Shown: piece by piece, positions 1-36,036 of the stretch | Numbering within the stretch: position 1 is the first letter of the stretch | Layout of the letters: each line of letters starts with the position of its first letter | Assembly: GCA_043803685.1 (NCBI GenBank) | Contig: JAZDJU010000014.1 | Span: 1-36,036, forward strand | Origin: Candidatus Omnitrophota bacterium | Lineage (GTDB): Bacteria > Omnitrophota > Omnitrophia > Omnitrophales > Aquincolibacteriaceae | Reading direction: 5' to 3' | DNA: 36,036 nucleotides | The notes under the pieces: generated by a model | Database searches by the model: none | The model's input: only the letters and a program-made list of their open reading frames with translations | Told to the model about the DNA's origin: nothing | Translations under genes and position numbers: made by a program

Positions 1-73
1 GAGGAAAGCGGATCCTGAATTTCTTAACCTGTTGAAAATAAAAGGGTTGTGAGATTTTTAGGGGCTCTTTTCC

Positions 74-101
74 TTGACATATCCAAGGGAATCCCTATAA
101 T
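74..101 (+). promoter_or_regulatory. sigma70-type promoter for the yicC-gmk-rpoZ-coaC-coaB operon
   Basis: Perfect TTGACA (74-79) and TATAAT (96-101) with a 16-nt spacer, 84 nt upstream of the yicC start. A short inverted repeat CCTTG-N7-CAAGG overlaps the -35 box. Confidence 0.8.
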
Positions 102-184
102 ACGCCATTCGTTGCTTGACCTCGCAACATATGAGAGCCCAGGCGAACGACGCATCCTGTAACTTTCCTGAGATTCCATAAATT

Positions 185-1063
185 ATGATAAGAAGCATGA
201 CCTCTTTTGCCCGTGTGTCGTTCACGGCTTTGGGGAAGCGTTGGATCGCTGAAATAAAGTCGCTTAATCAGCGGTTTTTTGAGCTTTCTTTGCGACTTCC
301 GCCCGCGATGTACCCGTTCGAGCCACAGGTGCGTCAGCTTGTCCAGTCCGTCATGCGTCGTGGAAAAGTGATGCTCAGCATTTCGGAAGAGGGCCGTCCT
401 GGCGAGTTGCTTGTTTATGAGCTTGATCAGGATCAGGTTCGTGCCTATCTCGCCTCGGCAAAAAAGGTCAAAGCCAAGTTCCAGTTGGACGGAGAACTTA
501 CGCTCGCCAAGGTTATGAGCTTACCCGGCGTAGTGAGAGAAAAGACTTCCGAGGATGTTAAGGTTTGGAGTTGGGCGAAACTGAGCGACTCTCTGAAAAA
601 GGTATTGGAGAAAGCCGTTTACCATAAGGAAGAGGAAGGCGAAAAGTTGGACAAAGACTTTCGTCAGCGCCTGGATCATATCGCCCGGACGATGCACAAG
701 ATCGAGACTCTTGTGAATGGGAATCAAAAGGTTTATTTTGAAAAACTCAAGAGTCGCCTCGGGGATCTTTTGGGCGATGAGAAGCTCGATACGGATCGGC
801 TCTACCGAGAGGTGGCTTTCTTGGCCGAGCGTTCCGATATTACCGAGGAAACGGTTCGGATGAAAAGTCACTTGGAGCTTTTTGCGAAATGGCTTGATCG
901 ACAGGGTGAGATCGGCCGGGAACTGGATTTCCTTTGCCAGGAAATGAACCGGGAGGCCAATACGATGGCTTCCAAGGCCCAGCTTTTCGAAGTTTCTCAA
1001 GAGACTATCGCGATCAAAAGTGAGATCGAGAAGATCCGCGTGCAGGTTCAGAATGTCGAATAA
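185..1063 (+). CDS. yicC: YicC/YloC family endoribonuclease
   Basis: N-terminal MIRSMTSFAR and EIKSLNQRF; C-terminal DITEETVRMKSH, GRELDFLCQEMNREANT and EKIRVQVQNVE; classic position upstream of gmk. Confidence 0.95.
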   Translation: MIRSMTSFARVSFTALGKRWIAEIKSLNQRFFELSLRLPPAMYPFEPQVRQLVQSVMRRGKVMLSISEEGRPGELLVYELDQDQVRAYLASAKKVKAKFQLDGELTLAKVMSLPGVVREKTSEDVKVWSWAKLSDSLKKVLEKAVYHKEEEGEKLDKDFRQRLDHIARTMHKIETLVNGNQKVYFEKLKSRLGDLLGDEKLDTDRLYREVAFLAERSDITEETVRMKSHLELFAKWLDRQGEIGRELDFLCQEMNREANTMASKAQLFEVSQETIAIKSEIEKIRVQVQNVE

Positions 1064-1658
1064 AAAGGCCGGGCTGGGAGAGGGAGTTTTGGTGGTGCTG
1101 TCCGCACCTTCGGGATGCGGCAAGACAAGCATCGTGGAGCGCCTCCTGAAACGACATCCCGATTGGGTCCGTTCGATATCAGCGACGACGCGGAAGCCCC
1201 GGGTCGATGAAAAAGACGCTCAGGATTATTTCTTTTATTCCCGGCAAGATTTTGAGAAGAAAGTTCGTGAAGGGAAGATGCTGGAGCATGCCGAGATCTA
1301 TGGCAATCTCTACGGTACTCCTCGGGAATTCGTGGAAGAGCAAGTCTCTCAGGATAAGATCGTGGTCATGACGATCGATGTTCAGGGGACGAAGCAGATC
1401 ATGGGGGCCTGGGGGAAAGAGCGTTCGCTTTTGAGTGTTTTCGTTCTTCCTCCATCGGTCAAAGTGTTGAGAGATCGGCTTACGGGGAGGAACACCGAAA
1501 GTCCTGAAGAGATCGAAAAGAGGATCGGTATCGCGCAAGATGAGATCAAGGAAGCAAAGCTTTACGACCATACGGTCATCAATCAGAATTTGGATCAGGC
1601 TGTTCTGGAGGTTGAAGAAATTATTTTGAATGTTTCTAAACAAAGGAGAGAAAAATAA
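1053..1658 (+). CDS. gmk: guanylate kinase
   Basis: P-loop SAPSGCGKTS, SISATTRKPR, YGNLYGTP and DVQG motifs. ATG at 1053 overlaps the yicC stop (the ORF track start at 1020 is probably too early). Confidence 0.96.
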   Translation: MSNKKAGLGEGVLVVLSAPSGCGKTSIVERLLKRHPDWVRSISATTRKPRVDEKDAQDYFFYSRQDFEKKVREGKMLEHAEIYGNLYGTPREFVEEQVSQDKIVVMTIDVQGTKQIMGAWGKERSLLSVFVLPPSVKVLRDRLTGRNTESPEEIEKRIGIAQDEIKEAKLYDHTVINQNLDQAVLEVEEIILNVSKQRREK

Positions 1659-1660
1659 TC

Positions 1661-1882
1661 ATGGCGTACATCGCGTTGGAAAAAATACTTTCGGAAAAGA
1701 ACAAGAGTCTCTACAAGAGCGTGTTGACCGCAGCGGCCCGGGCCAATGAACTAGCGCAAGGCGCATCGCCGCTTATCAAAACAGAATCTAAAAAAGTCGC
1801 GACCATCGCTCTTTATGAAATGGCCGCCAAGAAGATCAGCTATGCTGAAACCAAAGCCAAGAGCAAGAAAACTCTCGGGTAA
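1661..1882 (+). CDS. rpoZ: DNA-directed RNA polymerase omega subunit
   Basis: 73 aa with SLYKSVLTAAARANEL and KVATIALYEM; AGGAG RBS; sits between gmk and the coaBC genes. Confidence 0.9.
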   Translation: MAYIALEKILSEKNKSLYKSVLTAAARANELAQGASPLIKTESKKVATIALYEMAAKKISYAETKAKSKKTLG

Positions 1883-2429
1883 GACAGTCCTTCATATTCT
1901 GACGGGGAGTATCGCTGCCTACAAGGCCCCCGGAATGATCAAGAAGTTGAAGGCTCACGGCGCGAGGGTGGTGTGTGTCATGACGCATTGCGCCAAGGAA
2001 TTCGTGACGCCGACTGTCCTTCGGACTGTCAGTGGAGAGCGCGTGTATTCGGAGATGTTCCCGCAGGACGCTCCATTTGGAGTGTTGCACACATCCCTTG
2101 CGGATCTCCCGCATCTTGTGCTGGTTTCTCCTGCGACTGCAAATTTCATCGCGAAGATGGCGACGGGCATTTCCGATGATCTCGCCAGTTGTCTGGTGCT
2201 CGCGACGCGAAAACCGGTCTTGGTCGCTCCGGCCATGAACGACAACATGTTGACGCATCCTGTTACCCAAAAGAATATCGCCCAGCTCAAGGCTCTCGGG
2301 TATCATTTCGCGGACCCGATCGAGGGGGATTTAGCGTGTGATCGTGTCGGGGTTGGACATATTGCTTCTGAAGACTCCATCCTGGCTTGCGTTACGAAAA
2401 TTCTTTCTAAAAGTTCCTGCCGCAGGTAA
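1842..2429 (+). CDS. coaC: phosphopantothenoylcysteine decarboxylase (CoaC half of CoaBC, flavoprotein)
   Basis: TGSIAAYKA, PATANFIAK, APAMNDNM and GDLAC..G.G motifs. Probable ATG at 1842 overlaps the end of rpoZ. Confidence 0.9.
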   Translation: MLKPKPRARKLSGKTVLHILTGSIAAYKAPGMIKKLKAHGARVVCVMTHCAKEFVTPTVLRTVSGERVYSEMFPQDAPFGVLHTSLADLPHLVLVSPATANFIAKMATGISDDLASCLVLATRKPVLVAPAMNDNMLTHPVTQKNIAQLKALGYHFADPIEGDLACDRVGVGHIASEDSILACVTKILSKSSCRR

Positions 2430-2436
2430 TATCGAA

Positions 2437-3090
2437 GTGGCGCCTCGCCCTCCTAAGATCCTCATCACCGCAGGCCCCACACGGGAAATGATCGATCCTG
2501 TACGTTTTCTCTCCAATCTCTCGACAGGCGAAATGGGGTACGCGCTCGCGCGCGCCGCTGTTTCCAGGGGGTATCACGTGAGTCTGGTCAGTGGGCCGAC
2601 CCATCTTCGTCCCCCCAAGGGTGTGATGTTCTATAGCGTCACCTCGGCCGTGGAAATGAAAAAAGTTTGCATGGAACTTTTTCCCGATCACGACGGTCTC
2701 ATTATGACAGCGGCTGTATGCGACTTTATGCCAGCCTCGACAGGTCGCCACAAGATCCCGAGTGCGAAGGGCCTGACGCTTAAACTTAAGCGGACGCCGG
2801 ATATTCTGGCAACGCTCGCGAAACGGAAGCGCAGACGGATCGTGATCGGTTTTTGTCTTGAGACCCGGGATCTGATACCCCGAGCGACTGAGAAGCTTGT
2901 CAGAAAGAAGTTGGACGGGATCGTGGCGAACTTTTACGGTTCAGGGTGCATCCCTTTTGGAAATAGGCGTGTGAATGTGCGCTTGATCGATTCTGTGGGA
3001 GCTGTCCAAACGATCGAGGATCGGTCCAAGGCGCAAGTGGCACGAGCGATCCTGGCTTGGATGACGAGTATGCATCAGAGGGGGCGTTAG
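2437..3090 (+). CDS. coaB: phosphopantothenate--cysteine ligase (CoaB half of CoaBC)
   Basis: ILITAGPTREMIDPVRFLSNLSTGEMG, AAVCDF, TPDIL, GFCLET and KKLDGIVAN motifs. Probable GTG start at 2437, 7 nt after the coaC stop. Confidence 0.9.
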   Translation: MAPRPPKILITAGPTREMIDPVRFLSNLSTGEMGYALARAAVSRGYHVSLVSGPTHLRPPKGVMFYSVTSAVEMKKVCMELFPDHDGLIMTAAVCDFMPASTGRHKIPSAKGLTLKLKRTPDILATLAKRKRRRIVIGFCLETRDLIPRATEKLVRKKLDGIVANFYGSGCIPFGNRRVNVRLIDSVGAVQTIEDRSKAQVARAILAWMTSMHQRGR

Positions 3091-3255
3091 ATTTTTGAGG
3101 CAGAAGTTTAGGGGTTTGTTTTGTCGCAACTCGGCGCAAACAAACAAGAAGTGGCGCCAAAAATCTATTTTGAAAATCAAAAAAGTGATTATAATGAGCG
3201 GCATTAAGAAAATGAATTTTTTTGCTAGGTTCGGACTTGGACAGAGGAGAGAATC

Positions 3256-3738
3256 ATGAAAAACATTCAAAATAAGTTGGTGTCTCTATTGATCTTGTCG
3301 CTTGTCTTCAGCGGATGTGCAACGGAGAGCGGTCTTTCGGAGCGGGAAACGGGAGGTTTGGCGGGTGCGGCATTGGGTGCGGGGATTGGGGCTCTTGCTG
3401 GAAGCGCGACGGGACACGCGGGCGTTGGAACTGCCATTGGCGCAGGGGCGGGTCTTCTGACGGGCGTGGTGGCGGGCGAGATGGCGCGTCGTCAAAAGGA
3501 GCAGACAAAGAAAGAACTGCGACAGGAGATGATGCAACAGCAGTATCAGCCTCAATATGCGCCTCAACCGGTTTCGGCCCAAGGGACTGCGACGAGTGTT
3601 CAGCAGCCTGTCTATGCATCCTCTTCCGCCCCAAAGCAGGAATTGAACACCAAATATAATCCTCGGACGGGGCAGACCTTTCCCTCCAATTACACCTTTG
3701 ATCCGAATACCGGTGAAGAACTGAAGTTGCTCCAATAA
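3256..3738 (+). CDS. glycine-zipper lipoprotein with Q/P-rich linker and a small C-terminal ribbon-like domain
   Basis: GAGGAG RBS; lipobox LVFSG-C; GAALGAGIGALAG...GTAIGAGAGLLTG glycine zipper; Gln-rich linker. Confidence 0.8.
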   Translation: MKNIQNKLVSLLILSLVFSGCATESGLSERETGGLAGAALGAGIGALAGSATGHAGVGTAIGAGAGLLTGVVAGEMARRQKEQTKKELRQEMMQQQYQPQYAPQPVSAQGTATSVQQPVYASSSAPKQELNTKYNPRTGQTFPSNYTFDPNTGEELKLLQ

Positions 3739-3742
3739 CGCC

Positions 3743-4843
3743 ATGAAAAATATCCAGAAGATCAAAAAAATCGGGGTCTTGACCGGAGGTGGGGACTGTC
3801 CGGGACTGAACGCGGTTATTCGAGCTGTCACCAAATCCGCCATCGCAAACTATGGGTTGGAGGTTTTTGGGATCGAAGATGGTTACGCGGGGCTCATCGA
3901 AAAACGTGGACACGAATTGACTCAGACGCAGGTTTCCGGGATCCTTACTTTGGGTGGGACCATTCTGGGAACGTCCAATCGTGCGGACCCTTTCAGGATT
4001 CCCGTGGAGAAGGGAAAGAAGATCGTATTCGAAGATCATTCCGATCAGGCGATCGAGCATTTTCGCCAGTGGGGCCTGGACGTGTTGGTCGCCGTGGGGG
4101 GCGATGGGACCCTTTCCATTGCCAACAAGCTCGGACACAAGGGGATCCCCGTGGTTGGAATTCCAAAAACCATCGATAACGATCTGAGTGGTACGGATTA
4201 CACGTTCGGTTTTCACACCGCCGTCAGCATTTGCACCGAAGCAATCGACCGGCTCCATACGACGGCGGCGGCGCACCACCGGGTGATGATTCTGGAAGTG
4301 ATGGGGCGGAACGCTGGTTGGATCGCGCTCCATTCCGGATCGGCGGGTGGCGCGGATATTATTTTGATCCCGGAGATCCCGTACTCTATGGACGCGATCT
4401 CTAAGGCCGTCAAGAAGCGGGCTCAGCACGGAAAGAAGTTCAGCCTGATCGTTGCGGCGGAGGGCGCGAAAGAAAAAGGCGGGAAGGTTATTGAGAAAAA
4501 AAGTGACCCCAAAAATCCTTATCCCATCAAGCTTGGAGGGGTCGGAAAGTATCTTGAGGAAAGCCTTGAGAAATGCACCGGACTTGAAACGCGTTCAGCC
4601 TGTTTGGGACACATTCAGCGGGGTGGTTCGCCGGTCCCTGCAGACCGGAATTTGGGGACGCTCTTTGGAACATATGCGGTGGAGCTGATCCATCAACAAA
4701 AGTGGGCCCAGATGGTTTGCGTGCAAGGGAGTGCTATCCGTTCGATCCCGATAGAAGATGCGGTTCATAAGCTCAAAGTCGTGAACTCTGACAGTCCTCT
4801 TGTTGTGTCTAGCGAGGCCGTTGGCATCAGCTTTGGGCGTTAG
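3743..4843 (+). CDS. pfkA: 6-phosphofructokinase (PfkA family, group III type, probably ATP-dependent)
   Basis: TGGGDCPGLN, GGTILGTS, GGDGT, PKTIDND, EVMGRNAG and LGHIQRGG motifs. The GGDG (Gly) plus PKTIDND (Lys) pattern matches group III enzymes. Confidence 0.93.
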   Translation: MKNIQKIKKIGVLTGGGDCPGLNAVIRAVTKSAIANYGLEVFGIEDGYAGLIEKRGHELTQTQVSGILTLGGTILGTSNRADPFRIPVEKGKKIVFEDHSDQAIEHFRQWGLDVLVAVGGDGTLSIANKLGHKGIPVVGIPKTIDNDLSGTDYTFGFHTAVSICTEAIDRLHTTAAAHHRVMILEVMGRNAGWIALHSGSAGGADIILIPEIPYSMDAISKAVKKRAQHGKKFSLIVAAEGAKEKGGKVIEKKSDPKNPYPIKLGGVGKYLEESLEKCTGLETRSACLGHIQRGGSPVPADRNLGTLFGTYAVELIHQQKWAQMVCVQGSAIRSIPIEDAVHKLKVVNSDSPLVVSSEAVGISFGR

Positions 4844-4972
4844 GGTTCGAAAAAGGGCAGTTGGATCTGGCAGGTTTTCCTTCCTGATTTTCTTTATTCT
4901 AGCCCTTCCCTTAACGGGATATAGAGGTTAGTATTTGCCCCGGTGCGGTTCCTGTTTTTTATGATAAGGGGG

Positions 4973-6385
4973 ATGTCAGTGCGATCTAGCTCACCCGGTA
5001 TATTGTTGCTGGCCTTTGTTTTTTTTGGAATGGCTCCGATCCTCCCCGCCCAAGAGATGACCGTGGATCCGGCTGTTTCGAATCCATCCTCCGAATATCA
5101 GATCGGTCCCGAAAATGTTCTCCAGATCGATGTCTATTACGGCAAAAGCGAAAAACTCTCCCAAAAGGTTCGGGTCTCTTCGCGGGGGGTCATAAATTTT
5201 CCTCTTGTGGGGGAGGTCTCCGTGGCGGGTCTTACCGTTTCACAACTCCAGGAAAGATTGAAAGAGATCCTCGAGAAGGATTATCTTGTCAATCCCCAAG
5301 TGACGGTTTTTATTGAGGAATATAGCACGGTGACGATCATGGGCGAGGTGAAGAAGCCAGGCGCTTATCCGATCAAGGGGCGGCTGACGGTCGTGGGTTT
5401 AATTTCTATGGCGGAGGGGTTTGCTGAAAACGCCTCACCGAACGATGTCAAAGTCCTGCATATCAATGCTGACGGGACTCAACAAGAGAGCATTGTCCGG
5501 GTTCAGGACCTTATGAGCAAAAACTCCGGGGATCGTGGAGGGGTGCTTCTTCGCTCCGGGGATGTGGTGAATGTCCCCAAAAGCACGGTGACGATCATGG
5601 GCGAAGTAAAGAAGCCGGGTGCCTATCCTACCAAAGGGAGCCTGACCGTCATTGAATTGATCTCTCTGGCCGAGGGGTTCAGCGAGAATGCATCCCCCAA
5701 TGAAGTGAAAGTGATGCGTACGAATCTTGATGGTACCAAGCAAGAGGATATTGTCCGGGTTCAGGATATTATGAGCAGAAAATCCGGTGGGAGTGGCAAT
5801 TCCGGTGACAATGAAGGTTTTCTGCTACGCTCTGGAGATGTGGTCAACGTTCCGAAAAGCACGGTGACGATCATGGGCGAGGTGGAAAAGCCGGGAGCTT
5901 ATCCAACCAAAGGGCGCCTGAGCGTTATTGAACTGATATCTCTCGCAGAAGGATTTAGCGAGAATGCTTCGCCCAATGAAGTAAAAGTCATCCGGACGCT
6001 TCCTGACGGAACGAAGAGTGAGAGCATCGTGCAGGTCAAAGACATTATGAACAAGAATTCCGGGGATAACGAAGGCCTGCTTTTGAATACCGGCGATGTC
6101 GTGGTGGTCCCTGAGAGCACCGTGACGATCATGGGCGAAGTGAAAAAGCCGGGGGCTTATCCAACGAAGGGGCGTCTCACCGTGATCGAGCTCATCGGTC
6201 TCGCCGAGGGTTTTACCAAGATCGCGGCGCCTAATAAAGTCAAAGTTATTCACACCAACCCCGACGGCACCAAACAGGAAAGCATTGTCCGGGTGAACGA
6301 TATCATGAATAAGAATTCCGGTGATAATGAGGGGCTTGTCCTTCGCGCAGGCGATGTGGTGGTCGTTCCCGAAAGTCTTTTTTAG
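4973..6385 (+). CDS. polysaccharide export (OPX/Wza-like) protein: Poly_export domain plus 4 SLBB repeats, no lipobox and no C-terminal helix
   Basis: YQIGPENVLQI..RVSSRGVINFPLVGEVSVAGLT..YLVNPQVTV domain followed by four VTIMGEVxKPGAYP...GDVVxVP repeats. Cleavable signal peptide with no Cys. Start uncertain (4943-4979). Confidence 0.9.
   Translation: MSVRSSSPGILLLAFVFFGMAPILPAQEMTVDPAVSNPSSEYQIGPENVLQIDVYYGKSEKLSQKVRVSSRGVINFPLVGEVSVAGLTVSQLQERLKEILEKDYLVNPQVTVFIEEYSTVTIMGEVKKPGAYPIKGRLTVVGLISMAEGFAENASPNDVKVLHINADGTQQESIVRVQDLMSKNSGDRGGVLLRSGDVVNVPKSTVTIMGEVKKPGAYPTKGSLTVIELISLAEGFSENASPNEVKVMRTNLDGTKQEDIVRVQDIMSRKSGGSGNSGDNEGFLLRSGDVVNVPKSTVTIMGEVEKPGAYPTKGRLSVIELISLAEGFSENASPNEVKVIRTLPDGTKSESIVQVKDIMNKNSGDNEGLLLNTGDVVVVPESTVTIMGEVKKPGAYPTKGRLTVIELIGLAEGFTKIAAPNKVKVIHTNPDGTKQESIVRVNDIMNKNSGDNEGLVLRAGDVVVVPESLF
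5324..6385 (+). repeat. four intragenic tandem repeats encoding SLBB domains
   Basis: Units begin AGCAC(G/C)GTGACGATCATGGGCGA at 5324, 5582, 5858 and 6116, giving periods of 258, 276 and 258 bp (86/92/86 aa; unit 2 carries a 6-aa insert). Confidence 0.95.
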
Positions 6386-6483
6386 AAAAAGGGTATACGG
6401 CGATCTGCCGAGGTATTTCTTGTGGGCTTTTATGGATTATGGTAAATTCACCGCGGTTCCATTCAAACTGCTAGGGAGCTTCT

Positions 6484-7074
6484 ATGATCAAGAAGATATC
6501 GTTACTGGCGATCGGATTCCTTATCTGTTTCCCACTGGCCGCTTTCGCGGCTGTCCTTGTTGAGGGGCGTACGGGCACATTGATCATTACGAACCCTGAC
6601 GGCACTACTATTACGGCTGGGCCCAATGACCCTCTCCCTGTGATCCAGGACGGTGCTTCCGTTAAAGTAATGGATGGTGTCGCACGCATCTCTACGACGG
6701 GTACTACGATCCTCCAGGTTTTAGCCGGGACTTTAACATTTCAGCTTGCGCCAGGGACGATCCTGAACGTCATGTTTGAGCCGACGGGTGCGGTGATCGC
6801 CGAAGCTATGACGGGGCAAATGACGACAGTCATTGCCGACGGCAGGACCGCAACGATGGATGCGGGGGATCAGATCCGTTTGACGCCGGACGGTGGATTT
6901 GAGGCGTTCAAGGGTGAAATAATCCTGACCGATAGCACAGGGAAGACCGAAATATTGGGTGCCGGCATCAAGATCGAGGGTTACACACCTCCGGAGACTC
7001 CTGACGTACTAACCGTCGATACGCAAGTACAGAGTGAAGAAACTTCCCGAGATATCAGTCCGGTTCAATCCTGA
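6484..7074 (+). CDS. secreted beta-rich (FecR-like) protein with conserved C-terminal EGYTPPE...SEETSRDISPVQS tail
   Basis: GGGAG RBS; signal peptide ending AFA-A; Thr/Gly-rich repeated beta motif (EGRTGTLIITNPDGTT / EAMTGQMTTVIADGRT / EAFKGEIILTDSTGKT); tail shared with 26500-27282. Confidence 0.8.
   Translation: MIKKISLLAIGFLICFPLAAFAAVLVEGRTGTLIITNPDGTTITAGPNDPLPVIQDGASVKVMDGVARISTTGTTILQVLAGTLTFQLAPGTILNVMFEPTGAVIAEAMTGQMTTVIADGRTATMDAGDQIRLTPDGGFEAFKGEIILTDSTGKTEILGAGIKIEGYTPPETPDVLTVDTQVQSEETSRDISPVQS
6976..7074 (+). repeat. dispersed protein-level repeat, copy 1 (32-aa C-terminal tail)
   Basis: EGYTPPETPDVLTVDTQVQSEETSRDISPVQS*, 26/32 aa identical to 27184-27282. Confidence 0.95.
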
Positions 7075-7105
7075 TCATGAGCGGAATTTTGAGAGGAAAC
7101 CTATT

Positions 7106-8314
7106 TTGAATTTTTCAAGGCTTTTGCTTGCGGCATGGATGTTCAGCTTTGTGCTTGTTCCGGCGGTGTCCGCTAAGACCTATCGCGAAGAAGGTATCCG
7201 AATCGGGGGGAACGAGTTTAAGGAAGTCAAAGGCATCCGCATGGGCAAAGCCCGCGTCAAGGGCGGTTTTTCCACGCAGGGCCAGTTCGACTCCAACGTG
7301 TATTTGACCCCCAAAAAAGGAACTAAAGATTACATTTTTACTTTAAGTCCCAAGGTCCTCATGGACCTGCCTTTCGGGATCGATGAACGCCATCTTTTTC
7401 AGGCGTTGTACATGGGAGAGGGCGGTCTTTTCTGCAGTCAGACAAGCCAGAACTACATGAATGAACGTGGCGCGGTCAATTTGAACCTGCGGCTTCCCTT
7501 TGGTTTTTTTAATACGAATGACGATTTCAAAGACACGACCGATCGTTCCGGGACGGAATTTACGACTCGGGTTCATCGGTTGGAGAATACCGCATCCGCT
7601 ACGATGGGGGTTCAGCACAACAAGTTGAGCTATGAGGTCAACTACACCAATTTTTTTAAATGGTACTATAAACAGCAATACAAGGACCTTGGATATTTTG
7701 AGAACGATTTCAAGGGGACCGTTTTTTATCAGTTGTTCCCCAAAACCCAGGCGCTGATTGATTATACGTTCGGCTTGCTGGACTACTACAGGAACAAATC
7801 CCGTAACGGTTACCTCAATCAGGTAACGACCGGTCTTAAAGGAGATCTTACCGGAAAAACCATCGGGATCGCCAAGGCCGGTTTTCAGGCCAGGGATTAT
7901 GATGTTGGTAAAGGGTATGTGGGGTTTGTGGGTGAATTAGGCGCTATTACAAAATTCTCGGAGCGTACAGAAGTGACACTCAAATATCACACGACCCCGG
8001 TCGAGTCGGTGGCGAATAGCGGCAATTACTACACGAGCAACATTCTGAGCGCCCAGTTGGATCAAAAGCTGATGGGGCATTTTAGTGCCATGTTGAGGAC
8101 TTCGGTCGCGCTTGATCACTATCCCCAGGTCGATCAAGGCACGGACACCAAGCGCAGGGATTGGTTGTTCGATGAAAGTATTTGGCTGTATTACAACATC
8201 AAGAATTGGGGCAAGATCGGAATCGGATATGATTTCAGGCGGCGCGCTTCCAATATCGGTTCCCAGTCCTATACTGATAATCTGGTTTCGACGCGTTTTG
8301 ACTTCGTTTTCTAA
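7106..8314 (+). CDS. outer-membrane beta-barrel protein of polysaccharide loci (BBP2 / VpsM / EpsX-like)
   Basis: TTG start after GAGAGG RBS; signal peptide; FDSNVY motif; alternating aromatic beta-strands; ends in Phe (RFDFVF, BAM signature); lies between OPX and Wzc genes. Confidence 0.8.
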   Translation: MNFSRLLLAAWMFSFVLVPAVSAKTYREEGIRIGGNEFKEVKGIRMGKARVKGGFSTQGQFDSNVYLTPKKGTKDYIFTLSPKVLMDLPFGIDERHLFQALYMGEGGLFCSQTSQNYMNERGAVNLNLRLPFGFFNTNDDFKDTTDRSGTEFTTRVHRLENTASATMGVQHNKLSYEVNYTNFFKWYYKQQYKDLGYFENDFKGTVFYQLFPKTQALIDYTFGLLDYYRNKSRNGYLNQVTTGLKGDLTGKTIGIAKAGFQARDYDVGKGYVGFVGELGAITKFSERTEVTLKYHTTPVESVANSGNYYTSNILSAQLDQKLMGHFSAMLRTSVALDHYPQVDQGTDTKRRDWLFDESIWLYYNIKNWGKIGIGYDFRRRASNIGSQSYTDNLVSTRFDFVF

Positions 8315-8423
8315 CTTCCAGGGATCCCACGAGCAAGAGTCCCGGTTATCGCGGATCTCGCTCCTTCGTGTCGCCGGTCCGCAGGGGTCGTTCTTGGGAC
8401 GATCGCATAGAGGCTAAAATAAT

Positions 8424-10118
8424 ATGCCGGAGTTTGAGTCGAAAGTTGAAGGTTCAGACGGGGGAGAGATCGATCTCCGGGATGCCTTCCACAAGTTGAT
8501 TAAGCATCGCCGGACGATTCTGACCGTGACTGGCATCTGCCTCGTGGTCTCTTTGATTTATTCGTTCACGGCCCTGCCCATCTATAGTGCCACGACCCGA
8601 ATTCTTGTCGAAGCCAAACCTCCGAAGATTGTCAAGGTGGAGGATGTTATTCTTCCGGACTACACCGATCGCACTAATTTCTTTAATTCCCAGGTTGAGA
8701 TCCTGAAAAGCCGTTCTGTGGCTGAGGTCGTTCTTGGGAATCTCGGGAAATACGAGCCGTGGGACCGGCGCGGCAAGCCCGCCGAAAAACTGAAGCCGAT
8801 CACTTCCGGTGAGATCGTTGATTTCATAACTAAGCACGTCAAGATCTCTCCTGTGCGTATGACGATGGTCATCAAGATTGAGGTGGAGGATCCGGACGCG
8901 GCCCTTGCCGCCAAGATCGCCAATGACTGGGCCCGGGCCTACGTGCTTTTCTCCTCACAGGACCAACAGCTCCAGCGCCGTAGTGAGCTTGAGGCGGATC
9001 TCGCTCAACAGTTGAAATACATGAAGGAAAAGCATCCCGTTATTGTGGGGCTGAAAAATGAGATCGCCGCGATCAATGAGAAGATCGCCGCTGAACAGAA
9101 AGCCGGGAAGCTTGGTCAGACCGCGTCCGGGTATGACATCACCAACGTCAAAGTCCTGGAGCGCGCCCACGCGCCGCTGAAACCCGCCCGGCCCCGAAAA
9201 CTTCTCAATCTTATGTTGGCGCTTCTACTTGGCCTGCTTGCGGGCGCCGGTCTGGCGTTTCTGTTTGAATCGTTGGATCAAACCTTGAGATCGGCGGCGG
9301 ATCTTGAAATGTTCCTCAAATTGTTCTGTCTCGCGCAGGTGCCCACGCATGTGATCGAAAAAGATCATCCCGAGGCGAGTCCTCAATTTGTGACGGAAGT
9401 GTCCCGCCACTCTCCCATGGCCGAGGCCTTCCGGAGCCTCCGGACCGGGATCATTTACAGCAACCCCGACCTTCCCAAGAGAACATTTCTTGTGACGAGC
9501 GCCACACCTTCTGAAGGGAAAACGACCGTGGCCGTCAACCTTGCCATTGTTTTTGCACAAGCCGAGGAGAAAGTGCTTTTGGTGGATACCGACCTTCGCC
9601 GGCCTTGTCTCCACTCTCTTTTTCAGGTGGACCGTTCCAATGGCGTGATCGACATGTTGGCGTTCGACCGCTCCGACGTTCATTCCCTGGTTCATAAGAC
9701 GAGCATTAAGGGTCTCGATCTTCTGACTTGCGGGGAAGTGCCGCCCAATCCGTCAGAACTCTTGGGCTCTCAGAAAATGGAAGAGATCATCAAGAAGTTC
9801 TCCTCGATTTATGATCGTATCATTTTTGACACGCCTCCGATCCTGGCGGCGACTGATGCCATCGTGCTTTCGACCAAGGTAGATTCTGTGATCCTGGTCA
9901 TCAAGGCCGGAGCGACGCACCGTTATGCTGCGCAGCGATGTGTCCACGCTCTCAGGTCCGTGAACGCGCGAGTGGGAGGCGCGGTGCTTAATATGATCGA
10001 TCCTGATCAGCGAGGGCCGTATGATTATTATTACCACTACGGCGAGAACGCGAACCCGAAGAATAAGAAGAAGTTCATCAAAGTAAATCTCCAGAAGCAA
10101 ACAGGCCCAGGGGCCTGA
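8424..10118 (+). CDS. wzc: polysaccharide co-polymerase / tyrosine autokinase (Wzc-like)
   Basis: EIDLRD Wzz-type N-terminus, two TM helices, Pro-rich PLKPARPRK, AEAFRSLRT, Walker A SATPSEGKTT, A' LVDTDLRRP, Walker B IIFDTPP and Tyr cluster PYDYYYHY. Confidence 0.93.
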   Translation: MPEFESKVEGSDGGEIDLRDAFHKLIKHRRTILTVTGICLVVSLIYSFTALPIYSATTRILVEAKPPKIVKVEDVILPDYTDRTNFFNSQVEILKSRSVAEVVLGNLGKYEPWDRRGKPAEKLKPITSGEIVDFITKHVKISPVRMTMVIKIEVEDPDAALAAKIANDWARAYVLFSSQDQQLQRRSELEADLAQQLKYMKEKHPVIVGLKNEIAAINEKIAAEQKAGKLGQTASGYDITNVKVLERAHAPLKPARPRKLLNLMLALLLGLLAGAGLAFLFESLDQTLRSAADLEMFLKLFCLAQVPTHVIEKDHPEASPQFVTEVSRHSPMAEAFRSLRTGIIYSNPDLPKRTFLVTSATPSEGKTTVAVNLAIVFAQAEEKVLLVDTDLRRPCLHSLFQVDRSNGVIDMLAFDRSDVHSLVHKTSIKGLDLLTCGEVPPNPSELLGSQKMEEIIKKFSSIYDRIIFDTPPILAATDAIVLSTKVDSVILVIKAGATHRYAAQRCVHALRSVNARVGGAVLNMIDPDQRGPYDYYYHYGENANPKNKKKFIKVNLQKQTGPGA

Positions 10119-10126
10119 GCTTCTCC

Positions 10127-11578
10127 ATGCTTTTGACGCTTGCCGAGGGGCTCCTGTTCTTGGCGCTGATCGCGGCGCCTCTCCTCTACGGTTCTGTCCA
10201 CTTCCTGTCTTTGATCTTTCTTGCTTTCCTCGGTGTGCTGACGTTCAACATGGTGGGGATGGTCCGGCCTGAGTCTTTCGCTCGAGCCTTACGTACGCCT
10301 TGGACTTGGCTAGGGATCGCGATCGGGGCTGTTATCCTGACGCAGTTCATTCCGATGCCCGTGGAATGGATTCGCAAGATATCGCCTGAGACTTATCGTT
10401 TTTACGAACTCTATTTCCCGGGAGGTGTGAAGCCAGGAAGCTATTTCACATTGTCCGTTTGTCCCGGTGAAACCGTTCGAGGGCTGATCCAGTTCCTGAC
10501 TTACGGTCTTTTTTTTCTAAGCGTCTGGATGTGTCTTGCTTCCGTTCCTGCCGCGCCGGCGGCAGAGGTTCATCCGGTCAGTTGGAAAAAATCAGAATTT
10601 TTAAAACTGGGTTGCCTGACAGGGATCCTAGCGCTTCTTTTTCACAGCATCTACGACTTCAATCTGCACATTTCGGCTAATGGAATCTACTTCGTCACGC
10701 TTTTGGCGCTTGGGGCCGGCGCCTCGGACAGGGTTTACGATCACGCGTTCTTCCGGCGAGTGGTCGATTTCTTCATCACCTTTGGCTTCCTTGTCGCGCT
10801 TTTCGCGATCCTTCAAAAGTTCAGCCACAACGGGCGCATCTTCTGGGTTGGTATGAAGGCCTCTAAACCCGTTGGACCTTATTTTAATTATGACCATTAC
10901 GCTGGATTTATGGAGATGTGCAGTGCCGTGGCGGTTGGTAAGGTCGTTGCGAGTTTTTTTCACACCTCTTTTGCTCATTGCAAAGGGCTTGCCCAAAAGA
11001 TCTTCTGGTTTTCGACCCGTGAGGCTCACCAGGCACTGCGTTGTCTTTTAATGTCCGCAGTTATGATCGCGACGATCTTCATGTCGACTTCGCGCGGAGG
11101 GATCATGAGTTTTGCTCTTAGCCAGATCTTTTTTTTCTCGGTCTTTCTCTGGACGGCCGGTCGACAGCGAAAAGGCAAGAGATGGGCGGGGGTCGTGACG
11201 GCAGGGATGCTTTTTGTGGGCGTGATGGTCCTTTGGCTTGGGCCCGAGACTCTCTTAAAGAAAATCCATATGACTTCGGTCGAAAAGATCATCAAGATGG
11301 AAAGCTCAGATTCTATCCGCATCCATTTTTATAAAGGAACGCTTCTCGTGATCCGCGACTTCCCTGTTATTGGTACGGGGCTTGGAACTTTTGGTACTAA
11401 TTTTACTCGCTATCGTTCCTTTAAATATTTTGGAGGGCCAACCAATTATTTACGACGCACTCATAACGACTATCTTGAGCTTGTCTCCGAAACCGGGATC
11501 GCGGGAGTTCTTTTCCTTCTTGGTTTTCTGATTCTTTATTTGCGCGCCGTCATCCTTGTTGTGAGGAAGCTCGAATGA
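10127..11578 (+). CDS. O-antigen ligase / O-oligosaccharyltransferase family membrane protein (Wzy_C), apparently internally permuted
   Basis: GPYFNYDHYAGF, STSRGG, DFPVIGTGLGTF and THNDYLELVSETG motifs; multiple TM helices. Confidence 0.85.
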   Translation: MLLTLAEGLLFLALIAAPLLYGSVHFLSLIFLAFLGVLTFNMVGMVRPESFARALRTPWTWLGIAIGAVILTQFIPMPVEWIRKISPETYRFYELYFPGGVKPGSYFTLSVCPGETVRGLIQFLTYGLFFLSVWMCLASVPAAPAAEVHPVSWKKSEFLKLGCLTGILALLFHSIYDFNLHISANGIYFVTLLALGAGASDRVYDHAFFRRVVDFFITFGFLVALFAILQKFSHNGRIFWVGMKASKPVGPYFNYDHYAGFMEMCSAVAVGKVVASFFHTSFAHCKGLAQKIFWFSTREAHQALRCLLMSAVMIATIFMSTSRGGIMSFALSQIFFFSVFLWTAGRQRKGKRWAGVVTAGMLFVGVMVLWLGPETLLKKIHMTSVEKIIKMESSDSIRIHFYKGTLLVIRDFPVIGTGLGTFGTNFTRYRSFKYFGGPTNYLRRTHNDYLELVSETGIAGVLFLLGFLILYLRAVILVVRKLE

Positions 11579-12273
11579 GGACTTTTGTGATCGGTGATAT
11601 CCATGGTGCCTATAAGGCCCTCCTTCAGTGCTTTGCGCGGTCCGGGTTTGAACGCGAGAGGGATCATCTTATCGTTTTGGGCGATGTGTGCGACGTTTAT
11701 CCGGAAGTTCGCGAGTGTATGGACGAACTCATCGCGCTCAAACATTGCGATTTCATCATTGGGAATCATGATTTGTGGGCTCTCGATTGGGCGACCCGGG
11801 GATTAAAGCCTACAATGTGGCTCGAGCAGGGGGGCGAGGCGACGATACGTTCCTATGGAGGAGGCCCGGTGCTGGCTGCGCACGTGGATTTTCTCAACAA
11901 GGCGCACCCCTGGCTTGAGATCGATGGCCGTGCTTTTGTCCACGCGGGGTTCGATCCGGACCGTCCTTTGAAGGGGCAAAGTCTCAAAACCCTGGCTTGG
12001 GACCGCTGTCTTTTGCGCAGGGCTCTGGAGGACGGGGTATCCGGGCGCAGTCATCAGATCGGATGCTACAAGGAGATCTTTCTCGGCCACACTCCGATCG
12101 GGATCCTGCATGACTCGGTGCCTCAACACGTGTGCAATGTCTGGGCCATGGATACCGGAGCCGGTTGGTCGGGGCCTCTTACGATCATGGATGTGGACAC
12201 GAAAGAATTCTGGCAGTCCGATCCGACACCCTCTCTTTACGGTGTTAAAGGTCGGCAGAAAGGCGAGGGTTAA
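11575..12273 (+). CDS. calcineurin-like (PPP family) metallophosphoesterase / protein phosphatase
   Basis: GDIHG, GDVCD, GNHD, FVHAG, GHTP and DTGAG motifs; ATGA overlap with the upstream gene. Confidence 0.9.
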   Translation: MRTFVIGDIHGAYKALLQCFARSGFERERDHLIVLGDVCDVYPEVRECMDELIALKHCDFIIGNHDLWALDWATRGLKPTMWLEQGGEATIRSYGGGPVLAAHVDFLNKAHPWLEIDGRAFVHAGFDPDRPLKGQSLKTLAWDRCLLRRALEDGVSGRSHQIGCYKEIFLGHTPIGILHDSVPQHVCNVWAMDTGAGWSGPLTIMDVDTKEFWQSDPTPSLYGVKGRQKGEG

Positions 12274-12274
12274 C

Positions 12275-12679
12275 ATGAGGACCGTTCTTTTCGCCTTGAG
12301 TTTTTGCTTCATAGTGCTTCTTGTTTGCGCCGGGAGCGCGGAGCTTCTCTTTCTGCAGGGGAAGTCCGGACGCAACATCGAACTTCTCAAGACAGCTGAG
12401 AAACTCAATCCGCTTGCTTCTGATCATGCTTATGAAGTCTACCGGTTGACAGGAGATCTCGGGGCGCTTCGCCGTGCGATGAGCCTTGAATCCACGCGCC
12501 CTGCTTATCACATGTATTATGGCCTGTCGCTTCTCAAATCAAAGCCCCGCACCCGCTCTAGTGATAAGGAAGCCGTTACTGAGATCTGCAAAGCCGCCAG
12601 TCTTAAGCCTTACAGCCGTCAATACAAGGCCACTTGCGAAGAATACAAAAAAGTGATCCCTGTTCCGGCGGGTTTATAG
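12275..12679 (+). CDS. small membrane-anchored TPR-like helical protein
   Basis: ATG at 12275 after GAGGG; N-terminal hydrophobic segment; TPR-like repeats (AEKLNPLASD, AMSLESTRPAYHMYYG, AASLKPYS). Confidence 0.65.
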   Translation: MRTVLFALSFCFIVLLVCAGSAELLFLQGKSGRNIELLKTAEKLNPLASDHAYEVYRLTGDLGALRRAMSLESTRPAYHMYYGLSLLKSKPRTRSSDKEAVTEICKAASLKPYSRQYKATCEEYKKVIPVPAGL

Positions 12680-12701
12680 CTTTCGTGGTACAGTTCATGC
12701 C

Positions 12702-13703
12702 ATGTCCAGGGAGGTTTGTATTGTGACAAAAAAGCATAAAAACATTCTGCTAACTGGCGCTGCGGGTTTTATTGCCGCACGGACGGGGGAGTTTCTTCTT
12801 GAACGGGGTTTTCGTGTTGTCGGCATCGACAACATGAATGATTATTATGATGTCCGCCTTAAGAACTATCGGTTGGGACGTCTCAAAAAGAACGATCGTT
12901 TTTCATTCTATCGTCTGGACATCGAGGATCGGCCTGCTCTTAGCCGCATTTTTAAAAAGCACCGGTTCGATGCTGTCCTGAATCTTGCGGCCCGGGCTGG
13001 TGTTAGATACAGCCTCGAAAATCCGCATGTCTATATGACAACCAATGCTGGGGGAACGCTCAATCTTCTGGAACAATGTCGCGCGAATCAAATTAAGAAA
13101 TTCGTCCTGGCATCTTCTTCGTCTCTTTATGCCGGACAAAAGTTGCCTTTTAAGGAGACGCTTCTCGTGAATACGCCCATCTCTCCTTATACTGCGAGTA
13201 AAAAAGCGGCTGAAGAAATGGCCTATGTATATCACTATCTCTACGGGATCGACGTTACGATCCTCCGGTATTTTACCGTCTATGGCCCCGCAGGTCGCCC
13301 AGACATGAGTCCATTCCGTTTTATCAAGTGGGTTGCCGAGGGAACGCCGATACGGCTCTTTGGAGATGGCTCTCAGCGCCGTGATTTTACCTATGTCGAT
13401 GATATTGCCCGTGGAACTGTGAGTGCTCTCAAAAGAACAGGTTTCAAGATCATTAACCTTGGGGGGCATGATGCCTATGAGGTGAGGCATATGATCCGTT
13501 TGATCGAGAATAGGCTTGGGAAGAAAGCCATGATTGAATGCCAGCCATTTCAGAAAGTTGACATGAAAGCCACTCAGGCCGATATCACCGAAGCCCACAA
13601 GATACTCCGGTGGTCCCCCAAGATCAGTCTAGAAGAAGGCATCCGGCGCGCTACCGATTGGTATCTTGAGAATCGATCATGGTTGTCCAAGGTAAAGGTT
13701 TAG
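12702..13703 (+). CDS. NAD-dependent nucleotide-sugar epimerase (UDP-glucuronate 4-epimerase-like)
   Basis: TGAAGFIA, DNMNDYYDVRLK, LAARAGVRYSLENP, YTASK and RYFTVYGPAGRPDM motifs. Start could be the GTG at 12723. Confidence 0.9.
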   Translation: MSREVCIVTKKHKNILLTGAAGFIAARTGEFLLERGFRVVGIDNMNDYYDVRLKNYRLGRLKKNDRFSFYRLDIEDRPALSRIFKKHRFDAVLNLAARAGVRYSLENPHVYMTTNAGGTLNLLEQCRANQIKKFVLASSSSLYAGQKLPFKETLLVNTPISPYTASKKAAEEMAYVYHYLYGIDVTILRYFTVYGPAGRPDMSPFRFIKWVAEGTPIRLFGDGSQRRDFTYVDDIARGTVSALKRTGFKIINLGGHDAYEVRHMIRLIENRLGKKAMIECQPFQKVDMKATQADITEAHKILRWSPKISLEEGIRRATDWYLENRSWLSKVKV

Positions 13704-13763
13704 AGCCATGGCGAAAGGGATATCCTGGCAATTTGAGAAAATAAGTCTGCGGCTGAAACGACT

Positions 13764-15287
13764 ATGATCAAAACCAATTTCAAAAAGCAATTACCACTTA
13801 ATCTCTTCTCAAACGTAGGGTATTTTGCCCTTAACGTTGTTGTTGGAATATGGATGGTGCCGTATCTGATCAGACACCTTGGCGTTGCGGGCTATGGCTT
13901 TATTCCGTTGGCGTCGTCGGCAACAGCTTATGTTAGCCTCATTACGCTTGCCTTGAATGGAGCGGTTTCTCGGTTTCTTGTGATCGCTCTACATAAGAAT
14001 GATATTGATGGGGCTAACAAAATTTTCAATACCGCATTCTGGTCGCTTGCCCTTCTGTTGGTGATTCTTGTGCCTTTATCCGGCGTGTTTTCCTGGTTAA
14101 CTCCAAGAATATTTAACGTGCCTGTAAATTTAACATCCCAAGTGCAGTGGCTCTTTTTTTTGATGCTGCTTTCATTTATTGTTTCTGTGTTCTCTTCGGT
14201 GTTTTCCGTTTCAACTTTCGCCCACAACCGCCTTGATCTTCGTAATCTCGTTGATATGAGCAATATCTCCGTCAGGACGGCGCTCGTCGTATCGCTCTTT
14301 GTTTTTCTTTCGATAAGTCTGGTCAGCGTCGGGGTCGCGTATCTCGTTGGCGGATTGATGTCTTTGGGACTCGGATATTTCCTTTTCAGGAAGTTGACGC
14401 CACTGTTGAAGATCTCGCGCCAATATTTTGATTTTTCAAGATTGAGAGAGCTCACGTCCATGGGGGGGTGGTTGGTTGTTGACCAGATCGGATCGTTGTT
14501 GTTTTTACAGGTAGACCTTATGGTAGCTAATATTCTTTTTGGGGCGCATAAGGCGGGCCAATATGGGGCGATCCTTCAATGGAGTTTTCTTTTGCGTTCC
14601 TTGGCCGGGGTGATTGCGAGTGTTTTGACGCCTATGGTTTTTATCAGCCACGCGAAGGATGAAACTCAAAGAATCGTCAGCATGTCCCAGCGTGCAGTCA
14701 AATTCATGGGGTTGGGGATCGCGGTGCCAGTTGGGCTTTTATGCGGCTTTGCCGTGCCGCTACTTACCCTTTGGCTGGGGCAAGATTACGCACCTTTTGC
14801 TTCGCTTTTGTGGGTATTGACCTTCCATCTAGTCGTTAACCTTGCGGTATTGCCATTGTTCGCCATTAATAATGCGCTAAATCGAGTCAAGATTCCGGGT
14901 CGGGTGACGCTCGTTATGGGGACAGGGAATCTCTTTTTGGCCGTTATTCTTGCCAAGTTTTGCGGCTGGGGGTTATACGGGATCGCTGCCGCTGGGGCGA
15001 TCACGCTGACCTTGAAAAACACGTTTTTTATTCCGATATATGCAGCGCACATTCTTAAACTATCTAGCATGACTTTTCTCAAGCCTATCAGCCGAGGGAT
15101 CCTTTTGGCCGGGATCAGCATGGCGATAGGCTGGATATTTAGCCACACAATAATGATAGATGGATGGCCCAAATTGCTTTTGATGGGTGGGCTGGCCTTT
15201 CTGTTTGCGGTCACTGTTGGGTTTGGGTTGTTAGGTAAAGACAGAGGTTCTCTGAGGTCAGCCTTTGCTGTCAGGAGCCAGGAATGA
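13764..15287 (+). CDS. wzx: oligosaccharide flippase (Wzx, MATE-like)
   Basis: About 14 TM helices; VPYLIRHLGVAGYG, QVDLMVANILFG..AGQYG and LLTLWLG patterns; polysaccharide-cluster context. Confidence 0.88.
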   Translation: MIKTNFKKQLPLNLFSNVGYFALNVVVGIWMVPYLIRHLGVAGYGFIPLASSATAYVSLITLALNGAVSRFLVIALHKNDIDGANKIFNTAFWSLALLLVILVPLSGVFSWLTPRIFNVPVNLTSQVQWLFFLMLLSFIVSVFSSVFSVSTFAHNRLDLRNLVDMSNISVRTALVVSLFVFLSISLVSVGVAYLVGGLMSLGLGYFLFRKLTPLLKISRQYFDFSRLRELTSMGGWLVVDQIGSLLFLQVDLMVANILFGAHKAGQYGAILQWSFLLRSLAGVIASVLTPMVFISHAKDETQRIVSMSQRAVKFMGLGIAVPVGLLCGFAVPLLTLWLGQDYAPFASLLWVLTFHLVVNLAVLPLFAINNALNRVKIPGRVTLVMGTGNLFLAVILAKFCGWGLYGIAAAGAITLTLKNTFFIPIYAAHILKLSSMTFLKPISRGILLAGISMAIGWIFSHTIMIDGWPKLLLMGGLAFLFAVTVGFGLLGKDRGSLRSAFAVRSQE

Positions 15288-16411
15288 AAACCGTATTGTT
15301 TTCAGGCTACTATGGTCAAAGGAATACAGGTGATGACGCTTTTTGTGTTGTGGCTGCTTGGGGAGCGAAAAAATATTGGCATGCAGAGAAGATAGCCTTT
15401 TTATCATCGACTGTGCCTGAATTAACCGTTCCCGCCAACTGCGTATTACCCGTGAAGCAATGTTTTAAGGGGCAACGGCTATTGTGGAGTATTTTATCTT
15501 CGATCCAAGCCAAGAACATTGTCTATTTGGGTGGTTCACTGTTTCACCAAAGACCAAAAAGTCTCGCCTCACAGTTTTTTTACGGACGATCAATTGGCAG
15601 TAAAAATAAGAAAGTTTCCGCAGTGGGTGTTTCTTTAGGGCCGTTTCATGGCAAAGAAGATCGTGCTTATATTAGATCGGTATTAAATAACATGGTGTTC
15701 TTGTCTGTTCGAGATGAAGCGTCCTACCAAATTGCACAGGAGATGCGATTAGATGTCCCGACCGTGAAGTCGTTTGATCCTGCAGTTTTATTGCCGTTAG
15801 TTTATGGGGAGGGTTTCCTTAGTTCGGAGAATCAAAGAAAAGATAGGCCTGTGTTGGGAATCAGCCTATGTCACTTTGAACGTTTTGTTTGTAGGGATGT
15901 TTCTACCGAACAGCGACGTGAGAAAATTATCCTGGAGGCATTAAAGGAACTGGTCAAGAACCATGAAGTTGCTCTAAAATTCTTTATTTTTAATGACCAT
16001 CCTGATTTAGGTGACGCCGAGTTAACGAATAGAATCGTAGGCGCTCTGGAGGGGTATCCTTTTGTTGACATAGTGCCATACTCATTAAATCCTGGGCAAA
16101 CCTTAAAGGCTGCTAAAGGATGTGATGCTTTCCTTGGAGTTCGGCTCCATGCCGCCATTTTTGCTTATACGGTAGGCATTCCTTTTGCACTTGTGGAGTA
16201 CCACAGGAAGTGTAGCGATTTCTTGGATGAAATAGGTTACAAGGAGGAATTTCGCATCCCTTCTGATGGAGGCTCGGTAAAGAATATGGTAAGAATATTG
16301 GAGTGTTTATTGGCAAAAGAAAGGGTAATTTCTCTTTTCAATATGAAGTTGGCGGAGGCTCAAGAGCTGTCTTTGCTGAATTTTGCGGAAGCCCCTGGGT
16401 TACGTGAGTGA
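15284..16411 (+). CDS. polysaccharide pyruvyl transferase family protein (CsaB/WcaK-like)
   Basis: SGYYGQRNTGDDA, GGSLF, GVSLGPF, SVRDEAS, FDPA and GVRLHAAIFA motifs. Confidence 0.9.
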   Translation: MKTVLFSGYYGQRNTGDDAFCVVAAWGAKKYWHAEKIAFLSSTVPELTVPANCVLPVKQCFKGQRLLWSILSSIQAKNIVYLGGSLFHQRPKSLASQFFYGRSIGSKNKKVSAVGVSLGPFHGKEDRAYIRSVLNNMVFLSVRDEASYQIAQEMRLDVPTVKSFDPAVLLPLVYGEGFLSSENQRKDRPVLGISLCHFERFVCRDVSTEQRREKIILEALKELVKNHEVALKFFIFNDHPDLGDAELTNRIVGALEGYPFVDIVPYSLNPGQTLKAAKGCDAFLGVRLHAAIFAYTVGIPFALVEYHRKCSDFLDEIGYKEEFRIPSDGGSVKNMVRILECLLAKERVISLFNMKLAEAQELSLLNFAEAPGLRE

Positions 16412-16460
16412 ATATGTTAAATGTAGCTGCTGCTATCTTCGAAGTTAGCAACGAGGAACG

Positions 16461-17780
16461 GTGAGTGTTGTCTTGAAAAAGATGCCCAGGATTCTTGATG
16501 TCGGAAGCCAGGATGGCGCGGTTCGATCTCGCTCTTGCTACTGGAAAAGCCTGCTATTAGTCGTTTTGGCATTCCTTGTCGGATTCGCGAACGCTAAAGG
16601 CTATTTGCAGCTATTAGATTTACAGTTTTTATCGAGGCTGCTTACAGCCATGCTGGTCTTCATTCTTTTTCTTTCTAGCCTTACCTTGCTAAAATCAAAA
16701 GGAACGCCTTTAAAATACATTGTTCCTTTGTTTGTTCTTGTTCTTTCGAAATATGCTTGGTTGTACTTTGTAAATCCCGGACTCTTTTCTGTTTCCGGTC
16801 CGGAAGTTAATACGAATTTTGCGCAAGGCTATTATCTCTTCCACACTTCTTATCGTGGGGAGGTTTTTTATCTCCTCATAGGCTTCTTTTTATGTTGCGT
16901 TGTCGCGCGAGGGGCAAACTCTTTTCGCGAACTTAGATGGATTGTTGGCGCGTTGGTTCTAGGTAGCGGCATAGCCCCATTAATAGGTTTTTTCTTTTTC
17001 CACCAGATGGTTGGGTTTCGCGAGACGATGGTTGACGGCATTTTGTTTCCTGGAGGCTTTTGGAATTCTTCCGTTATTTCTTTTATTTCAGTGTTTTGGC
17101 TAGCGGTTGCAGTGATGCCGTACGCGTCAAAGCTGGGGTCTTGGATTTTAAAAATCTTTTTGTTTTTTATTACGATGGGAGCACTGGTTGGGCTATCGAG
17201 AGCTGCTCTTGTGTCAATGAGCATATCGTCAATGGTTTATCTCGTTATGGCAAGGGAAGGAAGGGCGAGGATTAAATTAACAATCTTTTTTCTCCTTATT
17301 ATTTTGATTTGCCTTCTCTTTTTCAGCAATGTTGTCGGTGATTTTCAGTCGAGATTTATTGAAAAGGCGACTCTTGCTGATGAATTAAGACTTCAAATCT
17401 GGATGGGGTATCTTTCAAATTTTTCGCAATACTGGATGTCAGGTATGGGGGAAGATGGGTATTTGGCCTTTTCAGCGACGCGGCAAGGTGCTCACTCTAT
17501 TATTTTAAGCTATTTAGTTCGTTTTGGTTTTTTGGGGGTAGTTTTTTTTCTTTGGTTGCTCTACGGCGTTTGGGTGTCAATTGTAAAGATACAAAAAGCA
17601 TTTCCTTCGAAAGCTATAGCAGCGATTTGTGCGTGGTTGACGGCCTATTTGTGTTTGGTCACCTATAACGAAACTGGCTTTGCTGAGATTGGTTTGTATA
17701 TGCCCTTGGGATTATTATTGGCTTGGGGAGAAATTGCATCCCGGTATGGACTGTGTTCCGAAACCTGCGGGGGGAGATAA
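16461..17780 (+). CDS. polysaccharide polymerase Wzy / O-antigen ligase-like membrane protein
   Basis: Very hydrophobic, about 10-12 TM helices, AT-rich; GLSRAA, RLQIW and GAHSIILSYLVRFGFLG Wzy_C-like motifs; lies among the GT genes. Confidence 0.75.
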   Translation: MSVVLKKMPRILDVGSQDGAVRSRSCYWKSLLLVVLAFLVGFANAKGYLQLLDLQFLSRLLTAMLVFILFLSSLTLLKSKGTPLKYIVPLFVLVLSKYAWLYFVNPGLFSVSGPEVNTNFAQGYYLFHTSYRGEVFYLLIGFFLCCVVARGANSFRELRWIVGALVLGSGIAPLIGFFFFHQMVGFRETMVDGILFPGGFWNSSVISFISVFWLAVAVMPYASKLGSWILKIFLFFITMGALVGLSRAALVSMSISSMVYLVMAREGRARIKLTIFFLLIILICLLFFSNVVGDFQSRFIEKATLADELRLQIWMGYLSNFSQYWMSGMGEDGYLAFSATRQGAHSIILSYLVRFGFLGVVFFLWLLYGVWVSIVKIQKAFPSKAIAAICAWLTAYLCLVTYNETGFAEIGLYMPLGLLLAWGEIASRYGLCSETCGGR

Positions 17781-18724
17781 TGCCTAAAGTTACGGTCATA
17801 ATTCCTGTTTTCAACGGAGCTGCTTTTGTGGGGCGCGCTATTCATAGTATTTTAGAGCAAACTTTTCAAGACTTTGAAATCATTGTTATCAATGACGGGT
17901 CAACCGATAACACGGAAGAAGTGGTTAGGGATATCGCCGATAAGCGGATCCGGTATTTCGTCCAGCCTAATCAGGGACCGAACGCGGCACGCAATAACGG
18001 GATTCGCCAGGCCCGAGGCGAGCAGCTGGCTTTTTTGGATGCCGATGACTGGTGGCTGCCGGTCAAGCTTCAAGCTCAACTGGAGTGCCTGAAAGAGCGT
18101 CCCGAAGCGGGGCTAGTTTACTGTTCCGCGTTATGGATTTTTCTGGCTGGAAAAGTAATTCTCCAAGAGGCGTTGGTTGAGGGGGATGTCATTCAACCGC
18201 TGCTTTTCAAAAATCTTGTTACCGGCTCGGCTTCATCCGTCATGATCCCCAAAAGGGTTTTTGATAAGGTGGGGTTATTTGATGAAGGATTCGAGCGCAT
18301 GGAGGATTGGGAGATGTGGCTGCGCATCGGCGCTTCATTTCCTTTTGCAGCAGTTCGTCAGCCGCTAGTTTATATAACCAACCTGCCTGACAGTAACAGT
18401 AAAGACTTTTCCAACATGCACGCCAGTCATTTGGCCGTGCTTGAAAAGGCTTTTAATTCATACGCGCGGTCTTTTCTATATCTACAGCGTGACGTGTTGG
18501 CGGCTGCTTATGCTTTGGGGGGTAGGGGGTTCTGCAAGTTTGGCATGTATGATTTGGCACGAGAAGCTTTTCGTAAGTCTCTTTCCCTCAAGAGTTGGAA
18601 TCCTGAACTCTATGCGAACTGGGTGTTGACGTTTTGTGGGCCGGTCATTAATCTGCAAGGACTTAGGCTTTTACATCTTTTGCTCGAATGGCGGACGCGA
18701 TATAAAATGCAAATGCGAAAGTAG
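17780..18724 (+). CDS. glycosyltransferase family 2
   Basis: VTVIIPVFN, INDGSTD, AARNNG, FLDADD and EDWEMWLR motifs; TAATG overlap with the upstream stop. Confidence 0.93.
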   Translation: MPKVTVIIPVFNGAAFVGRAIHSILEQTFQDFEIIVINDGSTDNTEEVVRDIADKRIRYFVQPNQGPNAARNNGIRQARGEQLAFLDADDWWLPVKLQAQLECLKERPEAGLVYCSALWIFLAGKVILQEALVEGDVIQPLLFKNLVTGSASSVMIPKRVFDKVGLFDEGFERMEDWEMWLRIGASFPFAAVRQPLVYITNLPDSNSKDFSNMHASHLAVLEKAFNSYARSFLYLQRDVLAAAYALGGRGFCKFGMYDLAREAFRKSLSLKSWNPELYANWVLTFCGPVINLQGLRLLHLLLEWRTRYKMQMRK

Positions 18725-18731
18725 CGCTTGA

Positions 18732-19070
18732 ATGAACGGATTGATCAGAGCGAGCTTTGTATGGCGATGCGGACTAGACGTTTTCCGCCCAGTTATAATT
18801 ATGAAAACACCGTTATGGATAATGACTCTAAGGGGGGAACTCAATCGAGTGTTTTGGCTTGGGATCGCATTCGATTGGTTCAAAATATCTGGAATGTTAC
18901 TTCGACAGATGTTTTTAGCTGTTTCTCCGGGCATAGCTCGGTTGGTAAATACACGTGCAACATGGGATCGTCCCGATGCCTTGCGTCTTGCTTTTAAGAG
19001 GGTGCTTCAGGATACCTGGCGGAATTGGAGAGACTTGCCCGTTCAATTTCAATCAGCTTTGAAAGATTAA
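18732..19070 (+). CDS. hypothetical 112-aa basic protein, possibly a gene remnant
   Basis: Fills the gap between two GT2 genes (7 nt after one stop, 2 nt before the next start); no recognisable motif. Confidence 0.35.
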   Translation: MNGLIRASFVWRCGLDVFRPVIIMKTPLWIMTLRGELNRVFWLGIAFDWFKISGMLLRQMFLAVSPGIARLVNTRATWDRPDALRLAFKRVLQDTWRNWRDLPVQFQSALKD

Positions 19071-19072
19071 TT

Positions 19073-20059
19073 ATGTCTTCGTCCGTGAGTGTGATTATTC
19101 TAAATTGGAATGGGCTTCATTTGCTGCCTGATTGTCTCGAGTCGCTTGCGCAACAGACTTGGCGGAATTTCGAGACCATTTTTGTGGATAACGGATCGGT
19201 GGATGGATCGGCGGATTGGGTGAAGACCCATTATCCGCAAGTGCGAGTGATTTGTTTAGATTCAAACCGGGGGTTTTGCGGAGGCAATAATGCCGGTATT
19301 CGCGCGGCTGAGGGGGAATTCATCGTCCTGCTTAACAATGACACGTTGGTTGAACGTGGCTGGTTGGAGAATCTCTGTCGCGTCGTGATGTCCGATCCGA
19401 AAATCGCTGCCTGTGATTCAAAAATTCTCTATTTTAACGAACGAAATAGGATCTGGACGTCAGGAGCAAATTATTCTATTGCGGGTACAACTAGCGGGCG
19501 TTGGGCTGAGAAATTAGACGGAAAAGAATGCCAACAATCCTCCGATGTCTTTGTGGCTTGTGCCTGTGCCGCGATTTACCGAAAGAGCGTTTTTGATGAA
19601 ATCGGTTTGCTCGATGAAGATTTTTTTGCGGGCTATGAGGATGTGGACTGGAGTTTTCGAGCGCATTTGTGCGGATATCGAATTGTCAATGTTCCATTGG
19701 CTCGGGTATACCACAAGGTTTCGGCAACTCACGGATTGAACAGCAAAATGTTTGTGCGTAACGGTCAGCGCAATGTTTCGGCGGTTTATATTAAAAATAT
19801 GCCTCAACCTCTCTTTACTCGTTTTCTTCTTTTGCATTTCATCTATACCCTCGGCAGCATGATGTTTTTTTTGAAAATCGGTCGTGGTTGCGCGTTTTTT
19901 CAAGGCAAATGGGACCTGTTGATGCGATTACCGGCTTTGTGGTGTAAGCGTCAGCGAGTTCAGAAACAACGCCGAGTTTCTTCGACGGACATTGAGGCGT
20001 TGTTGGAGCGAAATTGGTTTAAACAAAAACTTGCTAAGGCTAAGGGGGTGGAATCATGA
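19073..20059 (+). CDS. glycosyltransferase family 2 (WbbL/GT2_like)
   Basis: VSVIILNWNG, VDNGSVDGS, NRGFCGGNN, LLNNDT and FFAGYEDVDWSFR motifs. Confidence 0.93.
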   Translation: MSSSVSVIILNWNGLHLLPDCLESLAQQTWRNFETIFVDNGSVDGSADWVKTHYPQVRVICLDSNRGFCGGNNAGIRAAEGEFIVLLNNDTLVERGWLENLCRVVMSDPKIAACDSKILYFNERNRIWTSGANYSIAGTTSGRWAEKLDGKECQQSSDVFVACACAAIYRKSVFDEIGLLDEDFFAGYEDVDWSFRAHLCGYRIVNVPLARVYHKVSATHGLNSKMFVRNGQRNVSAVYIKNMPQPLFTRFLLLHFIYTLGSMMFFLKIGRGCAFFQGKWDLLMRLPALWCKRQRVQKQRRVSSTDIEALLERNWFKQKLAKAKGVES

Positions 20060-20105
20060 AATCCAACCTCGCGTTGAAGGATTGGATCGCTCAGCCGGTG
20101 AGACG

Positions 20106-20882
20106 ATGATTTACGTGACCATTTCTTTGGTCTCTTGTAACCAGCGGCATGATCTGGAACGACTTCTTCCCTCATTGGCGCCTGCCGCAATTGCTGCTCG
20201 AGCTGAAATCCTGCTTGTGGATAATCGTTCAACGGATGGCACTAGCGAGTGGATGCGTCTGAATTATCCCGCGGTCAATACGTTATTCAATCCCAACCGA
20301 GCTGGTTATGGAGAGAATCACAACTTGAATCTGCGGCGAGCCCAAGGGGAATATTTCGTCATCATGAATGCGGATATGACGGTTGAGGTAGATGTTTTTT
20401 CTGTTCTGCGAGATTATATGAACAGACATTCCGAAGCAGGGATGGTGGCACCGAAAATATTGAATCCTGATGGCACGATCCAGGGGTTGATCAAGCGTTA
20501 TCCAACTGTTTGGGATTTATTTTTGCGTCGTTGTTTGCCCCGGAGTCTTCGTTCATGCTTTCGCCAGCGTATGGATCATTATGAAATGCGTGATGTGGGC
20601 TATGACCGCGAATGTGACGTTCCTTTTCTCAGTGGGGCTTTTATGTTTTGTCGTACCGATGTTCTAAGATCCCTCGGAGGTTTTGACCCTGGTTATTTTC
20701 TCTATTTTGAAGATGCTGATTTGTGTCGCAGAGTTCAAAGGACGCATCGTACGATGTATCTTCCCGAAGCGAAAGTTTTTCATTTTTGGCAGCGCTCTGC
20801 TCATAAGAAATTGATTTTTACCTGGTATTTTGTTCGAAGTGCTGCGCGCTATTTTTGGAAATGGGGGCTTAAGCTTTGGTGA
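20106..20882 (+). CDS. glycosyltransferase family 2 (WbbL-like, putative rhamnosyltransferase)
   Basis: VDNRSTDG, GYGENHN, MNADM, SGAFMF and GGFDPGYFLYFEDADLCRR motifs; ATG at 20106. Confidence 0.9.
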   Translation: MIYVTISLVSCNQRHDLERLLPSLAPAAIAARAEILLVDNRSTDGTSEWMRLNYPAVNTLFNPNRAGYGENHNLNLRRAQGEYFVIMNADMTVEVDVFSVLRDYMNRHSEAGMVAPKILNPDGTIQGLIKRYPTVWDLFLRRCLPRSLRSCFRQRMDHYEMRDVGYDRECDVPFLSGAFMFCRTDVLRSLGGFDPGYFLYFEDADLCRRVQRTHRTMYLPEAKVFHFWQRSAHKKLIFTWYFVRSAARYFWKWGLKLW

Positions 20883-21811
20883 TCAAGATACTTGTTACTG
20901 GTGCTAGTGGATTTATCGGGCGTGGGCTGTGTCCTTACCTGAAGACAAAAGGTTTTATTGTTCGGGGGGCCGTGCGGGGTGGTGTTCGTGATGTCGAAGG
21001 TGTCGATGAATATGTGGAAGTGGGTGATATAAACGAGTCAACCGATTGGCGGCAAGCGTTAACCGAAGTGGATGCTGTCGTGCATTTAGCCGCGCGCGTT
21101 CATGTCATGAATGATTCCTCAGCGGATCCGCTTGATGCTTTTCGTGTAGTGAATGTTCTTGGGGTTGCACATTTAGCGCGCATGGCTGCAAAGGCGGGTA
21201 TTAAACGATTCGTCTTCATCAGTTCGATTAAGGTGAATGGAGAGGGTTCATCCAGGTCCTATTCAGAAGAGGATTCTCCTAGTCCCGAGGATGCGTATGG
21301 AGTCAGTAAGCGAGAAGCTGAAGATGTTCTGATGGAGATAGCCGTTCAAACAGGTCTGGAAGTGGTGATTTTAAGGCTTCCTTTGGTCTATGGGCCTGGC
21401 GTGAAAGCTAATTTTAGGAATTTGATCAGTATGGTTTGCGCAGGAATTCCCTTGCCTTTTAAAAGTGTTCGCAATCGACGCAGCTTTATTTACTTGGGAA
21501 ATGTTATCGATGCTATTGTTGCGTGTGTTACGCATCCATTGGCGGTAAACCAAATTTTTCTGGTAAGCGATGGTGAGGATGTTTCGACCGCGAGATTGCT
21601 AGAAATGATCGCTCGGGCATTGAATAAGAATCTTTTTTTGTTCCCTTTCCATTTAAGGTTTCTTAAATTAGTGTGCATGACCATCGGGAGGGAAAAGGAG
21701 ATCGATAAGCTGACGGGCTCTCTTTGTGCGGATATTTGTAAGATCAGAAGTCTGCTAGGTTGGAAACCTCCGTTCACTATGGCGGAAGGCATCAAGGCGA
21801 GCGTGAAATGA
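20879..21811 (+). CDS. NAD-dependent epimerase/4-reductase (WbpK/WreQ-like extended SDR)
   Basis: TGASGFIG, HLAARVHVM, SSIKVNGE, YGVSK, RLPLVYGPGVKANF and NRRSFI motifs; GTGA overlap with the upstream gene. Confidence 0.88.
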   Translation: MIKILVTGASGFIGRGLCPYLKTKGFIVRGAVRGGVRDVEGVDEYVEVGDINESTDWRQALTEVDAVVHLAARVHVMNDSSADPLDAFRVVNVLGVAHLARMAAKAGIKRFVFISSIKVNGEGSSRSYSEEDSPSPEDAYGVSKREAEDVLMEIAVQTGLEVVILRLPLVYGPGVKANFRNLISMVCAGIPLPFKSVRNRRSFIYLGNVIDAIVACVTHPLAVNQIFLVSDGEDVSTARLLEMIARALNKNLFLFPFHLRFLKLVCMTIGREKEIDKLTGSLCADICKIRSLLGWKPPFTMAEGIKASVK

Positions 21812-22380
21812 GAAGTGCTGCGAAAAGAATGCTAGACTTGAGTTTGGCGGTGTTGTTATCGATCTTGTTGGCACTGCCGATGCTTTTCATCGCGGTGTTC
21901 ATAAAACTCGTGTCGAAGGGGCCCGCGATTTTCTGGACGGATCGCGTGGGTATTCATAATGCTATTTTTAAAATGGCAAAATTCAGAACCATGAGGACTG
22001 ACACGCCCCAAGTAGCGACGCATCTTATGAAAGACCCTGGGACTTATCTGATCCCCGGAGGACAATTTCTGCGCAGGAGCAGTCTTGATGAACTGCCGCA
22101 GTTATTGAATGTCCTAAAGGGGAGCATGAGTTTTGTGGGCCCTCGTCCGGCACTGTTTAATCAGGATGACCTTGTGGCATTGCGGACATCCAAAGGAGTG
22201 CAGACATTAGTTCCTGGGATCACGGGATGGGCTCAGATCAATGGTCGAGATGATCTGCCGATTCCCGTGAAGGTTGCTTTTGACGAATATTATTTAAAAA
22301 ATCAGAGTTTGTTTCTGGATCTCAAAATTTTTATTCTCACAACACTCAAAGTCATCAAAAAAGAGGGTGTGAGCCATTAG
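21808..22380 (+). CDS. initiating phosphoglycosyl transferase (small bacterial sugar transferase, PglC/WreU-like)
   Basis: [38 protein letters not shown] and [12 protein letters not shown] motifs; ATGA overlap at 21808. Confidence 0.93.
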
Positions 22381-22461
22381 GGAGCTTGAGTGGGGGCTCA
22401 AAAGACTGCTTTTCGGGAGTCTGCCGGTCGCGAATGATCACAATAAAATCGGGTGCGGAAG

Positions 22462-24303
22462 ATGAAAAAACGGATCGTTAATATATTGCTAGAACAGCGC
22501 AGGGTTTTTGTGATCTGTTTCTACACGGCGCTTATTTCGCTGTCTTTCTTTGGAGCTTTTCTTCTTCGCTTCGATTTTAATATCCCCTCCCAGTTCATGG
22601 TCACTTTTTGTTCCCGGTTGCCGATCCTTTGGGCGATCAAGTTCACGGTCTTCTGGTTCTTCGCGCTCTATTCCGGGATGTGGCGCTACGTGAATTCCAG
22701 GGACATCTGGAATATTGCCGTGGCGAACGTCGTGGCGCTGCTTGTTTTTGCAGCAGTTGAGGGTGTGTTTTTCCATTTCCAGGGATTTCCGAGAACTGTG
22801 CTGATCCTGGACGGGCTCTTGAGCGTTTGCCTCATGTCGGGCATCCGCATCGCGACGCGTCTTTTCAGGGAATACTTTTCGCTCAAGAGCATTCCTGAAC
22901 ATTCCGCGAAAAAGATCCTGATCATCGGAGCGGGGGATACGGGGCTCGTTCTCCTCAACGAATACCGGAGAAATCCGAGTATGGGCAAAGTGGTCGGATT
23001 CATTGATGACGACCCGTTCAAGCGGAATGCCAACATTGGAGGCGTCAAGATCCTTGGGTTTCGCCGGGATATTCCTAGGGTCGTGGAAGACCATGACGTC
23101 CAGGAGATCGTTTTGGCGATCCCTTCAGCGGATGGTGGGACGGTGCGTAGTGTGCTGGCTTATTGCGAAGAGACAAAGGCGCGGATCCGAGTGGTGCCGG
23201 GGCTTCATAAGATCATCAGCGGAGAGATGGAGATCCGGGCGCGGGAGGTTCGCCCCGATGACCTTCTGGGACGCGAGACGGTGGAGATCGACCAGGAGGA
23301 GGTCCGGAATTATATCAAGGGCAAGGTGGTGCTTGTAACCGGCGCGGGAGGATCAATCGGCTCCGAGATCTGCCGGCAGGTCGCGGTCTACGAGCCCAAG
23401 GAGATCCTGCTTTTTGATCATCACGAAAATCTGGTCTATTTCCTTTCGGTGGAGTTCAAGAGCAAGTATCCCGGGTTGAGCGTTCGCACGGTCATCGGGG
23501 ATATCCGTGATATCGGGCTTTTAAAGCATGTGTTCTCAAAGACCCGTCCGCAGATCGTGTTCCACGCCGCCGCGCATAAACATGTGACGCTGATGGAGGA
23601 CAGTCCGGTCGCGGCCGTGAAAAATAATATTTTCGGTACCCGCAATATGATCTATGCCAGCGCCCACTACGGCGTGGAGCGGTTCGTCCATATCTCGACG
23701 GACAAAGCCGTCAATCCGATCAATATCATGGGGATGTCGAAACGTGTCGCGGAAATGATCCTTCAGATGAAAGCCGCAAAGAGCAAGACGAGGTTCATGG
23801 CCGTGCGCTTTGGCAACGTTCTTGGCTCTGCGGGCTCCGTCGTGCCGCTCTTTAAGCAGCAGATCGAAAATGGCGGCCCCGTGACGGTAACGCACCCTGA
23901 CGTAAAGCGTTATTTTATGAGTATCCGCGAGGCGGTCATGCTGGTCCTCCAGGCCGGGGCTATGGGCAAGGGGGGAGAGCTTTTCATTCTGGACATGGGA
24001 GAACAGATCAAGGTCCTCGAACTCGCCAAGAACCTGATCGCTTTTTCAGGGCTTACGCTTGGCAAGGACATTAACATCCAGTTCACGGGACTCCGGCCCG
24101 GAGAAAAACTCGAAGAGGAATTGATGCTCGACAAAGAAAAAGACGTGTCGACTAAAAACAACAAGATCTTTATTAGTCACAGCGGTATCTTGTTCGGAGA
24201 GAAGAAATTGAAGCAAAACCTCAAGAAAATGCACCGGTTGACGCAGCTGATGGATGAGGAGGAGCTTCTTAGGGTCTTGAAGGACCTGGTCATGGAAGAC
24301 TGA
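22462..24303 (+). CDS. membrane-bound UDP-GlcNAc 4,6-dehydratase (WbpM/PglF/CapD family)
   Basis: 4 N-terminal TM helices; IIGAGDTG CoA-binding-like domain; VTGAGGSIGSE, HAAAHKHV, STDKAVNP, MGMSK, RFGNVLGS and GLRPGEKL motifs. Confidence 0.93.
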   Translation: MKKRIVNILLEQRRVFVICFYTALISLSFFGAFLLRFDFNIPSQFMVTFCSRLPILWAIKFTVFWFFALYSGMWRYVNSRDIWNIAVANVVALLVFAAVEGVFFHFQGFPRTVLILDGLLSVCLMSGIRIATRLFREYFSLKSIPEHSAKKILIIGAGDTGLVLLNEYRRNPSMGKVVGFIDDDPFKRNANIGGVKILGFRRDIPRVVEDHDVQEIVLAIPSADGGTVRSVLAYCEETKARIRVVPGLHKIISGEMEIRAREVRPDDLLGRETVEIDQEEVRNYIKGKVVLVTGAGGSIGSEICRQVAVYEPKEILLFDHHENLVYFLSVEFKSKYPGLSVRTVIGDIRDIGLLKHVFSKTRPQIVFHAAAHKHVTLMEDSPVAAVKNNIFGTRNMIYASAHYGVERFVHISTDKAVNPINIMGMSKRVAEMILQMKAAKSKTRFMAVRFGNVLGSAGSVVPLFKQQIENGGPVTVTHPDVKRYFMSIREAVMLVLQAGAMGKGGELFILDMGEQIKVLELAKNLIAFSGLTLGKDINIQFTGLRPGEKLEEELMLDKEKDVSTKNNKIFISHSGILFGEKKLKQNLKKMHRLTQLMDEEELLRVLKDLVMED

Positions 24304-24397
24304 TCTTCGAGGTACGTCTTTCTGAAAAGGATGTTTTATCCTGAGAAGGTGTGCGCTAGAATAATCAATTCTAATGCGGTATAAGAGGGAGCGTTTC

Positions 24398-25255
24398 ATG
24401 CGGATCTTTTTTTTGTTTTGTCTGCTCGGTTTGATCGGGTGCGGTGAGTCGAAGCCTTTACCTGGTGATGTCGTGGCTAAGGTGAACGGTTATTCCATCA
24501 CTTCGAAGGAACTTGAGCGGGAGATCGCCGCCTCATGGCCGGTGCTCCAGAATTTTCAAGGTCTTTCAGCGGAAGCATTAAAGGCCAAGGTTTTAGACTC
24601 GATGATTGTGAATCAGCTTCTTATTGAAGAGGCCCAAAGGCTTAATGTGGACAAAGATCCGGGTTTTATGCGCAGGATCGAGCAAGACTGGCGTGAGGAG
24701 CTTTTGAAGGCGGTTCTTGTAAAAAAGAATGCGGAATTTTCGCGGAAGGTCCCGGCGACGGAGGCTAGCCTGCGTGTGCTTTATGCGCGCGAAACAGAAG
24801 AGCTGGAATTGGATCTAGTGACGCTTTCCGACAAGGCTGCGGCAGAGGAGCTTTCGTCCGCTCCGGCTGATGATTTTGAAAGAACGATTGAGATACTTGG
24901 CGGAAAAGTGGTCTTGCGTACTGGGCCGGGTTGGTGGGCTTCGGGGGATCTTCCTGAGGCGCTTGAGGAAAAACTCTGGGATCTTCCTGCCGGAAAGGTG
25001 AGTCCGTTGCTTTGGCCTACGAATGAGGGATGGATTGTGGCTCGTGTGCTTTCCAGGGAAAAAGTCAATCTTCTGCCTTTTGAAGAAGTAAGGGAGGGCC
25101 TGCAGAAGAGGCTCGCCCGAAAGAAGCTTTCGAACATGACAGATCTTTGGATCGATGAACTGCGGTCTCGCGCGAAGATCTTTACCGATTCGCGGGCTGT
25201 TGAAAAGCTCAAGCTGAGTGTTTCTGAGGGGACGGGAGGTCGTGATGGAAAATAA
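24398..25255 (+). CDS. SurA/PrsA-like peptidyl-prolyl isomerase / chaperone lipoprotein (EpsD-like)
   Basis: GAGGGA RBS; lipobox LIG-C; VVAKVNGYSIT, LLIEEAQRLNVDKDP, LPAGKVSP..GWIVARV, PFEEVR and WIDELRSRAKI segments. Confidence 0.82.
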   Translation: MRIFFLFCLLGLIGCGESKPLPGDVVAKVNGYSITSKELEREIAASWPVLQNFQGLSAEALKAKVLDSMIVNQLLIEEAQRLNVDKDPGFMRRIEQDWREELLKAVLVKKNAEFSRKVPATEASLRVLYARETEELELDLVTLSDKAAAEELSSAPADDFERTIEILGGKVVLRTGPGWWASGDLPEALEEKLWDLPAGKVSPLLWPTNEGWIVARVLSREKVNLLPFEEVREGLQKRLARKKLSNMTDLWIDELRSRAKIFTDSRAVEKLKLSVSEGTGGRDGK

Positions 25256-25799
25256 GAACGGAGCCAATGGTCGTAAGACCCTGATCGTGGACCCGGCGTT
25301 CCAAACGCCGTTCGTCGCGAAATTCTTTTTTATGGTGGCGGCGGGCTCCTTGATCCTCGGAGCCATCGTTTATTTTTTCTGCACACAGACGGTTACGACA
25401 GTCTTTAAAGATTCCCGGCTGAAGATCGTGACTACAGCGGATTTCATCTTGCCCGGGCTTTTGATCGGTATCGCTGTGGTCATCGCGGTGGTCGGTATCG
25501 CGACGGCCCTCATGGCTCTTTATGCTTCTCACCGCATTGCGGGGCCGGTTTATCGGATACGGCGCGATCTAAGGAGTTTTAAGGCGGGAAGTATGGAGCA
25601 GGTTTTTCGAGTGCGCGAAAAGGACGAGATTAAAGCCCTGGCGGCCGAACTGGATGAGATGGCGCGTGCCATTCAAAAAAGCATGGCGGATATCAAGGCG
25701 GAAGTATCGGGAATTGATTCGATCGCGGAAGATCTTTCTCCCACGGCCAGGAAGCATTTGGCTGCCCTGAAGAAAATTCTGGACACCTATCGTGCGTAA
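25245..25799 (+). CDS. two-TM HAMP-domain membrane protein with no output domain
   Basis: GGGAGG RBS; RKTLIVDPAFQ N-terminus; two TM helices; SHRIAGPVYRI...RVREKDEIKALA HAMP motif; short coiled coil. Confidence 0.75.
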   Translation: MENKNGANGRKTLIVDPAFQTPFVAKFFFMVAAGSLILGAIVYFFCTQTVTTVFKDSRLKIVTTADFILPGLLIGIAVVIAVVGIATALMALYASHRIAGPVYRIRRDLRSFKAGSMEQVFRVREKDEIKALAAELDEMARAIQKSMADIKAEVSGIDSIAEDLSPTARKHLAALKKILDTYRA

Positions 25800-26463
25800 T
25801 GTTTCTTTGGTTGTTATTCTATCAGCGATCATTTTGAGCGGAGCGGTCGTTTGTGTGCCGACGGCGGTTGCGGGGGATTCGTCGGTATTTCAAGTGGCAT
25901 CGGCCGCTGAATCTCCGAAAGCACGTCTTTCGTCTCATGTGGGGATGAGAAGATCCTCGGCGGCAGACGATCTCATGGGTTGGATCATGATCAAGGGGAA
26001 TACCGTTTCCGTTTATTATCTTCCCGGAGCGAATTTGAAAAAGATAGAGTCCCGTTTGCGGGATCGGAGTCTTCCTCTCGCGCGGCAGTACCGTGACCTT
26101 TTTACGAATAAGGCGTATTCGATCGAAAGCCGGATCAGCGCTCGTTTGCAGTTCCTTCTTATGAGGGTTCAGGACATTCTGGGGATGAAACCCTTGATTC
26201 CTTTTATTGATCTGAAGATCTTCCATACGAGGGACGAGCTTCAAGAGCGGTACCGTCAACTGGCGATGGGTACGGCGGACCACAAGGCGTTTTATGTGCA
26301 CGCGCTAAGTACGATCTTTAGTTCGGAGAAGGACATTATTGATTCGATCATTGCCCATGAAATGGCGCATGCGACGATGGATTATTATTTCATGGCACCG
26401 CCCCCGACCCAGGTGGCGGAATTGCTAGCCCATCATGTTGATGAACATCTCGAAGGAGACTGA
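25792..26463 (+). CDS. secreted HExxH zinc-metallopeptidase-like protein
   Basis: Signal peptide ending AVA; KAFY strand; IIAHEMAHA motif with a downstream Glu (QVAE), gluzincin-like. Confidence 0.7.
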   Translation: MRNVSLVVILSAIILSGAVVCVPTAVAGDSSVFQVASAAESPKARLSSHVGMRRSSAADDLMGWIMIKGNTVSVYYLPGANLKKIESRLRDRSLPLARQYRDLFTNKAYSIESRISARLQFLLMRVQDILGMKPLIPFIDLKIFHTRDELQERYRQLAMGTADHKAFYVHALSTIFSSEKDIIDSIIAHEMAHATMDYYFMAPPPTQVAELLAHHVDEHLEGD

Positions 26464-26499
26464 GCATAAACGGTTTGACAAAACAGAGAGGAAAATCCG

Positions 26500-27282
26500 A
26501 TGAAGAAAATGATCTTTTTGGCGGCGGTCGTTCTGGCCGTTGGGATTTTAGGGATGTCCGGTGGTTTGTTCGCTGCGGTGCCGGGAGCGGTGCAGGCGGG
26601 GAGTGTGGCTTCAATTCAGGGAGAGGTTAAAGCCATAACGTCTTCCGACCCTTCGCCCCGTTTCTTAAAGAACGGAGATCCGGTATTCATGGGGGACAAA
26701 ATAGAAACGGACGCGGAGGGCGGGTTGCAGATCCAGCTTCTCGATGGAACGGTATTTACGCTAGGTTCGGCGAGCGCGTTCACGATTGATGAGTTTATTT
26801 ATGATCCGGCTACCGACGACGGCAAAGTGAAGGCCCATATGCTTCAGGGCATGTTCCGGATCGTTACCGGGAGAGTGGCGCACAAGAAACCTGAGAATAT
26901 GGTTGTGAATCTCCCGGCGGGAAGTATGGGGTTTCGCGGAACGGATGTGATCGGGATCATTAACGGTACAAGAACCGAGATCATTCTTGTCGGCCCTGTG
27001 GGGACGGGGCGGATTTACGTGACCAATCTTGTGAATGGGCAGGTCGTGACGGTGGATATCGATCAGGCCGGATATGCGACCATTGTCGATGGTCCGAACG
27101 TCGCGCCGGTGGCGATATTCCAGGTTTCTCCTGAGGAACTCGCGCAGGCCGCTCAGGCGCTTGGTTTGCCGCCTTTGGATGCGGAAGGGTATACGCCGCC
27201 TGAGATACCGGATCCTACGGTTGTCGATGCTACGGTTCAAAGCGAAGAGACTTCCAGGGATATCAGCCCAGTCCAGTCCTAA
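26500..27282 (+). CDS. secreted FecR-domain protein with conserved C-terminal EGYTPPE...SEETSRDISPVQS tail
   Basis: GAGAGG RBS; signal peptide; AGSVASIQGEV, GDPVFMGDKIET, DGTVFTLG, GMFRIVTG and SMGFRGT FecR-like motifs. Confidence 0.85.
   Translation: MKKMIFLAAVVLAVGILGMSGGLFAAVPGAVQAGSVASIQGEVKAITSSDPSPRFLKNGDPVFMGDKIETDAEGGLQIQLLDGTVFTLGSASAFTIDEFIYDPATDDGKVKAHMLQGMFRIVTGRVAHKKPENMVVNLPAGSMGFRGTDVIGIINGTRTEIILVGPVGTGRIYVTNLVNGQVVTVDIDQAGYATIVDGPNVAPVAIFQVSPEELAQAAQALGLPPLDAEGYTPPEIPDPTVVDATVQSEETSRDISPVQS
27184..27282 (+). repeat. dispersed protein-level repeat, copy 2 (32-aa C-terminal tail)
   Basis: EGYTPPEIPDPTVVDATVQSEETSRDISPVQS*, 26/32 aa identical to 6976-7074. Confidence 0.95.
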
Positions 27283-27380
27283 ATCTTTTTACGATTTCTG
27301 ATCGTCGAGATCAGCATTTGCGCTTAATTGTCCTTTGCAATTTCAAAGAAGACTTTTGTGATTTTAGAGTTTTTTCTTTG

Positions 27381-27411
27381 GGCGTTGAAAAATGTCGACG
27401 CCTTTGTTTTG
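27381..27411 (+). terminator. probable intrinsic terminator closing the polysaccharide locus
   Basis: GGCGTTGA-aaaatg-TCGACGCC stem (8 bp, one G-U pair) followed by TTTGTTTTG. Confidence 0.55.
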
Positions 27412-27510
27412 ATATGTGCAAAGGCCGATTAAAATCGAATCAGGAGTTAATAAGAATCCCGCCTTGAAACGTTAGCGAAGATCGCGAATGCTTTATAAGT
27501 GGAGCAGCAC

Positions 27511-29427
27511 ATGAATAATATGTTTATTGCCGGGGCTTTCCGATATAACGACACAAACGCGCAGCCGACTTCACTAAGCTCCATAGTTATGTCAATGATG
27601 CCGGGGCTATCGTGCAGGAATAAGCAGTATCATTGCGCAGAGGATAGTTTGGTATGTTTTGCCTCCAATAATGAACCCCAAACTAATTCCGATTTGATCT
27701 TGATCTATTCCGGGCAATTTTTCAATGTTGAGGAATTGAAGGTCGGGCTTTCTCTCTCCGGCGATTCATCTCTCGAAGCGGTTTTGAAATCCGCGTATAA
27801 GAAATGGGGGCATGATTTTGCGACCCATATTGCAGGTGAATTTACAATAGCCCTTTACGATAAGATTAATAAAAAGTTGTTCTTGAGCCGTGACAGGGTA
27901 GGGCTAAAACCGTTGTATTACTTTTATGACAATAACGTTTTTATTTTCGCGTCGGACGTCAAGGCCTTGCTGAAGGCGAAAAATGAAAGGCATATAAATT
28001 TCAGCGCCTTCCATAGCGGGATTGTTTTTGGTTCGGTGTATTCACGGGAACATTTGATCGAGGGTATTTATGAATTGCGGGCAGGACATAATTTAATCAT
28101 GGATTATCAGTCCATAGCACCGGAGGTCCGTAAGTATTGGGATAGGGTATTTAATATTACGGCTCAGCCTTTCTCCGTTTATAAAGAAAAAGTCGAATTT
28201 TTGCTTAATGAAGCAGTCAAAAAAAGGCTTCCGCCGACTAATGAAAAAGCCGGCGTTTGTTTTTCAGGTGGGATCGATTCAACGTTGGTCCTGGCGTTGG
28301 TGAAAAAGTTTCATTCTGGGTCCGTTGAAGCTTATACCGCTATTGCTGCGGGCGATAAATTAAGCGAACACAAGGATGCCCGACTCGTGGCAAGAAAATT
28401 TAACATAAATCACAAGGAAATATTTATTAGCGCCCTGGAGGCTATTCAAGCCCTCCCCAAGATTATCTGGCATTTAGGCGAATTTAGTAGCCACGAGTGG
28501 TTGAGTGTCGCTTTGCAAACTTATTTTGTGGGCAAGCTGGCGAAAGAGAATGGCTGTGGATGTGTTTTTACCGGTAATGGTGTTGAACACAATTTCGACG
28601 GTAACGGCCCGCAAAGGAACATATATAAGTACTATCGTAATTCGGGGAAAATACCAACGTTTATCCTCAAAAAGCTTTTCACTATCGCGCCTTCCGGCCT
28701 GCAGGACTTTTTGAGAAGAAATTGTTCATATACGCTTACTAGGGAAGAGATGGATAACATCGCGATAGCCTATGTTAGGTTTAATTCTCCGCCATGGTGG
28801 GATAATGAAGAGCGCCTAAAAGATTCATACAGTGAAGAATTTTTCAGGTCGATCGGAAATTATAATGCTTCCGATATAATATCCGATTATTTACAGGACT
28901 GCACAGCGAAGGATTATTTTAACAAATTGCTCTACATTGATTTTAAGACGTGGAATTCGCGGAGGAATCTGGTGACTAATGAGCGATTGTTCGGCGCTTT
29001 CGGTCTACAGCTGCAGATTCCGTTTCTCGATGTTGATTTGGTGGAATTTTCCAGCAGTATGCCTGTTTCGGTAAAGCACAATTTTAAAGACGCTAAATTT
29101 TTTATAAGAAAGATATATAAAAATCAGGGGGTGTTTCCTGAAGAAGTTTTCAAAAAAGGAAAATTCCCATCCCTGCTGCACTTCAACTTTTGGGGAAAAG
29201 ATACCCTGGATGTAATTTTATACTTTGTTAGTCGGATTAAGCAGAGGAAGATTTTTAAAGAGGGTTTCATTGATGGGATGATATTGGGTTCTAAAAAAGG
29301 CAACAGAATAAATAAACACAGACATCTAATTCTCAATCTTTTTCAAATCGAGTTATGGTTTAGGATATTCATTGACAACCCTGGCATCCAGGAAAAGGAC
29401 CTGACTTTGGACTATCTGGGCCGTTAG
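27511..29427 (+). CDS. asparagine synthetase B-like ATP-dependent amide ligase with degenerate glutaminase domain
   Basis: GEFTIALYD, SRDRVGLKPLYY, FASDVKAL, PP-loop FSGGIDS, PFLDVDLVEF and FQIELWFRIF motifs; no N-terminal Cys; GGAG RBS before the ATG at 27511. Confidence 0.85.
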   Translation: MNNMFIAGAFRYNDTNAQPTSLSSIVMSMMPGLSCRNKQYHCAEDSLVCFASNNEPQTNSDLILIYSGQFFNVEELKVGLSLSGDSSLEAVLKSAYKKWGHDFATHIAGEFTIALYDKINKKLFLSRDRVGLKPLYYFYDNNVFIFASDVKALLKAKNERHINFSAFHSGIVFGSVYSREHLIEGIYELRAGHNLIMDYQSIAPEVRKYWDRVFNITAQPFSVYKEKVEFLLNEAVKKRLPPTNEKAGVCFSGGIDSTLVLALVKKFHSGSVEAYTAIAAGDKLSEHKDARLVARKFNINHKEIFISALEAIQALPKIIWHLGEFSSHEWLSVALQTYFVGKLAKENGCGCVFTGNGVEHNFDGNGPQRNIYKYYRNSGKIPTFILKKLFTIAPSGLQDFLRRNCSYTLTREEMDNIAIAYVRFNSPPWWDNEERLKDSYSEEFFRSIGNYNASDIISDYLQDCTAKDYFNKLLYIDFKTWNSRRNLVTNERLFGAFGLQLQIPFLDVDLVEFSSSMPVSVKHNFKDAKFFIRKIYKNQGVFPEEVFKKGKFPSLLHFNFWGKDTLDVILYFVSRIKQRKIFKEGFIDGMILGSKKGNRINKHRHLILNLFQIELWFRIFIDNPGIQEKDLTLDYLGR

Positions 29428-29529
29428 TTTGGCTAATGCGCGTCGAAAATTTATCTTAATCTGTTGTTAACTTGGCCGCAGAACAATTATATGCTGCGCT
29501 CGGTAATCCACATCTTAGGGGAGGACAAA

Positions 29530-30993
29530 ATGCAGATATTTTCTCAATCGCAGGGGGTTGTCCTGCTATTGGTTTACGGCGTTATTATGGTTATGTTTAC
29601 CTGGGTAGCGCAAAGAAAAGAATTGGTCTCAGGAGAACTATACCTTGTAGCGAATAGAAATATATCGATCCTTTTTAACGCTTTTTCTATCGCGGCTTCC
29701 TGGATTTGGGCGCCAGCTTTGCTCGTGTCTTCGCAGATGGCCTATACCAAAGGAATATCGGGTTATTTTTGGTTTTGCGTCCCTAATATTATAGCAGTTG
29801 CGGTATTTTCAGTGGGCGCGCTTCGGCTAAGAAAGTTATTGCCTAGCGGGTATACCTTGCCGGAATTGATACGGATCAGGTTTGACCAGAGAACCCACCT
29901 GGTCTATACGCTTCTATTTTTAGCTTTGCAAATATGCACGGCCGCGGTGCAGATTGTCGGAGGTACTGCTGTCATCCACCTGTTAACCGGCCTGCCATCT
30001 TTGCCTATTGCGGTGCTATTGGCAATTTTCCCTTTACTTTATACTATGAGAACGGGTTTGAAGGCATCAATCATTACGGATGTTTTTCAAATGATGATGG
30101 TTCTCGCGGGGATTTTAATCGTGCCCTGGGCTATCAAGGCCGCGGGAGGTTGGCATGTCGTTACGGACTCATTGGCGGGGGTGAGTGGGAAATACGGCAA
30201 TATTTTTAATTGGGAAGTTATGTATACTTTCGGTATTATCACGACCGTTGGTTTACTTTCCGGGCTTTTTGGTGACCAAAAATTCTGGCAGAGGTCTTTC
30301 TCCTGCCGTAGCGAAGAGGTGGTAAAAAGTTATTTGTTGGCCGCGTTCTTTTTTGCGCTTTGTCCTCTCACGCTCGGATTATTGGGGTTTATTGCCGCTA
30401 ACCCTAGTTTTCAGGGCTGGATTATTCCAAAACCGGAGTTGGCTGGAATAGTTGCCGTGCAACAGCTTCTTCCTTCATGGGCATTGCTTGCTTTTCTTGT
30501 CCTTTTAATCTCTTGTCTTATGTCGTCGTTCGACGCAGCGCTTTGCGCCGCTAGTTCGCTAGCCTCTGTCGATATTTACCGTCGTTATATCAACCCTTCC
30601 GCTACCAGCAAGGAGGCGGTGAGAATTTCAAGGATTACTTTGTTGATAGTTACTTGTTTTGCCATAGCAATTTCACTTATACCGGGTCTTCAGGTACTGC
30701 ATCTTTTTCTTTTTTATGGTACTTTGCGCGTAGGTACGTTCATCCCCACACTTCTTGCCCTTTTTTGGAAAAAAACAAACGGGACCGGGGTGTTTTGGGG
30801 TGTTTTAATCGCGATCATGATCGGGATGCCGTTGTTTGCTTACGGAAGCATAAAAAATGATCCTCTTATAAAGATCATTGCTTTTTCTTGGGTTCTCTTG
30901 TCTTCATCCGGAGTTTCTATCTTGGTATCGCTGCTAAAACCTGATAATTTTGATTTTGCCAAGGTGCCGTCAAAATCAAAGATTATTTGCTAA
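29530..30993 (+). CDS. sodium:solute symporter (SSS family, DUR3-like urea/amine transporter branch)
   Basis: About 13 TM helices; YLVANR, SIAASWIWAPAL, TLPELIRIRF, GLKASIITD, DQKFWQR and SSLASVDIY motifs; GGGAGG RBS. Confidence 0.88.
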   Translation: MQIFSQSQGVVLLLVYGVIMVMFTWVAQRKELVSGELYLVANRNISILFNAFSIAASWIWAPALLVSSQMAYTKGISGYFWFCVPNIIAVAVFSVGALRLRKLLPSGYTLPELIRIRFDQRTHLVYTLLFLALQICTAAVQIVGGTAVIHLLTGLPSLPIAVLLAIFPLLYTMRTGLKASIITDVFQMMMVLAGILIVPWAIKAAGGWHVVTDSLAGVSGKYGNIFNWEVMYTFGIITTVGLLSGLFGDQKFWQRSFSCRSEEVVKSYLLAAFFFALCPLTLGLLGFIAANPSFQGWIIPKPELAGIVAVQQLLPSWALLAFLVLLISCLMSSFDAALCAASSLASVDIYRRYINPSATSKEAVRISRITLLIVTCFAIAISLIPGLQVLHLFLFYGTLRVGTFIPTLLALFWKKTNGTGVFWGVLIAIMIGMPLFAYGSIKNDPLIKIIAFSWVLLSSSGVSILVSLLKPDNFDFAKVPSKSKIIC

Positions 30994-31259
30994 TGGTTTT
31001 GAGTGCATTTCGATCATGAGGGGGCATGATCATGGTATTATGCCATTCACGGATGGCTGTCGACGGGCAGTAAGAACGAAGTTGTCTGTAAACCGTTTTT
31101 TTCGGTGATCTTTGTAAGAATTTTTTTAACGTTAGTTTATTAGCGCCACCCATTAGTCAACTCGCGAATCGAAATTTGTTTGACTGGGGTTTTGGGATTG
31201 CTATATGTTCAAAACATCGTTGCACCTAGCCGCGCCTCACAAAAAAATGGAGGGTTCTC

Positions 31260-32183
31260 ATGCATATTTCTAGTTCAATGTTAGCCGGACCTATTTGCCC
31301 TGTTACAGTCGCTGTGAGCGCTTTAGGTATTTGCGGAGCCGTTTTTGCCGCAAGAAAAATGAAGGATAAACCGACTGCGGTCCGTTTCGGAGCGGTTACC
31401 GCCTTCATTTTCGCAAGTCAGATGATGAACTTTCCCGTTCAGAGTGGAACCTCTGGGCATCTTCTTGGCGGCGTTCTTGCCGCTGCTTTGATGGGGACCC
31501 CGTTAGGTGTTTTGTCCATCTCGATTGTCCTGTTTATTCAGTGTCTAGCATTTTCCGACGGGGGACTTTCGGTTTTGGGCGCTAACATTCTGAATATGGC
31601 GGTGATTGGAACGGGAGTGGGTGGGCTTATTTACAAATATTTGACCAAAGCAACAGCAGGGCATTCGATCGCCCGCTTGGTTTCCCTGGGGTTCGCGGCG
31701 TGGTTATCTGTGTTGATGGCAGCACTCGCTTGCAGTATTGAATTGGCAATTACAGGGACGATGCCTTTCTCGAGGGGGTCGGGTGCCATGATCAGCGTCC
31801 ATGCCTTGATCGGAGTCCCGGAAGGGATCATTAGTGTGGCAGCGTATTATCTTCTTTCTGCTCAACCAGTAAAGGTTTCTCCAAAATGGGCCATTGGTGC
31901 ACCCCTTTTAGGTTCCGTCGTGATCGGGGCTATGCTAAGTCCCTTTGCCGCTGGTTTCCCAGATGGTTTGGATTGGGTCGCGCAGAAATATCAATTTTTT
32001 CACGAATCAGCGCCCGCTTTTGTCAGTCCCATGCCTGATTACACGGTTCCTTTCATCCATCAGCCATTGATTTCCACCGGATTGGCCGGATTATGCGGCG
32101 TTCTCATGACTTTTCTTTTCGGTTGGGCCGTCGCAAAATTCTTCAGCCGAAAAACAGCCCCTTTCCTGAGCGACGGGGCTTAA
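31260..32183 (+). CDS. cbiM: ECF transporter S component, CbiM/NikM family fused to a PDGLE domain (Co/Ni uptake)
   Basis: MH N-terminus; AFIFASQMMNFPV..GTSGHLLGG, QCLAFSDGG..LGANILNM, HALIG and C-terminal PDGLDWV..PMPDY motifs. Confidence 0.88.
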   Translation: MHISSSMLAGPICPVTVAVSALGICGAVFAARKMKDKPTAVRFGAVTAFIFASQMMNFPVQSGTSGHLLGGVLAAALMGTPLGVLSISIVLFIQCLAFSDGGLSVLGANILNMAVIGTGVGGLIYKYLTKATAGHSIARLVSLGFAAWLSVLMAALACSIELAITGTMPFSRGSGAMISVHALIGVPEGIISVAAYYLLSAQPVKVSPKWAIGAPLLGSVVIGAMLSPFAAGFPDGLDWVAQKYQFFHESAPAFVSPMPDYTVPFIHQPLISTGLAGLCGVLMTFLFGWAVAKFFSRKTAPFLSDGA

Positions 32184-32599
32184 GTTCCTTACATTGTGAT
32201 CCCCGTCGGACTCGGAGCTTGTGTTTTTTCTTGTAGCCCATCCTGAGAAAACAGTCGCGGGTATATCCTATTTTCGTTTGCGGTGATCTCGGACGGAAGT
32301 CGCGCCTGGTGCATGCTTGCCCGTGGTTCCTTTTGCCCGAATCCCATTGGTCCTGTCGCCTGGGGCGACATTACCCAACGAACTTCTTTTTTCGACGAAA
32401 GATGATCCCGCTTCATTTTCGAAGCTCCGCCAATATTTTCCTTCCAAGACTGATCAAACACGGAAGTCTAATAATGCCTGGTAGCATTACGGGGTAAGCT
32501 CAGGGGAATTTTACTCATCAAGTAATTCTCTGTTCATGTCGATGTTTTTCTTGTTGGCAGGATTATTTTCGACATTATCAAACTAATATAGTTGACCAC

Positions 32600-32628
32600 T
32601 TGAAAATAAGAGATTGTTAGTGTAGACT
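32600..32628 (+). promoter_or_regulatory. candidate sigma70 promoter upstream of the PilZ-Cache-MCP genes
   Basis: TTGAAA-N17-TAGACT in an AT-rich intergenic stretch, with the short dyad TTAGT-N4-ACTAA over the -10 box. Confidence 0.4.
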
Positions 32629-32818
32629 AATGCTATGATTTGCATCTCAGTGATATGCGTTGCATAGGATCAACAGTACGAAATCGCTGGCTTGTCTATG
32701 GTGTGTCAGATTTATGGAATTTTCGAAGCTATCCTGGTTTGATTTTTCAGGGAACGACTCTTGTATTGGCTCCTATTTCTGGCAATATTCGATGACGTAG
32801 AAACAGAGGGGGAGATGA

Positions 32819-33232
32819 GTGGATAAGCCCATAATTGAAAATAGACGTTACGTGCGAATCAAACAGAATGCCATTTTGACTTGCGAGAAATATGTTTTTC
32901 CTCCGGGGACTGACGCGAGGCGTCAAGCCTCTGCTAAAAATTTATCACCAGGAGGATTGCTTTTTGAATCTTCAAACGTCTATGCCATTGGCGACACCTT
33001 AAGGATCGGACTGTCCCTTCCAGGTTGGGAAAAATGCAAAGCGGAATTTTATAAGGGAGGGGATTCGTATTCAAAGCCGCTATGCGCGCTTGTCAACGTT
33101 GTCAGAATCGAAGCTTTGGAAAATGGACATTTTGACATCGGCGCGAGATTTTGCGCGGTGGATTTTGGAGACCAGATGGCCCTTGAAAAGCATTTGAAAG
33201 AAATCGAAAAAAATCAGAAGAGCATATCCTGA
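32819..33232 (+). CDS. stand-alone PilZ-domain protein (c-di-GMP receptor)
   Basis: RxxxR (ENRRYVR) and (D/N)xSxxG (NLSPGG) motifs, VVRIE..FDIGARF; GAGGGGG RBS before a GTG start. Confidence 0.88.
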   Translation: MDKPIIENRRYVRIKQNAILTCEKYVFPPGTDARRQASAKNLSPGGLLFESSNVYAIGDTLRIGLSLPGWEKCKAEFYKGGDSYSKPLCALVNVVRIEALENGHFDIGARFCAVDFGDQMALEKHLKEIEKNQKSIS

Positions 33233-33411
33233 TCAATGTAGTTTTTTTGCGAAATCAGTTCATGGCTACGGGGTTCACTGGCGAATGGCTGTGTTGAGTG
33301 GTTGGATGGTTGAACGCCATTGTGAAATAGGAGTTTTTTGTGGAACAATGTCTTTACCGATGCAGCAGTGGGCTGTTTCGGCGGGGACTCAATTAGGAAA
33401 GGGGTAAGTGT

Positions 33412-33933
33412 ATGAAGAGATTAGCATTGCTGTTGGCATTGGTGTTGGGCGTTGCGTTCTCGGGGACTGCTTTTGCCGAGGCTTTGACGGCTCAGATGTG
33501 CAAGGACAAGGCGATCGCTGCAGGGAAGCTCATCGAAGCGGAAGGTCCCGCGGCTCTCGTTAAGTTAAAAGATCCCGCCGGTGAATTTAGTTTTGGGGAT
33601 GGAGCGGGGTATGTTTGGGTTCATGATTCGGACAATATTATGGTCATGCATCCCAAGAAACCCGATTTGGATGGAAAGCCGGTTGCAGATATGCGCGATG
33701 TCAATGGGAAGAACTTTTTTGTCAATATGACAGAAATTGCCACGGAAAAAGGGGCCGGTTGGGTTGACTATGCATGGCCGAAGCCAGGCAAGCAGGAAAG
33801 TTCTCCAAAGGTATCGTATGTCGTCCAGGCCGTTAATGGTGGGAAAACATACATCGCCGGTGTTGGCATCTATGATGTCACGAAAGCCGATATCAAGGCT
33901 CAGTTTCCTAACGATCCCATAGATGAAGAATAA
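33412..33933 (+). CDS. secreted stand-alone single Cache (sCache_2) ligand-binding protein
   Basis: Signal peptide ending AFA-E; YVWV..MVMHP, DVNGK, GAGWVDYAWPKPG and PKVSYV motifs. Confidence 0.88.
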   Translation: MKRLALLLALVLGVAFSGTAFAEALTAQMCKDKAIAAGKLIEAEGPAALVKLKDPAGEFSFGDGAGYVWVHDSDNIMVMHPKKPDLDGKPVADMRDVNGKNFFVNMTEIATEKGAGWVDYAWPKPGKQESSPKVSYVVQAVNGGKTYIAGVGIYDVTKADIKAQFPNDPIDEE

Positions 33934-33947
33934 TTGATCCACATAAG

Positions 33948-33985
33948 GCGCGGGGTCTTAAAAAAGACCCCGCGCGCAATTTTTC
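33948..33985 (+). terminator. strong hairpin between the Cache and MCP genes (terminator or mRNA-stabilising element)
   Basis: Perfect 12-bp stem GCGCGGGGTCTT-aaaa-AAGACCCCGCGC, followed by an offset T-run (gcaatttttc). Confidence 0.6.
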
Positions 33986-33998
33986 CTAAGGAGGGGAC

Positions 33999-36036
33999 AT
34001 GAAAATGACATTAAAGGTCAAATTGATCGGCGCATTTCTCGTTGTCGCGGCACTCGTTCTTGTGGCAGGCGGTATCGGCCTGACGATGACGAAGATTGTC
34101 GGCGGCGCTGGGGATGTGGTGGCCAAGAAGATGTCTCCTGTCCAGACGGCTGTTTTACGCGGGGCAATGACTTTGGCGGAATTGCGCGTGACGCTTGACA
34201 AATACATGCAAGAGATCAATGACCTTGCTGCACTCAATTCTGCATTAGATACGAATCTGTTGGATTATGCCATGTGGATGAAGATGCCAATTTTTGGAAC
34301 TGACTCGTCCAAATTTAAGGACAGTGAAGAAGGGAAAAACTATATAAAACAGGGTATTGCTCTTGTCGTACCTAAAGCATCACCCAAGATCATCGATCTT
34401 GCCCAAAAGCAGGAATCCTATTTTAAGGATCTTCAGATCAGTGTTGATAAAGCTAAGGGGGTTCAGAAGGCTTATGTAAGCGATATGGTGGTGCGCATTG
34501 ATGGACGGGCGATGGAAATGGTGGATTTTATTTCCAAAGTGAAGTTGGACTTTATTGATTGGAATGACGCTCTTGAAGATGCTGGGCAGATCGGAACCAA
34601 GTTTACAGGGACGACGGATCCGAAAGTGACCTTGTTGGGTAAATGGCTATATACCGCTACGACCAGTGATGCGAGTTTGCAGAAGATCATTGATGGTTTG
34701 AAGAAGTATTACGAGAAATATATCCATACGTCAATCGAGATCAACGGGGCTCAAACCGCCGATGAAAAGCTGGCTATTTATAACAAATCCAAGACGTCAA
34801 AGATCAAGATTGAGAACAATCTAGCCAAGCTCGAGGTTTATGGAAAAGAAATGAACGAGAAGGCTCAAGCCGCCAGGCAGGAGATCAGAGGGAAGGTTCA
34901 GTCCCTTGGGCTTGAGCTTGGCAGGTTATCCAATGAGCTTGTCAAGACTGTGGAGGGAGAGATGTCGAGCGCTATAGCCGGTGCAGGAAAAGCACAGGTG
35001 ACAGCCGTAATGGTACTCCCGACCATCACAGTTCTGGCGTTTATTATCGCGCTTATGATGGGTGTTTTTCTTTCCATATCGATTACGAAGCCTGTGGCCG
35101 CAAGCGTTCATGTGATGGGTTACATGGCTGAAGGGGATCTTACGAATCGGCTTAAAATGAATCGTACGGATGAATTGGGGGTCATGGCTAAGGCCATGGA
35201 TGCCTTTTCCGATAAGTTGTCTGGAATCGTTGGGCAGATTCGGTCTTCAACCGATCAAATGTTATCCGTATCTAAGGAGGTTGCTTCCGGAGCTCAGCAG
35301 ATCGCTGATGGCGCGCAACAGCAGTCGGCATCGTTTGAAGAGCTGTCCAGTACTGTCCAGTCCAATGCCGAGAACGTGAAGAATGCTAATCGCATTTCTC
35401 AAGGCATGTCCCAGGACGCTCAGAAGGCGGGTCAGGCAATGGAAAATACGGCGGATGCTATTAGCGGCATTGAAAAAGGATCCAAACAGATGGCTGAAGC
35501 CGTTTCGCTTATTACCGATATCGCTGATCAGACAAACCTTCTCGCGTTAAATGCTGCGATCGAAGCGGCCCGTGCGGGTGAGCACGGTAAGGGTTTTGCC
35601 GTTGTTGCCGACGAAGTCCGCCAACTCGCAGAGAGAAGCGCAACATCTGCCAAGGAGATCCAGAATCTTATCAAGGAGAATCTCAGGCAGGTAGAGCATG
35701 GAGTGACGATATCGAAAGAGGCTGGGCAAATAGTTCGCGGCATTACCGACAGCATTAAAAAGGTCGCTGATCAACTGGAGTCGGTGGCCAATGCGACCCA
35801 GGAACAAGCCGCGGCCATGGAACAGAACACTTCCATTACGGAGTCGAATGCGTCCTCGGCCGAGCAGTTAGCCGCGTCTGCCGGGGTGATGTCATCGCAA
35901 GCAGAGATGTTGCAAAATTTGGTGGCACAGTTTAAGACGACAAACGAGAGTGTGACGCCAGCGGTCGGTAACCAGGCTTCAGTTACAGCTCATTCTAAGC
36001 CCGTGACGAGCATAAAGAAGACCGAGCGTCACGGTG
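33999..36036 (+). CDS. methyl-accepting chemotaxis protein (3' end truncated by the window edge; absent from the ORF track)
   Basis: Translated by hand from the ATG at 33999 (AAGGAGG RBS) with no stop to the window end. TM1, a large periplasmic domain, TM2, HAMP (ITKPV..GDLT..DELG) and the signalling tip [40 protein letters not shown]. Confidence 0.95.

Follow-up and report, generated by a model that had tools for sequence, protein, structure and literature searches.

A Ser-Pro-ending C-terminal tail shared by two secreted proteins of an Omnitrophota polysaccharide locus, a candidate signal for tying capsule to the cell

Two secreted proteins, here called A and B, bracket a polysaccharide locus of Candidatus Omnitrophota bacterium (GenBank assembly GCA_043803685.1, genome G000 below) and end in nearly the same 32 residues, which raises the question of what reads this shared end. 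The locus lies in a stretch of 36,036 nucleotides (contig JAZDJU010000014.1, positions 1 to 36,036 of the forward strand), which is called the window throughout this paper, and its features are listed in Table 1. In a preliminary description of this DNA, the tail was proposed to be read by an enzyme or translocon of the locus, and this general reading appears to hold. Among the classes weighed here, a C-terminal glycosylation or sorting signal is the best supported, and the tail may mark proteins that tie the capsule to the cell.

Table 1. Features of the window discussed in the text; positions are those of the window.
Feature	Position	Strand	Basis or remark
OPX with four SLBB repeats, ending PESLF, without C-terminal outer-membrane helix	4943..6385	+	Poly_export and SLBB
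Protein A, 196 aa	6484..7074	+	Signal peptide, predicted FecR-fold body (residues 22-160), tail; directly upstream of barrel
Tail of A	6976..7074	+	GYTPP motif, acidic spacer, terminal DISP motif, stop
BBP2 outer-membrane beta-barrel	7034..8314	+	PF10082; weak EpsL TIGR03014; true start probably later than 7034
Wzc co-polymerase/kinase	8424..10118	+	Pfam, NCBIfam
Lig1, Wzy_C ligase-like, candidate reader of the tail	10127..11578	+	PF04932
Metallophosphoesterase	11575..12273	+	Pfam
Small gene after ligase and metallophosphoesterase	12110..12679	+	No family match; stands where relatives have a fused TPR domain or a VpsP gene
Second Wzy_C protein, amid glycosyltransferases	16461..17780	+	Pfam
Secreted HExxH protein directly before B	25792..26463	+	Candidate release protease for the GYTPP form
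Protein B, 260 aa	26500..27282	+	Signal peptide, canonical FecR body, N-domain like adhesin retention module, tail
Tail of B	27184..27282	+	Same signal as tail of A

Both open reading frames end as had been described, and the tail is the sole significant BLASTP segment between A and B (26 of 32 residues identical, E=3e-14). At the DNA level 64 of 99 nucleotides are identical and the stop codons differ (TGA in one, TAA in the other); 9 of the 32 sense codons are the same, 17 differ synonymously and 6 non-synonymously, and the codon was switched at 17 of the 26 residues kept in both tails. The codon counts behind the earlier claim that the DNA is no recent copy and the peptide is under strong selection (6 of 7 and 9 of 15 changed synonymously) were exact. 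Since silent changes outnumber residue-changing ones to this extent at this nucleotide identity, the tail is under selection as a peptide and is not a recent copy. Where the bodies share 40-48%, 14-21 of 30 tail residues are identical, and across 15 aligned tails the Ser is invariant and the Pro nearly invariant. The barrel ORF as listed overlaps the end of A, but this overlap is not the cause of the conservation, because the tail of B has no such overlap and the starts of barrel orthologs suggest a later true start. It is extremely unlikely that the A/B match is a by-product of an old duplication or gene conversion with little function: the two tails are the closest pair within G000 (24/30) and within G130 (17/30), but the pair of G036 shares only 14/30, the motif is kept across phyla, and the retention of residues over largely diverged synonymous sites largely refutes this explanation.

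No model of Pfam or NCBIfam matches either tail, in line with the earlier account of it as a candidate new signal, and neither sequence contains a hydrophobic transmembrane helix or a basic end, as had also been stated. A query of the tail in Atlas gave no usable match. Within the genome searched (2.9 Mb, 91% complete), no third copy was found among 38,336 six-frame ORFs (next best E=0.67), and tail profiles run against 9,743 ORF ends returned the two known copies only (next best E=4.3).

The bodies of A and B had been called dissimilar, which is right for their sequences, where no homology was detected (hhalign probability 1.6%), but not for their folds, which are both of FecR type, that of B by Pfam (PF04773, E=2.5e-8) and that of A by predicted structure. 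Protein A has no Pfam match; its model (pLDDT 90) resembles PupR (Z 11.5, rmsd 2.7 over 106 residues) and BDI_1681 (Z 11.0; Foldseek E 4e-4), so that each protein carries one of the two marks taken here for a FecR fold, PF04773 or the PupR/FecR structure. Residues ~34-107 of B match PDB 5IX9 (E=3.4e-5, the only significant PDB match), which served as template structure for the LapA retention module (bioRxiv 10.1101/198937, available text), and B matches the NCBIfam model NF033682 retention_LapA with E=2.3e-7 and 31 bits, under its cut-off of 50. No similarity to 5IX9 was found for A. Protein B is 59% identical to a paralog in a FecR cluster on contig C42 whose end differs. A tree of 51 FecR bodies places the B proteins with a tail (G000, G036 and G130) and a cut copy of G015 in one clade (support 0.92), nested in a separate FecR family whose other members end differently. 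Judged from this tree, B appears to be a body-tail chimera whose FecR body gained the tail once. The suggestion that A and B are not full-length paralogs is thereby borne out, and the body identity of 28% against 24/30 in the tail agrees with it. The source family of the B body is seen at C42:7800-17400, where four tandem FecR proteins lie between barrel-like and cyclase-like genes (labels assigned by eye).

How far the tail extends beyond this genome was followed through A and its homologs. A-family genes occur in 41 of 401 genomes of the phylum. After two weak matches were left out, 35 of 39 members stand directly before a barrel and one more does so via a small tail-bearing ORF; the others are one at a contig end and two tail-less copies elsewhere. 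A-family copies at L118:1174-1944 and L077:4692-5300 lie away from any barrel and have no Ser-Pro end. An end of SP plus 0-3 residues was found in 93 of the best 150 of 406 library homologs of A, compared with 26 of 1,762 control ORFs (genome ORFs of at least 250 aa). Among the tails are DISP, DSR..SP, EPE..E[AG]SP and GY-ending forms; orthologs differ in their final residue, and the Ser that is conserved stands before Pro. Some tails with GGY-type ends have no Ser near the end, and an A homolog in G045 has no tail. The tail profile gave 14 matches at E<=0.05 over the 401 genomes, 12 of them convincing and 2 weak, and the convincing ones are all training sequences except one G130 copy. A degenerate DNA scan for the EPExxE[AG]S-type tail found four loci, three real cassettes and one chance match, and reached cassettes in records titled 'Nitrospirales' and 'Bacterium BMS3Bbin08'. 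On the sequences compared, the tail is one lineage's form of a wider end, acidic or Gly-rich and closing in Ser-Pro-x(0-4), of which only the terminal Ser-Pro core is general. The 32-residue form first described is thus real but lineage-specific, and the signal is wider than was claimed.

The tail is portable between unrelated secreted bodies. The same tail is borne by B-type FecR bodies in G000, G036 and G130; in G233 it belongs to a 99-aa protein with GYTPP-like and DISP motifs and no folded body, and in G095 near-identical tails close two tandem Ala/Lys-rich proteins of ~600 aa. SP ends are also found on helical and FecR+helical bodies in the phylum of G416, which we take to be Nitrospirota, and several of these bodies carry a G-Y-[TS]-P-P motif like that of A. 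A free C-terminus is not always needed, since 14-27 residues follow the DISP motif in the B protein of G130 and in one protein of G261. Tail proteins with an extension after ISP, ending VGPPF or VGPF, were seen at L299:9834-10682 and L297:6614-7405. This range of bodies bears on the possibility of FecR-type signalling, in which the proteins would sense polymer export and the tail would bind a TPR partner as a peptide, without covalent chemistry. In its favour are the FecR folds of both bodies and the origin of B in the FecR cluster on C42. Against it, the same tail is carried by non-FecR and bodiless proteins, and A, B and the cassette showed neither a sigma factor nor a membrane anchor; signalling is very unlikely.

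The same layout, with looser ends, was found in named records: Desulfotalea psychrophila (ASSI), Sphingomonas taxi and NY01 (SNY.SF/STF), Azospirillum TSH100 (SSPT) and Pseudoalteromonas THAF3 (ISESNQ). In Vibrio sp. THAF64 the order is VpsP, a secreted gene (PTAAG, terminal ASPN) and the ligase. Position and composition suggest that the loose ends are the same signal. No tail-type gene was seen in the barrel loci of Enterobacter, V. campbellii and S. meliloti, and a locus search with A alone found nothing in named genomes and one metagenome locus with a layout identical to that of G028. This taxonomic range is based on GTDB genomes, one profile search of cluster representatives, and plasmid records.

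The genes around A form a polysaccharide export cassette. The C-terminus of the OPX falls directly after its last SLBB repeat, and from this end, together with the available text of PMC12819527, the OPX is probably of class 3. OPX proteins of the class without an outer-membrane helix work with an 18-stranded barrel (PMC9601211, PMC12819527, available parts), and the window accordingly presents such an OPX, a BBP2-type barrel and a PCP. The four SLBB repeats are near-identical, and several relatives have both long and short OPX genes around the tail gene and barrel. The top Foldseek match of the Lig1 model is WaaL (7TPG, E=0.014, prob 1.00). Lig1 is rearranged internally, its HSxxDFNL segment lying at residue ~172 rather than at the usual ~400-440, that is, not after the HNDYL motif; the same rearrangement is seen in G382 and G178 and, judged by match pattern, in about 20 genomes of the phylum. 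Sugar genes and Wzx follow the small gene at 12110 and include the second Wzy_C gene, whose product is likely the polymerase. SurA-like, HAMP-like and HExxH genes, B, and an asparagine-synthase-type amidotransferase occupy the far end, and EpsE/F/G/L-like genes, a PPIase and the amidotransferase were recognized by Pfam or NCBIfam. In G000, G015 and G178 the SurA-like/HAMP-like/HExxH triplet (24374-26463 in the window) immediately precedes a gene that bears the tail or is of B type. A second barrel-OPX-Wzc set of G000 (C93:7293-9186, L097) is cut by a contig end on its upstream side.

Whether the tail belongs with the ligase or with the barrel was approached through gene linkage. PF10082 barrels were found in 82 of 201 genomes in the phylum of G416. 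The 40 top-scoring loci were taken and 39 analysed, and 5 were set aside because contig ends came too early (three of these have a tail gene). The remaining 34 loci comprise 15 with both a tail gene and a Wzc-adjacent ligase, 2 with the ligase only, none with the tail gene only and 17 with neither, G455, G486, G422 and G611 being counted among the last; the Fisher p of 1.5e-7 for this association is overstated, since related genomes do not count independently and these loci had themselves served to refine the ligase profile. The tail-type gene stands directly before the ligase in G455, Pseudoalteromonas THAF3 and Vibrio THAF64, and lies about 11 kb from the barrel in G455 and about 20 kb in Pseudoalteromonas THAF3; these three distant loci point to the ligase as reader. 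Three barrels (G486, G422 and G611) carry a helical body as an N-terminal fusion; there the SP end has been lost and a strong ligase match was not found, a pattern that links the body with the barrel and the tail with the ligase. Helical-repeat/BBP2 fusions are located at L170:4722-6680, L183:13570-15219 and L177:2885-4610, the L177 copy being broken by frameshifts. At least 9 of 12 genomes with the DISP tail share the rearranged (split-match) ligase, and of six further genomes picked by this ligase, all three with the upstream gene in view have secreted [IL]S[PN]-ending proteins.

A blind set of 20 genomes with a strong ligase match had the barrel in view in 16, with an adjacent tail gene in 3 (G233, G095 and a variant in G035) and none in 13, so the ligase is not always next to a tail gene. 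The gene upstream in these 13 loci is PilZ-like in 12 (by eye) and a long membrane protein in one, and the tail profile found no tail gene elsewhere in these genomes. In G438 and G523 barrel and ligase are present and the helical profile found no tail protein. Loci L256-L272 show a second cassette type, composed of a PilZ-like gene, a barrel (often with a long N-terminal extension), OPX, Wzc and ligase, with no adjacent tail gene. The earlier claims that the tail is conserved in orthologs and tied to the barrel/OPX/ligase block were upheld, and the tail shows genomic coupling to barrel, OPX, Wzc and ligase. Whether ligase or barrel is its partner cannot be fully told from linkage, because the genes of the cassette move together and related genomes are not independent samples.

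It is therefore to be considered that the BBP2 barrel or the OPX reads the tail as an unmodified peptide, which would act as channel plug, gate, assembly factor or export signal. The direct precedence of A-family genes to the barrel (35/39), the three barrel fusions and the tracking of barrel subfamily, and also of ligase type, by tail type argue for this reading. Against it, a separate tail gene is missing from 17 of the 34 barrel loci and was never seen in them without a ligase, the tail gene stays with the ligase where it is parted from the barrel, and the SP end is lost in the fusions; the barrel or OPX as reader is unlikely. A complex prediction for the barrel and mature A scored 0.00, which weighs neither for nor against.

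We would give an even chance to the reading that the Wzy_C ligase recognizes the tail and links the polysaccharide of the locus to it, by analogy with the O-oligosaccharyltransferases TfpO and TfpM and their pilins (PMC9829042, available text). The tail would then serve the Wzy_C(+TPR/VpsP-type) ligase of the cassette as a portable signal, both recognized and used as acceptor. Once the protein has been exported by Sec, the ligase would bind the free C-terminal ...S-P-x end and transfer Und-PP-linked polysaccharide to one of the tail's hydroxyl residues, the conserved Ser being the likeliest, and the conjugate would engage the OPX/BBP2 channel. This reading is supported by the conservation of Lig1 among relatives while glycosyltransferases vary, its WaaL-like fold, the presence of a second Wzy_C protein, and the requirement of the Caulobacter ligase CCNA_00164 for capsule, another polymerase being encoded elsewhere (PMC4241560, available text). 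In the available text of PMC9829042, the TfpO/TfpM systems likewise combine a Wzy_C-type enzyme with a short portable C-terminal sequon containing Ser/Thr, the acceptor gene often lies directly upstream of the enzyme gene, and TfpM moves long chains. A linked Wzy_C enzyme is found here too, as the PF04932 protein of the window and by co-occurrence in barrel loci. In contrast to those systems, A and B are not pilins (they have FecR folds and match no pilin model), the candidate enzyme has a TPR/VpsP-type partner and belongs to an OPX/barrel/Wzc export cassette, and the conserved Ser is followed by Pro and 0-4 residues, whereas the Ser/Thr of TfpO/TfpM acceptors is the last residue; A and B both end in Ser, but the last residue is not kept across orthologs. 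The 13 of 16 tail-less ligase-barrel loci, G438 and G523, the tail-less G045 homolog, the Ser-less tails and the DISP motifs that are not terminal count against the ligase reading, as does Sphingomonas LM7 prmB, a gene likened to A by its position upstream of the barrel, whose deletion left EPS output unchanged (PMC10635127, available text).

A further step is more tentative, with clearly less than an even chance of being right: that the folded body plugs the barrel after ligation and so tethers the capsule, and that cleavage by a BTLCP sheds it. As with a toggle bolt, polymer and tail would enter the OPX/BBP2 channel, where the folded body, which in B is a putative homolog of the adhesin retention plug, could not follow. 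The body would stay in the periplasm as a stopper and hold the chain on the cell surface by way of its own pore. The release site would be the motif that follows immediately on the body, TAAG in some lineages and GYTPP in this one; in TAAG lineages a c-di-GMP-controlled LapG/HvyA-type protease would cut the tether and the capsule would be shed, and the GYTPP form of the window would either resist cleavage or be cut by the HExxH protein nearby.

The order of folded N-domain, dialanine motif and Gly-rich unstructured stretch resembles that of LapA, the substrate side of the LapA/LapG pair (10.1101/198937, available text), and the B N-domain matches 5IX9 as noted. DSR-type proteins carry TA[AES]G directly after the body. 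Of 70 DSR linkers, 17 contain the published LapG pattern [TAP]AA[GV], against 3.5% of shuffles; none of 24 DISP or 20 EPE linkers contains it, and this site is absent from A and B. Counted by genome, the strict pattern gives 5/17 against 2/21 and a looser TAAG pattern 13/17 against 2/21, the latter being descriptive, as the pattern was drawn up after the sequences were viewed and the 17 are close kin. Of 50 genomes tested, 17 gave a match to the protease family PF06035, 8 of them above its curated cut-off; these 17 belong to one family and all have DSR-like proteins, and in seven genomes its gene lies on the same contig as A, 14-16 kb apart. It was not found in any DISP genome among the 50, including G000. 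Upstream c-di-GMP-I riboswitches were found in 7 of 8 PF06035 loci scanned. In L226, L228, L229, L231, L232, L233 and L237, LapG-like BTLCP genes follow one c-di-GMP-I riboswitch or a tandem pair or row of them, and most of these genes lie immediately upstream of one for a sugar-phosphate transferase. BTLCP and EAL proteins precede the tail-type gene in Pseudoalteromonas, BTLCP genes occur in both Sphingomonas loci, and these give independent support to the release-site link. In resemblance to LapA/LapG, the strict site is enriched in one tail class, and a PF06035 protease encoded downstream of c-di-GMP-I riboswitches co-occurs with it. Linkers with a TAAG-type motif are usually accompanied by a LapG/HvyA-type protease, and the GYTPP form of the window has neither motif nor protease. 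The differences are that Sec signal peptides replace type 1 secretion, the BBP2 barrel rather than TolC would be the pore, A and B have 196 and 260 aa without RTX repeats against >1000 aa in LapA-type proteins, and neither TAAG in the tails of the window nor PF06035 in G000 was found. The HExxH protein next to B is a weak candidate for a protease acting on the GYTPP form. Its role as a general partner of this form was only partly supported, close homologs occurring in 7 of 50 genomes and none being found in G028, G036 and G074.

The tether model does not account for the bodiless and internal-motif cases, for the GY ends without Ser or for the dispensable prmB of Sphingomonas. The bodiless protein of G233 and the long low-complexity bodies of G095, poor fits for a stopper, would suit surface display for the protein's own sake, in which the body is exported and held outside via the polysaccharide in the manner of PEP-CTERM proteins or T9SS cargo, with no periplasmic stopper, and the locus resembles EpsDEFGL/PEP-CTERM loci. 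Such display is nevertheless quite unlikely: only one or two tail proteins were found per genome, unlike a general display signal, and a LapG-type site with a periplasmic LapG-type protease implies that the linker stays periplasmic.

Secreted proteins of the PEP-CTERM/exosortase (EpsH) system likewise bear their signal at the C-terminus and are encoded in EPS loci with EpsE/F/G/L-like genes, PPIase and amidotransferase, but the tails described here contain no PEP motif, transmembrane helix or basic cluster. The earlier statement that no exosortase is visible is correct for this locus and not for the genome, where an exosortase (E=2e-57) lies beside its own three PEP-CTERM genes at C101:4000-9600 (L099, L100), away from the locus; PF07589 finds these three and neither tail. 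Three further systems were compared by description. Class-3 OPX/18-stranded barrel pathways (EpsX-EpsY, WzaB-WzpB) share the barrel, a short OPX ending xxESFF/LF and Wzc (PMC9601211, PMC12819527, available text). The vpsL-Q-like loci of Vibrio share, in THAF64, a VpsP gene followed by a small secreted gene. The Caulobacter capsule locus CCNA_00162-168 contains Wzc, a 'polymerase/ligase', a metallophosphatase, a short OPX and the BTLCP HvyA, which prevents capsulation and whose target was not found in the 2014 paper (PMC4241560, available text). The available parts of these accounts describe no tail-bearing acceptor. The tail lies outside the defining features of PEP-CTERM signals, TfpO/TfpM acceptors and LapA modules, and would work like parts of the last two. 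No prior description of it was found in the literature searched, whose coverage leaves out most subscription journals, and the Ser-Pro end signal is apparently undescribed so far.

In a 2025 review (PMC12220298, available text), the mechanism by which capsule is retained in Gram-negative Wzx/Wzy systems was stated as not known. The tail offers a concrete candidate for it, with an acceptor class, a candidate enzyme, a candidate residue and, in some lineages, a candidate release protease, and the cassette is present in the culturable Vibrio sp. THAF64, Pseudoalteromonas sp. THAF3, Sphingomonas taxi and Desulfotalea psychrophila, where it is directly testable. For glycoengineering, a ligase that attaches entire capsule chains to a short portable tag would be a new tool. 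If the tether reading is true, it would supply the missing substrate of Caulobacter HvyA and would be a categorically new way to hold a Gram-negative Wzx/Wzy capsule.

Follow-up and report, generated by a model that had tools for sequence, protein, structure and literature searches.

A predicted WaaL-like membrane glycosyltransferase of Omnitrophota with its C-terminal helix hairpin transposed between TM4 and TM5

In this work, we describe a gene of the Wzy_C / O-antigen-ligase family, contained in a 36,036-nucleotide stretch of DNA (the window: contig JAZDJU010000014.1, assembly GCA_043803685.1, of a Candidatus Omnitrophota bacterium), in which the order of the encoded transmembrane (TM) helices departs from that of ordinary family members. 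The best explanation, to which we assign a probability of roughly four in five, is that it encodes a functional WaaL-like glycosyltransferase with 12 TM helices, whose TM11-TM12 hairpin has been moved into the cytoplasmic loop that joins TM4 to TM5. The segment order, its fixation in an Omnitrophota clade, the conservation of catalytic and hairpin residues and the WaaL-like character of the predicted fold are all established by the comparisons reported below; the features are collected in Table 1.

Table 1. Features of the permuted gene, its product and the surrounding locus (positions in the window)
Feature	Position	Strand	Remarks
Permuted Wzy_C / O-antigen-ligase-family membrane glycosyltransferase gene	10127..11578	+	ORF; 483 aa plus stop
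N-terminal block, aa 1-137: TM1-TM4, periplasmic loop 73-112	10127..10537	+	colinear with ordinary N-termini
Linker ASVPAAPAAEVHPVSWKKSE, aa 138-157, TM4 to relocated hairpin	10538..10597	+	predicted cytoplasmic; new connection
Relocated TM hairpin, aa 158-198	10598..10720	+	homologous to canonical TM11-TM12 (profile match); translates exactly to FLKLGCLTGILALLFHSIYDFNLHISANGIYFVTLLALGAG
Return linker ASDRVYD, aa 199-205, followed by HAFFRR; hairpin to TM5	10721..10741	+	predicted cytoplasmic
Core, aa 206-483: TM5-TM9, periplasmic catalytic loop (372-457), TM10	10742..11575	+	chain ends after TM10
Wzc-like polysaccharide co-polymerase / tyrosine autokinase gene, 564 aa	8424..10118	+	Pfam, NCBIfam
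Calcineurin-like phosphoesterase gene, PrpA/B-like	11575..12273	+	overlaps the stop codon of the permuted gene (ATGA)
Second Wzy_C gene of the locus	16461-17780		

Membership in the family is indicated by Pfam Wzy_C (PF04932), which matches aa 309-465 with an E-value of 1e-19 and 71.2 bits, above the gathering cut-off of 31.7, while NCBIfam returned sub-threshold matches alone (IctB family, with 34 bits where 366 are required). Both motifs of the HNDYL / HS..DFNL subfamily of O-antigen-ligase-like proteins, an informal grouping defined in the present analysis, are found in the protein, HSIYDFNL at aa 173 and HNDYLELVSETG at aa 446-457; the extended hairpin motif, HS..DFNLH.(P/S)AN, includes H173 (nt 10643-10645) and D177 (nt 10655-10657).

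When compared with a profile of the ordinary family, built from 50 colinear members, the protein is matched in three out-of-order pieces, much better than chance would allow. Profile positions 7-101 correspond to aa 9-133, within the N-terminal block (helices at aa 2-19, 26-46, 58-72 and 113-137 in the AF2 model); positions 356-399, the normal C-terminal hairpin, to aa 154-197 (i-Evalue 8.6e-15); and positions 109-351 to aa 207-480 (i-Evalue 2.5e-67), the linker at aa 138-157 having no counterpart in the canonical profile. Since the pieces around the hairpin end at position 101 and start at position 109, its flanks are adjacent in ordinary members. The permutation is non-circular, because the block matching 7-101 stays N-terminal and only the two remaining segments are exchanged: old termini joined, new ones opened and the whole chain rotated, as in a circular permutant, are not what is seen. 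Nor is the canonical order kept, in which TM11-12 come last, behind the catalytic loop and TM10: the hairpin follows TM4 and precedes TM5, and the protein terminates in RKLE*, one helix (aa 458-482 in the AF2 model) past HNDYLELVSETG. These results bear out a preliminary description of the gene, which had read aa 158-198 as a relocated C-terminal two-helix motif inserted between normally adjacent segments, had proposed a non-circular permutation in a protein stopping one helix after HNDYL, and had suggested alignment to homologues, whose C-termini the hairpin indeed matches out of order.

The two arrangements can also be told apart by motif spacing. A regular-expression search found both motifs in 41 of the 52 proteins P0001-P0052, where HS..DF lies 270-295 aa ahead of HNDYL, and in 64 of the 68 proteins P0053-P0120, where it lies 57-61 aa past it, on the side that the preliminary description had called normal. 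The hairpin consensus is near-identical in 60 permuted and 197 canonical proteins, and within the permuted clade identity is higher in the hairpin (61%) than in the core (48%). The insertion point is the short, K/R-rich TM4/TM5 loop, predicted to be cytoplasmic from the positive-inside pattern (the cytoplasmic loops of the permuted protein are rich in K/R) and from the N-in topology of the family, in agreement with the early cytoplasmic loop originally suggested.

If the protein is divided into segments A (TM1-4), B (TM5-10 with the catalytic loop) and C (TM11-12), the proposed change would convert the ordinary order A-B-C into A-C-B. The HS..DFNLH.PAN motif would represent the periplasmic turn of the TM11-TM12 hairpin, moved as one unit, and the topology of the other helices would be unchanged, because the hairpin enters from the cytoplasm and returns to it. 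As the hairpin site is predicted to abut TM4 and TM5, linkers of about 20 and 7 residues would suffice to reach the old place.

Far from being a one-off, the permuted order is fixed in a clade that spans Omnitrophota. It was found in all 43 full-length relatives (33-80% identity) retrieved from ENA, JGI, NCBI and Logan assemblies, in 21 of 63 species-genome loci, some on contigs longer than 180 kb, and, when 400 other genomes of the phylum were sampled, in 20 of them, spread over several families. A pool of 265 homologues contains 64 permuted (60 full-length and 4 truncated) and 197 colinear proteins. Colinear homologues come from many phyla, while the permuted form was seen in Omnitrophota only: all clearly named carriers, including Omnitrophus magneticus and Tantalella remota, belong to this phylum, and loosely labelled bins among the carriers are placed in it as well. 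Four further Wzy_C genes in the same genome are all colinear.

The AF2 model of the permuted protein (pLDDT 83.8, pTM 0.88) features 12 TM helices, with pLDDT dropping to 65 at aa 141-150, in the linker leading into the hairpin. Its best structural match by VIA-align is WaaL, chain 7tpg_B (Z 13.5, rmsd 5.2, 319 residues aligned), followed by FtsW (Z 9.4) and RodA (Z 7.4): the predicted fold is thus WaaL-like. The sequential alignment of the permuted model ends at chain residue 350 of 403, while that of a colinear control model, P0053, covers chain residues 5-407 (Z 25.7, rmsd 4.5, 366 aligned). The Z-score of the permuted model is about half of the control value, a drop exceeding that expected from the 47 fewer aligned residues alone. 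A Foldseek search of the PDB also placed WaaL on top, with values (E 2.2e-3, TM 0.29) too weak to be used alone.

Placement of the hairpin was evaluated by docking the permuted hairpin (aa 146-205) onto a canonical core deprived of its own (P0053, aa 1-428). The pair scored 0.78, against 0.01 for the best of three controls; 116 of 157 solved complexes and 2 of 215 mismatched pairs come up to this mark, counts which are only approximate here, because custom alignments were used. Docking runs share at least 82% of contacts, with a partner pLDDT of at least 68, and confident contacts involve TM4 (146-158), TM5 (161-174), TM6, TM8, the HNDYL motif (390-397) and TM10 (414-422). TM4 and TM5 are the very helices between which the hairpin is now threaded. 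Pairs derived from split proteins can pass through likeness to solved folds, which in this case is the question being asked, and the score measures model confidence rather than giving a structure. According to these models, the hairpin probably still occupies its ancestral three-dimensional site.

Among the 43 relatives, 38 columns are invariant, including R323 (nt 11093-11095, within a STSRGG motif), R398 (nt 11318-11320) and H446 (nt 11462-11464) and, in the hairpin, G162, H173, D177, F178, N185 and Y188. Conservation of R323, R398 and H446 reaches at least 90% in the permuted and in the canonical group alike, and the clade-specific core positions, 7 only, show no obvious clustering at the rewired junctions. 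In a profile alignment to 7tpg_B, with positions counted, H446 and R398 fall on H313 and R265 of the Cupriavidus metallidurans WaaL (CmWaaL). According to PMC10920833, H313 is a conserved periplasmic histidine, proposed to activate the acceptor, and R191 and R265 form an arginine pair binding the diphosphate of Und-PP. The alignment begins at chain residue 195, past R191, of which R323 is the putative counterpart. An Und-PP-linked glycan would then be held by R323 and R398, and the acceptor activated by H446, as in WaaL; the enzyme and the neighbouring Wzc-like protein would act jointly in an exopolysaccharide pathway of Wzx/Wzy type. Any division of polymerase and ligase activities within the locus would be conjectural, because a second Wzy_C gene is present.

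The context of the locus is that of exopolysaccharide export. The gene upstream matches Pfam Wzz, GNVR and AAA_31, as well as the NCBIfam tyrosine autokinase model TIGR01007 (180 bits, cut-off 108), and a Wzc-like gene is found upstream of the permuted one in 19 of 21 species-representative loci. In the window the two genes are separate, 8 nt apart, but fusions also exist: in P0121, a Wzc-ligase fusion, aa 568-1017 map as N-terminal block, hairpin and core, which places it in the same permuted clade, and its Wzc half is 52% identical to the upstream gene described here; L013/L037 likewise represent the Wzc-ligase fusion of Omnitrophota, with a ligase-like half that belongs to this clade. The phosphoesterase gene lies directly downstream also in the close kin L007-L010, and in L029-L032 and L035. 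A more ambitious proposal, speculative and rather doubtful in our judgement, is that the relocation of the hairpin was adaptive and tied to an obligate partnership with the Wzc-like co-polymerase: with TM11-12 placed early and the chain stopping behind TM10, an Omnitrophota-specific Wzc-ligase module would result, sometimes a single protein of 1020-1030 residues, with an assembly order or a Wzc-ring interface unlike those of all described Wzx/Wzy systems. The clade would then also prove, by a natural example, that non-circular helix re-threading is tolerated by a GT-C-like enzyme.

A single origin of the permuted order is compatible with trees built on core columns alone, unrooted and with rows picked by similarity to the permuted protein: permuted proteins lie on one side of a branch in both FastTree (257 rows, support 99) and IQ-TREE quick (94 rows, SH-aLRT 98) analyses, and the permuted order requires one change. 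It likely arose by internal duplication (A-B-C-B-C) or by insertion of a C copy at the loop, with the superfluous parts lost afterwards. The route itself is unsupported, because no two-hairpin intermediate was found among the 265 pooled homologues and no vestigial second hairpin in any frame of 43 permuted loci, where all other matches had E-values of at least 2.2. Hairpin and core identity are not correlated across 197 canonical proteins (rho 0.08), so that an intragenic origin of the hairpin and one from a paralogue cannot be distinguished.

Various alternatives would deny that an intact hairpin was transposed in a working enzyme. That an assembly chimera or a local misassembly made the apparent rearrangement has practically no chance of being correct: the source is a draft genome of 133 contigs, with 6.64% estimated contamination, and no other support for this idea was found, while the order recurs in every full-length relative, from four assembly sources, and in the 21 species genomes mentioned above. 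Misassembly is excluded because dozens of independent sequences share the order, which settles the comparison with sister genomes called for by the preliminary description. The same description had noted an intact frame, and the ORF is indeed open, with conserved catalytic residues. It is scarcely credible, in this light, that the gene has become a relic, decaying or without catalytic activity; one relative (L019, the same as L046) does carry an in-frame TAG, but frames are intact across 33-80% identity, R323, R398 and H446 are among the 38 invariant columns, and synteny with Wzc is conserved. Hydrophobic helices are easy to align, and the internal pair might, in principle, be an unrelated, convergent insertion in a protein that simply lost its true C-terminal hairpin; in some proteins the hairpin match continues, over the permuted TM4, into profile positions 333-355 (TM10), which indicates that part of the alignment is compositional. 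This explanation is made highly improbable by i-Evalues of 1e-13 to 5e-19 over about 45 residues, by about 40 positions near-identical in the consensus, including G, H, S, D, F, N, H, P, A and N, and by the finding that no colinear member carries an insert at profile positions 107-111.

The direction of the change and the present packing of the hairpin also have to be considered. Unrooted trees do not give polarity, and A-C-B could be the ancestral order of the subfamily, the common A-B-C being derived; this is very unlikely, as A-B-C is found in the distant WaaL (7TPG), to which the control aligns over the whole chain, in the four paralogues of the same genome, and in 197 of the 261 homologues that could be classified, which come from many phyla, against a permuted form seen in Omnitrophota only. 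The halved Z-score against WaaL, on the other hand, together with the strict linkage to Wzc and the occasional fusion, would fit a relocated hairpin that packs elsewhere or has taken up a new role, such as contact with a Wzc-like partner, in a fold no longer equivalent to WaaL. We consider this unlikely, given that the polar motif of the hairpin is conserved as in canonical proteins, that docking on a canonical core sets it against TM4, TM5, TM6, TM10 and the HNDYL motif, and that so few core positions are clade-specific. Transposition of the hairpin in a functional enzyme is the reading that we prefer.

To our knowledge, natural non-circular permutations of polytopic membrane proteins have rarely been documented. 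Text searches of the literature returned no such permutation for O-antigen ligase, Wzy or SEDS-like glycosyltransferases, and the word stem "permut" is absent from the accessible text of PMC10920833. The permuted clade would represent a conserved natural rewiring, indicating that helix order in such membrane enzymes can change without destroying them, and lends itself, as a natural experiment, to asking whether the folding of a 12-TM enzyme depends on the order in which its helices are inserted co-translationally. It leaves the understanding of the chemistry of the family unchanged. For annotation and structure searches it is a warning: sequential aligners lose half of the score, and colinear alignments misplace the hairpin. 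The permuted form may also serve, within Omnitrophota, as a trait marking an exopolysaccharide module coupled to Wzc.

A precedent is found in the cpCone clade of the Lipocone superfamily, for which a circular permutation of a 4-helix membrane domain, with a proposed duplication intermediate, is described (PMC12419801). In both cases a change in helix order defines a clade and active-site residues are kept; the superfamilies differ, cpCone is truly circular, whereas here the N-terminal third is fixed and the last two segments are swapped, and for the permuted ligase clade no intermediate was found. Also close are colinear "O-antigen ligase family proteins" of the same subfamily, featuring the HNDYL...HS..DFNLHIPAN pair (for example P0053, and P0133 from a Thermodesulfobacteriota MAG), those with names coming from other phyla. 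They have the same conserved residues and are often near chain-length-determinant genes, with about 31-35% identity in the core and about 43-58% in the hairpin; their hairpin, however, is C-terminal, 57-61 residues past HNDYL, the TM4/TM5 loop has about 3-10 residues, and many are fused to C-terminal TPR repeats. Among solved structures, CmWaaL (PDB 7TPG/7TPJ), placed in CAZy family GT121 according to PMC10920833, is both the best structural match and the sole PDB sequence match (E 1.6e-6). Sequence identity is 14-16%, WaaL is devoid of the HS..DFNL motif, and a profile match of the hairpin to the C-terminus of WaaL (chain residues 367-404) is not significant (i-Evalue 5.2e3). The order is A-B-C in WaaL and A-C-B here, and the gene lies beside Wzc at a locus for exopolysaccharide export rather than for the LPS core; WaaL-type ligases transfer an Und-PP-linked glycan to lipid A-core. 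The two proteins nevertheless have in common 12 TM helices, a large periplasmic loop ahead of the third-last canonical helix, and the aligned pair H446/R398 and His-313/Arg-265.

The window encodes a protein of the Wzy_C (O-antigen ligase) family in which the TM11-12 hairpin (C), ordinarily placed at the C-terminus, lies between TM1-4 (A) and TM5-10 with the catalytic loop (B), the usual order A-B-C being thus turned into A-C-B. The preliminary description had rightly read this as a non-circular permutation; the change is real and conserved, within an enzyme family already known: the N-terminal piece stays first, while hairpin and core are swapped. Translation of nt 10598-10720 gives FLKLGCLTGILALLFHSIYDFNLHISANGIYFVTLLALGAG, identical to the segment described for aa 158-198 and directly preceded by ASVPAAPAAEVHPVSWKKSE; the protein also stops where it was said to, one helix after HNDYLELVSETG (aa 446-457), terminating in ...RKLE*. 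Pfam places the Wzy_C domain at aa 309-465 (E 1e-19, 71.2 bits against a cut-off of 31.7), and all NCBIfam matches of the protein are sub-threshold.

Features of the window and segments of the permuted protein
Feature	Position	Strand	Remarks
CoaBC decarboxylase ORF	1815-2429	+	
CoaBC ligase ORF	2338-3090	+	
196-aa ORF	6484-7074	+	
Permuted Wzy_C-family gene	10127..11578	+	ORF, 483 residues
N-terminal piece	aa 9-133		profile positions 7-101
Hairpin	aa 154-197		profile positions 356-399; i-Evalue 8.6e-15
Core	aa 207-480		profile positions 109-351; i-Evalue 2.5e-67
Calcineurin-like phosphoesterase, weakly PrpA/PrpB-like	11575-12273	+	start codon overlaps stop of permuted gene (ATGA)
Second Wzy_C gene, 439 aa	16461-17780	+	Wzy_C E 6e-11; between pyruvyl transferase and GT2 genes
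Wza-like exporter	in locus		TIGR03027 above cut-off
BBP2 porin	in locus		
Wzc-like tyrosine autokinase	in locus		
Epimerase	in locus		
Wzx-like flippase	in locus		
Pyruvyl transferase	in locus		
Three GT2 glycosyltransferases	in locus		
Initiating sugar transferase	in locus		
CapD-like dehydratase	in locus		

A word-indexed search found 619 homologues, and a simple motif count on the 120 listed separates them cleanly into two orders: in P0001-P0052 (both motifs in 41 out of 52) the hairpin motif HS..DF lies 270-295 residues N-terminal to the catalytic-loop motif HNDYL, while in P0053-P0120 (64 out of 68) it lies 57-61 residues C-terminal to it. When 43 full-length relatives of the window protein were searched with a profile of 422 positions, made from 50 colinear proteins, each matched in three pieces, in the order N-terminal (~5-105), hairpin (~356-400) and core (~110-351). 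Aligned in this way, the window protein itself matches the C-terminal part of the profile out of order, as anticipated for a relocated hairpin; since the two remaining pieces nearly abut along the profile, the flanks of the insert are contiguous in ordinary members, as had been claimed and as is also evident by eye in the colinear relative P0053. The hairpin consensuses of 60 permuted (YLKLGCLTGVLSILFHSLYDFNLHIPANALYFTVLLALA) and 197 colinear proteins (YLRLGGLTGCVAILVHSLVDFNLHIPANALLFFVLAGLA) agree closely; the segment is homologous to the canonical C-terminal hairpin and not just alike in composition.

Scanned in full with HMMER, 1.84 billion representatives gave 8,556 matches at E up to 1e-3, the best 150 of which were pooled with the listed word-search matches. 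The resulting 265 proteins comprise 60 full and 4 truncated permuted members, 197 colinear ones and 4 unclassable fragments; none carries two hairpins. The genome of the window holds five Wzy_C genes, the other four being colinear. Of 400 further genomes sampled from the phylum, 21 matched at E up to 1e-20, 20 of them permuted (one split over two contigs) and one colinear; matches are spread over several families, yet occur in just 1 out of 19 genomes of the window's genus. GTDB species representatives contributed 63 loci (21 permuted, 34 colinear, 8 fragmentary or broken), a set overlapping the phylum sample, so that the two counts are not independent. The titles of the permuted loci name Omnitrophota/Omnitrophica, Candidatus Omnitrophus magneticus or Candidatus Tantalella remota; five are bins labelled "uncultured Planctomycetia/Planctomycetales", and of these at least two are genomes assigned to the window's phylum (L037 = G242, L046 = G327). 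The closest named colinear relatives belong to Thermodesulfobacteriota, Nitrospirota, KSB3 and Binatia. An assembly artefact, against which a check of sister genomes had been proposed, and a singleton are both ruled out by the recurrence of the same order in 43 of 43 relatives, 20 phylum-sample genomes and 21 species-representative loci. In one permuted homologue (L019 = L046, nt 2318-3991 of L046) a single in-frame TAG interrupts the frame between profile positions 182 and 188; it could reflect a pseudogene, a sequencing error or read-through.

Trees were built from 241 core columns alone, omitting hairpin and N-terminal block, and the permutation therefore has no influence on their shape. 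With FastTree (257 rows), a single branch (support 99) separates the 60 permuted rows from all others, and the label needs one change; IQ-TREE in quick mode (LG+C20), on every second permuted row (30) and 64 colinear rows picked by tree distance, 94 in all, again places the permuted rows on one side of a branch (one change, SH-aLRT 98). Both trees are unrooted, with rows picked for similarity to the window protein, and they fit a single origin of the permuted clade. The permuted state would be the derived one, because the colinear order is widespread, being found in the distant WaaL, in the four paralogues of the window genome and in many phyla. The new order could plausibly have arisen in either of two ways. 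TM5-12 may have been duplicated internally (A-B-C-B-C), after which the first B and the last C were lost; or a copy of C may have entered the TM4/TM5 loop, with the chain then cut short after TM10. Neither an intermediate between the two orders among the 265 pooled proteins nor a remnant of another hairpin in 43 permuted loci was found, and the short length and strong conservation of the hairpin prevent its donor from being traced.

The AF2 model of the window protein (43-row alignment; mean pLDDT 83.8, pTM 0.88) features twelve membrane helices: four, a linker, the hairpin (H150-176 and H183-198) and six more, the last being H458-482. The loops assigned to the cytoplasm, 138-157 (KK) and 199-210 (R, R) among them, are K/R-rich, which agrees with both termini lying inside (N-in, C-in) and with a hairpin that would start from the cytoplasm and come back to it. 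Foldseek returned WaaL of Cupriavidus metallidurans (7tpg_B) as a weak top match. In VIA-align, model residues 1-483 align sequentially to 6-350 of the 403 residues of this chain (Z 13.5, rmsd 5.2, 319 aligned), and the last two WaaL helices have no sequential partner; the control model of P0053 (pLDDT 89.5, pTM 0.91) spans the whole chain (5-407; Z 25.7, rmsd 4.5, 366 aligned).

The window hairpin (aa 146-205, alignment A1) was docked on the hairpin-less core of P0053 (aa 1-428, alignment A2) with a score of 0.78, against 0.01 for the best of 3 controls; 116 of 157 solved complexes reach this mark, as do 2 of 215 mismatched pairs, rough counts as custom alignments were used. Contact agreement between runs was at least 82% and partner pLDDT at least 68. 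Halves of one fold can pass docking by likeness to solved structures; here that likeness is the question asked. Confident core contacts fall at 19-38, 146-158 (TM4), 161-174 (TM5), 214-236 (TM6), 282-298 (TM8), 390-397 (HNDYL motif) and 414-422 (TM10): the docking model treats the relocated hairpin as canonical TM11-12, at a site abutting TM4 and TM5. It would thus be re-threaded from these neighbours through linkers of ~20 and ~7 residues, and the transposition may be tolerated for the simple structural reason that, at such a site, short linkers suffice.

In the permuted and the colinear group alike, conservation is 90% or more at positions that include S322, R323, G325, R398, H446, D448 and Y449. 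H173 and D177, where the first hairpin helix ends on the periplasmic side, are invariant. The permuted protein is probably functional. Profile alignment to 7tpg_B (E 1.6e-6) places, by counting, R398 on Arg-265 and H446 on His-313; R323, just outside the aligned range, would correspond to Arg-191. Passages of PMC10920833 describe Arg-191 and Arg-265 as Und-PP phosphate binders in WaaL, His-313 as the proposed acceptor activator, and Asp/Glu in place of this His in related polymerase families. The His at position 446 would therefore point to a ligase-type (GT121-like) enzyme rather than a Wzy polymerase. The actual repeat-unit polymerase is probably the second Wzy_C gene, which is colinear, lacks the HS..DF motif and belongs to the sugar-specific stretch of the locus.

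By gene content, the locus is a Wzx/Wzy-type exopolysaccharide cluster. The 196-aa ORF between exporter and porin has no Pfam or NCBIfam match; the CoaBC halves are separate ORFs in different frames, not one bifunctional gene. The calcineurin-like phosphoesterase, directly downstream in close relatives too, is a candidate for the phosphatase that would partner the neighbouring tyrosine autokinase, taking the role of a Wzb-type enzyme. A Wzc-like gene is found upstream of the permuted gene, mostly directly so, in 19 out of 21 species-representative loci (partial match in L038, L042 and L045; ~1.5 kb off in L038 and L045), and the link is seen in the overlapping phylum sample as well. The two are fused in P0121 (1022 aa; Wzc part aa 2-553, ligase part aa 573-1022) and, as a 1031-residue open frame, in L013 = L037 (nt 821-3913 of L037). 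Colinear relatives show a looser link to chain-length determinants: a kinase part lies upstream in one locus out of 42, a Wzz-like N-terminal part downstream in 12. In Acidobacteriota and related loci (L054, L057, L058, L063, L065-L068, L075, L078, L083, L087) a Wzz-like chain-length-determinant gene follows the colinear gene at ~1.5-2.5 kb. The whole subfamily, not the permuted clade alone, therefore seems tied to co-polymerases.

These findings bear mainly on how membrane proteins evolve and fold, and on how surface-polysaccharide systems of Omnitrophota are annotated. A full-text literature search, with subscription journals mostly outside its reach, found no description of permutation in this enzyme family; the permutation described in passages of PMC12419801 belongs to the Lipocone superfamily, not to the O-antigen ligases.
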